Source of the DNA: Paraphysomonas bandaiensis
Taxonomy: Eukaryota; Protista; Chrysophyceae
Length of the DNA: 64,000 nt
Reading direction: 5' to 3'
Assembly (NCBI GenBank): GCA_965644295.1
Contig: CBFFRP010000028.1
Location: 1 to 64,000 of the forward strand
This document shows, in pieces, positions 1-64,000 of the stretch; the first letter of the stretch is position 1; every line of letters starts with the position of its first letter. A program made the translations under genes and the position numbers. Under the pieces are notes generated by a model. The model was not told the DNA's origin, did no database searches, and was given only the letters and a program-made list of their open reading frames with translations.

Positions 1-56
1 CCTGTATGTGATTTAGCTATACTCCACTGTTACTTATAATCGAAACTATGTTGTAG

Positions 57-561
57 ACATCCTGAAGTCAGTGATCCGCATGACAGTGATGGTGACGATG
101 ATGCCAGTAGTGATGGTCATGGTGGTATTGGAGAGGATTATAATTTATCGGATGAGGGTGAGGATGAGGTGATTGAGGACTCAGTTGCCACTACTTCCGC
201 CAGTGATTCTCTGAAATCTCTCAGAAAATCACGAAGAAAGCGCAAGCCAGTAACTCAAATTTATTCACCTGCCATAGAAAAACGGCCAAAAAGAAGAGAA
301 GCACAAAAAAAGGTAGTGAAAGAGAGGAAGAAACCCACCACTGGATCACAACCTCGCCGTTCCCCCCGGAAACATGTTATCAAGGAAAGTCATAACGATG
401 CGCCGCTGCGTAAACGACCACCGCTGCCTCCTCCATCCAAGCGATTAGCCCCACCCAGCGGTGATTATGACATTAAAGCAGTGCTTACCAAGATGGTTCA
501 GCAACAAAGTGAGCTTCTGAAGCTCATGCATGATAATTGCAATAAGTCGACCTGGGCATAA
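57..561 (+). CDS. 3' exon of an uncharacterised low-complexity (acidic, then K/R/P-rich) protein; may belong to the adjacent transposon
   Basis: Acceptor-like TTGTAG at ~51-56, then an open frame (DSDGDDD..., RKSRRKRK..., coiled-coil-like end) to the stop at 561. No recognisable domain. Confidence 0.35.
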
Positions 562-804
562 AACCTGGTGAACGGTCGAAACCTGGGAAAATTTTACAAA
601 TGATACTGCTAACTAAAATTAGACAGCGTTTTGTTTAAACTAGTGTAGTAGGTATTGCATTGATGCATTTTTAATGCATTTTGATTATATTTTAAAGTCA
701 TTAGAGTGGTTATAATAACCCAAACATGTAACGGATATACGTATATATGTTGCTATAGTATACTATATATATATACACAACCACATTGCATATCTACCAA
801 GATT

Positions 805-3637
805 CTACACACGGTAATCTGCAACAGTTCTGGTGCGCTTGCCAGATACAATAGGAGCAGCACCAACTGCGCCAGTATCTATCCACTCTTGAACAGGTTC
901 TTGAGCGTAATCCCATGTCTTGACACGTTTTCTCCTATTGGAGGGTGCTGGAGTTTTCTGTGGGGCTATTGTCGTAAAATTATATAAGAAAAATATAACA
1001 AACGAATCGATACACATACCAGGTGCAAGGGAGAAATGCTTGGGGAGTACGGACTTGTCCTCTCTGCTAGAAGATTTCTTATTGCTGTTCTTGTAAACAA
1101 GATGGCAAGTACCATCATCATTTATAGCATGTATAGTGCCACGCATTTTGGTGACAGTAATAATTTCATCGCCAACAGAGTAAGTGGTCAAGGGGTCACT
1201 ATCATGAGATGAAGTCTCCTGCTGAATATCATCTTCATCAGAACTGTCGATTCGTGTGTTGACCTTTTGTTTGTTCCCTGGGTCCGCTTCTTCAGCATGT
1301 CAAAGGTGGTGGGAGGTATAAAATCAATCTCATTGGACCTGTCCTCCTCTAAGTCCCACCCTTCTTTCTTCCTACGGGCGTCCAGTCTTGCCTGCTTATG
1401 CTGCTCCGCTTTCTTTAGCCTCTTAGCTGTCTTGTTCGCTTCCCGCTGGTTATTTCTGGCTCTGTATACGGCATTCAGAGCACCTTTCTCAACTGTAACT
1501 TGCTTTCCATCAGCATCTACTACAGCAATACAAGGGGGCTTCATTCTAGCCTTTATACTGTGCATAACACAAAAAGTTGAAACAACAACTTTTCGCAAAC
1601 CCTGTGTAGATAAACGCTGTTGTACTCGTGGGTTGCATGTTCTAGCTTCAACTTCATAAGGAGATATGCCAGTCCGATCAGATAATTCGTTCTTGAATGG
1701 AATAAAAAGCCCGCTTTCAGCAACATAGTCTTGAGCTGAGTCCGACTGAGGAAACAAGTGATCCTCAAAATGCTTCCATCATTCGTTGGCAATATCAGGA
1801 TTATCGTTCTTGTAAGTAGCATACATCTTCTTAGATAACTGCTCAACTACAGCACGAGATCCCAAAATAAAGGGCTCTGGCTTAAAGTCACCACTTGGAA
1901 ACGATTTCAAAACATTTAGCGGTTCTTCATGAGGTAATGGCTTAACTTCACTGATACAATTTGAGCAATTAACCCAGACGCTCTCTTCTCGTCCTCCGGT
2001 GCATCCTCATCCTGTTTAACGATCTCAATGTCAGAATCCTGAGCGTATGCACGATAGGTAGTTTTGACACCCATTTGCCACTGTCTGAGATCATCTTCCG
2101 TCGTGACACGTTCAAAAGTAAACTGGAGCTGCGTCCACTCCTCTTTGGCAAACTTCTGAATATATGAATCAATGCACTCACTTATAATTGATGAGTAGTT
2201 CGGGAGCACAAACAAATCAACCACTTCAACGACTACTTTCTTTCTCAACGCCGAACCAATAAGTTCAACAAATTGTGTTGGAGACACTATAAACTCATCT
2301 CTGAGCTTTTTCCAAATGAGTGCAAACAGAGCATCTATGTCTTCGTGTGTATGGCCAACCGGCAGTCTCGTCAATACAATCTTATCTACAATACCACAAG
2401 CAACAAGGAGAGCACACAGGCCTAGCATTACTACATTGGCGTTTTCACTTCCACCATCAATTTGATGGTAAAGTACTTTCGGAAGTTCGCCGTTTCTGTA
2501 TAATTCAAATAGACTCAGCAACCACCCGTGAATGGCCAAGTTGGCACCACCACCAATGTTAGCAAAGGAACGATATACAATCATTTTATGCCCATGCACT
2601 AATACGCCTTGTAGATGCTGCTTTATATGCAAATGTGGGAACTTTCCATTGCCGAACCATGGCAGCATACAGTGATTCTGTTGCATACCATCCTGAATAG
2701 TCGAAAGGACTTTAGCTGCAGGCAACATGCCTTCTAATCTTCTATCATAGTAGGCGCGACGCTCCCCCATAGTACTGAAACGATGAAATGCAAAGAGTTT
2801 GGTAATCTCTAATCTACCCTCCTTATCCCTGAACTTTCTTCGCATTTCGCTCAGCATTGTACATGTGTTGCAGTGTCCGCAGCTGCTTTTGTATTTCCGA
2901 ACCTTAACATGTGGGTAAACGTTTTTCCAAGTCGTTAGAAACGCATCGTAAGACACTGGCGTATCATTATGATACTCCATGTCATGTACATACTCGGTAT
3001 AGACATCCTTCTTAGGGATAGGTTCTAAATGAATCTCATTATCCGAATTCGGAACCATATCACCCACCAAGGCAAAGTAATACGTCATCCACGACGAGCA
3101 TATCATTTGATCCTCTGTGTGGCTAAGCCTCAAAGATCCAAGCTGATTAGCCGTAAGGTTGATGTTGAATGATTCCGCAAAGGATCTTATTCTGGCAGAG
3201 GGAAGCTCTGACTCAAGAATTCTGGGGTGTGGATTGAGGTGCGAGCATGCATTCAAGTGTTTCTTCTTTAACTTGTCAACTACATCTTCAATATACCAGT
3301 GGGAGACATTGTATGCAACACAGAATCCACGGCGGCACACTATATACATCCCTTCCCCCTCACCGACGAGAATGGTATACTTGTATTTCTTCGCCTTGGT
3401 GACACGAACTTGAAAAGAGCGGAACTTGTCGAGGAGTAGTTCCTTCTTCTCCTCACGATTTAATCTTGCGATCTCCTCAATACAACTCATATGTAACTGA
3501 CGAGCACGAAAGACCTCGTCAACATGCCTATGCTTATACAACAAGCATCCCTCGCAAGCACAGGTCAGCATACATATAATGCAGCAGCACACTGATGTAA
3601 AGGAGTTCAGCATTGCCAGAGGGTCCTTCATCTCCAC
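805..3637 (-). pseudogene. DUF7869-type (Sola-like DDD) transposase pseudogene with C-terminal Tudor-like domain
   Basis: ORF 1916-3637 has CGHCNTC, IQDGMQQ, QIDGGSEN and LPVGHTHEDIDALF motifs. Coding continues through a frameshift at ~1945, an in-frame TGA at ~1780 and a second frameshift at ~1300 into YSVGDEI...GTIHAINDDGTCHLVY. Confidence 0.65.
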
Positions 3638-3703
3638 CTACCACATTTGTACAGTATGTTTAGGCATGGAATCTTGTGTAACAGACAAAAAAACATTGGC
3701 GCC

Positions 3704-4461
3704 GCATATATCATTCATATATATAAATACCACGGTGCACCCGCTCCGTAGGTCGCTATATTCACTGATGCAGACAGCAAGTGGGCCCTTACTGTACTGC
3801 AACAAAGAAATAGAACCGAGCTGGGTGTGCACCGTGTACCATGTACACCCGCTCAAGGCAAACATATCTATGAACTAACAGTGGAGTGGCCCCTCGCACT
3901 GATAGAACAAGGACAGATGCCGAGCTGGAGAGTTACATGGGGTACGTATTGAAAAGACAGCATGCATATATCATTCATACATATAAATACCACGATGCAC
4001 CCGCTCCGTAGGTATCTATATTCACTGATGCAGACAGCAAGTGGGCCCTTACTGTACTGCAACAAAGAAATAGAACCGAGCTGGATGTGCACCGTGTACC
4101 ACGTACACCCGCTCAAGGCAAACTTATCTATGAACTAACAGAGGAGTGGCCCCTCGCACTGATAGAACAAGGACAGATGCCGAGCTGGAGAGTTACATGG
4201 GGTACGTATTAAAAAGACAGCATGCATATATTATTCATACATATAAATACCACGATGCACCCGCTCCGTAGGTATCTATATTCACTGATGCAGACAGCAA
4301 GTGGGCCCTTACTGTACTGCAACAAAGAAATAGAACCGAGCTGGATGTGCACCGTGTACCATGTACACCCGCTCAAGGCAAACATATCTATGAACTAACA
4401 GAGGAGTGGCCCCTCACACTGATAGAACAAGGACAGATGCCGAGCTGGAGAGCTACATGGG
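3704..4461. repeat. Tandem repeat, ~2.9 x 260 bp, each unit a diverged dimer
   Basis: Units start at ~3704, 3964 and 4224. The blocks CACCCGCTC, AGTGG(G/C)CCCT and CCGAGCTGG each occur twice per unit. Confidence 0.9.
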
Positions 4462-7055
4462 CATGTAGATAGTAAAGTACGTATATGATAGTATGTCAAC
4501 ACAAGTATTCATAATAATTAATGTATAGTGCACCTATTCAGCAAGGAGCGTTAAAAGGAACCCTCTTATCCAATACCAGCCATGATATAATGTGTATAGT
4601 TGGTATGGTTCCGCATCAATCACACTCATACCACATGGAACAACGCTGACACCAACTCAACAACCAGCCAGCACAATACACGAGAGAAGCTGGTCAGATG
4701 AATACTGCTCCCAGTTAACAAAATCGACACCAACCACAAGCACACATATGCCTTCAACGAGATAGTGATGTGTGTGATGTGCAGACTATCGCTGTGTGAT
4801 ATTCAAATGATGGTAATGTATGTGTTTCCCCGCATGTTGTCTGTGGGGGAGGTGGAGTGTGGGGGGATTTTTGAATTATGTGTATATTTGCTGTGTACAG
4901 CAGCATACATATACATATATATGTATGTACAGTATACCATATAGCGGTATACGGTATACGTGTATACACACACACACAACATCAACATGAAAGTGTCCAA
5001 ATCTGAATGTGATACACACATGCGATATATATGCATATATATATACATACAAGCACTGAGCAGAGCTTATTATGATCATGCGAGACGACTCCATTTCCGA
5101 ATTTTCCAGTGCATCAGAGTATATGAGGGAGATGACGCCACTTGTATTGAGTGCTGTGATTGCAAAGTCTCATTCTCCTCTGCGCAGAAAGGCGCCTCCG
5201 TGAGGATGAAGCTCTGTGAACCCTGTATGATATGGCAGCGGTGATGTCCCTCCCCACCGAAGAAACGCATAACACGTAGAGGGAAACGAGGTGCCACGAA
5301 TGGGAGTGTCAAGGGGAGAAACGGGGGAGTTAAGGGAATCAACACAGCAAAAGGAGCAGCTGCAAAGTCCAAGTACCCAACGGTATGAATACACTTGATG
5401 TAGCTTGCAGATACTAATCACTTTTGTCATATCAGAATCATGTCATTGACCTCACAGCCGATAAGGCAAGATCTACGTTGCAGGGGAGTTGCGTCTTCAA
5501 AAGCAGGAGCAAAACCACAGAGAGGGGATGGCTGCCATGGAACAGTAGCTTGTTGTGGCCTGTGCCAGTCGTGATGTTTCTGAAAAGGACGTTGTTGATA
5601 GCTAAATATCTACTGATATGCCTCATATATCACCTACTACACCTCACAATGTTTCTACTATTATGTCCCATGTAGAACCCACTATGCCTCCTAACATGCC
5701 TGCAATGTCTAATGCACCTCATATTGGCATGATGTCTGTATCTCACGGGACACCGTCGTCCTCTGAAAGCAATGCATATACGTCGTCTGCTCTACTGCGT
5801 TACAGTTAAACAACAACATGCATGATGATAGCAGTTACAAGGAATATTTCCGTATGCAGGCGGCTCAAGACCAAGCGGCTCGACTTAAGCGTGCGCTCCA
5901 AGATGCCATAAAACTGCAATTACTTCAAATCATGTTTATGAAGTAGCATTACACTATATATATGTAGTAAGGGTTAATAAGATTTGTATCATGATCATTG
6001 GTAATTATAATATTATAACAAGCATCAATTGGGAACAACATGAGTATCAGTTAGTAGTACTCTCATAATGTTTTTTTTCCCTACAACCTGTTACTAACAA
6101 GCAAAACTTACAATAACATGTCAAAGTAGTTACTATAAGCATTTTAATTGATGTTTATGCCTCCAGAAGAATTCTTTTGACATCTCTACTATACGCTAAT
6201 TTCATATGAAAACCTGGTCAAATCCACTTCCCAGGTTTCATGCCCAGGTCGACTTAATGCAACGGAGCCTGGCTTGCGTGAAGAAAAAACTTCTACTCCT
6301 TCTTCGAAGCAGCTTTCTGATCCAACCCTGCAACGTAAGCATTCGATGCAATCCTTCATCGAGAACAATCTCGAGATGGCACGGCTAATCGAGGAGAACG
6401 CAAGGCTCCGAAAGGAGCGCTTGGTTCAAAAATTTTTGTCCTCATATATGAGGAATGATGATGGCAACTTTTAATGCTGGCAACATTAATGTATGTGCTT
6501 CACACTTATTGTTGGTTTCGTTGTTGTAACATACTACATACGAATTAATTATGTTGTTATTGCTAGGGTATTAAGATTAATATGATAATAAAATACTTCT
6601 CTTGTTGGTGAGTAGTAGTCATGAATGATTAGCAATTATGTAATGTATATATATATGAATCGAGATAATACTATTATGTATTAAATGTATAGTGATGTAT
6701 ACAAGTATCATAATAATACGCTAGATACATACTGTTTAAAAATATTGTAAAACGAAGTTTTCATTCTTTAACTTATGTTTTTAATTACTATTTCATTGAG
6801 ATGATACATCATAAAGTGATTTACTTTTGATTTTAAAACTTTGAATATGCCGTTAAAAACTTCAACTTCAACATTCAATAATTTGAATGTGACAAATTTT
6901 AATGCAAAAAATAATTTTAATATACTGACAATATTCAGCGCATACATACTTGCAACTATAGCACTATTATAGCCTTATATCTAAAAATTGACCGGGAAGC
7001 GGCCAATTGACCGTCTATGTATTGGGTTCACTTCTGGTTATCAAACCGGGTGTTG

Positions 7056-8560
7056 TTATACGTTGAGCACTGCGTCCTCGATTCTGGTCTGAAGTAGATC
7101 TGGGTCTATGTATTGCTGTTCATGTACTTGTCCTCCAGCTTGTTCTTCTTGCTGTTGAACTTCTTCAATTTGATTTGTTGCCTCTTCATGAATCTGGGAT
7201 ATATCCCCTCCAAAATCTACTTCCGAATTAGCTGGAGTGGCTTGTCTTGAGGAACGTCGAGACTCCAACTGCTGCAATCTTTGTTCGAACATTTCGAAAT
7301 GAAGATCGATAGACTCAAAACGCTTATTCAGCTGCTCTTGTTGTTCAGCAAACTGTTCATTTTGTTCAGCAAACCGCTGCTGAAGGAACTCCATAATGTT
7401 TGGAACCTCTACTTCCGAACTCATAGTCGACAAAATATAAATAAACAATGTTTCTTTCTATCCGACTAAAGTATTAATACTTATTGCCTTCGTCTGCGTG
7501 GTGGCAATGGAGTTTGTAATTTGGGAGAGATCGTCAGCATACGCCTTGTCTTGGCTGTCGCAATAGTCAAAGGTGCTATATAGCTATAACTGTGAAACTG
7601 AAGTATTATGTAACGACTACGGGTGATTGAGCCTCGCTATCATGACTAACATTGCTGGTCTTATCATCCTCTCCATGTGCATAGGTGTAATCTTTCTGAT
7701 GAGAAAGACCGTGTTTACAACGTTTTATGAATTTAAAGTGCTTCCCAAACCGAGAATACACTGTCCAGAAACTGCCTCCTAACACAAGCAAACCGCTAGT
7801 ATTTAATGAATTAAAATTACGTTAAAACGTGTAAAGAAAGTGAATAACAACGCTATTCAAAGTCACTATAAATCATCTACAATCAACTGTATCATACTTG
7901 CAGTTATACGGGACGTATATCCCTTCAAGAATACTCAAACAGCATGATGTACAGACAAACTGAAAATGAAAATACAGTAACACCTTACTCCCGAGTACAA
8001 CCGTATAAGACTGTATAACTCCACGTATAGCAGTAATTACAGGTATGCGTGACACAGGTGATGTAGGGTAGGATAGTCTTCTCACAACACTCTTCACTTA
8101 ACTTCCTCTTCTTACTCTTTACTGCGCTACTTCTTAACTTTTAACTCAACTACGATATCAACTTTCACTATTATATCTAAAACTCCATATCCTTCTACCT
8201 ATATCCCCATAGTTAATTCTAGAAGTGGTTTCCCAGCCATAAATAGCTAGTTTTCTACTTCCAGAAATAATCATATAGAAATCCCTTAACATCCTGTCTA
8301 CTCCTATATCATCCTACAGAATACCTACGTATACCATCATAATACTGTACGGGTTACCCTAAACGCCCGTTACTTCCGTATATACGGATAGCCACGGTAC
8401 ACTCCAACCCTATATCTGGCCTTAAAACTCGTATCTTCTAATCTAATCATAACTACATTCTACATCTCATCTCATACTACAACCTACATCACTTCATCTT
8501 ATTCTTCAGCCATAACAACCTCCTAAATCACCCATACTTTTCATACCCAATTTTGCTACA
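7056..8560 (-). mobile_element. Probable Gypsy-like LTR (7609-8560) with truncated gag-like N-terminus
   Basis: The minus strand begins TGTAGC (8560) and ends GTTACA (7609), followed by a coiled-coil ORF at 7056-7448 typical of gag N-termini. No second LTR or pol seen. Confidence 0.4.
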
Positions 8561-10926
8561 ATTATATCATGACGATTCAAGATACGGAAGTTGAGCAGTG
8601 GTTGACATAAACGAAATAATTTATCATGTTGTTGACATGTGTTATAAATAAAGTAATCTATCTAGTTTGACTAACTTAAACTTCTCTTACTATTAGAATA
8701 TGGATCTTATTCTAGTACAGGGGGGATTCGAAATAAACGACAGTCTAATGAATGCTATGCTAGGTCAAGCTAGTTAGCTAGCTAGATGCTCTAGATAGAT
8801 TCATATGAACACTTATATAAAATGCTATCTTGAAATACATGGGTCTTGCTTATTCTAATTTACTTGTACAGTTACACACAAATTACCAAAAAAAATCATG
8901 ATTTTTACCAAATATATATCGAATAGTGAAATAGACACAATTTTGAAAATAGCATATCTGCACGAAATAAACGAATTAGAACGTCATCTATAGCGCAAAG
9001 GAAACACAATGACATAACAGTGACTATTCTGCGGTAATATTTCTATATTTCGATTCATATGCCTCGTAAATAGATGTACAAGTACAACTAAACAAACATC
9101 ATATATGTGTATTCCCGATATATAAAAATTTCAAGAAAATTGAATGAAAATGATAAAAATGATAGTTCACCTGTGTAAAGTGATAAAAAAGCTATCTTGA
9201 TCCGACTTTTTCTTGCTTATTTGAATTTCCTCCGATTTCTACATATCACCAAAAATTAGGTCAAACATACGCTATATATGCACAGGTCGGTATATAGTTA
9301 GAAGCATCACACATACCTTTATACTGCCTCCTTGCAATTCCTTCTTCTGGTACTGATCCCACTACCACTACTGGACTCTATTTCATCTTCTGGTAGCCAT
9401 TCCTCATAAATGAAGAACGATTAGATGGTCATAAGTCGATGTAACCGCCAAACCTGTTGAAATATCGAAAAAGTCGATTTAAGTTGAGTTTATGATACGC
9501 TTTGCAATAATTAGTGTAGTAGATGTAAAGAGAACATGTTTGAAATGACATCAATTACAGATCAAAAAATGTTGAATGAAACGGTTACATTATACATAAT
9601 ATATGTGCACTATAGTGCTATACAATACAAAGGTGTTATTGACTAATTAAAGTACTTACAATCGACAATCAACCGAACTTCTGTCACGTTTTCCAGTAGA
9701 ACTAGATGCATAATATACTGCACCAGTGTCTGTCAACTCCTGATTGCATAGAAATAAATGAGGAATAACAATATGTATTATTATGTATATATACTATACC
9801 TTCATATTATATCGCAACTGGTACTGCAGGATTGTTCGAACACCGTCATTATCGACCTCTGAACCTCATACATCCCTCTGCCGCTGTAAGTGAACTGTAC
9901 AACAACCTAGCTGATATTAGGGTTCTTCACCAAAGCACCAATCTCACTCCTGCAGTACAACTTCATTAGCACTTGTACCGTCGTTGCTACAGAGCAAATA
10001 TACCTTTATCACCGCTATCATCTTATATAGGTAAAACTTCAGTGTCATATCGAAAAATAGAGGTGAAAGGTGCGAAGTTATTTGCTGTGGGAACAGTAAG
10101 TAGCCCTCTCTGATACAGCTCAACGAATTGACAGACTGACAGCACTGAGCCTTTATACTTCACTACTTCGGGGTCTCTCCTCCCACGCATCGGCTATGGT
10201 GCCTATGAGTGTCAATGACTTTATTGTTGAGGCGAAAGCGGACAACACAAGACCAAGATATTAACTCCAGGACCAACTCGTTAGCCTACTGTCACTCATT
10301 GACAAGTACTGTGGTCTCTGTTGTCACAGACCCAGAGCGAAGGCATGATATATAGGCAGTTCCTACCGGTTCCGTTAATCCTGGAGGTAACTTGTTCTCC
10401 CTCGCCTTGAGAGCTTATTCAGTATATCAACTTCCATCCATCCCTCCACAGTTCTTTCGTACGCGGTTTCCACAATGGTTCTTGAAATAGGAGTGATATT
10501 ACGTCTGTATTCAACGTATATTACAAGGCATATATTACTATTAGTCAATATCTACACAAAGCCGTTACCTCGACATAACACCTCCGATGACATCAAACTC
10601 AGACAAAAACGCTTTTGGAGGGCTGCCAAATGCATGAATAGACAGGTATCTGATGACAGATCTCATTCGCAGTCATGTCAGCTGCGTGTGTGTGCTGCTC
10701 TGTGCTGATGTGAACAGAGACCGTCGAAGCAGTCTGAATATGCTGACTGCACAGAGCCTTTCGGCCCCTCTCCAGATCTGATCGCTGTTCCTCAGTCCCC
10801 GAGGGCTCAGAGAGGAGTCTCGTCCCTCCTTCCTCTTGCTGTGTGCTCATCTCTGTGTTTCTAATCCGATGGATATGAGTGCTCTCTCATCCCTCTTGTA
10901 AGGCCTAATATAGGGTTATGAGATAT

Positions 10927-13751
10927 GCAATTGTAGATATTGCAGGAAAGAAGGAATTCCTCATAGCCATTCAACTGAACAGTGTAGGAGGAAGCAGAGG
11001 AAGAAGGGTGGAGAGATATCAGGGTAGCGTCCTGGAAGTGCTGAGTATACGGGATGCAGAAATTGCAAGTCTCTGGACCGAATTTTTCAGCAGATATAGC
11101 TGTGTATTTAAATTGTCCTGCTAGAGGAGGAGAGAGGTATGTGTTGATAATAACGCATCATGCAAGTAAAATATTCTGGGCGACGGGTCTAGTCAACAGA
11201 ACTGGGGAAGCGGTATTAGAAGTCTTCAAAGAGCTGTTTAAAGGTGACGTTAAAAGGTACAAGCTCAAGATGGAGCATTATCATGCAGATGGTGCAGGAG
11301 AATTAATCAGTGAAGAGCTGCGTCAGTATCTTAGGTCACAGGAGTGCTATAAACATACATGGAGCTCAACAGACTCTCCGGAGATGAATGCCATAGAGGA
11401 AAGGAAGTTCAGAACTGCTGGAGAGAAGACCCTTGCAATGTTAATCCAATCTGGACTGCCACCGCAATTTTGGCTGGATGATGCATACATGGCAGCCAGA
11501 TATATTTTGATTCGATTGCCAACGAAAACAGATAAAGGGTATATGTCTCCTATAGAGTTTCTAAAGGGTGAGCCTCCAAATTTGAGATATCTTAGGGTAT
11601 CCGGGGGTGTCGAATTTATGTTCTTTCACCGAATGCGGATCGAAGAAAGGACTGGGAGGATAAGGCTCTAGTTGGATATTTAATGGGTTACTCTGATGAG
11701 AAGGTAGGATACCATGTATATCTTCCTGAATCAAACAAGGTGGTAACTACAGTCCATATATTGACTGATAAGTCAACGCCATCACGATCAGAGAAGTATT
11801 TCGCAGAGATTGATACTCTTCGAGTGCGGGAGGCCGCTAGACCCAAGCTTGCATCCGACTATGCCAGCTTAGAAGGAACGTATCATATTGATGAGGACGG
11901 ACTTCTGTATAAGGCAACAAGAGTTGTAGAACGTAAGGGGGTGATTGTAGCATACCGTTCACTTGTTACTGCAGGTCGCGAGCATATAGAGCACCGGGTG
12001 CCTATACACGTCGAAGTCGTGGTGCGTATGACTGCAGAAACCCCCGGGAATACCGGGTACATAGGAAAGGGGGACGCCCTGAGCACTACGCCAGCCAGGG
12101 AGCTGGACCAGGGAAGAACTGGAGGGTTCCAGGAGAGTCCTGACCCAACCTGTCAACAGACAGTCGTGAGGTTCCAGACCTCGACAGACCGTGGGTCTGA
12201 GGATGCGAGCGGGGCTCCTTCCACACCGCAAGATTTGCGGGCTCAGGATGAGCAAGGTATGGGTTCTTATATATCTACTAGACGGTGATGGTCGTGTACG
12301 GCGAAAGTCATCTTGTTTCAACTCTGCATGTTTTAAGTTAACAGTGTATGCATCTGGCACCTCAACCATATTTACTTCTCCTAACACCGATGTGTTTGCC
12401 AACCTACGCTGTAGCCGTTTCCGCCGTACACGACCATCACCGTCTAGTAGATATATACGAACCCATACCTTGCTCATCCTGAGCCCGCAAATCTTGCGGT
12501 GTGGAAGGAGCCCCGCTCGCATCCTCAGACCCACGGTCTGTCGAGGTCTGGAACCTCACGACTGTCTGTTGACAGGTTGGGTCTTCCCTGGTCCAGCTCC
12601 CTGGCTGGCGTAGTGCTCAGGGCGTACCCCTTTCCTATGTACCCGGTATTCCCGGGGGTTTCTGCAGTCATACGCACCACGTCTTCGACGTGTATAGGCA
12701 CCCGGTGCTCTATATGCTCGCGACCTGCAGTAACAAGTGAACGGTATGCTACAATCACCCCCTAGTTGTCTTATACAGAAGTCCGTCCTCATCAATACGT
12801 TCCTTCTAAGCTGGCACAGTCGGATGCAAGCTTGGGTCTAGCGGCCTCCCGCACTCGAAGAGTATCAATCTCTGCGAAATACTTCTCTGATCGTGATGGC
12901 GTTGACTCATCAGTCAATATATGGACTGTAGTTACCACCTTGTTTGATTCAGGAAGATATACATGGTATCCTACCTTCTCATCAGAGTAACCCATTAAAT
13001 ATCCAACTAGAGCCTTATCCTCCCAGTCCTTTCTTCGATCCGCATTCGGTGAAAGAACATAAATTCGACACCCCCGGATACCCTAAGATATCTCAAATTT
13101 GGAGGCTCACCCGTTAGAAACTCTATAGGAGACATATACCCTTTATCTGTTTTCGTTGGCAATCGAATCAAAATATATCTGGCTGCCATGTATGCATCAT
13201 CCAGCCAAAATTGCGGTGGCAGTCCAGATTGGATTAGCATTGCAAGGGTCTTCTTTCCAGCAGTTCTGAACTTCCTTTCCTCTATGGCATTCATCTCCGG
13301 AGAGTCTGTTGAGCTCCATGTATGTTTATAGCACTCCTGTGACCTAAGATACTGACGCAGCTCTTCACTGATTAATTCTCCTGCACCATCTGCATGATAA
13401 TGCTCCATCTTGAGCTTGTACCTTTTAACGTCACCTTTAAACAGCTCTTTGAAGACTTCTAATACCGCTTCCCCAGTTCTGTTGACTAGACCCGTCGCCC
13501 AGAATATTTTACTTGCATGATGCGTTATTATCAACACATACCTCTCTCCTCCTCTAGCAGGACAATTTAAATACACAGCTATATCTGCTGAAAAATTCGG
13601 TCCAGAGACTTGCAATTTCTGCATCCCGTATACTCAGCACTTCCAGGACGCTACCCTGATATCTCTCCACCCTTCTTCCTCTGCTTCCTCCTGCACTGTT
13701 CAGTTGAATGGCTATGAGGAATTCCTTCTTTCCTGCAATATCTACAATTGC
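10927..13751. repeat. Long inverted repeat (fold-back) of Copia zinc-knuckle/integrase sequence
   Basis: Left arm 10927-12303 and right arm 12422-13751 are reverse complements with a 118-bp spacer. ORFs 11054-11671(+) and 13007-13624(-) are near-identical (HADGAGEL, SPEMNAIEER). Confidence 0.95.
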
Positions 13752-16700
13752 CCTTCTTACGCTAATCCCGTTCTGTTCGAGACCGTTTGCTCTTTTCAAT
13801 GAAATTCACCTCCTCCACCTTCTTGCGTTTCCGCTCTAACGCAATCCTTCCAGGAATGGTATCATCATACCGTTCTATCTTCCTTGATAATGTTGCATAA
13901 TCAACATCATCAGGCATCAAAGTACAAAGCAACATTCAAAGGAGCATATTCCTCATTCAACAGACCTTCTCGATATGTCCTGCTGCTGCTCCTGTAGCTC
14001 TTTCAGCAGTATTTCAAACCGTATTATATAGTCCTTCGCAGTCTCCTCCGGACGCATACGGAAAGAGCCATACTGAGTCAACAGCTCACTGATCTTGTTT
14101 TGCTTCCCTCCAGCAAAGCACTTCTTCAACTCATCAATCATAATATGCGCCTTAAACCTGTTGCTTCCTTTTCCATCAGCCTTGAACCCTTTATGTAAAA
14201 GATGGAATTTCTGAAGCGCCTTCGAAGATGATTGCACTGCCTCAAAAGTTTTTTTGTGATACGGGTGAAAATACAGTTCAACAAAAAGTTATATCTTCTT
14301 AGCTCGCACCAAGCTCAATGTCTCAGTTGAGACCGTGGTTGTGTTACATCAGCAGGTCCAGGCTCAGATTGTCTTCTCCTCCCCACGCATGGCTGTATTT
14401 TGTATCACACCACACTGCCGACAAACACCTTGTCTTACCATGTTGTACATGCTTCCCGTTCGATAACGTGGCTTTGCAACCATTCTCTTCACTAACGCCG
14501 TTAGTTAAACTAAGTGCCTGCACCACTGCAGCGCTGTCAGTTCCTATTGGACATCTCCCTTGTAGACGCATCTGTCTCACACACCGTTCTCTACGGTTAC
14601 AACCACTCATCGCATGGCTCGTGCGGGTAGGCACTCGAAAACGGTCCACTTGTTTATTCGCTAACACCCATGCTCTCCATCGGCCCCGCTACCTTGGAAG
14701 ACAGGACCATTTCTTGACGACCGCACAAACCCACCCAGCATGGTTAGTCTGTGGGTCTATGCACCAAGCAGAGTACCCCCTCACCCTGTTTACCTATCAT
14801 CCCCACAGCCCATACATCTCATTGGATGGACACAGTATTCCGCATACGGTATACCCGACTACTGTACTACTGTGTCCTACAGGATGTATACCATTCCAAT
14901 ACAGCGCAAATACACTGCAGTACACCACACAGCTCACTCCGTCCCATGTACCTGTACATGTACCTGTATACCTGTACTGTTGGACACATCACCGGCTCTC
15001 TCTCTCTCTGTCCAACACACTCATCACACCGCTGCACTGTCATACACACGCACCTTACACTCTACCTCCTCCTCGAAAACCTCCAGACAAACTATCTCCC
15101 CTCCCTCCGTCTCTGACACCTTGCCGTCATCTTCCTTCCACACACACTCTATGCCTCAGCCTGTACCCCCCTGCACCAACACAGACACTAACAAGGGCAG
15201 CTGAGGATGTCCGAGTCTCTCCTCCACACCATCATCATCATCATCATCTCGTGTATAGGGCTATCAGAGTACCCGACCTTGGCAGACCTAGTTCTGTTGC
15301 GCAGTCCCACTCTCCTCAATCAGATGTTGCCTCTTTTGCACCATCACACTCCCTCTCGACTCCCTGTAGCTGGACACACCGGATGACCCTCACATCCCAC
15401 CCCTGTCCAGCTATACACTCTCTTGCATGTGCTCTCTACCGCTGGCTAAGACAGCAAAAGAGTCGATTTCGACGCTTCTTCACAGTAGGCCATAACCTTT
15501 TGCAAGACCTTCATCCACATACCTCCGAGCCACTTGGCACAATGCCTAAAGGAAGGCCACCAGATCGCCAATATAAGCAGGGTATAGTACTGTGTTCCCC
15601 TGGTTGCCGTGAGGTACATAAGGCAGTCCCCGATGCAAATTGCACACAATGTATGTGTAGTCTTAAGCGTTCCAGTGTTGTAGTAGTGACTTAGATCACT
15701 GCTTTCACAATTCTCTGCCCTACGATGGCAAATACAGTCCAACATAAAGTTTCACCCTATTAACCAGCTCCAAGCCATCAATGTCTCTATCGAGACCGTG
15801 GCTGAGTCACATCAGTGTGCCCAGGGCCTTTTACACTCCCTTACTGCTGCATTTTGTTGACCACCACGCTTCCGACAAATTACCTGTCACACCATGTTGT
15901 ACACGCTCCAAGCCCCCCTGCCTGGCCTTGCAACCTTCACCCTACTCAACTACTTCAGTTAAACCACGTGCCTGCACCAATGCAGCGCTGACCGCACCTA
16001 TGTGCTATCCCCTCAGCAGACAACTTCGTCTCACCCATCGCTTTCTACGGCTACAACCTCTCAGAACATGGCTCGTGCGAGCAGGCTCACGAAAACGACC
16101 CCCATGGACCCCCTCTGCAATCACTGAATACTCTCGATCCCTCTCAACTGTGCAACAGGGCTGCCTTCTGCCGCCCACTCAACCCAACCCAACATGGTTT
16201 GTTTGTGGTCCATCCACCCAGCAGGCTACCCCCTCACCCTGTTCACCTATCACCCCCACAGCCCATCCATCTCATTGGATAGACACTGTATTCCGCATAC
16301 GGTATACTCGACTACTGTACTACTGTGTCCTACAGGATGTATACCATTCCGTGTATACCTCTACTGCTGTTGGACACATCACCATGTCCATGTACCTGTC
16401 TACCTGTACTGTTGGACACATCACCATGTCCATGTACCTGTCTACCTGTATCACCAGCTCTCTCTCTCTGTCCAACACACTCATAACACCACTGCAGTGT
16501 CATACACACACACAGTACACTCTACCTCCTCCTAGAAAACCCCCAGACAAACTATCGCCTCTCCCTTCGTCTCTGACACCTTGCCGTCATCTTCCTTCCA
16601 CACACACTCTATGCCTCAGTCTGTACCCTCCTGCACCAACACAGACACTAACAAGGGCAGCTGAGGACGTCCGAGTGTCTCCTCCAGACCATCATCATCA

Positions 16701-17935
16701 TCTCGTGTATAGGGCTATCAGAGTACTCGACCTCAGTGACTCTTGTTCTGTTGCGCAGTCCCACTCTCCTCAATCAGATGTTGCCTCTCTTGCACCATCA
16801 CACTCCCTCTCGACTCCCTGTAGCTGGACACACCGGATGACCCTCACATCCCACCCCTGTACAGCTATACACCCTCTTGCATGTGTTCTCTACCGCTGGC
16901 TAAGACAGCAAAAGAGCCGATTTCGACGCTTCTTCACAGTAGGCCATAACCTTTTGCAAGACCTTCATCCACATACCTCCGAGCCACTTGGAACAATGCC
17001 TAAAGGAAGGCCACCAGATCGCCAATCTCAGAAGGGCATATTACTGTTTCCCCTAACTGCCATAAGGCTAATAAGTCAGTCCCCGTGAGGTACATAAGGC
17101 TATCTATCATATAGCGAGTGGAGTCTCATCCCAAGAGGAGACCTCCAGATCACACGCGCCGGTGAGTCCCAGGACACACGATCATGGCGAGCCTCATAAC
17201 ACACACTAAGAACGGAAGTGGTTGCACCTTGGTGCTTGCGGCGACGCACAAGCAGCTTCTGTAGCGTTAAATAGTAGGATAAAAGAGTTTGTATTGATTA
17301 GCTACGGGTAGTAGTCTAACTAGTATGACTAGCATTCTTCTAGCCACTAATTGGTGCAGGCTTTCAACGCCTATTGCTAAATAATCAGACATTCAATATC
17401 ACTGCTTTCACTTGTCATGCTGTACGTTGCACAACGTGTCCCCTACATACACATCTATCATATAGCGCCGGTAAGTCCTAGGACACACGACAATGGCGAA
17501 ACTCGCAATCAACATCAAGAACGGAAGTGGTCGCACCTTGGTGCTTGCGGCGACGCACAAGTAGCTTCTGTAGCGTTAAATAGTAGGATAATGGAATTTG
17601 TGCTGATTAGTTATGGGTAGAGGTCTAGTATGTCTAGCATTCAACTAGCCACTATATTGGCACAGGTTTTTAACGCCTATTGCTAAATAAAAAGACTTTC
17701 AATATGCACTGCCTCTCTACAGTACGAATACGCTATGGCATTCGCCTTCCAGTACTTCTTCACAGCCTGTCTGTAAGACTTCTCCTCCATTGACGTGAGT
17801 GGCTGTTCCCCGAAGTCGCTCTCCTTCGGTGGTGGCTCCACCGCTACTTCACTTTGCTCTTTCCTCATGAGGAATGTTTCGAAGTCTTCAATCCATTGTT
17901 CAACGAAGTCCGGGACCGAGCAGTGAGGAGATACT
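12304..17935 (-). mobile_element. Degenerate Ty1/Copia element (gag, zinc knuckle, integrase) split by a non-LTR insertion
   Basis: The gag N-terminus (WIEDFETFLMRKE...YCREAV, ~17705-17935) rejoins EAVQSSSKAL...ELLTQYGSFRM (13953-14243) across the target-site duplication (TSD). A CRYC...HS...C knuckle lies at ~13700-13750, then the integrase core. The protease region is missing. Confidence 0.8.
14244..17704 (+). mobile_element. Non-autonomous non-LTR retroelement with two tandem ORF-bearing units and a duplicated LINE-type 3' tail
   Basis: 11-bp TSD TGCACTGCCTC at 14233-14243 and 17705-17715. ORFs at 14318-15694 and 15781-17088. Tails at ~17157-17400 and ~17465-17704 match the LINE 3' UTR at 51298-51541. 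Confidence 0.85.
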
Positions 17936-17994
17936 ATATTCTATATTATCTTAATAGCACTACAGCAGTACAGGTCATTAATGGGATGCCATTA

Positions 17995-18080
17995 ATAGTT
18001 GTCCGGTTACCGGCAATTATAATGGCATTAATTAAAAATGTTCCGGCAATTATAATGGCATTAATGGTTGCCAGGCCCTG
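17995..18080. mobile_element. Isolated hAT-like transposon end
   Basis: Reverse complement reads CAGGGCCTGGCAACC..., with two subterminal copies of CCGGCAATTATAATGGCATTAAT. Confidence 0.35.
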
Positions 18081-18177
18081 TAATATACTACATTAATTCA
18101 CTTGATCTGTACTTAAATACATTAGTTCTGTGGTTACTTAGTGTGATTAAGACTAATCATAAGTGTCTAATGAATAA

Positions 18178-21050
18178 CTAATATGGAACTACACGATCCT
18201 GCTCACCACTTTCTTTATGCATCATCACTTCGATAGAATTCCCACTGTCGCAGTGAAGAATGCGATTTAAGCTCATTTCCAAATCAGCACACTCCGACAA
18301 AAAAGACTCTTCATTCAAACACTGCAAGTCATCTACGGTTGATCCATCTTCCGAAGACGCATAGCTGTAGTCTGATTGACAATCATCGTCACATGCGTAA
18401 GCCACACTTGTATTATGCGATATTTCAAAGCAATCATCCTCTATCGTATGGATGTCTTCGGCGTCAGCTACACGAATTTCAGTCGGAGTAAGTGTCGTAG
18501 CCCCTCGCCGTGGAAAAGACGATGTCAATGACCCCGAAAATACGACTGCTCGAAGCTTCTCAATAGCATATAAACATCCTTCGACCTCGCGATACATCTC
18601 CTGAACAATAACTGCAGTTTCGAGCATTCTAAGAATCTGTTGACTTTCTTTCTCGACATATTTTCTTGCGCGAGGATCACATGCAATAGGATCCTTCAAA
18701 ACTTCCCTAACAACACCAATTTTGGATGAAGAATCTTGGACTTTGCCCAAATGGTTGGTGAGATCGTTTACCATACCACATATTGTATTAATAAGGCTAG
18801 ACAGCATTTTGAATATACAGTATCCCATATCATCGGGAAGTGAAACCACTAAGAGTGCACACAGAAGCGACACACATTTCTCGACTAAACCGGTCACTGC
18901 AACCTGCTCGTCATACTTAAGCGTCAAAAACACGTGGAGTTTGCGCTGGGTGAGTTCCAATAGTGGACCACCTAATTGAAACTCATAAATATTACGCTTG
19001 CTGTTGCAAAAGTGTCCAGTCGGTGTCAACGAACTCCCACCCAGTCTACTTAAAACCCTTTCCAGTGCAGCTTCTAGGTAAATGTCTTCAATACATCCTG
19101 CGGGGGTCCCAATCCAATACGTGTCAGATGCCATACGAACAGTGCTTCGTGCAAGTGATTCTAGCGCTGATGCCAGCTGAAACTCTGTTGGAATGCGAAC
19201 TGTCGGCTCATCCTCACCAGGGTGACAGTCACTAATTGCACCAGTATCAAGAGGAAATATGACCAGTTTCTTCGCATCATCCAGCGACGACACCGACAAA
19301 AGGGAGGAGAGTAATTGAATAGTTGACACAGACACTGCGAAAATATTAGATGGACATACCCTCACACGCTAACATACCGGCACGAGATACAGATCCAGCG
19401 CGGGGAAGTATTGTTTGCAGCAGCTCTGCATCGTTGCAAAGGAATCCACTGGTGAGTGGACAGAGCACACCGAAAAGCCCCTTGTACTTTAATGCACCAG
19501 AGGTTCTAGCTGTGTTTGGCACTTGCATTCCAGGTGACATCTCGTACAGCATGTATCTAAGGAGTGAATGCGTCGCCAAAACCTGCTGTTCACCACTTTC
19601 CAGTAGATGGGGCCGAACACACTCCTTCAAAAAGAAACGTAGGTACATATCGCATAATATGGACCGCAGGGACTGATTATCTTTGCTAACATAACTCGTC
19701 CCATTAGACGCCGAAGATACGAAGGCAGCACAAAACCGTAGCACCTTCGCAAACGACTCCGTAGGTGCTGGTTTCATAAATTGCGAAGATTTTCCACTTA
19801 CATCTCGAGTTAGTGCATCTGCTTCCAAGGGGACTACATTACGATGGGTTCCCGACGCAGCGGGAGCGAACGGCACCACCATGGACGATGCGGATACACA
19901 CGATGCAAATTTCTTACACAGCTCGTTTACAACATTCTTCGGCAAGTTCGTTTCTGTAAGAATGAACATGTCCACTCTTGGGTCGTGCATGCTCACTGCA
20001 GTCAAAAGGGCTTCCTTGGCAGCTAGACCCACCTTCGGTTTTCCCATCAAAGGAATAAGGCACATGATGGCATCCAAATGCTGCCTGACCTTTGCCCCGT
20101 CCCTGGTCGCCAAATCAGTTTGTCAACAACTAATAAATCATAATTACCACCTGGTGTCCACAAATCTGAAAAAAGTAAGCAACTCAGGATTCTCCGTAAT
20201 GCGCTTCCATAACGCGCTAATTAGAGCCACAAGATGCATATCTAGAAAAATGTAAGTTCGCATAAGAGAACATCGCACTACTATACCGATCTTTCTAACG
20301 TAAGCTGTCATCTCAACTTTGTTCTGTGATTTCATTTTCAATACACTGCTATATTTCGATGACAATGACGATGCGTTGCCTATGAGCTGGCAAAGTGGCT
20401 TGTGAACAGTTTGGTGCGGTAGCAGCGGGTATCTCACAACGCGAAGTACGGATGTTGCAATTGCCAACACGAGGGGCAAACTGCCCCTATATTGCATATT
20501 GAATACAATATATACTCAACGAATTTTCACACCTTGGTTTATCTCGCTTAGCACGCTGACATAGTTTCTCCATGACGTGGTTCTGCAAGAATACTTCCAG
20601 GCAAGGATGGTCGTGGATTTCATCCTCCACAGCTTCGACATGAGAGCTGACCCACCTAGCATCTTCTTCCTGCAAATAGCGTAGTATTTCTTTTACGTGG
20701 TCACGAATTTTGGAATCATTTAATATCTTCTCGGCATCAACTAAAGCCCATTTATGAATTCAGAAAAATGTAGCACACATCAAACCTACCCGCGTTAGGG
20801 TGTTCTACCTTCGCAAAGTCATCGAGCATTTCACATACGGTTTGAAAACGCAACATAAAATCATCAACTGGTCTCTTGGCAGAGAATGCGGGTGAAATTC
20901 CCATATCATGTGCCGCAGTTGTGACTGTGCTTATGATATGAAGTCCTGTATCTCCCATGAATAGTGCAAAACACTTAAAGAAAAAGTTTTATTGTTACCT
21001 TGTTGTGCAGCCTTCAAAGACGCAGACTTTACCTTGGTGAAGTAATCCAT
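18178..21050 (-). CDS. FHIP/FAM160-family protein (FTS-Hook-interacting, RAI16-like), multi-exon
   Basis: HPCLEVFLQNHVMEKLCQRAKRDKP.G...VRYPLLPHQTVHKPLCQLI resembles the FAM160/FHIP N-terminal motif. Start MDYFTKVK at 21050, short GT-AG introns, last ORF 18178-19365. Confidence 0.7.
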
Positions 21051-21887
21051 ATTGGAAAGATGCGCAGAGGACTCTTGGCAATGAATAACCGCTGCGTGTA
21101 ACTGAAGGTGGGCCGAGGTAAATTTAATCAATAACGAAAATTAGAACTGCTTGCCTGACAGTTAGAATGGATGGGGCACGAACTGTGTGGATAGCCCCAA
21201 CAACAGCCACAGTAAATGCTGGAATATACAATAAAAGAATAATAGACTAATATGAGCGAGGCAAGAAAGCAGGAACTTAACTTTATATTCGAGTTTCACT
21301 CGGCTCTTTTGCTGCTTTTTAGTAGTACACAGTTCGAGTTGTACTGTTATACTGTTATGGTATGTGTTGTACACTCTGCTGGGGGTGGTTGTGCATTTTT
21401 GTTCATTGATTCGGTCATCTTTCATATTCGTTGAAAAGTCACTTTTCCATAAAAAATAAGGACTTTGCAATGAAAAAAACGATTACCAAATCAAGATTTG
21501 CACAACCACCAAAAACCTCCAGTTTTTTTCCGGACCGCTAAAAAAAGTTGAGAAAAACATAATTTGCATCCGGACTTTTGCATGCAAATCCTCATTTTTT
21601 TTTGCAAACCACGGATATCGGATATCAATTTCGAGTAGGAAAAGTAAAAAATCTAGAAGTTTTTGCATATAACACCAGCAGCAATCCCATGACTCACCAG
21701 CTCAGCAAAGGTGGTTGGTGCGAATGGTCCACAGAGCTTTTCATGTCGTCCATACACTAAAATAATTCACTTACCTTAAATGTGATTCTATAACCTAATT
21801 CATTGCTACCATAACTCATAGGGTATTATTGTTTGGTGATGGCTCATTGATTATAGTGCTGCGGTAATAATTTCATTTATACACGTC
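21051..21887. promoter_or_regulatory. Divergent (bidirectional) promoter region between the FHIP-like and Pol I genes
   Basis: Head-to-head ATGs at 21050(-) and 21888(+), with A/T tracts at 21470-21660. No specific element identified. Confidence 0.4.
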
Positions 21888-24800
21888 ATGAAAAGTACTA
21901 TTATACGGTCTGAAGTTGCTGAGGTATCCTTCGGGTTCTATTCCGATGAAGAAATTAGAAATGTTAGCTGCTGTCAAGTATGTTCTCCGATTGCCTTTGA
22001 TGCGCTTGGAAATCCACTAAGCAGGTCGGCGCGCTAAGACTGTGTTTCTATTATTTAATATACACGTTTTGCATGTTCAGTGGTCTTTATGATCCGAAGT
22101 TGGGCCCGACTTCACAGCATAGCTTGCCGTGCCCCACATGTGGCCTGTTGTATATCAATTGCCCTGGTCACCCTGGTCACATCGAGTTGGCCGTACCGGT
22201 GCGTTACTCTTTGATACTGCAATTTGGACTGATATTTTCGTTATATAGGTTTATCACCCCTTAATGTTCGCAAACATGTTTCAGCTATTGCGGGCACAGT
22301 GTGCAAATTGTCACAAGTAAGATGCTTCAATATTTATACAAAAAAATTACTGGTAATCAGGTTTCGTATTCCGTCATCCAAAGTACGAATAACATTAATA
22401 AAGTTAAAGTTATTGGAAATTGGTCTCGTGAAAGAGAGTGAGGAAGTCGAAGATCTGCTGAATCCCCCCGTCATTTTCAACGACTCAACTGCATGCGATG
22501 CTGCTGATGCGACAGTAGATATTGAGAGTCAGTTATCTCGTTATGAGGAACTGTATACGACTCACATACAGAAGTTTCCAGAGAGTCGCCCGGACTCCTT
22601 CCTCAAGAGACTTCAGAGGGAAGTTATCGATTCCTTCATAAAGGCTGCACTTGTGTGTAAGAAGTGTGACTCCTGTGGGTCATTTTCACCACCACTACGT
22701 AAGGATGGACATGCAAAACTATTTGAGAAACCACTTGCAAAACGAATCCGAAAGTCCATGCAGGGAATGAAGATTAAACTCAAGGTGATTATTTATGCGT
22801 TTTCATTTGGTTATCACGATATCGTGTAGCCTGCACTGGAGACTCTTGCTAGGGACGATCATATGGCGGCTGATATTAGTGATGATTCTGATGATGATAT
22901 GGTTTTGAATGCGGATGACAGCGAGGAAGAAGGCGAGGCTAGATACTCGGAGAAGGATAAATATTTAGCACCCTTCGAGGTAGAGGCCAGGATGAAATTG
23001 CTCTGGAAGTCTCACCATGAGTATCTGGATTTCGTCTGGGGCAGGGTATCTCTTCGCGCTGCCGCCATTTTCAAAAAATCAGTTTTACCTGAACATAGTA
23101 CCCTTTGGAGAATTTTTTTTATGAAAACTGTTCTTGTTCCTCCGTCTCGTTTTCGGCCACCATCGGACCTGGGTGACATGCAGGCGGAACACCCCCAGAA
23201 TATACACCTGTCCAAGGTCCTTACTATAAATGAAAGAATTATGAAAGCGATCAGTCTTGATAAAACCGCAAGCGAAATGTCAGTTGAAAGTGATGTCACA
23301 CCTCAAATTGAAAATATGCTGCATATTTCAAAGCTAGTTACTGATTGGATTGACTTGCAAAACGCAGTAAATTGCTTCATGGACTCCAGCAAAGACCCGA
23401 ACCAAAGAGCTGGTGAGGACTCTAACATTGGAATTCGCCAAGTCCTAGAGAAAAAAGAAGGTCTTTTTCGGAGACATATGATGGGAAAACGGGTGAATTA
23501 TTGCTGTCGATCAGTGATATCTCCAGATCCTTTCCTCGGTATGAACGAAATTGGAATTCCTGTACAATTTGCGAAGGAGCTACATTACCCGACTCCAGTC
23601 ACGTCATGGAATATAAAGATGCTTCGACAAATGGTTGAGAATGGTCCCAATGTTTATCCAGGTGTGTATTATATGTTGATAACACAGCTTTCATTTCGTA
23701 AACGTCGATTACCACTGTATCACTTGAAATATTTATCTACAAAACCGACTGGCTTATGATTGCTTAATCTGTATGTGTGCGTGTAGTGTATCTGTGAATT
23801 GTGTGCAATGATGTCACAACAAGTTTGAGAACAGAATGAGGTACAGCCTCTGGTGTCGACTAACCCTGTGGTACTGAGCACGTAATATGTTATGTGTTTT
23901 GTTGTATTGTATGTAACAGTACAGCTGTCTTTGATTGTTGATGTAATGTGTATATATGAAACCCACTGGCTTATGATTGCTTATTCTGTATGTGTGCGTG
24001 TAGTGTATCTGTGAATTGTGTGCAATGATGTCACAACAAGTTTGAGAACAGAATGAGGTACAGCCTCTGGTGTCGACTAACCCTGTGGTACTGAGCACGT
24101 AATATGTTCTATGTTTTGTTGTATCGTATGTAACATTACAGCTGTCTTTGATTGTTGATGTAATGTGTATATATGAAACCCACTGGCTTATGATTGCTTA
24201 ATCTGTATGTGTGCGTGTAGTGTATCTGTGAATTGTGTGCAATGATGTCACAACAAGTTTGAGAACAGAATGAGGTACAGCCTCTGGTGTCGACTAACCC
24301 TGTGGTACTGAGCACGTAATATGTTCTATGTTTTGTTGTATCGTATGTAACATTACAGCTGTCTTTGATTGTTGATGTAATGTGTATATATGAAACCCAC
24401 TGGCTTATGATTGCTTAATCTGTATGTGTGCGTGTAGTGTATCTGTGAATTGTGTGCAATGATGTCACAACAAGTTTGAGAACAGAATGAGGTACAGCCT
24501 CTGGTGTCGACTAACCCTGTGGTACTGAGCACGTAATATGTTATGTGTTTTGTTGTATCGTATGTAACAGTACAGCTGTCTTTGATTGTTGATGTAATGT
24601 GTATATATGAAACCCACTGGCTTATGATTGCTTAATCTGTATGTGTGCGTGTAGTGTATCTGTGAATTGTGTGCAATGATGTCACAACAAGTTTGAGAAC
24701 AGAATGAGGTACAGCCTCTGGTGTCGACTAACCCTGTGGTACTGAGCACGTAATATGTTCTATGTTTTGTTGTATCGTATGTAACATTACAGCTGTCTTT

Positions 24801-27800
24801 GATTGTTGATGTAATGTGTATATATGAAACCCACTGGCTTATGATTGCTTAATCTGTATGTGTGCGTGTAGTGTATCTGTGAATTGTGTGCAATGATGTC
24901 ACAACAAGTTTGAGAACAGAATGAGGTACAGCCTCTGGTGTCGACTAACCCTGTGGTACTGAGCACGTAATTTGTTATGTGTTTTGTTGTATCGTATGTA
25001 AAATTACAGCTGTCTTTGATTGTTGATGTAATGTGTATATATGAAACCCACTGGCTTATGATTGCTTAATCTGTATGTGTGCGTGTAGTGTATCTGTGAA
25101 TTGTGTGCAATGATGTCACAACAAGTTTGAGAACAGAATGAGGTACAGCCTCTGGTGTCGACTAACCCTGTGGTACTGAGCACGTAATATGTTCTATGTT
25201 TTGTTGTATCGTATGTAACATTACAGCTGTCTTTGATTGTTGATGTAATGTGTATATATGAAACCCACTGGCTTATGATTGCTTAATCTGTATGTGTGCG
25301 TGTAGTGTATCTGTGAATTGTGTGCAATGATGTCACAACAAGTTTGAGAACAGAATGAGGTACAGCCTCTGGTGTCGACTAACCCTGTGGTACTGAGCAC
25401 GTAATATGTTCTATGTTTTGTTGTATCGTATGTAACATTACAGCTGTCTTTGATTGTTGATGTAATGTGTATATATGAAACCCACTGGCTTATGATTGCT
25501 TAATCTGTATGTGTGCGTGTAGTGTATCTGTGAATTGTGTGCAATGATGTCACAACAAGTTTGAGAACAGAATGAGGTACAGCCTCTGGTGTCGACTAAC
25601 CCTGTGGTACTGAGCACGTAATATGTTATGTGTATTGTTGTATTGTATGTAACATTTTAACTCTCTTTGATTGTTGATGTAATGTGTATATATGTTACTA
25701 CCAGCGTTACTGTAAGAATATGTTACTGTTGATACTCTCCTAGCTGATATGTTAATGTTTTTATGTTATTTTATTGTAGGTGCCAATCAAATTGAAACAG
25801 GTGATGGAAAAATTGTCAAACTAGACAGGTTTTCGAGTCAAGAAAGGAGTGCAAAGGCTAAACTGCTTATGTCTGGGCCTGGTGTGAAAGTGTACCGTCA
25901 CTTGATCAATGGGGATGTACTGCTTGTTAACAGGCAACCAACTCTCCACAAACCTGGTATTATGGCACACAAGGCGAGAGTTCTGCAGCATGTGAAAGAG
26001 CAGGTAGATTTTTACGCTGCTGTATATGAGTTCCTTGTCATCCACAACCTGCTATGTAGACGTTGCGGATGAATTATGCCAATTGCAATGCGTATAACGC
26101 TGATTTCGACGGGGATGAAATGAACTGCCATTTTGTGCAGGTAATTTAGTCTGGAATTTGTAATTTGCTAAATGTTTGCACAGAATGAAATCGCCCGTGC
26201 CGAAGCGACTTCAATATGTAACACTGACAATCAGTATATTGTACCAACCAGTGGAAATCCATTGCGTGGTCTAATTCAGGATCATGTTGCCAGTGGTGTT
26301 AAACTTACTTGCAAAGAAACATTTCTCAACAAAGAACAATTCCAACAATTGTTGTACATTGCCGTCACTGGCCTTCCTGGAACCGAAGTTGTTTCGAGTG
26401 TAGAAGAAATGATGATGCCGATCCCATCTGTGTTGAAGCCGGTGCAGCTGTGGACGGGTAAACAAGTTGTTACTGCACTGCTTCGTCATTTGTGTCGTCC
26501 ACCACTTCCCGCTCTACACCTGGACGGAAAAACGCGAACACCTCCGACGGCGTTCGGTCATAGTGAAAGGGAACACGTTGTTGTGTTCAGGTTCGGGGAG
26601 CTACTATGTGGTGTTCTAGATAAATCTTCCATGGGAAACGCATCGTTGGGAATTGTCCATGCGATATATGAGCTTTATGGATCCGAATTGGCAGGCCTCA
26701 TTTTAAATGCATTCGGCAGGCTGTTTACCTTCCATTTGCAGTCAGCGGGACATACTTGCGGAATTGAGGACCTAACATTGACTAAATCCGCGGATATGGA
26801 AAGGGCTAGATTACTTAACAAAGTCCAAATTGATGCCGCAATAGGACTTCGAGAGTATTTGGAAAGTGGAGATTCTAATACAACTAGGAAACGATCAGAC
26901 CAACCCGTTTCCGCCTCTGATATCGCTGATTTTGAGAAGAAAGTGTCGGTATTATTACAGGCCGATAAGCAGGGTGGTAAGGTTAAGCTAGATGGAGCTT
27001 TCCAAGCCGTTGTAAACAAATCTGCAAGTGACGTTTTAAAAGCGTGTCTTCCTACGGGTCTTCAAATTCAATTCCCGAAAAATAATTTTTCCATGATGGT
27101 GTTAACTGGGGCAAAAGGATCCGCCGTCAATCAGAGTCAAATTTCTTGTTTTCTTGGACAACAAGCTTTAGAAGGACAGCGTGTTCCAATGATGATATCG
27201 GGTAAAACTCTTCCATCATTTAGGCCATATGACTGTCGTGCTCGTGCTGGTGGATTCATTACTGATCGCTTTTTGACCGGTGTTCGTCCACAAGAGTATT
27301 ATTTCCATTGTATGGCTGGGCGGGAAGGTCTTGTTGACACCGCAGTGAAGACATCTCGTTCTGGATATTTACAGAGATGCTTAGTTAAGCACTTGGAAGA
27401 GCTACGCGTTCAGTACGACATGACAGTAAGAGACAGTGCTGGAAATGTTGTTCAATTTCTTTATGGTGAAGATGGCTTAGATCCCACAAGTGCAGCACTT
27501 CTTGGTGGGAAAGACAATCAGTTACAGTTTCTATCCCGCAACCATCAAGCACTGGTGTATAAGTATTCAGTTCACGGGAACTATTTCGAACAGGGCCTTG
27601 AGATGGATTCGGCAAAAGCGTATCAACTGCGAATGGATAATGCGCGAAGTGTCGTTGATCAATGCACTGATATACCTCTTGGCAAATGGAAATTCAACAA
27701 GAAGTCTATCATTATGGCCAGAAAAAAACTTGACGACTCGAAGCCATGGTCCCGATATAATATGCATAAAAAGTGGTTTATTGCTGAAATAATCAAGGTC

Positions 27801-29747
27801 CGGAAATCGTCCTCATCTCAACCGAACCTGCCTTTGTCATACGATGTTAGATATGTGGATGGCACAATCCAAAAACACGTTCCGGCTAGAATGAGAATAC
27901 GAAATGCAAACTTTCGATCAGATGGATCAGAGCGCAATGTTTCAAAGGATGCATTGATCCCTTTGATTAAGCCTGGACTTCCAGATCCAGTTATGTCGGC
28001 GTTGCGTGTTCAGAATTGTGTTGGCGCTATAAGTGAAGGTATGCAGCAAAAAATTCGAAACTATATATTGTCAAACCCAGACAATGTTGTTTCTGAAATG
28101 ACGACTGAAACCAGTGTGACAGCAGAAGCTCTTGAGCTTCTAGTGTGGATTAAGTATATGAGGTCTCTTGCTTGTCCCGGTGAAGCTGTTGGCTGTGTTG
28201 CTGCCCAGAGTGTTGGAGAACCGTCAACGCAAATGACGCTGAATACATTTCATTTGGCTGGGCACGGAGGTGCAAATGTAACTTTAGGTATTCCTCGTTT
28301 GCGTGAAATAATTATGACAGCATCCCGCGCCTTGAAAACCCCAACTATGCTTATCCCGCTTGCGCAAGGGCAGGGAATGGATACTGCGCGTGTACTTGCA
28401 CTTCAGTTTTCTAGAGTCCCTGTGTCGCTGTTGCTTCACCATAATGGTGGAATTGAAGTTGGCGAAAGAATAGCTCGAAATCCAGCAACTTTTATGTGGG
28501 AACGCATATACAGATTGCGATTTCACTTTGAAGACCCCTCGAAAATTCTTCAGTCATTTGGTATTACATTTTCAATGTTAGCGGATTCGATCAAGACAAC
28601 TGTCATTCAAAAGCTTCATCATATCGTCCAGCTGGAAATGCGACGAATGAAAGCTCAAGCACAACACAGCGTAGCAGTTTCGAATGTCGCGAAGGAAAGA
28701 GTCAATAATGCCGTCAGTGAAAACGCGAGTGGAACAGAGAATTATAGAGATGACGATACGTTACAAAAAAAACAGTCAGCTGGAAAAATTGGGATTGAAA
28801 GTGACGATGAGGATAAAGATGATATCGATGATGTTTATGATGAAGAACAGGGCACTTTAAAACTGGGAGGGAAAGAAGAGCTTACCGGTTATGATGATGA
28901 TAGCGATACTGATGTCATGGAGTCGCAAATGCACGGCGGTTTGGTGTCAAATATGGCCATAGAAGGGTCTGACGAGTATTCTGATTCTGATAGCGAGAGA
29001 ACAACCAGTTCGCTTAGGCAAAAAGCAACTGCGGTCTTGGCGTCTGCAGCTCAGCGCGATTCTTCTAGTCGTAGGAGTGGAAAACTGTACGAACGAGTTG
29101 GTAATGGTAGAATTGTGAGTCGCGGAGACACAGTGAAGTCTATGGAATCGGAAGGCTGGATAGAGTTGGAGATTGCGTTTCCAGCTCATGCTCGTAAATT
29201 GCTCATGGTGCAGTTGGCTGAGCAAGCTTGTCAGCGGTCTTCTGTTCGTGAAACGAAAGAAATTTCTAATGCCTATGCTGTTGAATGTGATGTTGACGGA
29301 GAGAAGCGTTTCGCAATCCAAACAGAAGGCGTTAATTTTGAAGCTGCGTGGCGGCTACCACAATCGCTGGCAGATTGTTCTAATTTGAAATGTAATGATA
29401 TATGGAGAGTTTTGTGCACGTATGGTGTTGAAGCTGCCAGGCAGAGCATAGTTTCGGAAATAAAAGGGGTGTTTGGTGTTTATGGAATAGACGTGAATCC
29501 AAGACATTTAAGTGTGATTGCTGATTTCATGACAAGAACAGGCTCGTATATTCCTATGAACAGAATGGGAATGTCGGAGTGCCCTTCACAATTTCTCCAG
29601 ATGAGTTTTGAAACTACTTGCACCTTCTTGACGCAAGCTGCTCAGGAAGGAGCGGTTGAAAAATTAGAGAGTCCAAGTGCGAGTATTGTTACTGGTAGTG
29701 TTCCACAAATTGGAACTGGATGCTTTGACGTTATGTTGCCCTTGTGA
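21888..29747 (+). CDS. POLR1A: DNA-directed RNA polymerase I largest subunit (RPA190/RPA1)
   Basis: Exons ~21888-22024, 22081-22198, 22249-22316, 22361-22784, 22830-23661, 25780-26003, 26060-26140, 26184-29747. Motifs [69 protein letters not shown] and [11 protein letters not shown]. Acidic expander-like region present, no CTD. Confidence 0.96.
23749..25694 (+). repeat. Intronic tandem array, 9 x 217 bp, inside Pol I intron 23662-25779
   Basis: Unit starts at 23749, 23966, 24183, 24400, 24617, 24834, 25051, 25268 and 25485. Only a few substitutions between units. Confidence 0.97.
23803..23881 (+). ncRNA. Box C/D snoRNA-like gene, copy 1 of 9 (others at 24020-24098, 24237-24315, 24454-24532, 24671-24749, 24888-24966, 25105-25183, 25322-25400, 25539-25617)
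   Basis: GTGC-A-ATGATGT (C box 23808-23814) ... CTGA (D box 23874-23877)-GCAC, closing a terminal stem. Sense to the host intron. Antisense stretches AAGTTTGAGAA, TCGACTAACCC and CCCTGTGGTA match conserved LSU rRNA sequences as recalled, not aligned. Confidence 0.75.
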
Positions 29748-30082
29748 GGAAAATCATGTTAGCTTAAAGTTTTATGATATCTAGGATGATGATATCCCAA
29801 TGATCTAATTATTAAATACATTTAGCTGTGAAGGCTTGTGTTGCGCTTTCTTTGTGTAATTATTTGACTAGATAGATTTTTATCCTCATTCCTCATAATG
29901 AGAAATCATAGTATTTATTCAAATCAAACGTATCTACATAAGGGATAAGGGAATGGTAACTGTAAACTAACTCAAAATATTGGAATATGTATGCTTCTCT
30001 AAAGGATGGAACTGTAGAATACGTTAAATACGATGCGCGAAACTGTAATACGTAGTCAAAAATAGTATAGCTATAACTGTAA

Positions 30083-30175
30083 TGTTGAGTTCTGCTGTTT
30101 GTGAGCAATTAAAAGCCGTAGTTTCTAAGATATTTGAATTTTTGAATTATAACCTTTACTCAAATAATACAGTAG
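30083..30175 (+). repeat. Dispersed ~90-bp repeat, found downstream of genes
   Basis: TGTTGAGTT..G.GAGCAATTAAAAGCTGTA.TTCTAAG...GAATTATGACC. Copies at ~30083, 32398, 32663, 39650-39710(-), 45790 and 50085. Confidence 0.65.
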
Positions 30176-30599
30176 TAGCTAACCGTATTATGAGAACCAA
30201 TGATATGATAGCTATTGTAGTACTGAATCTGAAATATATTGACTGTACAAGACAGTGACGATGTAAGATCGTACTAGAAACTAGAAATGGTTGGTGTAGT
30301 AGAGATAAACCCAGTTGGTGAATGACAATGAATGATGTATGATATCTCTTATAATTAATAATTTTCTTCTAAAGTGTTTATCTAAGCTTTCTTACTAAGT
30401 TCAACTACTAATTATGTCGCTTTCTAACATGTAAAGCAGAAGTACGTATCATGATTATTCAAGATAATGAAGTTGATCAGAGGTTGACATGAAAGAAGTA
30501 TAAAATTATGTTGTTGCTATGTTTTACGTATTACATGCCAACGCATAATTTCCTATATGCAATAATAATCATCATTTATCTGGTCTAACGACATAACTT

Positions 30600-30960
30600 T
30601 TCTTTAACGATCTAGACAAGCAAAATGCTAGCAGCTGTGGAGGATAGAAGGAGGATAGAGCCGATGTGCCATGGCTCGACGATAAAACGCGAGCAATGGA
30701 TATAAAAACGCGCGAGATGGTTGAAACACTCAGAACTTGTTTTCAAAGGGACTTGCTCACTCAATACGGGGGGTCGTTCGAGATGAAGCCGGCGGAATAC
30801 ATCTGATGATGTGTCATATATATGAAGTGCTGTCTAAAAAAATCGAGCAACTCGTTATGATAAAAAGGCGGGGAGAAGAATTCTCGAGAAGAAGCGTAAG
30901 CATACGGAGGAGATGAATTACACTGAGAAAAGCCTAAAGAGAAGGAAAGATTATCTACTG
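30600..30960 (+). pseudogene. Copia gag remnant
   Basis: DLLTQYGGSFEMKP (~30750-30790) resembles ELLTQYGSFRMRP in the gag at 13953-14237. Many stops. Confidence 0.4.
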
Positions 30961-31699
30961 TCATACATGACTCTCATCTAGTTACGATATTGCATGCACC
31001 GACAAGTGCTCAACTATACAACACGATTTAGTTAGCCACATGATGGGCATACGACGAGTTGTGTGTTTAAGCCGGATCATACGCTCCTGCCCAATCTACT
31101 TGTCCTAACACAAACAACTTGCGGTCGGTGGCTTCGGCACATGTCTCCAGTGTATGTGGCAGATCTTTAGGGCCCTCTTCAAGGTGGTGTTCACAGCAGC
31201 AAGTAGTCTGGAGGGGAGAGTAGAGTAGCTCTAGCGCCGGATCCTCCCACAGTCACGAAACGGTCTCACTGGTGCAATTTTGCATACTGACGCATGAAAC
31301 AGACTTCTACCAATATCTGTTACAACTTCAAGCTGACTCCAATACCTTCCCTCCATATTGTGTGCACTCGTCCAGCACATGCATCCACCTTGCACTCCTC
31401 TCCATGCACGAGTAGGAAACCGTGCACCAACCCAGCTCGGATGAAAACCTACTGAATGCAAGAATAACATAAAGCACACACAAATTAATGTACCTGACAC
31501 TGCTTGGAGAACAATGTCAGAGCTTTTATATATCTCAATGACCTGGGGGCCAGGAGAAACCAAGACTAGGCAGTAGACATGTGGGAAGACAAAGCAGGTC
31601 TAATCACATTGTCATTGCCATGCATCCACGAGGAAATTTTGACGCATTACCTCGATCATTGTTGGCCACACAGATACCGAATGATGTGAACGCGTACTC

Positions 31700-32119
31700 G
31701 GCAACCACTTTCGTTCTACCACTATAAGCAAACACAGTGAACAAGCAGAATGGTGATATACCTGACAACTGCAGACTTCTGAACTTTTGAGTCCTTAAGG
31801 CGAACAGCCCGGATGCTTAACTTTAGCAGGCAGCCCAATACCCTGCTAATTAGCCTTCAGGTGGACCCTATCCCGGATGCCCTTGAGGTGGGCCCATTCC
31901 AGGATGTCTGTTTATTCGTCAAGGCCCAAAGATGTCTACACAAGTGACACTTATATTAGTGCCTCTCTTGTACCACACAAGCATTCGGCTATGAGTGGGC
32001 AGAACAATATCTGCTGTCTATGTTTGCGGATCACGTTAGTTTTTCCCGGAGAAATATATCCGGTACTTATCCCCCATAACACCACCACGAAATGATGCGA
32101 GTCCGACTTTGTTGAGGGT
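31700..32119 (-). mobile_element. SINE/SIDE-like element copy (second partial copy at ~32135-32392)
   Basis: Head ACCCTCAACAAAGTCGGACTCGC, body shared with 46421-46890, and tail GTGGTTGC shared with the LINE 3' UTR. Confidence 0.75.
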
Positions 32120-32445
32120 TAATATATTTTACTATATCTAACGCTACGAAAGCTGCTTTTTTCCGTCACCGCAATTACCAAAGTGCAACCACTTTCGTTC
32201 TACCACTCTAAGCGAACACAGTGAGCAAGCAGAATGTTGATATACCTGACAACTGCAGACTTCTGGATGTTTGAGTCCTTAACTTTAGCAGGCTGCCCAC
32301 AATAACTCGGTTACCCTTGAGGTGGACCCTATCCCGGATGCCTGTTTATTTGTCCCGTGTATTGTGTATATCACACAAGCATTCGGCTATATGAGTTGTT
32401 GAGTTTTGCCGTTGGAGCAATTCAAAGCTGTAATTCTACCCATCA

Positions 32446-32660
32446 GTGATGTCTCGTGATGTTGTGAATATTCAATGTACAGCTGATGAGGTTTTGGTGG
32501 TTGCGTATCCGTCAGTTATGTCTTGTGATAGGATTCAATCTACAGCGTATCCGTCCGTTATGTCTCGTGATGTTGTGAATATTCAATGTACAGCTGATGA
32601 GGTCTTGGTGGTTGCGTATCGTCAGTTATGTCTCGTGGTTCAAATCAATGTACAGCTTTG
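32446..32660. repeat. Short degenerate tandem repeat
   Basis: GTCTCGTGATGTTGTGAATATTCAATGTACAGCTGATGAGG...GTCAGTTAT is repeated. Confidence 0.7.
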
Positions 32661-32812
32661 AAATGTCGAGTTTTGCTATTTGAGAAATTAAAAGCTGTAA
32701 TTCTAAGGTGTTGGAATTATGACCGTTAGTCGAAGAATACAGTAGTGATGAGCTGCATTATGATAAGTGATATCATGACGATGTAAGACCGTACTAGAAA
32801 TGAGTGGTAGTA

Positions 32813-33742
32813 GAAGCAACCTTAAGACAAACGTGGGAAAAATGTTCAAATTTGGGACTTTTGATTGAAAGCTATGTTCTACGAGTAATTTTAATGTTAA
32901 TTTGTCCCGAAATGTTATTCGAGTAGTTTGCAAGAAGTTTTCATAATTATAGTATGATATTTTAATAAAATATATGATATATTCATTATTTATAAGTAGT
33001 TACCGTGGGGCTAGTACGTTTTTCCATAACTTTTGGGGCTGAACCTACTGCACTAGTATCTTTTCATTCATACGGTACAATTTCTACTTCATAACTAGCA
33101 CAAGTTCTATTGACTCTTTTCATGACGTTAGCAGCTTCCCTTCCATTCCTTCAGCTACTTCACCGACTATGAACTCTATTATATCATATTTTCCATTCTT
33201 GTATTCTAATACGGCACCATTAATATTGTGAATTTTCTGATCTTTTCACCTATATTTCATAGAAGTGTTCGTGCCCACTACTATTCTCAGCACTACTATC
33301 GCCACAAGTTTCAATAATGCATTGCGTCGATGACCTCATTTCCATTATCTTCACTCAACTAATAATATCTTCATTTCCACTTTCTTCACTCATATACTGC
33401 TTTCACTTGAACAGAGCTCTTCCTCACTGGGGAGCTGCTATAACTTGAAATCGTGAACGCTTCTTCTTATGGACAACCTTTTGACGAACAGTTCTACGCA
33501 ACTCAAAATAACAATTTCGTTGTGCGCTGAGCTCTGTCCTGAAATCATTCTTGGAATATTAATTGTTATTTTTTTAATAAAATAACAATAAGAATAGTAT
33601 TGTATAGCTACTATAATATTATTACACAGTTTTAATAATATTAGATTACTGTAATGAAAACGATAAGTATAGGATACTGTAGGGTACAACGGGGTCCAAA
33701 ACGTGGGAATTTTTTTTCCCACGTTTGTCTTAAGGTTGCTTT
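32813..33742. mobile_element. MITE / non-autonomous terminal-inverted-repeat (TIR) DNA transposon
   Basis: ~29-bp TIR AAGCAACCTTAAGACAAACGTGGGAAAAA (from 32814) with its reverse complement ending at 33741. TA or TAG target duplication; the empty-site version GTAGTAGAGATAA is at ~30296. Confidence 0.8.
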
Positions 33743-33845
33743 TAGAGATAACGTGATATATCGCTTATTATATTTATTATAATCTTCTCTTATCTTAAAT
33801 AATTGATTAATGAGTAAATAAACGTCCAGTTAACTGAGTAAATCA

Positions 33846-36800
33846 AATAAAGAATTGATCTTTTTAATAGTAAAACAATGTTGTGATTATTAGAGTGTAT
33901 TAAAGTAATGAACACGATAGAGTGAAAATTATGAATAACAATATAGAACGTACTATCATGCACAACGGAATAGTTAGAAGTGTAACTGATAATGACGACG
34001 TTGTGATGACGATCACGTATCTTCGACAGATACCCTCTCTAATTCAGTTTATGGTATATTTCATTGAATATTATAATTCACAGATATACAATCATGTATT
34101 AAGCTGAATCCTAATACGCCCCCTCAATGAAATAATCAGTTAACCGTAGATAATAGAGAGAATATAAACTTATATATACACACTGAGAGTAAAAACCAGA
34201 GTAGCAGTCACTAGTCAATAATAAGCGAACTGCAGAGATGCCATATTGTGAGACCATCCTTCTAGTCCAGCATCATGTATTGAATAAAAGTAAAAAAAAT
34301 GGTAAAACCTCCGTGTAACTCAAACTAGCCACCTAGGTCGCTTGTGGCTTGGTAATTGTGATTTAGGTGTCTCTGAGGTTGTTGATCGCTTCCTGTTGCT
34401 GCTGGATGGGATGTCGAACCCAGCTCCCACCATCAATGTAGTTCGCAATGTGCGGAAGTTATTTGCTCCTAGTGGTTTCGTAAGGAGGTCGGCTAACATT
34501 GACTTTGTGGATATATGATCCACAGTCAAAATGTTCTCCGCAATGTGTTCACGGATGAAGTGTGGTATCGAATCGCGATATATGTTTTGTACGTCGATGA
34601 TGAGTAGGATTGTAACATAATTGGACTGCACCTTTATTATCGCACCAAATAGTTGTTGAGAATGGAAGTTTGAAACCAATTTCTGGTAATAAAGAGCGTA
34701 GCCATAATGCTTCCTGAGCTGCTGACGATAAAGCCATATACTCAGCTTCAGTAAATGACAATGCCACAGTTGTCTGTAATTGAGATTGCCATGATATAAG
34801 ACAATTACCTATGACGAATGTAAAAGCTGTAGTGGACCGTCGAGTGAGGTGACATCGTGCCCAATCGCTATCGCAGTATCCTGACAAAGTTATGTGGGAT
34901 CCAGAATATAACAATCCTTGCTTAGCAGTGCCTTTGAGATACCTAAGAACATGTAACGCAGCATTACAGGTAATTAGATTGGGCATATCAGAAAATCTGG
35001 CAAGAGTATTGACTGCATAGGCGATATCCGGTCGAGTGCATACAGCTAGATACATCAGGGAACCTATGAGTTCCTTGTAGGGGAAATTCTGAACATAACT
35101 TTGATTTGACTCTGAAAGATGATTGTATTCATGTAAATTATAGTTGAAAGACAGTAACATAGGTGTTGACATGGGTTACAGTTGGACATATTGAATTTGT
35201 CCAGTAGTTTTCTGACATACTGCTCCTGACTGAGAGTCGTGATATTCTTGTCAAAATCTTGATGGATGGAAATGCCCACAAGTAATAATATAAGAGTCCG
35301 AGATCCGTAATTTCGAACTTTTTGGATAAATGGTCTTTGAATTGTTGGATATCAGTGTCGGATGTGGATGCTATAATAATATCATCCACATACATGGCTA
35401 TTAGCATAATCCTGCCATTAATCTGCTTTTTGAATATACACGGGTCAGATATTAGTCTGGTGAAACCCATATCTAGCATAAAATTTGTACAGCACTTATA
35501 CCAGTTAAGACCTGCTTGCTTTATAGACAATATAGATGCCATTCATCAGTTTGAGGACTTTTCCGTCAGGGACGTCCATGCCAGGAGGGGGATGCATGTA
35601 TATGTCCTCTTCGAGGTCAGCATTGATGTACGCAGTTGTGAAATCGATTTGGTGCAATTTGAGTCTCATAATGGTCGAAAGGGCAATAATTGTACGTAGT
35701 GATTTAGCCTTCGCGACGGGGCTGTATGTATCATTGTAATCGATGCCTTGGATTTGAGTAAAACCCTGTGCGACCAGTCGAGCCTTGAATTTGATATCAT
35801 TCTGTTTTCTTTTTATTTTGAGTATGAGTTTCCCCTTTATGGCTCTTGCTCCAGGTGGTAACGCAGTGTATCTCCAGCATCCTTTCCTCTGAAGAGTGGA
35901 TATTTCTCTGTTGATAGCATCGATCCACTGTTGTTTATATTGACCTGAAATAGCATCTTGAACACTCTTTGGTGTATCGGTTAGCTCGTCAATGTCATCG
36001 CAATTACTGATAGCATGCATAACAATATCAATATTGTTTGTATGTTATTTTAATATACATTGTGTGTCATGTGCCATATGATTTACTACATGTTTAGCAT
36101 TTACATCACATGTATATACACCATCACCAAGTTTATGTACATTTACAATTACCCGTTTCCTGGCCATTCTCTTGCTTCGGAGAACACTCTTTTTACCAGC
36201 TAAGAATTGTTGTTTTGCTGTAGCACGGACCTTACTTGGCCCTTCAGGTGTACCCTGATTTTCCCAATCTCCCGATGAATCAGCAGGCTTGTAATAGCGT
36301 TTGGCCACACGCTGACACACACGATCCACTTGACTGTGTGGTGCCGGATTCGGCACTAGATTCCCATTGAATTGTTTCGAAGGACGAGTCTTCGCTATCT
36401 TTGCATCGGAGTGGGTAGGTTCATCCCGATGGCTGCTGATTCTCTCCTGCGCGGCATCATGATGTCTTAGATTCACGCCACTCCCCCTGGAAGTAGCGGC
36501 TGGCGCTGGAGATCCATTAACTGTGTATCGGGGTCTCGATCTGATTTGCTGGATTTATTTATTGGGGTTTTCGATCGAGAATTACTACATTTGAGACCAA
36601 CTGCTTTGAGTTCTATGTATTCTTCGGTGTACTTTTCGACGTCTGCAGCATGAATGGGGTCGTCGAGCTGAATGAGGCGTGTGTAGTGTCACCGCTGTTG
36701 TCCACTAGACCACGATACGCTGCGATTAGGCCTTTTCTGAGCTTTATTTGAGTCGTTACATATATGTTAATCCATCGTCTGGATCTACATGTGCTAGACC

Positions 36801-39530
36801 TATGAGATATTTGAAACTTTCTACTGTCCTGGAGAGGTCTCATTCTCTCTGAAGATCTCATTTATCTCCTTAAAATATCTCTTATCCGCTGGTGGAACAC
36901 ATTCGTTGAAAAATACATGTCCTGATATAACAAAGTCTCTTAATGCGGGAACAAAGACTATATATCCAGGACCATCCTCTCGATAGCCCATAAAATACCC
37001 AGGCCAGCTATGTCTGTCCCCCAGTTGTTCTTTCGGAGACTGGAATCGATATTCACAAAGCATTTACATCCCCATATTCTTGCATAACTCAAGTCTGGTA
37101 TGTCGTTTTCGATAAACTGAAGTGGAGACATAAATCCTTTAGCTGTTTGACACGGTAACCTGTTCTTGATGTGTATTGTCGGCTTGTTCCCAGAAATTCG
37201 GTGGGAGTCCAGAGTCGATAAGGCTGCTGAGTGCTCGTTCTTTTGTTGTCCGCCATGTTCGCTCTTGGAATGGATTATCCTCGGGGGTATACGGGGAGTT
37301 GAAAGTCCATGTAGCCCCTATTGATTGAAGATACTCTAGAACTTTTCTTGATACCACCTCCTTCCCGCCATCCGCATGATAATGTTGTAGTCGTTTGCCT
37401 TTACTATGTAGATACATGACAACTTTCTGGATGGATTGGATGACAAAATCTTCATCTCTCGTTGGTCCGTAGGAGTCCCATTGGTGTCTGGAAGCTACAT
37501 CTGTCATCCCGAGTATGTAACGGTTGCCAGTAATGATTGCCTCTGGTGCATGATGGGGTCCAGAAAAATCGGCTACTACTAGCTCCCCCAGCTCATTCGC
37601 TTGAGCAGCATTTGTCTGATAGCGTGTCTATGTTTTCGGCGATGAGATTTACCACTAGCACAACCATCACATAGGCCACCCGGTAAAGAAGTAGCATTCA
37701 TCTCCGACTTCGTTAACTTAATACCCGTTACTAATTTTGACTGTACAGCTTTCTGTATGAGTCCAATTGAAGAATGTGCCAATCTCTTATGTGCTAGGGT
37801 TGCGAGAGGGCCTGAAGCAGTTGAAGCAAGGTGGGATTCGGCAATAGGAGTACCGAGGTCTGTTAACGGAATTTCATATATAGGCCTCCAACTCTCTTAC
37901 CCTTTGATAGCAGTATTTCATCTCAACTGATTGGTTTCCGAACAAGATTTTATACCCTAGGTCATCTAATTGGCTGATGGACACGAGTGTCCTTGAAGCA
38001 TGGTCCACATGCTTGCACTTCTTGGGGATAATATCAAGTCTTCTATGTCCTGAAGAGGTCATAGTCGATCCTGACTTAGCTGTTTGAATGTCGGTGAGGC
38101 ATTGCTCATAATTGGTGATGTATCCGGCTTCAGGTGTGATGGAGACTGTGCAGCCAGAATCAAGGGTTCCCATTCCGGCTTCTTGATCAAAAACGAAGTT
38201 CGTTTCGTCGTTTGTTGGATATCCGACTCCTCCGAAGTCTCGTCCTTTCTGTTGTAGTGGACCACTGTCTTCATAATCTGCAAACTGGTCGGAGTCGTCG
38301 TTTTCAGTGCTCTGGTGGGTCTGGAATCTAACTTTTTTGAATTTCCTACTGGTTGATTTGTTTCCGGAGGAACTCTTCATTTGTTGGATCCTTTCCCAGG
38401 GGTGTTTGTGTCCTTTTCCATCGCATCGGAAGCACTTAATGTCTTTGTCAGCTCTCTTGTCATGTTTCGGTTTATTGGAACGGTTTCTGAAAGATGTCCC
38501 CTTTTTGTGTTTAGAATTCACTTTATTTCGGGAAAATGGGGGTTTTGAAGCTGCAAGCCGAATACAGTCGGTTTTTGTTTCTTCGTTGCTTGACAAGAGC
38601 ATTCCAACAGAGGAGCTTCCTAATCCGCGTAATCTGCGTATCAGTGTTTTGTAGTCATCGATAGGGTGCATCTGCAGGTTGATTGCCAGTTCACGATACG
38701 TCATATTTTCTTTGGATACCAGGCCTTGTCGAATGCGTGATATGAGATCTTGGTCACTTATCCGATGACCATAATTAATCAGCTTGTTTCGGAGCTTTTC
38801 GACAGCGTCAAGAAAGTTGATTATCGACTGACCTTTTTTGATTTTTATGCTCTGGAACTGGCCAATCAGATCGGTGATTACATCGTTAGTCGTTTTTTCT
38901 TGGAAGTGGTTCAGCAAGTCCGTCCAGGCGGTTTTACCGTCTCCATCGGGGACGTTCTCCAAAATCCCTTCAGCCTCTTCATTCTGACCAATGATAGAGC
39001 TTGCAATGACTGACCATAGGTAGTTATTACCTTCATCATAATATCGTTTCGCATCCTGATACTGTTCGAGTCGATACTGGTAGTCCTCGTCATCTGAGTT
39101 TTCTCCTGCTTCAGGCTCAATTGAGTGATCGTTCTGTAGAGTATAAACGATCTTAGGCTTGCGATAGAACCATGCACGGCACTTCTTCTGCCACCTGGAG
39201 AAGTTCTTCGCATCGAATTTTGGCATTGAATCCTTTCGCTTGTCGGTTGAGTCGTAACTTGTAACTTTAACTGACATCTCGCTACCAAATAAAGAATTGA
39301 TCTTTATAATAGTAAAACAAGTAATGAACACGATAGAGTGAAAATTATGAATAACAATATAGAACGTACTATCATGCACAACGGAATAGTTAGAAGTGTA
39401 ACTGATAATGACGACGTTGTGATGACGATCACGTATCTTCGACAGATACCCTCTCTAATTCAGTTCATGGTATATTTCATTGAATATTATAATTCACAGA
39501 TACAATCATGTATTAAGCTGAATCCTAATA
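33846..39530 (-). mobile_element. Full-length but frameshifted Ty1/Copia LTR retrotransposon
   Basis: 5' LTR 39288-39530, 3' LTR 33846-34116, TSD AATCA, primer-binding site (PBS) TGGTAGCGAG, polypurine tract (PPT) GAGGGGGCG. Order gag-PR(LDSG)-INT(HADGG)-RT(KARLVAQGF, YVDD)-RNH(YCDSDWA). Confidence 0.95.
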
Positions 39531-39876
39531 AATCATCCAATTGTGTCATATCTTGACATGAGTGAGTAGAACTATATCTGTTGTCTATGTTTGCGGCTCA
39601 CGTTAGTTTCCCGGTACTTATCCCCCAGAACACTACAATATTCTTGAGGGGGTCAATATTCAGACACCTTAGAAATGCAGCTTTTAAATGCTCTGAAACA
39701 GCAACATACCATATATCATATATCTATTTCATATTGTGTTGTACTTGCAACTGTAGACGCCTACTTCTAGTGTTCAAATTCTGCTAGTCCGCTAGATGGT
39801 TATTATTTGTTATTATCATAATTGATTACTGAATTACCGCGCAAAGAGTACATGCACTATCAATAGTTAAGACAGA

Positions 39877-40836
39877 CTAGTACTTGCTTCTGTTAAAGCT
39901 CTCACGCGATCGCGATCTACTTCTGAATCTATCGTGCTGTGTTGATGGTCCGTCATGGCTACTACGACTATTCCGTGGTGGACGGTTTCGGTACACTTCG
40001 TTCGAAGATTCCTGCCTACCTTCATAGTAATCGCGACGTGACTGGCGACTATATGAGTAGCATTCGTTTGAGCGGTATGGGTCCCGAGGAGAATAGTCAT
40101 ACACATACGGCGAATAGCCATCACGCTGTGAATAATCATTTCTACGAGAGAGTGGCTCATGCGTTGTGTGACGATTAGCAAACTCCCTGGAGTAAGTGCA
40201 ACCTCTACGGTCACTGCAGTGTGAATAATTGTTCTGTCTTGGATGTAATCGGCTACAGCCTTGGGTACCATCCTGTTCATATTCTCTCTCCCTTGCCATG
40301 GGAGCATGACGTGCAGAACTTTTCTCCCCACGCCTCCCTTGTATATCGCTGTTTTGTCTGCTCTCCTCTCGAACAGCATCCTGTACAAGCTGGCGGACCG
40401 GGGCCATCGACTTGTACTCACTCCCTGCACCATGAGCGACTTCGACCTTGATAATTCTGCCGTGAAGTTCGGTATTATGCAAGTCCTTAACTGCATCAGC
40501 AGCATCTCTAGCATCATCCATGGTGATAAAAGCGAAGCCTTTTGATCGACCAGTCAGCTTATTATAGTTGATCCTGACATCTGAGACAGAACCATATTTA
40601 GAAAAAAGACGCTCTAATTCCTCTTCATCGACCTAACGTATGGATGAAATTTCAGAGTAGAAATATAATAGGCAACATACGTGGAAATAAAGGTTAGCCA
40701 CAAAAAGTTTAGCATCTCCTGCATATGGCCCTGATGTATAATATAGTTTCAAAGACGGTTATATACATCCGATATTTAAACCTCGTTCATTATCCGCAGC
40801 TGATTTTGACATGCGTTCAGCTTGACACTCTGCCAT
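39877..40836 (-). CDS. SR/Tra2-like RRM RNA-binding protein
   Basis: Exons 40836-40782, 40730-40681 and 40632-39877. RNP2 LFVANL, RNP1 KGFAFITM, C-terminal RSRSRSR. Confidence 0.85.
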
Positions 40837-40954
40837 GACAATCGACAATACTATCCGAAAGCAAGGTAAAGGAAACGTCGACTACTAACACGAACTTCCC
40901 TCCAACGACATCTATCAGACACAACTCAACACTGTAGTGAACATATACCAACTG

Positions 40955-41017
40955 TACTTACATACATACATACATACACATACATACTTACATACATACA
41001 TACATACACATACATAC

Positions 41018-41048
<31 letters not shown>

Positions 41049-41097
41049 CATACATACATACACATACATACTTACATACATACATACACATACATAC

Positions 41098-41156
<59 letters not shown>

Positions 41157-41357
41157 CATACATACATACATACATACATACATACATACATACATACATA
41201 CATACATACATACATACATACATACATACATACATACATACATACATACATACATACATACATACATACATACATACATACATACATACATACATACATA
41301 CATACATACATACATACATACATACATACATACATACATACATACATACATACATAC

Positions 41358-41405
<48 letters not shown>
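40955..41405. repeat. (TACA)n microsatellite
   Basis: About 450 bp of TACA with a few variant units. Confidence 0.98.
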
Positions 41406-41406
<1 letters not shown>

Positions 41407-43840
41407 ATGAGTGCATATGTGAAGCTTTTTGCTACAACTGTGAAGCTACGTATTCTCTGTATACTGCGTATAAGGTATACATAGGTATACGTGTGCGTAT
41501 ATTGGGGTATATCTCTGAGTGACTTCGAAGTGAATGTGATGTGGATATATGCATATATGAGTACATGATTCAGAGGCTCTGCTGCCTCCTCTACTCACAG
41601 ACACGAGTGAGGACTATCGACAGTGTGTGGTCATAGTGGTGTATAGTGGTGTGTGCTCCTCATGAGGAGAGAGACTCGTATGATCATATGAATAATACCG
41701 CAGCAGATACACACACATACATACAGAACCCCCCCCACACATACATGCATAGACCGCATGGAGCACCCTGAATAGCCATACAACTGAAGCAGAACCGTTC
41801 ACCAGTAATGCGCTCCTGAGTGTGTTATTTTATATGGTGTATCTGCATTAATGGTGCTGTGGAAGCATGTGTATCCGTTAGAAGACTGTGACGATGTTGT
41901 TAGTGCAGCTGGTGGTGATCATCCATATGAGGACTTCCTCTATAAGGATAACATATGAATAATATGAGAGTGTGGATGAGTTGTGGGAGTGGTGGGAGTA
42001 TATGTATGTGGTAGAGGAATACCTCTTACGACCCAACCAGTGAAGAGCTTGTCGACCATATGACTCCTAATACTGTATCATTCGTAATGATCTGTTGTGT
42101 CCTGTAAATATGACTGAAGTATACATATATCATTAGTCAAGATTAAGGTGATGTCGTCGATAAGATGTGCGTATGTGTGTGTATGTATGAAGGTGTTGTC
42201 GTATATAAGATGTGTGTGTATGTATGTATGTATGTATGTATGTATGAAGGTGCTGTCGTAGATAAGATGTGTGTGCATGTATGTATGAAGATGTTGTCGT
42301 AGGTAAGATGTGTGTGCATGTTTGTATGAAGGGGCTGTCGTAGATAACGTATGTATGTACATATATTACTATCATTGTGTATCATACCGTGTAGAGTTGT
42401 TTACTAATCATTTATCAAGATGACGGTGCTGTTGTAGCTAAGAAATTGTAGCTTTTGATATGCACTACTTAAAATTAAAGAATTATCATTTATCAATGCC
42501 GTACACGATTCAACATGCAGATTTCATTGTACAAGCTACGTACGAAATTCACAATTATATCCAGCACACTAGAATATATTTCATCATTAGCACGTGGAGG
42601 AACATTATTGAAGTTGCTGTATCCATCTGGCAGCAGTCCATTATCACTCACGATAGTATTAACAAATGACATCACGCACTGTACTAGCTCGAGTAAAAGC
42701 AATAACATCACTCTTCTGTATGTCAAACGTCAAACCGACGACTTATGAGACGATATGGTCTTATTCAGCATTCAGCTCACCCTATCTCCATAGAACCATA
42801 AATCATACAGACAGATCAATGGTATTCTGGCTGTAAATCTCCAACCCTTTGGAACGAAGTGCATAATCTGACCATCTTGTCAGTTAAAGGTTTTCCACCA
42901 TTGCACATTACATTCATTGTCTTGCATGATGCTCTTCTTTGTCACTGACTTTTCTGTCCGCTTTGTGTCCTTGGTCTTGAACAAGCATTGAGTCACCTTT
43001 CCAGTAAAAAAGTTAAATCATCAAGTAAGCTACTGAATCAGATCTACTCATCAAATTCCACATCAGTACAAAATATGCCCACATGAACAAGATATAGGAC
43101 CAACTGCCTGCAATGGTACCATTAACATCATCTTCGTCGCTAAAATCGTACAGTCATTCATTGTTAACGGACTTTAAACCCCTTCTTCTTTTTGAGTTCT
43201 TTCTTCTTCAGTTCATTGATGTCTTTCTTGTAGCCATCTATTGCCTTTGCTTAGTTCTACATATGGCCAAAGTAATCAAGACAGATGTCTTTCGGGAATG
43301 GAATCTTCAAATTTTCATCATCATCAGAGCTTCAGGGTACTCTTCTTTACACCACACTGCAATATGGCCAACCTTTGCTTGTATGCTGCTTTCATTCCTG
43401 CTTTTGTTCGTTTCTTCTTATTGTCAGATACATTATCAGCATTGGAGTCAACAGATACAACACGCTGTCGGCGTATACGGCCACTTCCTCTTCCCCTTTG
43501 AGGTAACTCTTCCTCCCTGTCTGAATCTGTCTCGTTCATGTTTGCAGTAAGTATGGTCGAATATTGATATATGCCACTAACGGCTGTCATGTTCAAGGAG
43601 AATAGTAGAGTATTCTAACAGTGTTTTACAACTCATAAAGTGGCTATTTCCCTGTAAAATAGTATTTTTATTATATAAAAGTGCCAGTTTTTGTGTGAAG
43701 CCTAAAGCTTCACATATGCATTGAATATGATTATCTACTATATATTTGTCCGTATTCGAGGCATATGTGAAGCTTTTGGCTTCACACTAGGGGTTTTTAG
43801 ATGAGGAAAAAACCCATAGAGCTTCACATATGCAGTCCAT
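41406..43840 (-). mobile_element. Degenerate Crypton (CryptonS-like tyrosine recombinase) element inside a (TACA)n tract
   Basis: The minus strand at ~42955-43135 translates FMWAYFVLMWNLMSRSDSVAYLM.*..WKGDSMLVQDQGHKAD, a Crypton YR box with the catalytic Arg. Subterminal inverted repeat TGCATATGTGAAGCT at 41412-41426 and 43820-43834. Confidence 0.72.
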
Positions 43841-43946
43841 ACATACATACATACATACATACATACATACATACATACATACATACATACATACATACAT
43901 ACATACATACATACATACATACATACATACATACATACATACATAC
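43838..43946. repeat. (TACA)n microsatellite
   Basis: About 27 perfect units, in the same orientation as 40955-41405. Confidence 0.98.
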
Positions 43947-44029
43947 TACAGCTGCGCTCCCTTTCGCTCGCTCATGTTTCAATCATTCCTTTGGACAGCA
44001 CCTATATGCAGATAAAGTAGCAATAAGGA

Positions 44030-45507
44030 ATGACGGCGAGAGCTCTGTATTATATCCTTGTGTTGGGTTGCTGTGTCTATGTGCAGCCAAACCACTATAA
44101 CGTGCTTGGTGTTCCTAAAAATTCCACAGAAACAGAAATAAAGTGAGAGCTTCCATTCTGTCATACACTTTTCAGGCGTCATCTTTTGCTTTCAGGAAGG
44201 CATACCGGAAGCTGAGTCTTGTCTACCATCCTGGTATGTTTTAGTGCATTTTATATCTTTTTAAAGCCGTTGTATCTTAGATAAAATACCAGCCGATGCG
44301 AGCGATGAATATATCGAGGAAGCTAAAAGTGTATATCTTCGTATTCAGTTGGCGCATGAAATACTGAGTGATCATGATAGGCGTTTACAATATGATCTTA
44401 GTTTAGCTGGTCAAAGTTATGACAGTAGTGATGATTCTGTAAGCGCGAAGTACAAGCGACATCCATTTTCATTATTTGCGCGTTCGAAATACGTATCTGT
44501 TAAGTTTTCCATGAAACATAAACCTCCTGAAGTTGAAGAAATATCGATTGTAGTGTTTATTGACATTGATAAAGTTTATACTGGTGTGAGTGGAAATCAT
44601 ACTTATTATGTGCAGACTGTATGCTCTGCGTGTGGGGGAAATGGCGGTGATCACGGAGAGTGTCGCAAATGCTCTCATTGTGACGGAACTGGTCATTCAA
44701 ACCACTTGTTTAGCGATGGGTCGAAAGATTTCATTCATGTGTCTCAATCCACATGTGGTAACTGTAATGGAAAAGGCTGTGTCCCACGAGGCAAGTGTGC
44801 CGTGTGCAATGGTAGAGGGACGGTTCTCTCTGAGAGCATGGTGTTTTATACACTGCCACCCGGATTTCCTAACAAGCACACTCTCCAGTATATGGGAAAA
44901 GGGCATCAGAAAGCGGACGGTCGTAGTGGCAACTTAAAGCTAACTTTTGAGTATTCTCTTCCCCCTGGTTGGAGCGCTGTACCGGACACCCTCGACTTGC
45001 AGTATGATCTAAAAGTTCCGCTGTATGACATGCTGAACGGATTCACCTATAGTTTGGAGTGTCCAAACGGTATGAAGTATGAGGTAATGTGAATCGAATT
45101 GATGAGATGACGAGATAAATTATTATATTCAAGATCGATTTCAGAGAGGGTATGCCACTCCTGAGTATATTAGATGGGCACTCTATTGAGGTAGAGGGCT
45201 TCGGACTAGTATCGGGGGGCACTAAGGATGTGGGCGCATTAACCATAAAACTGGCTCCAGCGTGGAACAAAGTTGCCGCCTCAGTATGGATAGATATGCT
45301 AAAGGTGTGTTGAGCGAAATCATATGGCCACCCGTACTTATCATATTGTTTGCATAGGAATCTGGAATTCGAAGGAATAGCTCTTCATTTTGGTCTATGG
45401 TTGAGTTGTTGACATCTTTAACGAACACCCGTGGAGAATCTGGAGATGAAAGTGCAAGTAGATTGAATTTCGATATAAGTGATATATCAGTCGTCACTGA
45501 GGAATAG
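44030..45507 (+). CDS. Type-I DnaJ/Hsp40 co-chaperone with N-terminal signal peptide (ER-type, Scj1/ERdj3-like)
   Basis: Exons ~44030-44142, 44196-44233, 44281-45083, 45134-45304, 45358-45507. J-domain HYNVLGV...KKAYRKLSLVYHPDK and four CxxCxGxG repeats. Confidence 0.88.
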
Positions 45508-46420
45508 CCTATGGATAGACGACGCGGATCAGCTAAAGCACATACGTCCACAAAGTCTTTTTCTGCATATGCGTAGTGCCAAACTTGTGTTTTTGTATAT
45601 AACACACTGAAATCAGTGCATGCGTACCATTAAATTTCACATCCTGTTAGCCGTTGAGATATGTAAGAAGGTGGTGGTTCATATGTGATACATTAACTTT
45701 AATTATGAGTATGCCACTGAATATGTCGAAAGTCATAAGAGTATTTGAGCTTGCTTTGTATTTGTGAGCTGTGTGTATTGTGTATTAGTAAGCAATTAAA
45801 AGCTCTATTTTAATATATATGAATTATGACCACCATTTAAAGATACAGTAGCTGTAAGCGTACCGCCTATCTAAGATCTGGTAATGTTGATTGGTGGTAT
45901 GAATTTAGTAAAGTTAAATTTTCATATTGTTTAGGCTTACCAACAAACTCATTCCGAAGTAGACATTTTTTGTAGGATGACATAAGTAACAACTGAACTG
46001 CTAAACAGGTTAGAATAGGACATTTTACTGCAGTTAACCTTTTTCTACACATAAACCTTAAACTGGATTTGTTCACACCAGGGTTCCGTAACTGTTGGAA
46101 ATTGCTCATTCTTAACTAGATCTCAGAGAGAATTTGTCGTTAGACTAGATAGTTAATATCGTTTACACGAAGTTGTGACAAACAACACAATCTTATTTTG
46201 TTCCACGTATAATCTCCTACATATGTGAACCTCTCGATACTAAACATTAAACATCTCTTGAAAGATCAAGCTATATTTCAGTTTCTCAATATCATTACAG
46301 CATTTGTATATCACAATATTTCACAGTATCCTCGTACATTGTCTTCACGTGACATACCGAATACACTAGAATAGTAACAATATCTTGAATTGCGATTGCG
46401 TTATATTGTAAAATATATTG

Positions 46421-47105
46421 ACCCTCAACAAAGTCAGACTCGCATCATTTCGTGGTGGTGTTATGGGGGATAAGTACCGGATATATTTCTCCGGGAACTT
46501 ACATAAACAGCAGATATTGTTCTACTCATTCATAGCCGAATGGTTGTGTGGTACAAGAGGCACTAATATAAGTATCACTTGTGTAGACGTCTTTGGGCCT
46601 TGACGAATAAACAGACATCCTGGAATGGGCCCACCTCAATGGCATTCTGGATAGGGTCCACCTCAAGGGTAACCGGGGTATTGGGCTGCCTGCTGAAGTT
46701 AAGCATCAGGTCTGTTCGCCTTAAGGACTCAAAAGTCCAGAAGTCTGCAGTTGTCAGGTATATCAACATTCTGCTTGCTAGCGGCGTTTGCTTAGAGTGA
46801 TAGAGCGGAGGTGGTTGCATTTGGGTGCTTTGGTTCTTGCGGCGACGCAAAAGCAGCTTTTTAATAGAGTTTGTACTAGTTAGTCAAGACTTTAATATGG
46901 GGACACTAATTAGTGTCACTTGCGTAGACTTCTTTGGGCCGTGACGAATAAACAGGCATCTGCGACTGGGCCCACCTCAACGGCATCCGGGCTAGTTCAC
47001 CTTAAGGACAGAGAGTGCAAAAGTGGTTGCACCTTGGTGCTTGCAGTGACGCACAAGCAGCTTTCGTAGGGCTAAATAGTAGGATATCAGAGTTAAACAC
47101 TAGTA
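46421..47105 (+). mobile_element. SINE/SIDE-like element (46421-46890) plus a second partial copy (46900-47105)
   Basis: Same head and body as 31700-32119. Ends in GTGGTTGCACCTTGGTGCTTGC.G.GACGCACAAGCAGCTT, shared with the LINE 3' UTR. Confidence 0.8.
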
Positions 47106-47699
47106 GGTAACCGAATCCTGGTTCACACAGAATTTTAATTTAGTAAAGAATTATAATCTCAACGCTTCACAACACTTGTAGCACCTATTAAACATATGCT
47201 TATCATATGATCAGTAACTGAATTTATTTCCTTTGTAAATATATTCACTCGTCACACCTATGGTTTCACATATTACGTACCTTTAACTCAATGCAGTTGT
47301 ACTATACGTATAGCATCATACTCCTACTCAGCAATGTGTATTTTAAAATGTTTACTAGTTAACTACATCCTGTTATCAGATACGCAACCACCGAACCTCA
47401 TGGAATACAGGTGGACATATGACTCCGCTGATTTAGGTAGCTTTTACCGTACATTCACTCAAAATCAGGTACGACAAGCTGTCTTAACCTTGGGGATATA
47501 CAATAGTTTGTCCAGTATTATCAACTATCCTTCTGCTCAATAAATACTAGACCACACAAAGTCTTGTATATATCAGCTATATGTTGTCGATTGCTCATTA
47601 AACTCTGCTTAATAAAACTGTTCAGGGTCCACGTGCTCTCTAACTATATGATATTCAATATTGATATGTTTTGATCTTTGACCTTGCACACCGGATTTT

Positions 47700-48030
47700 C
47701 AGGTATAACACCCTGAGCATTTTGACTATCCAGTAATTATTAACCCTACTTTCCCCCCGTGATCTCCTGTCACCCCCCGAGACCATATCATTTCCTATTT
47801 TCTGTAATCCGTCATATAGACAAAGATATTCAACTTGCATAGTTGATGAACGTACAATAGACTGAAGTTTGAAACCTCACGACATTGGCCCATCAGCTTC
47901 AAACATGTCATAACCAGAAGTTGGTCTCCTCAACGGGTCGCCCGCCCAGTCAGCATCAGTGAACATATGAAGATCAAAACATTTCGCTCTATATTGAATG
48001 CCTTTTTCCGTACGAAGTACCTCGTAAATA
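47700..48030 (-). pseudogene. Copia RT/RNase H remnant
   Basis: The minus strand reads ...KGIQY...HMFTDADWAGDPLRRPTSGY..., followed by G-rich PPT-like tracts. Confidence 0.6.
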
Positions 48031-49147
48031 CTGCATTAAATATATCATGAGTTTACATACAGTGATATTCACTTTCGTTTAAAATTGTGATAGTACTCCC
48101 ACTATTAACCTGTACACGTTTGAAGCAGGTTTAAAGCAGTGGATTCTAAATACGATAGTGGCTCTATGCTGTGATATGATATTCTATTGATTAATTATCA
48201 TATTACGGTTGGATGTATGCTTGCACACGTCCACAATACCCAAAAACTGCCTCTCCTTCACCAATATATATATGTGTACCCTTACCCTAATATATGACAT
48301 ATATATATATACATGGCTATAGATCTACCAAATGGCATGTAAATGCACATACAGAGCTTTTATTACCACACCTATACTACGTACACAGTGTATAAGCGGT
48401 CGTATTGACGTGTCGATGACTCCTCTACCGCTCATCTATGTCTCTGTATGGTCTACATTCCCGCTTACGGTTAATGGATAAGTCGAGATAAAATACGCCG
48501 TCTCTATCAAAAACAACGGCCTTTATACTACCTGTCATAACCATACGTACATATTATGTGTTTGTTGGATACATCATCACACTGCGGGGGATCCTTGTAC
48601 TGAAGCCGCACAGAGATTGCTTTATATTGTTTCATACATGCCTCAAACAGAGCGCTAGTGCATGAACTTGCACGGCCGTTGTAGAATATCATCTTTAGGC
48701 ATGGTTTTGCTATTTGTAGGGCTTATTATTGCCTTCGGCGCTTCAATGACAGCAATGATATGCATCATGATGCCGCAAGCAAAAACCGCAATACGCAAAG
48801 AGACTGCACGACCAATGCTCTCTGTGTTCTTGATGATGATTGGTCAAGTGCTCATTTTTTCATTGTGAGATTTCGATGTTTTTTTTTGTTGATTTTTAGT
48901 TACTTTTCGAGAAAGTATCAGAAATCTACAAAAACGGCTCTTCCCATGCACAACGTACCTGATACACTGACGCGCACTCCAGATATCAATCAATGTAGCG
49001 TACGGTATGCACATTCTTGGCATTCGCATTTGCATTCCGCACAGAGGAAGAACTAGCGTGTTTTGGTAGCATGTGTTCGTTCAATAGTCGATAATAATAA
49101 ACGCACGACTGGCGACTGATCAAACCATCTGATAGCTGTTTTCTATC

Positions 49148-49903
49148 ATGGCCGCTGTCTGCCCAGCAGTCCCAGCAGTAGGAGTAGGCAATGGGGGAAA
49201 ATACACTGACTTTAATCCGAGTCCCGATGACTTGGACCTATTTGGGAATGTCTCCTTGCATCACAGCGTGTCCCATGACAAGCCCGATTTGAATAAAATG
49301 AAGGAATTGCTCTCGAAATACCCCGATGGGGCAAAGCAAAAGAATCAGTTTGGTAGAATTCCTTTGCACTATGTGGTGGACCGCTGCAATGCTTCAGTGG
49401 AGGCTGTGCAGCTACTTCTGAAAGCATACCCCGAAGGAGCGTATGAGTTTGATAACGAAAATGTGACTCCATGTAAGTATACACACGATTGAAGGACAAC
49501 CTCTTTGTAACTATTTGTATATAGACGACCTAGCGGTGCACTGGAACCATTCCGCTATAATTTTGAAGATGCTGTTGAGAGCAGACAAAGACCAAGATCG
49601 CGAGACTTATATGCGGCTCACGTATGGACCATTGTACTCCCTGTACAGATACATATGTAAGTGGCCGATTGCGTACTCACAACCGCCAGAACGAGGAGGG
49701 ATCAGCGGCGACCAATCCAAAGATGATAGTGGCGGGTCCGAAGTACACGATAGTGTGGAAAATAATTTTGTTGAAGAGTGAGAACAGTGCCTGCTATACT
49801 TGTCTCCTGTTTAATTATATTCAGGTTTCGTCGCAGTACTTCGATTCCAGATGACGGCAAGCCGAATGCTTTTACTCAAATAAAGTATGAGGGTGATCAG
49901 TGA
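49148..49903 (+). CDS. Small ankyrin-repeat-like protein
   Basis: Exons ~49148-49472, 49525-49777, 49825-49903. Ankyrin-like motifs GNVSLHHSV, GRIPLHYVV...AVQLLLKAYP and TPYDLAV. Confidence 0.75.
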
Positions 49904-50581
49904 AGGGGATTGCATAATATGTTGACAATCCTGTACTGACTCTAGTTCAATATGGACAGTTAACTGTGTTAGTGCTGCTAGATATATTTACTGACTAGTT
50001 ATTATATTTTGTGGTGTATATTTCTGTTAGATTTAGTTGAAGTAGAGGTGGTAGAGTGTTATTTCCATTCTTTGGATAGTTCTCTGTTGAGTTCGCGTAT
50101 TTGAAAGCAATTGAAATCTGTATTTTAAGTTTTTTAAATTATCACCGTTGCTTGAAGAATAAGATCGCGTCTATCTGAGACCATATAATATTATAGGAAT
50201 ATATTATGAAGATGTAAATCACACTTTTAATTATTTGCTTATCGATTGAATTTAGCCTCCATCAATTTACTTGCAACCATTCAAAATATTAATTCTTAAT
50301 ACTCACAGCTTATAATAAATTCACTATGTAGGCACTGCTAATTCCAAATTTTATAAAACTTCACACAACGTTAACATCGAATTTTTTAGCACTCGGCAAT
50401 TTTCGTAGGAATGTTAGAGTTGGACATTGAAATGAAATTTGAAGTTAACCTCACATAAATCTTAGATATGCTGCTTCGCTTAACGTATTTTTAAGAAAGA
50501 ATTCTCAGTATCTGTTCTCAGTAACAACTTAATATCATTCGTTCATCAGTCAATCCTATATCCTATAGTAGTGAAACGATG

Positions 50582-50852
50582 ACTTCAGCAGGCAGCCCAA
50601 TACCCCGGTTACCCTTGAGGTGGGCCCATTCCAGTATGCCTGTTTATTCGTCAAGGCCCAAATACGTCTACACAAGTGACTCTAATTAGTGTCAGTCTCT
50701 TTTGTACAACATAAGTATTTAGCGGGCAGAACAGTATCTGCTGACTGCTGACTATATGTTTGCGGCATACGTTAGCTTTTCCCAGAGAATATCTCCGGTA
50801 CTTATCCCCCAGAACACCACGAAAAGGTGCGAATCCGACTTTGTTGAGGGTC
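50582..50852 (-). mobile_element. SINE/SIDE-like element, 5' portion
   Basis: Head GACCCTCAACAAAGTCGGATTCGCACC..., homologous to the other copies. Confidence 0.75.
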
Positions 50853-51297
50853 CTATATCCTATATAGTATAGAGTCATACATTAATAACTGAATTTACTT
50901 CCTTTGTAACTATAGCACAACTACGAGATGAATAACCTATATTGCCAGGGGTGGGTAACTATTTCCAGAAAAAATGAAAAAACAATAATAATATTTTAAA
51001 AAACTATAAATAATAAATATATTGACTGGGAGCTAATGAGAAAACATTAGCTCGATCGGAAGTAAGTAAGTTCCACCAACTTGTGCGAAATCCAAAACCA
51101 CACTGCTCCGGCCCCTGTACGCAGGGGGGGGCTGCATGGTCAAAGATATAGGGGACTATAAGACATCACAACTGACCTTCTCCCCTCACCTAAACGCATG
51201 CGACTTCGCAACACCGTCACAAGTATCAACGCCGAACATACTTACCCTACTCAAAGTCACCACTACCCCACGACGTGTCCCGTCGCGGACTCACCCT

Positions 51298-54200
51298 AGT
51301 AGTGAATGTCTGATTATTTAGCAATAGGCGTTGAGACCTTGCAGCAATTAGTGGCTAGAAGAATGCTAGTCATACTAGTTAGACCACTACCCGTAACTAA
51401 TCAATACAAACTCTTTTATCCTACTATTTGACGCTACGAAAGCTGCTTGTGCGTCGCCGCAAGCACCAAGGTGCAACCACTTCCGTTCTTTTTGTGTGAT
51501 ATGAAATTCGCCTTTCTCGTGTGTCCGTGGACTCACCGGCGCTATTGATCTGGGGGTCTCCCTTTGGGATGGGTCTCCATTGGTGTTGGAGGGGGCTCAG
51601 CGTTCTGGATTAGGGTCCTGAGTGCACCTAGTTCCAGATGTGTGGGTTGAGAGTGGTGGGGATTGTTGGGAGGAGGAGTTGGGTGTGTAGGCTGTGTTAC
51701 TGTGCTCCTGTGGGGCCGCGGGTGTAGATAGAGTTGTCGAAGTCGTCGGCGTTGTGGAGGTCTGGGCAGTCCAGTGCTCTGTCGGGTAGGACCTGTGAGG
51801 TGTGCACGTGTGTCTGGAGTCGGGGACGCTGTGGGGGGTCTTCGTTGGACCCCTAGTAGTCGAAGGACTCTCGGACGTTGTCTTGACTGACTGCGTTTCG
51901 GACGGGGTCTCGGGAGTAGCCTGGGCGGCCTTTTGGACATGGTGATATAGCGACAACCGCGATCCTGTAGCATAAGCTTCGCTGCAGTGTAAAGCGGTTG
52001 CAGGAGATTAATAACCGCTGTTTCTAGGTTCCGTAGACTGTGTGCCGTCAGGTGGTTGTGTATGGCATCTTCGAAGACCGTTTCCAGTTGGGCTGCTGTG
52101 ATGGTTCCAGTCCAGTATCTCTCGACCTGTGGGATGGAGGGATTCCAGGCTCTGCTGGAGAGTCTCCGTAGTGCAGATGTGATCCAGTTGGGTAAGGTCT
52201 GAGTTCTCTGTATTTCGTGGAGCACATTTTTATGCGATTGAAATGCAGTTTCCCTTATTTGGGTGATGGATTCATGTGTGCAGTCGAGGCACATATGTTT
52301 TAGGGAATCTAGTCGAAACCCGCAGTCAGAGCATGCGGCTTTGGTCAGGTCAAGCCCCTGTTTGGTTTTGGCCCGGTTCCTCCCTATGCAGAAAGATTTG
52401 TCCCATGTCAGTGCCGTGTTGAGTATTCTTTGGCGTAGATTTGAGCTGAGTTTGTCTTTGGATGCACTGCCATCCGCTTGGGCTAGTTTGCGCGGGAGGT
52501 GTACTCCGCTATTGGTCCAGTAGCCAGGCGCTCGATCAGGATTGTGTCCGTAGCGTTGATCTCTGGTTGAAGTGTAGTTCTCAAGTGTCCTTAGGTCGCA
52601 GAGATCCTGGAATTTAGTAAGGAGTGGGCTAGAGTAGTATGGCCGTCTTGTACTGTGCATACGCCAGTGCCATAATCCAGCAGTTAGTAAGCGTTCGATG
52701 GCACTGTCAATCGCAATTGTGCAGACAGTGTAGTTATTTTTTCCAAGGATGCGATCGACTTCATGCCAGTCTTCACCCGCAACTGCGTCCGCAATATAGA
52801 TGCCCTTGTCCTCAAACGTCCACTCCGTTTCATCTGTGGTACGTCGTTCGGGATGAGACCTCACCCAGGTCACCTGTCGTTTGCAATCTCTGCTGGCTGC
52901 GATGCTTTCGAGTAGTACCCCTTTTGCACGGTGACCGAGAGCTCTGCGTCTTGTGGAGAGTGCTTCCTCAGTGCGGGTGCACACTGCCTGACAGTCTGTG
53001 TGGCTTCTTATGTGTTCGGGAATACGTGTTGAGAGTATAAGCCCCATGGCTGTGCCTATGAGTTCATATGCGTATGAGTCCAAACCGGGCACGTCACGAA
53101 AGGGTGTATCTAGTCGTAGTATTGTGGTTGTACCATCTTCCCAGGCATTTTCTGGGGGTAAGTAGACGACCGCTGCACCTCCTCGGTGTGTCCATCGGGT
53201 TCGCGGATTGACATGAGTGAGGCGACGAGTGGAGAGCGCACTGGCTGTGTATGATCCATCTGTGAAGATAGCCTTGAAAGTATCTGGTTGGACACTATTA
53301 AGGCCGAGTTCTTGTTTTAGGTTGGTCAGCATGTGTTCATCCTGTGGTTCGGGGGGCTCAGGTTCCTGAAGGGTAAGGCCCAATTCCGTTCCCCATTCCC
53401 TGAGGCTGAGAACATAGTGGTGGTATTGGGGCTGTGGCTCTGTTGTCTGAGTGAGTAGAAAATGTGCTGCTTGACCTGCTTCTCCCCCGAGGGTTATTGC
53501 GCGCTGTAGAGATCCCCATTTTTGCTCCTGCGCTGAGTCTGAGAAACGTTTCATACCTAATCCGTTGTGCTTGAGTGAGAGGTAGATCAGTTCCGTGGGG
53601 TATCCAGGGCCTAGACTGAGGGCCTTTCTGTAGAGGGTTGCGCAAGCAGCGTCAATTTCTCTGTACCAGTGTAGCGGCCATGAAGCTTTGGTGGCTCTAT
53701 AGAGCAAAGTCGGTATGATTTGGGTCTCGATAACCATGACTTTACAGCCGGCTGAGGCCTGTTTGATCCCTAGGTGTGTGGTCACGACTTTCAGGTATTT
53801 TAGACACCAGTCATGGGAGGCCTTGTCTGTGATTGTGAGAGGAAGGTCTGCTCCGAGGTAATGTATCGACTCTAGTGATGTTTGGATAGGGACTGGGTGT
53901 GGGCGCCATGACCAGTCGTAGAGAATGATGTAGCCAATGGGGTCGGAGGACTTGTTGGAATCCTGTAGGATCGGAAACACTGTGCAAACTACTTTGGGGA
54001 TAGAGAGTTCCATTCCCGAAAGTACGCAGAACGCAGATATTTGTTGGGCAATGAGTTGGGCAGCGTGTATGGATTTAGCTATTGTGTTAAGATCATCCGC
54101 GAAGGAGATCTTTATTTCGCCTGTAGTCGGAGTCGTGAGTTGAATAGTTGGTAACGTTGGACTCGTTGTTGACAGTTCAATGTCCAGCCACGTGAGAAGG

Positions 54201-56449
54201 ATGTCGTAGAGTGCCACCCAGGCGCATGTGGATTCTGTGCCCCCTTGGGTGATACCCCTTTCGGCTTCGAAACCCAGACTGAATAGTGCAATGAAGTGGC
54301 CGTCTGCGGACAGGAGGTCAAGGAGAGAACGTGGCTCTATGTTGTTTGCCATGAATGGTGTCCAGGGAAATGTTAGACCGCCGGCATCTAAGTTGCCAAA
54401 CCAGTCAACTACATCGTCCGGAACGCCCAGTCGTGCCCACGCGAGACGCATGAGGTTAGGCGCAATTGAGTCGAAGGCCTTCTTGAAGTCCCAGAGTGTA
54501 CATATATGCTGGTCGCCTTTTCGTCTTGCTTCTTCTGCAGCCGCGAGTACCCGTAGTATCGCTGTGTCCGTCCCGTTCCTCCAGCGATAACCATGCTGGG
54601 ACGGATGCAAAACTTTCTGTTCCTCCCATACGGTAAGAATTCTATGAGTGATTATCCTTGTTAATATTTTCCTACTGACTTCAAGCAGACCAATCGGTCG
54701 GAGATTAGTGAGGGAGGATTCTCCTGGTTTCTTGAGAATGGGAGACATTACCCTGTCTCTCCACCAAATGGGCACATGTTTATGTTTCCAGAGAGATCTG
54801 GTGAGGATGTAAGCCTCTCGCTGAACTACCGGTGGCCAGGATTTGACCATGTTGGAGGAGACCATTGAGGGTCCAGGCGCGCGGTTGAAGGAGAGAGAGT
54901 GAAGTGTGCAGTAGAATTCATCCTGGGTGATGTCTTTTGCAAGAGTAGATTTGAGTGTGGCTGCCATGGCCGGAGTGGTCTTGGTACAAAGGGCCCGTCG
55001 TAACCCCAGTTGCAGGGGAAGAGGAATTTTCGAGCGGGGGTGGAGTGGTTCCTGGCATGTCGCTGAGCCCGGATCAAGAAGTGATTTCCACCATGTAGGG
55101 TCATCCTGGAGCTGTTGTGCTACAGGGTCAAGTCCAGGAGGTTTGGCATGATGTTCACGGAAGTGCGCATTAATGCCTTCATGAATGTCTTGCGGCGTTG
55201 TGAGGATGTGTCCGTCCGTTGTTTTCACCGTGGTAAGTCGGAGTGGTGTTTTGACCTTGAGACCAATTTTCTGAAGAATTGCTTGAAGTCTTTTCTGCTG
55301 TAGCAGTGCCTCCATCTGCTTGGTGCGAGCCGTGAGTCTAGTCCGCATTTCTGTCCTGGCTCTTCCATGAAGAAGTCCTCTCAGTCGCAAGGCAATTCGG
55401 AGAAGGTTTTTCTTGGTGGCTTGCTTTGCGTTCCAACCCAGGATTACTCGTGGGTCCGCGTTGCGGTGGCTGCACCAGAAGTTGATGTCCGATATGCCTT
55501 TGATGTGACCCTGAGAACTCCTGAGATAGGAGTCCCATCGGGCGAACCATGCAGTGATGATTTCGTGGGTGGGGGTGGTTGCCGGGGGGCCGCGCCATCC
55601 ATGCCGTTTGTATCCAGCAGAATTGAACATCTTTTGGATAATCCGCAAAACCATGAGCATTCCTTCCTGTATTACTCTCATTTCCGGGGAAAAGCCATTC
55701 TTGAACTTTGAGCGTGTGCGCTGACAACGTTCGTGTAGGCGTGTGCTATGTGTACATGCAGGACGCTTCGCCTCAAGCGAAGCCTGGAGGGTTATGTGAT
55801 GGATGGCCGCTAGTCTGTTGGCTGCCACCTCAGGAGGGAGTATGGCAGTCGATCCGTTGTCTAAATGTGGTAGTTGTGCATGAAGTTGGAGGAGTCTTGC
55901 GGTGTATGCCTGTACTTCCTTGGTGTCCTTCGGGTTTACATTGAGACGGGGGGGGATTCGGAGGTGCGACTCAGGTGGTCGAGGGTCAAGATTGACTGGT
56001 ACGGTGAAACCGACCCAGACCGGTCGATGATCGAAGGCTGCTGCGAGTAATGAGGGGGAGTCAAGGCAGCCAGTGTCCGTAACAGACATGTTCGGAGGTA
56101 ACGGCGTGTGTAGAATATGATCGATCCGCGATATTCCTTTGTCTAATCTGTGGAAGGTATGATATGTTTTCCTGGGTAGGAGAAGCTCATGGAGTGGTGC
56201 AGCCAGTTGGAGTTTGTCGGCAAGTGGTCGTATGTCTCTGCCTTTAGGATTTGTCTCCATGGAGCCATTGAAGTCGCCGGCGACAATGACAGTATGGTCC
56301 TTGGCTCTGGCTTTAGTGACCCATTTCGTAAGGATGTTGCATAGGAGCTTGTAGGGGTCAGCAGTACAGATACCACGGGACGCTCTCCCTAGCTTGGTCA
56401 ATTTGCTCCATAATGTGCAAGTGCCTGGCGTGGATGGCTTCGGGGGTAA
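51298..56449 (-). mobile_element. 5'-truncated non-LTR retrotransposon (LINE)
   Basis: 12-bp TSD CGGACTCACCCT at 51286-51297 and 56450-56461. ~240-bp 3' UTR with no poly(A) tail. Confidence 0.93.
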
Positions 56450-56458
56450 CGGACTCAC
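51542..56458 (-). CDS. LINE ORF2-like polyprotein: APE endonuclease (partial) - reverse transcriptase - RNase H - CCHC zinc finger
   Basis: APE: VAGDFNG, SRIDHIL, FDHRPV. RT: QHGYR, DFKKAFDS, GITQG, FADD. RNase H: FTDGSY, TDCQAV, WVRSH. Zinc finger: CSDC...H...C. Uninterrupted 1638 aa ending PKGRPPDQ. Confidence 0.93.
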   Translation of the reverse strand: MSPLPPKPSTPGTCTLWSKLTKLGRASRGICTADPYKLLCNILTKWVTKARAKDHTVIVAGDFNGSMETNPKGRDIRPLADKLQLAAPLHELLLPRKTYHTFHRLDKGISRIDHILHTPLPPNMSVTDTGCLDSPSLLAAAFDHRPVWVGFTVPVNLDPRPPESHLRIPPRLNVNPKDTKEVQAYTARLLQLHAQLPHLDNGSTAILPPEVAANRLAAIHHITLQASLEAKRPACTHSTRLHERCQRTRSKFKNGFSPEMRVIQEGMLMVLRIIQKMFNSAGYKRHGWRGPPATTPTHEIITAWFARWDSYLRSSQGHIKGISDINFWCSHRNADPRVILGWNAKQATKKNLLRIALRLRGLLHGRARTEMRTRLTARTKQMEALLQQKRLQAILQKIGLKVKTPLRLTTVKTTDGHILTTPQDIHEGINAHFREHHAKPPGLDPVAQQLQDDPTWWKSLLDPGSATCQEPLHPRSKIPLPLQLGLRRALCTKTTPAMAATLKSTLAKDITQDEFYCTLHSLSFNRAPGPSMVSSNMVKSWPPVVQREAYILTRSLWKHKHVPIWWRDRVMSPILKKPGESSLTNLRPIGLLEVSRKILTRIITHRILTVWEEQKVLHPSQHGYRWRNGTDTAILRVLAAAEEARRKGDQHICTLWDFKKAFDSIAPNLMRLAWARLGVPDDVVDWFGNLDAGGLTFPWTPFMANNIEPRSLLDLLSADGHFIALFSLGFEAERGITQGGTESTCAWVALYDILLTWLDIELSTTSPTLPTIQLTTPTTGEIKISFADDLNTIAKSIHAAQLIAQQISAFCVLSGMELSIPKVVCTVFPILQDSNKSSDPIGYIILYDWSWRPHPVPIQTSLESIHYLGADLPLTITDKASHDWCLKYLKVVTTHLGIKQASAGCKVMVIETQIIPTLLYRATKASWPLHWYREIDAACATLYRKALSLGPGYPTELIYLSLKHNGLGMKRFSDSAQEQKWGSLQRAITLGGEAGQAAHFLLTQTTEPQPQYHHYVLSLREWGTELGLTLQEPEPPEPQDEHMLTNLKQELGLNSVQPDTFKAIFTDGSYTASALSTRRLTHVNPRTRWTHRGGAAVVYLPPENAWEDGTTTILRLDTPFRDVPGLDSYAYELIGTAMGLILSTRIPEHIRSHTDCQAVCTRTEEALSTRRRALGHRAKGVLLESIAASRDCKRQVTWVRSHPERRTTDETEWTFEDKGIYIADAVAGEDWHEVDRILGKNNYTVCTIAIDSAIERLLTAGLWHWRMHSTRRPYYSSPLLTKFQDLCDLRTLENYTSTRDQRYGHNPDRAPGYWTNSGVHLPRKLAQADGSASKDKLSSNLRQRILNTALTWDKSFCIGRNRAKTKQGLDLTKAACSDCGFRLDSLKHMCLDCTHESITQIRETAFQSHKNVLHEIQRTQTLPNWITSALRRLSSRAWNPSIPQVERYWTGTITAAQLETVFEDAIHNHLTAHSLRNLETAVINLLQPLYTAAKLMLQDRGCRYITMSKRPPRLLPRPRPKRSQSRQRPRVLRLLGVQRRPPTASPTPDTRAHLTGPTRQSTGLPRPPQRRRLRQLYLHPRPHRSTVTQPTHPTPPPNNPHHSQPTHLELGALRTLIQNAEPPPTPMETHPKGRPPDQ

Positions 56459-57489
56459 CCTGCCCCTACGTACAGACGATAATTGCGTCTACCCATATAT
56501 ATCAAACGCTCTGCTGAACAAACGCTCTACAACATTACTTGTTGTACTGAATATATATCAAAGTATAACACTTCTGTAATATATTCTTACACTACTAACT
56601 GAACGACGACGTAGTAGGAAAATACCAGCTCACGAGCATACTCATACATAGCTACACGCAGTCACTATATTCACGATATGCAATATGTAGTAACATATAT
56701 CAAGCTGACCTGTCAAGCAAAAGAAAACTTCTTTTTGTCTTGCTTCGTGGAAGTAATTCCAACACCTTGTGTGCGATAAATATGAAAGAGATGACGGTCG
56801 AATAGTTTGTTATCGAATAAGAATTTTGGTGTCGTGACCAAAATGGCGGATATGAAGATCATTTTACTGGCTTCCTTATTGACTGTTTACTCTTACAGAT
56901 CATAAGAAGAATATATATTGGGGAAGTCGTTAGTTGAACCAGGAGGACAGCATGCACTTAGCAGTTTGGAGTTTACTATTTGGTGAATAGCTCTTCAGTC
57001 TTCAGAGACAGTAGAAAGACACACAAACATGACGATATATATCATCAATATATTGCGAGGCCAAATTTCGTCAAAATAATAATAAATATATAAATGTATT
57101 GTAGCCAGCAAAAATTAATAATTGCAATCCAAAATATTTTTACCCTGCCCTGCCTACACACCATTAACTCGATTCAATTGCACAATATATTTCATATAAT
57201 GCAGCTGAACTCAGCAAGGAAAAAGAGAAGTGCTCATCAACAAGAAATTGAAATTTTGTGTTTGCTATCTAAACCACTATTTTACTGCAAAATAATATCT
57301 GGAAGTTTCATAATACAATTAAATAAAGGTTGAACACAATTCCTTCTCTCCAGGTTAAAAGTTTTATATCCACCGACGAAATTCCGTATAAAGGATATCT
57401 ATTTTTTTCGGTAGCTATGAACTAATGCCACGGCTGACTTCGCATCTCTTATGACCCTAAATTTAATGCAATAACGATACATTGGAGGT

Positions 57490-59790
57490 CAGTATATACC
57501 AAGAGCACACCTCGTATCATCTCTCTCACGCTTCAAATCGTGCAGTAATCTGTATCCCCTATTAATCACGTAACTATTAGTGATGTGTACGGACACAAGT
57601 ACATGACACGTACTCTATTATATCCCGGATAACTGTGGTCCACTGTCTGTAGGACTGGTCATCTTCAGCCATAAGTATAATCGGCGATAGATCTCCAAGT
57701 TCAGAAGAATCCTGTTGTAGGTATCAGAACAGAAATTAGTATGTGCATCATTCAACAATACATAATAACATTCAGATGCATCCAATGACTATTATATTTT
57801 CAATATATCACATCCCAATATGCATATAATACTTTTGGAATTAAGGCAAACTGAAGCCTTCTGGTAGCGTGATATACATCAAAATCCGCACTCATCGCAT
57901 CTGAAACAAACATGTCCTCCGAGCCGCTGACAATTCCTCGAATAATATGACGCACAGAAAAATATGGCGTGGAGTACTGACGCAAGGTCCTAAAAGAAAC
58001 AAGGTCGTTAGGTGTCACATAAATACATAATAATATACATACGCATACAACTACAACTAAAGTGGCAAACGGATAATTGGTCACTCACTGCATGTTTGTT
58101 TCGATTTCATAGTGTTGGAGGTATACTGGCGCAAGATCGATACTCTCCCGGATGTCAGCAAAATCCTGTGGTAAAGGCAATAAGTAAGCACAAACATTAT
58201 TACATGTATCTACACACATCCTTGCTGCTGTAGAAGTTCAGCACACCCCTCTCAATCACGGCATACGTTTTAGAGAAGCACGGGCTAACTACTTCTACGT
58301 GTCGGAGGCTCTTGTTCCATATTACCCCACGAGCTCTCAAATTCTTCAGTCGCTGTATTATTGCAAAATTACACGTACGCTAACATACCACGTACTACTC
58401 TGCACCCATATACGCAACAAAATACGAAACCGTGGCTTAATATACCACGATAATCATGAGCAGAAACAAAATCATCACCTTTCGTATACCGCTTTTCATA
58501 TCTTTCACTTCCATCCTCTTCCTCTCTTCGACAGCTGCTCTACTTTCCATAACGCCGCTCAGGACGGTGATGGCATGGGAGCTTGCAGACGAAGTTACTT
58601 GTGTGATTTGTGTCAGTGTCGTTCGAACGGTGCGCGCGTCATCTTGTGGCCCGTTTACATCTTTATTACCGTTACAGAAATCGTCTTCCTCCTCCCCGGG
58701 GTCCTCCAGAATAGGCACATGCATGTAGCGCTCGACAAGGGCACTAGCCGACACAGGATCTATGGAACGCAAAGCTAGAATTAGGAATAATCAAATAACC
58801 GAACAATAGTGCGCGAGCCAAATTCAGAGCTACACCAAGAAATGTCACAAAATAGATATTTATTTCTTCAAAACGACAGGACAACAAAAGGACATACAAA
58901 CCTACCTGTGCTATCTACAGTGAAGAGCGCTATGGCTTGCTTTCCATGCGTTACCATGAAGTAGAATCCACTGATGTACAGAGAAGATTGCGCGATTAGA
59001 AATATTTTACTCGTATCTGTCCCCCAAGTCCAGGCCCATGTCTGAAGCATTAAGATAACGATACAGCAGACACCACATTTGGCTGACTGTAATTGGTACT
59101 TTTTCACCTTGCGGATGCTTTTTAACACATCTTCATGGGATTCTCCCTGCAGAAATGTCACCTTACCATACAGGTAACTCATGGCCGACAAGAGCGACAT
59201 TGCAATCGCGAAGAAAACACCACATACAGCAGTTGCTAGATAGGGGTATGCGGCAATATCCGTATCTGCAATAGGTTCTGAAAAGTCCCGTAAATCGTCT
59301 AACGCATAGTGGAGTGTGATGAGACCATTCATACAGATAGAAGTGAGATTAAGCATGTACAGGCTCACCACTTTCCTGTGGATCTCAAGATTGTCTCTGT
59401 CGTATAGCATAAGCCACAAACCTACAGCTACATATGGGCAACAAAAACCTCGCAAATTCCGCCAAAAGAGACTCTCTCTGTCTGTTGATCATATAAGATA
59501 TTTCTCTGTATGTCTGGGGCTATACATATATTGCGACATGTATCTTACGCCTCATCTGACGCACCAGTCGTTCAGTCCATTGAACTGGTCACTACATATG
59601 CGGATTAGCAGAGTGTCCACTTGTGGATCCACCCAGCAATCTATGTGGTGATGATAATATGATATAAACGCAACACCTACTTAGCTCTACGCCTCCAGGT
59701 CCTCCGAGAGTCGTATCGAAATATGCATACGGCAGTATACGGGTATACGGTTATGGTATACGGGCATGGACGCACCGCTGTACTCATATA
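57490..59790 (-). CDS. Multi-exon multi-pass membrane protein with C-terminal PH-like domain (boundaries approximate)
   Basis: About four hydrophobic helices in ORF 58868-59455. Downstream exons read YAVIERGVLNFYSSK, LQFALIPK and IILMAEDDQSYRQWTTVIR, matching PH beta strands and the terminal Trp helix. Confidence 0.55.
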
Positions 59791-59944
59791 TGCATATATT
59801 CGTGTGCACTTGACTGCAACCTTCGCTCACATTATAAACAGCCCATAAAATTTTAATGCAACTGATTGGAAATTTTTAAGGCAATCATGATCACTTTTCC
59901 TTCTCCCTTTCAATTTTAGACACACCACAGCCGAGACCGTTATC

Positions 59945-60266
59945 ATGGGCGAAATATTTTCCAATTGCATTTTTGACAATCGTGATTGCGATGCGGAGCA
60001 GAGAAAGGCAAATAGTCACATGTGAGCTTTCAACGTTAATATATTTCTAGTTCCGTGTTGTAGGTTACAATGGGGCAACAGTTAGAGCAGATGCATCTAC
60101 AGAATCTAGATTTATCACAAAGCTGCCCCAAGGGTCGGTTGTAATTGTTGATGATGTAAAAGAACGGAGAGTGCACATATGCAGTCCAGTTATTGGCTGG
60201 ACGAGTATACATACGAATTCAGCATCACCACTTACTATACTTCAACCTATAGATGGTGATGAATAA
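59945..60266 (+). CDS. Small SH3b-like protein with possible N-terminal acylation (MG....C)
   Basis: Exon 60051-60266 reads FRVVGYNGATVRADASTESRFITKLPQGSVV...RRVHICSPVIGWTS. It joins exon 59945-60007 in frame via a GC-AG intron. Confidence 0.5.
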
Positions 60267-60837
60267 TATTTTATAGAATTGTATTTTTGCTCCAACATTA
60301 ATAATATACATATAATCATATACTGGAGGGTATCCTGTTAAAGCTATGAGAAATCTACTGTTAATCGAGAGCATATATACCTTCGTAGCAGATATCAGAG
60401 TTAAGTACTAGTTAGTCAAATTGCAGTGCTAAATTAGTTCTGACACTTACACGCCTATTGCTAATAATCAGACCTTTACTACTCTTTCATATTTATCGCA
60501 CATAAGGTGTTGGAGTTACTTCCTTGAAGCAAGGCTTACTCGTTCTTGACAGTTCAGCTTACGATGGTTCTTACATTGCATATAGAGTGACTGCTGAGTT
60601 ATGTATAAGTATGTTCGTGAGCTGGTATTTTTCAACCACAGTGGTGTTATATTATATTAATCAGAGTGTTATGTTGTGCTATACAACTGTATTCGGTAGA
60701 GGAATTTATGTGAGCGACTTCATAGTTACCACGAGCCATAGCTGACGTTATCAAACAAGGCTATGTCATAATGTTTTCAATGAAGCAAATCATTGATCTT
60801 TTTACACACAGCGTTTTGTAATCACTGCTTGGTAAGT

Positions 60838-61015
60838 CCCTCAACAAAGTCGGACTCGCACCACTTCGTGGTGTTCTGGGGGATAAGTACGGGAGAGATT
60901 TCTCCGGGAAACTAACGTGGGCCGCAAACATAAACAGTAGATATTATTCTGCCCACTCATAGCCAAATGCTTGTGTGATACACGGGACGAATAAACAGGC
61001 ATCTGAGGTATTGGG
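60838..61015 (+). mobile_element. SINE/SIDE-like element head with the clearest HDV-like fold (tail-only fragment also at ~60380-60482)
   Basis: CCCTCAAC-AAAGT-CGGACTCGC-ACC-ACTTCGT-GGT-GTTCTGG-GG...GGAGA/TCTCC...CTAA-C-GTGGGCCG. Confidence 0.7.
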
Positions 61016-61029
61016 CTTAACACCCAAGA

Positions 61030-61443
61030 ATCGATCGACCAAGTACATATTGTGGAGCGTTTGTTTAGCAGAGCCAAGATTATCATGGCACAGTTGTGTC
61101 AAGGAATGACCCCACGACGCCTCGAACTGCTGCTGTTCCTTCGGTTGTGGTTCAACAAGCACTTGTGGACCGCAATGACAGTACAACAGGTCATTGATGG
61201 ATTGTCCGATCATGATGAGAATATGAGGACGACAGTGACGAAGAGAGTTGGAATACTTAAGTACTAGTTGCAGCATTGTAATTGGGTTTTCATTATCATG
61301 TTACTAATTAGTTACTACCGATCGAACTAATGTTTCTTAGCGTCCAATATATATCAACAATACAATATTGCAATATATTATTATATTGGATTTCTTTAAA
61401 ATTAAATTCATTTTTTGCAATACTATATTGCTACGCGGCCCTG
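61030..61443 (+). mobile_element. hAT transposon 3' remnant
   Basis: VERLFSRAKIIM...MTPRRLELLLFLR..N..LW matches the hAT C-terminal dimerisation motif. Ends ...CGCGGCCCTG (CAGGG-type TIR). Confidence 0.7.
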
Positions 61444-61741
61444 CTTGTTGCCGGTACATAAAATAAACAATATGCAAAATTAGGGAAAATGTAGTAGATT
61501 TTACTAGACTTTTAAGAATTGTTGTAGAGTGGTTCTAAAAGTGCTTGAATGCAATAGTATAGTGTTAATAATTATAGAGCAGGAAGAAGTCCTACACAGA
61601 AAGTCTTCTACTGAAACACATTCATATGGCTTATGAACGTGACAACTTCAAAGCTGAAGCCCAGCGCCTCGAGCTTGAGAACCGGAAGGAGAAGAACAAG
61701 GAATCCAGCGCCTCGAGTTTGAGAACTGGAAGGAGAAGAAC

Positions 61742-64000
61742 TATTAGGATTCAGCTTAATACATGATTGTATCTGTGAGTTATAATGTTCAATGAAATAC
61801 ACCATGAACTGAATTAGAGAGAGTATCTGTCGAAGATACGTGATCGTCATCATAACGTCGTCATTATCAGTTACACTTCTAACTATTCCGTTGTGCATGA
61901 TAGTACGTTCTATATTGTTATTCATAATTTTTCACTCTATCGTGTTCATTACTTACACTCTAATAATCACAACATTATTTTACTATTATAAAGATCAATT
62001 CTTTATTTGGTAGCGAGATGTCAGTTAAAGTTACAAGTTACGACTCAACCGACTCGGATTCGACAACCGACAAGCGAAAGGACTCAATGCCAAAATTCGA
62101 TGCGAAGAACTTCTCCAGGTGGCAGAAGAAGTGCCGTGCATGGTTCTATCGCAAGCCTAAGATCGTTTATACTCTACAGAACGATCACCCAATTGAGCCT
62201 GAAGCAGAAGAAAACTCAGATGACGAGGACTACCAGTATCGACTCGAACAGTATCAGGATGCAAAACGATATTATGATGAAGGTAATAACTACCTATGGT
62301 CAGTCATTGCAAGCTCTATCATTGGTCAGAATGAAGAGGCTGAAGGGATTTTGGAGAACGTCCCCGATGGAGACGGTAAAACCGCCTGGACGGACTTGCT
62401 CAACCACTTCAAAGAAAAAACGACTAACGACGTCATCACTGATCTGATTGGCCAGTTTCAGAGCATAAAAATCAAAAAAGGTCAGTCGATAATCAACTTT
62501 CTTGACGCTGTCGAAAAGCTCCGAAACAAGCTGATTAATTATGGTCATCGGATAAGTGACCAAGATCTCATATCACGCATTCGACAAGGCCTGGTATCCA
62601 AAGAAAATATGACGTATCGTGAACTGGCGATCAACCTGCAGATGCACCCTATCGATGACTACAAAACACTCATACGCAGACTACGCGGATTAGGAAGCTC
62701 GTCTGTCGGAATGCTCTTGTCAAGCAACGAAGAAACAAAAACCGACAGTATTCAGCTTGCAGCCTCAAAACCCCCATTTTTCAAAAGTAAAGTGAATTCC
62801 AAGCGCAAAAAGGGGACATCTTTCAGAAACCGTTCCAATAAACCGAAACATGACAAGAGAGCTGACAAGGACATTAAGTGTTTCCGATGCGATGGAAAAG
62901 GACACATCGCTTCAGAATGCAAACACTCATGGGAAAGAATCCAACAGATGAAGAATTCCTCTGGAAACAAATCAACCAGTAGGAAATTCAAAAAAGTTAG
63001 ATTCCAGACCCACCAGAGCACTGAAAACGACGACTCCGACCAGTTTGCAGATTATGAAGACAGTGGTCCATTACAACAGAAAGGACGAGACTTCGGAGGA
63101 GTCGGATATCCAACAAACGACGAAACGAACTTCGTTTTTGATCAAGAAGCCGGAATGGGGACCCTTGATTCTGGCTGCACAGTCTCCATCACACCTGAAG
63201 CCGGATACATCACCAATTATGAGGAATGCCTCACCGACATTCAAACAGCTAAGTCAGGATCAACTATGACCTCTTCAGGACATGGAAGACTTGGTATTAT
63301 CCCCAAGTGCAAGCACGTGGACCATGCTTCAAGAACACTCGTGTCCATCAGCCAATTAGATGACCTAGGGTATAAAATCTTGTTCGGAAACCAATCAGTT
63401 GAGATATATAAAGATGAAATACTGCTATCAAAGGGTAAGAGAGTTGGAGGCCTATATGAAATTCCGTTAACAGACCTCGGTACTCCTATTGACGAATCCC
63501 ACCTTGCTTCAACTGCTTCAGGCCCACTCGCAACCCTAGCACATAAGAGATTGGCACATTCTTCAATTGGACTCATACAGAAAGCTGTACAGTCAAAATT
63601 AGTAACGGGTATTAAGTTAACGAAGTCGGAGATGAATGCTACTTCTTTACCGGGTGGCCTATGTGATGGTTGTGCTAGTGGTAAATCTCATCGCCGAAAA
63701 CATAGACACGCTATCAGACAAATGCTGCTCAAGCGTGTAAGAAGAGCGAATGAGCTGGGGGAGCTAGTAGTAGCCGATTTTTCTGGACCCCATGCACCGG
63801 AGGCAATCATTACTGGCAACCGTTACATACTCGGGATGACAGATGTAGCTTCCAGACACCAATGGGACTCCTACGGACCAACGAGAGATGAAGATTTCGT
63901 CATCCAATCCATCCAGAAAGTTGTCATGTATCTACATAGTAAAGGCAAACGCCTACAACATTATCATGCGGATGGCGGGAAGGAACTGGTATCAAGAAAA
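61742..64000 (+). mobile_element. Ty1/Copia element of the same family as 33846-39530, apparently intact, running off the window
   Basis: LTR 61742-62007, PBS TGGTAGCGAG 62008-62017, gag ATG at 62018. Confidence 0.93.
62018..64000 (+). CDS. Copia gag-pol polyprotein (partial; gag, CCHC, protease, integrase N-terminus)
   Basis: Open frame MSVKVTSYDS...CFRCDGKGHIASEC...LDSGC...HKRLAH...CDGC...HADGG with no stop seen before the window end. Confidence 0.88.
   Translation, partial: MSVKVTSYDSTDSDSTTDKRKDSMPKFDAKNFSRWQKKCRAWFYRKPKIVYTLQNDHPIEPEAEENSDDEDYQYRLEQYQDAKRYYDEGNNYLWSVIASSIIGQNEEAEGILENVPDGDGKTAWTDLLNHFKEKTTNDVITDLIGQFQSIKIKKGQSIINFLDAVEKLRNKLINYGHRISDQDLISRIRQGLVSKENMTYRELAINLQMHPIDDYKTLIRRLRGLGSSSVGMLLSSNEETKTDSIQLAASKPPFFKSKVNSKRKKGTSFRNRSNKPKHDKRADKDIKCFRCDGKGHIASECKHSWERIQQMKNSSGNKSTSRKFKKVRFQTHQSTENDDSDQFADYEDSGPLQQKGRDFGGVGYPTNDETNFVFDQEAGMGTLDSGCTVSITPEAGYITNYEECLTDIQTAKSGSTMTSSGHGRLGIIPKCKHVDHASRTLVSISQLDDLGYKILFGNQSVEIYKDEILLSKGKRVGGLYEIPLTDLGTPIDESHLASTASGPLATLAHKRLAHSSIGLIQKAVQSKLVTGIKLTKSEMNATSLPGGLCDGCASGKSHRRKHRHAIRQMLLKRVRRANELGELVVADFSGPHAPEAIITGNRYILGMTDVASRHQWDSYGPTRDEDFVIQSIQKVVMYLHSKGKRLQHYHADGGKELVSRK

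Follow-up and report, generated by a model that had tools for sequence, protein, structure and literature searches.

In this marine chrysophyte-like alga, the gene for the largest subunit of RNA polymerase I (RPA1/RPA190) carries in a single intron nine identical, tandemly repeated copies of a predicted box C/D snoRNA gene. Each repeat unit in all likelihood bears an intron-borne gene for a predicted snoRNA of ~79 nt, which would guide two methylations of LSU rRNA and would have been amplified from an old cluster. That the cassette represents a true box C/D snoRNA gene is very probable; relatives keep its boxes and guide in their orthologous introns, in agreement with the original prediction of a nine-copy, sense-strand, intron-encoded gene. 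Several snoRNAs per intron are known from plants, and relatives have 1-7 such genes in the same RPA1 intron; the RPA1 array is therefore a real but only moderately unusual version of a known gene arrangement.

Host Gene and Intron

The host, originally described as an RNA polymerase I gene, was assigned to the largest subunit from its match to yeast RPA190 (E 4e-222) and from the presence of all of Rpb1 domains 1-5 (Pfam). The exon upstream of the intron terminates in ...NGPNVYP, followed by the G of a split Gly codon, as read from the translation. A 4645-nt spliced RNA contig (run X10) has its join at 23659/25778 (GT..AG, cut +2), which defines the 2118-nt intron listed in Table 1. In this contig, one splice links 23661 to 25780 over all nine copies, with no exon between copies. 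The contig also lacks a 56-nt intron at 26002-26057, the one confirmed case among the short introns of 43-56 bp that had been described elsewhere in the gene. Intron sequence occurs at low depth in RNA-run contigs, for which pre-mRNA is an equally good explanation.

Table 1. Coordinates of the host exons, the intron, the array, and the elements of the first predicted cassette in the window (the whole analysed stretch of 64,000 nt).
Feature	Position	Strand	Basis
RPA1 exon 5′ of host intron	22863..23661	+	Pfam RNA_pol_Rpb1_2 E 1e-19; spliced RNA contig; translation
Host intron, 2118 nt, GT..AG, phase 1	23662..25779	+	precisely skipped by X10 RNA contig; intron at same codon in relatives
RPA1 exon 3′ of host intron (ANQIETGDG...)	25780..26001	+	spliced contig; translation; comparison with relatives
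Tandem array, 9.0 x 217 bp, 98% identical	23742..25694	+	Tandem Repeats Finder (period 217, 9.0 copies, 98% matches, 0 indels); DNA-run depth ratio
Predicted snoRNA cassette copy 1, 79 nt	23803..23881	+	exact match; homology with relatives confined here
Identical cassette copies	24020-24098, 24237-24315, 24454-24532, 24671-24749	+	exact match
Identical cassette copies	24888-24966, 25105-25183, 25322-25400, 25539-25617	+	exact match
Terminal stem 5′ half GUGC	23803..23806	+	pairs with GCAC at 23878-23881
C box AUGAUGU	23808..23814	+	aligned AUGAUGA or GUGAUGA in relatives
D′ guide core AAGUUUGAGAA	23821..23831	+	11 perfect bp with own LSU UUCUCAAACUU
D′ box CAGA (relatives CUGA)	23832..23835	+	alignment A1
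Degenerate C′ box AUGAGGU	23836..23842	+	overlaps internal hairpin GAGG-UACAG-CCUC (23838-23850)
D guide UGUCGACUAACCCUGUGGUA	23854..23873	+	perfect pairing of final 10 nt to own LSU UACCACAGGG
D box CUGA	23874..23877	+	invariant in alignment A1

Anatomy of the Cassette

The C box AUGAUGU and the D box CUGA had been recognized on the sense strand, and matching boxes are aligned with both in relatives. The terminal stem GUGC/GCAC pairs as described, although its extension with G-U pairs, expected to reach 7 bp, reaches 8-9 bp, the precursor stem extending to UUGUGUGC/GCACGUAA. One base is left unpaired between the stem and the C box, which yields a 3-nt K-turn bulge; the register (one unpaired base before C and none after D) is the same in 11 of 11 distinct cassettes. 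Terminal stems measure 3-8 bp, and all ten different stem sequences, four in the close lineages and six more in the distant ones, can pair; even the quite different stems of other-lineage cassettes with the same guide are still paired. The internal hairpin covaries as well, with GAGG/CCUC here, GAAG/CUUC in lineage L010, and GAGU/ACUC in lineage L014.

Two candidates, UUGA and CAGA, had been named for the D′ box. CAGA is preferred, being aligned in relatives and providing a guide with an LSU target, whereas UUGA would leave a guide without an rRNA target (P 0.98). The D′ box is conserved as CAGA or CUGA at the proper position, and the D′ guide core AGUUUGAGA is unchanged across three lineages; the C′ box, of degenerate sequence and directly adjoining D′, is not kept in L010.

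No Rfam family was matched at gathering thresholds anywhere in the window. In permissive mode, the suggested Rfam check returned only sub-threshold generic hits, the best of which, a weak match of the generic C/D model SCARNA18, coincides exactly with the cassette (14.5 bits, E 3.4, versus a threshold of 40). A search of the genome for SNORD61 gave no match, nor did the control genomes. The cassette thus shares the general architecture of the Rfam box C/D families but belongs to none at gathering score; no catalogued family with its guide pair was found, and it represents a family without an Rfam model.

The Orthologous Intron in Relatives

The same phase-1 RPA1 intron is found in seven related stramenopile lineages, where it holds 1-7 C/D cassettes among unrelated spacers. 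Conservation across these lineages extends to the C box, the D box, and the D-guide core CCUGUGGU. The comparison of orthologous introns that had been recommended as a check thereby favors the snoRNA assignment. Homology with L010/L011 and L014 is limited to the cassette, which is 75-82% identical and includes 27 consecutive nt at 100%, and in alignment A1 the boxes and guides are invariant and the internal region is variable. Cassettes with CCUGUGGU and CUGA are also present in the orthologous introns of L095, L093, L096, L097, and L098, the flanking exons of which are 70-78% identical to those of this genome. The RPA1 intron serves as a snoRNA host in lineages down to ~63-68% RPA1 identity. 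In the closest sampled relative, the cluster mixes two cassette types with one common D guide, and more distant relatives have an RPA1-intron cluster of different snoRNAs. A 60-76-nt intron without a cassette occupies the RPA1 site in L012/L013, L083, and L094, implying that the RPA1 location is not essential.

A first metagenome pattern scan for the cassette gave no matches, and a second gave 52, approximately the chance number estimated by hand. Sequences L039, L054, and L061, which have 19 nt in common with the cassette, proved to be one bacterial sequence within a coding gene, and L056 (labeled as human-skin metagenome) was excluded from every comparison.

Predicted Targets in LSU rRNA

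Targets were scanned with pairing anchored at guide position 1, against 3985 nt of the genome's own rRNA and with P-values from shuffled guides; this rRNA consists of truncated rDNA pieces in the assembly, in which the LSU lacks 5′ 865 and 3′ ~450 model positions. The D guide forms 10 bp with LSU UACC[A]CAGGG (12/13 positions paired overall, shuffle P 0.03), and the D′ guide, with CAGA as the D′ box, forms 11 bp with LSU UUCU[C]AAACUU (shuffle P 0.03). Accordingly, D and D′ each directly follow an antisense element of 10 nt or more (10 and 11 bp), with the fifth position as the target. From these pairings, 2′-O-methylation is predicted at the bracketed A of UACC[A]CAGGGAUAAC, a site which we take to be near the peptidyl-transferase center, and at the second, bracketed C of the D′ target. 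The single rRNA guide of the original prediction is hence replaced by two guides, each with a target in the genome's own LSU rRNA. A better target may lie among the ~1300 missing LSU model positions.

In L095, L096, and L097, the guides are changed at positions 9-13 and still form 9-13 pairs with the same LSU site; those of L095 pair at 12-13 positions, which 0 of 100 shuffles equal. This retention of pairing by distant relatives with altered guide bases argues against the reading that the cassettes, although snoRNA-derived, are orphan or cis-acting elements with an effect on the splicing or the transcript level of RPA1 and with no rRNA guiding. Such a role would be consistent with the conservation of the 20-nt D-guide block beyond its 10 rRNA-paired bp, the conserved GUCGAC part of which has no partner above chance in the available rRNA, with the type-2 D′ guide, for which no target was found within the 3985 nt of own rRNA, and with the conservation of the host intron over long distances. 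It is nevertheless unlikely, in view of the canonical register in which two guides pair with own LSU rRNA, the presence of the same guide in an unrelated host gene (PI4-kinase), and the relatives without a cassette in RPA1.

At 10-11 bp, the guide duplexes lie close to the lower limit of the usual length. A genome-wide search for a longer target of the full 20-nt D guide (at most 3 mismatches) recovered only the arrays and unrelated repeats. Pairing of a third antisense element, GUCGACUAACCC, with LSU GGGUGAGUCGAU was at chance level (RNAduplex P 0.39) and was discarded; a U-to-C variant in the paralogues would further weaken this pairing.

Copy Number and Variation of the Array

The exact 79-nt cassette recurs at 23803 + 217k (k = 0-8). 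The intron had been described as 9 x 217 bp; the nine-unit array of 217 bp stands, but it covers 1953 of the 2118 intron bases. Alignment of the nine units has 14 variable columns, 3 upstream of the cassette, 11 downstream, and none inside, as anticipated in the claim that the copies are identical and differ in their spacers. The chance of zero cassette changes is 0.002 if the columns are independent and ~0.02 if they reflect ~9 independent events. Structure in the spacer does not exceed that of shuffled controls (z 0.04), and no cleavage signal was found in it.

Assemblies are prone to error at tandem repeats, and the array has no single spanning read or contig, so that nine copies could be an assembly artefact of a locus with one or two. 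This is very improbable. Repeat k-mer depth is ~5-14x that of the flanks in two DNA runs that are labeled as different organisms (210-369 versus 23-28 in X1 and 464-938 versus 87-104 in X3), one of which is possibly the source of the assembly, and this ratio indicates that the multi-copy state is not artefactual. Furthermore, spacer variants that tell the units apart follow one another in a fixed order, and the genome contains a second array of like kind.

An ordinary intronic minisatellite with chance C-box-like and D-box-like motifs would agree with the shortness of the motifs, the lack of a matching Rfam family, and whole-cassette folding no more stable than that of shuffled sequence (z +0.57), but this reading is hardly credible. 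In seven other lineages, only the cassette is kept in the orthologous intron, among spacers of unrelated sequence; the related contigs belong to other organisms (70-86% exon identity), the terminal stem covaries, both guides have matches in own rRNA, and a strict cassette detector gives 4.25 per kb in the intron against a background of 0.02-0.05 per kb elsewhere in the window.

Other snoRNA Arrays in the Genome

The same D guide recurs in a paralogue, of which an intron of a PI4-kinase gene holds a second array (8.7 x 153 bp) that encodes this guide nine times; CCTGTGGTACTGA has 18 occurrences in the genome, all within the RPA1 and PI4-kinase arrays. Furthermore, a U14-like snoRNA forms a ~57-copy array on contig C434. 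Between the spacers of these three arrays, nothing is common beyond GU/AU-rich low-complexity words. Because of the PI4-kinase and U14-like arrays, homogeneous snoRNA arrays are considered a habit of this genome and not special to Pol I. The earlier proposal that guide dose is tied to Pol I is weakened by these two arrays (nine and ~57 copies), although the long-standing use of the RPA1 intron as a snoRNA host favors some link to the host gene.

Comparison With Known Systems

In plants, clustered snoRNA genes within a single intron are described in PMC2656528 (rice, Liang et al., 2002, cited there). The RPA1 array resembles the plant (rice) and Plasmodium two-gene intronic clusters in having several sense-strand C/D genes in one spliceosomal intron of a protein gene (nine cassettes in one spliced intron here, against the two or more that define the plant type), and in that internal copies would need intervening cuts for release. 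Unlike in the plant clusters, one gene is present nine times, in 217-bp units that are 98% identical including the spacers, and the host encodes the largest subunit of Pol I.

In trypanosomatids and Euglena, clusters of modification-guide snoRNA genes are frequent (PMC2784804). The RPA1 array is likewise multi-copy, tandemly reiterated, and, judging from the gene arrangement, probably polycistronic, and the ~57-copy U14-like array is a further likeness to these repeats. Trypanosomatid and Euglena repeats usually contain several different snoRNAs per unit and lie outside protein-gene introns, whereas the RPA1 array has one gene per unit in an intron spliced out whole.

The human SNORD116 and SNORD115 arrays comprise tens of near-identical tandem C/D copies, each in its own intron of a non-coding repetitive host, and they are orphan guides. 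The RPA1 array is similar in that near-identical tandem copies of one C/D snoRNA are all intron-derived. It differs in that the RNA contig joins the RPA1 exons with no exons between successive copies, in contrast to SNORD116, and in that the RPA1 cassette has predicted rRNA targets.

Proposed Expression and Origin

Placed on the sense strand of a single spliceosomal RPA1 intron, the nine genes are transcribed by Pol II within the RPA1 pre-mRNA. Following the established C/D snoRNP pathway, Snu13, Nop56, Nop58, and fibrillarin would assemble at each K-turn (terminal stem, 3-nt bulge, C box, and D box); cuts would then be made in the intron between units, and exonucleases would trim the pieces down to the snoRNP. 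Endonucleolytic release of the copies may be soundly inferred. Regarding its origin, the RPA1 intron would be an old snoRNA host in the chrysophyte-related clade, with ancestral mixed clusters; here the mixed cluster may have been replaced by one type, which was then amplified and homogenized to nine copies, most likely via unequal crossing-over. The same amplification process would account for the PI4-kinase-intron paralogue.

It is possible, but to us doubtful, that snoRNA dose is set in this chrysophyte-related lineage by amplifying and homogenizing single genes into arrays, that the RPA1 intron, a host kept throughout the clade, couples production of an LSU guide to expression of the Pol I catalytic subunit, and that a multi-snoRNP release pathway is needed. 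If arrays did set the dose, the cell would release up to nine snoRNPs per intron.

Perspective

Stramenopile snoRNAs are almost unannotated, and a literature search for them gave passing mentions only. The locus adds a new C/D family that is well supported and has two predicted targets in LSU rRNA. Furthermore, it provides a system for asking how many snoRNPs are obtained per intron, which nuclease separates the copies, and whether copy number in a host intron tunes rRNA modification. For annotation, it is a warning that intronic "minisatellites" of this genome can be gene arrays. At one RPA1 site, the lineages form an evolutionary series from no cassette, through one or two and mixed clusters of 3-7, to the nine homogenized copies described here.

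Host gene, intron and cassette array

The open reading frames flanking the array encode the largest subunit of RNA polymerase I (RPA1/RPA190), with a match to yeast RPA190 (E 4e-222) and Rpb1 domains identified by Pfam. Among named organisms, the closest matches to the protein come from chrysophytes, namely Chlorochromonas danica (65%), Ochromonas and Chromulina (both 63%), metagenome proteins are closer (73-79%), and the sequencing runs containing the window sequence are marine. In a 4645-nt RNA contig of run X10, position 23659 is joined to 25778 (GT..AG, cut +2), and thus the 2118 nt at 23662-25779 are removed whole as one intron; a 56-nt intron (26002-26057) is also spliced out in this contig. 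The original prediction of a nine-copy tandem array in this intron is real and the core of its interpretation stands: Tandem Repeats Finder detects a single array, and the 79-nt cassette occurs exactly nine times on the sense strand (starts 23803 + 217k). As had been claimed, the copies are identical and differ in their spacers, since all 14 variable columns among the aligned 217-bp units lie outside the cassette (11 downstream and 3 upstream). In two DNA runs, k-mer depth of the repeat contigs is 5-14x that of the unique flanks, which fits approximately nine copies or somewhat more. From the 98% whole-unit identity and the ordered spacer variants, we infer that the array probably arose through amplification by unequal crossing-over. 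The intron-repeat contig has an RNA depth of 4.8 versus 336 for the exons in X10, and the last-unit contig 9.8 versus 1.4-4 in RNA run X16; because depth is summed over nine copies and the contigs carry no RNA ends, low intron-repeat depth cannot be taken as evidence of a discrete small RNA.

Coordinates and elements of repeats, cassettes and rDNA pieces (G000, genome of the window organism; C-numbers, its contigs; L-numbers, fetched sequences)
Feature	Location	Strand	Description
RPA1-intron array	window 23742-25694		period 217, 9.0 copies, 98% matches, indels 0
PI3/PI4-kinase intron holding second array	C238:134876-136569 = L090 5877-7570	minus	array of 8.7 units x 153 bp, 99% identity
Type-2 terminal stem			GCAC/GUGC
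Type-2 C box			AGGAUGA
Type-2 D′ guide and box			UACCUUAAAACUAAGUUGGAU, CAGA
Type-2 C′ box			AUGAUGC, then hairpin
Type-2 D guide and box			GUGUCGACCAACCCUGUGGUA, CUGA
U14-like box C/D array	C434:87990-102345 (L091)	minus	~57 tandem copies, period ~255 bp
Other C/D snoRNA, RPA1 intron of distant relative	L096 3861-3951
Other C/D snoRNA, RPA1 intron of distant relative	L097 ~5555-5640
Other C/D snoRNAs, RPA1 intron of distant relative	L098 5307-5396, 5660-5742
rDNA piece	C525 (L024)		full SSU + 5.8S
rDNA piece	C543 (L025)		begins inside LSU; model positions 865-1449, stops at 1449
rDNA piece	C545 (L017)		LSU ~1460 to 2949; short internal repeat before it
rDNA piece	C528 (L028)		small LSU piece
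260-bp repeat	window 3704-4461		2.9 units, 97% identity
1107-bp repeat	C644:31413-39181		eight copies

Structure and conservation of the cassette

Alignment of seven cassettes of the window kind (type 1) reveals an invariant terminal stem, C box, D′ guide core, D′ box, D guide and D box, together with a variable internal segment and 5′ end of the D′ guide. In 11/11 distinct cassettes the terminal stem adopts one register: a single unpaired base separates it from the C box and the D box adjoins it directly, which corresponds to a K-turn with its 3-nt bulge. Among cassettes sharing the D guide, stem sequences are wholly different between lineages and pairing is always kept (UUGUGUGC/GCACGUAA; GGAGCAC/GUGCUCU; AGAGGGGC/GCCUCUUU; UGGAC/GUUCA; ACAGUCUC/GAGAUUGU), and the internal hairpin 3′ of D′ covaries (GAGG/CCUC, GAAG/CUUC, GAGU/ACUC). 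With a strict motif-plus-stem detector, cassette density was 4.25 per kb for the intron versus 0.02-0.05 per kb for the remainder of the window, where its four matches are all in exons. An Rfam search of the window, suggested earlier as a check, returned no family for the cassette RNA and a weak generic C/D match exactly on the cassette.

The orthologous junction (...YPG|ANQ..., phase 1) was located by tblastn in genomic contigs encoding RPA1 relatives. The closest, L010 and L011, differ at 1 position in 1026 nt and represent the same organism, with flanking exons 83% identical to the window and an intron of ~1027 nt holding seven cassettes. The D guide is common to all seven; identity to the window cassette is 75-77% for five of them, and the remaining two differ in their 5′ half. 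Their pyrimidine-rich spacers bear no relation to the window spacers; BLAST aligns the window unit over positions 58-139 alone, i.e., the cassette, where 27 nt spanning the D guide, D box and stem match at 100%. Cassette 6 of L010 (2289-2385) looks decayed, with a D box of CUAA and an altered guide. Contig L014 starts within the orthologous intron and holds at least three cassettes. Cassettes are also present at the same site in distant relatives (flanking exons 70-78% identical to the window; reached through proteins of 63-68% identity over the large exon): two in the 325-nt intron of L095, at least one in L093, and, in each of the 514-779-nt introns of L096, L097 and L098, a mixed cluster with three or four distinct C/D cassettes, one or two of which carry the guide core CCUGUGGU followed by CUGA. 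The orthologous intron is only 60-76 nt and lacks a cassette in L012/L013, L083 and L094, and L081 has no intron at this point. RPA1 is a snoRNA host conserved in the clade and not obligatory. As claimed, the cassette is very probably a box C/D snoRNA gene, given the boxes, stem and D-guide core conserved in the relatives' intron, in clusters of up to seven. One of the other C/D snoRNAs in the distant relatives has a conserved D′ guide, UCAUGCACCACU, followed by CUGA, which we take to be complementary to a conserved 18S segment.

Predicted rRNA targets

A complete LSU was not found in G000, in which rDNA occurs as truncated or rearranged pieces. On C525, LSU fragments (model 818-1347) adjoin the intact SSU and 5.8S, and no LSU lies 3′ of 5.8S. 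Targets were scanned by pairing anchored next to the box over 3985 nt of the organism's own rRNA. The D guide forms 10 perfect pairs with LSU UACCACAGGG (P 0.03 versus shuffled guides), and the fifth position of the duplex falls on the A of UACC[A]CAGGG. The D′ box had been proposed as UUGA or CAGA; CAGA gives 11 perfect pairs with UUCUCAAACUU (P 0.03), with the second C at the fifth position, and UUGA gives a guide with no target (P 0.98). The single rRNA guide of the original prediction was an underestimate, as both guides are complementary to LSU rRNA of the same genome. The guides of L095, L096 and L097 differ from the window at positions 9-13 and still form 9-13 pairs at the same LSU site, the L095 scores being reached by 0/100 shuffles; these changes with pairing kept are the best support for the predicted D target. 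A few bases presumably separate the site from the GGGAUAAC motif of the peptidyl-transferase region, which is 3′ of it, and neither of the two predicted nucleotides is known to be methylated in yeast. The closer lineages also share a conserved GUCGAC(U/C)AA block 5′ of the pairing core, and no partner was found for it; the potential pairing with LSU GGGUGAGUCGAU does not exceed chance. A genome search found no longer D-guide target.

Comparison with known systems and proposed mechanism

A second array, sharing the D guide of the RPA1 array, came to light in the long-target search; it lies in a PI3/PI4-kinase gene on C238, within a 1694-nt GT..AG intron across which the reading frame continues. 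Its units each contain a paralogous C/D cassette of 99 nt (type 2), for whose D′ guide, UACCUUAAAACUAAGUUGGAU, the 3985 nt of rRNA yielded no target. Seven copies are identical, partial copies lie at both ends, and one copy (L090 ~6017-6169) looks decayed, with 1 nt deleted and another substituted in its D′ guide. The genome contains 18 instances of the 13-mer CCTGTGGTACTGA, nine per array and 0 elsewhere (reversed control, 0). The RPA1 intron of L010 contains both types, which are now separated in G000 and each homogenised. The claimed tie of guide dose to Pol I expression is unproven as a special link and is weakened by this second host.

Several snoRNAs per intron have been reported in plants and one pair in Plasmodium (PMC2656528), and snoRNA genes are clustered and reiterated in trypanosomatids and Euglena (PMC2784804). 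Several snoRNAs in one intron are therefore already known. The present case differs in that nine repeats of one gene share a single intron of a protein-coding host, a paralogous array occupies a second host gene, and comparison of the same intron with that of relatives documents a range in which cassettes are absent, form mixed clusters or form a homogeneous array.

By analogy with the established C/D pathway, snoRNPs would assemble co-transcriptionally on each unit, the intron would be cut between units, and each piece would be trimmed back to the snoRNP boundary; exonucleases acting from both ends of the debranched intron would free the outer copies at most. Fibrillarin would then methylate the two predicted LSU positions.

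Other arrays in the genome

An Rfam U14 (SNORD14) search of G000 (669 contigs, 62.5 Mb) yielded 58 matches, 57 on C434 and 1 on C413. The C434 copies score 49 bits (E 5e-8), under the SNORD14 gathering score, and the unit carries the U14 18S-complementary element CUUCCUUGGAUGU. Given the RPA1, C238 and C434 arrays, homogeneous snoRNA arrays are a habit of this genome. The C644 repeat, picked up because it matches the complement of the guide with 3 mismatches, is probably unrelated. The 260-bp unit in the window has no Rfam match; its + strand is predicted to form a pair of long hairpins (-70.8 kcal/mol, z -3.0), an ACA lies near the 3′ end, and on this modelled fold the repeat may be an H/ACA snoRNA mini-array.
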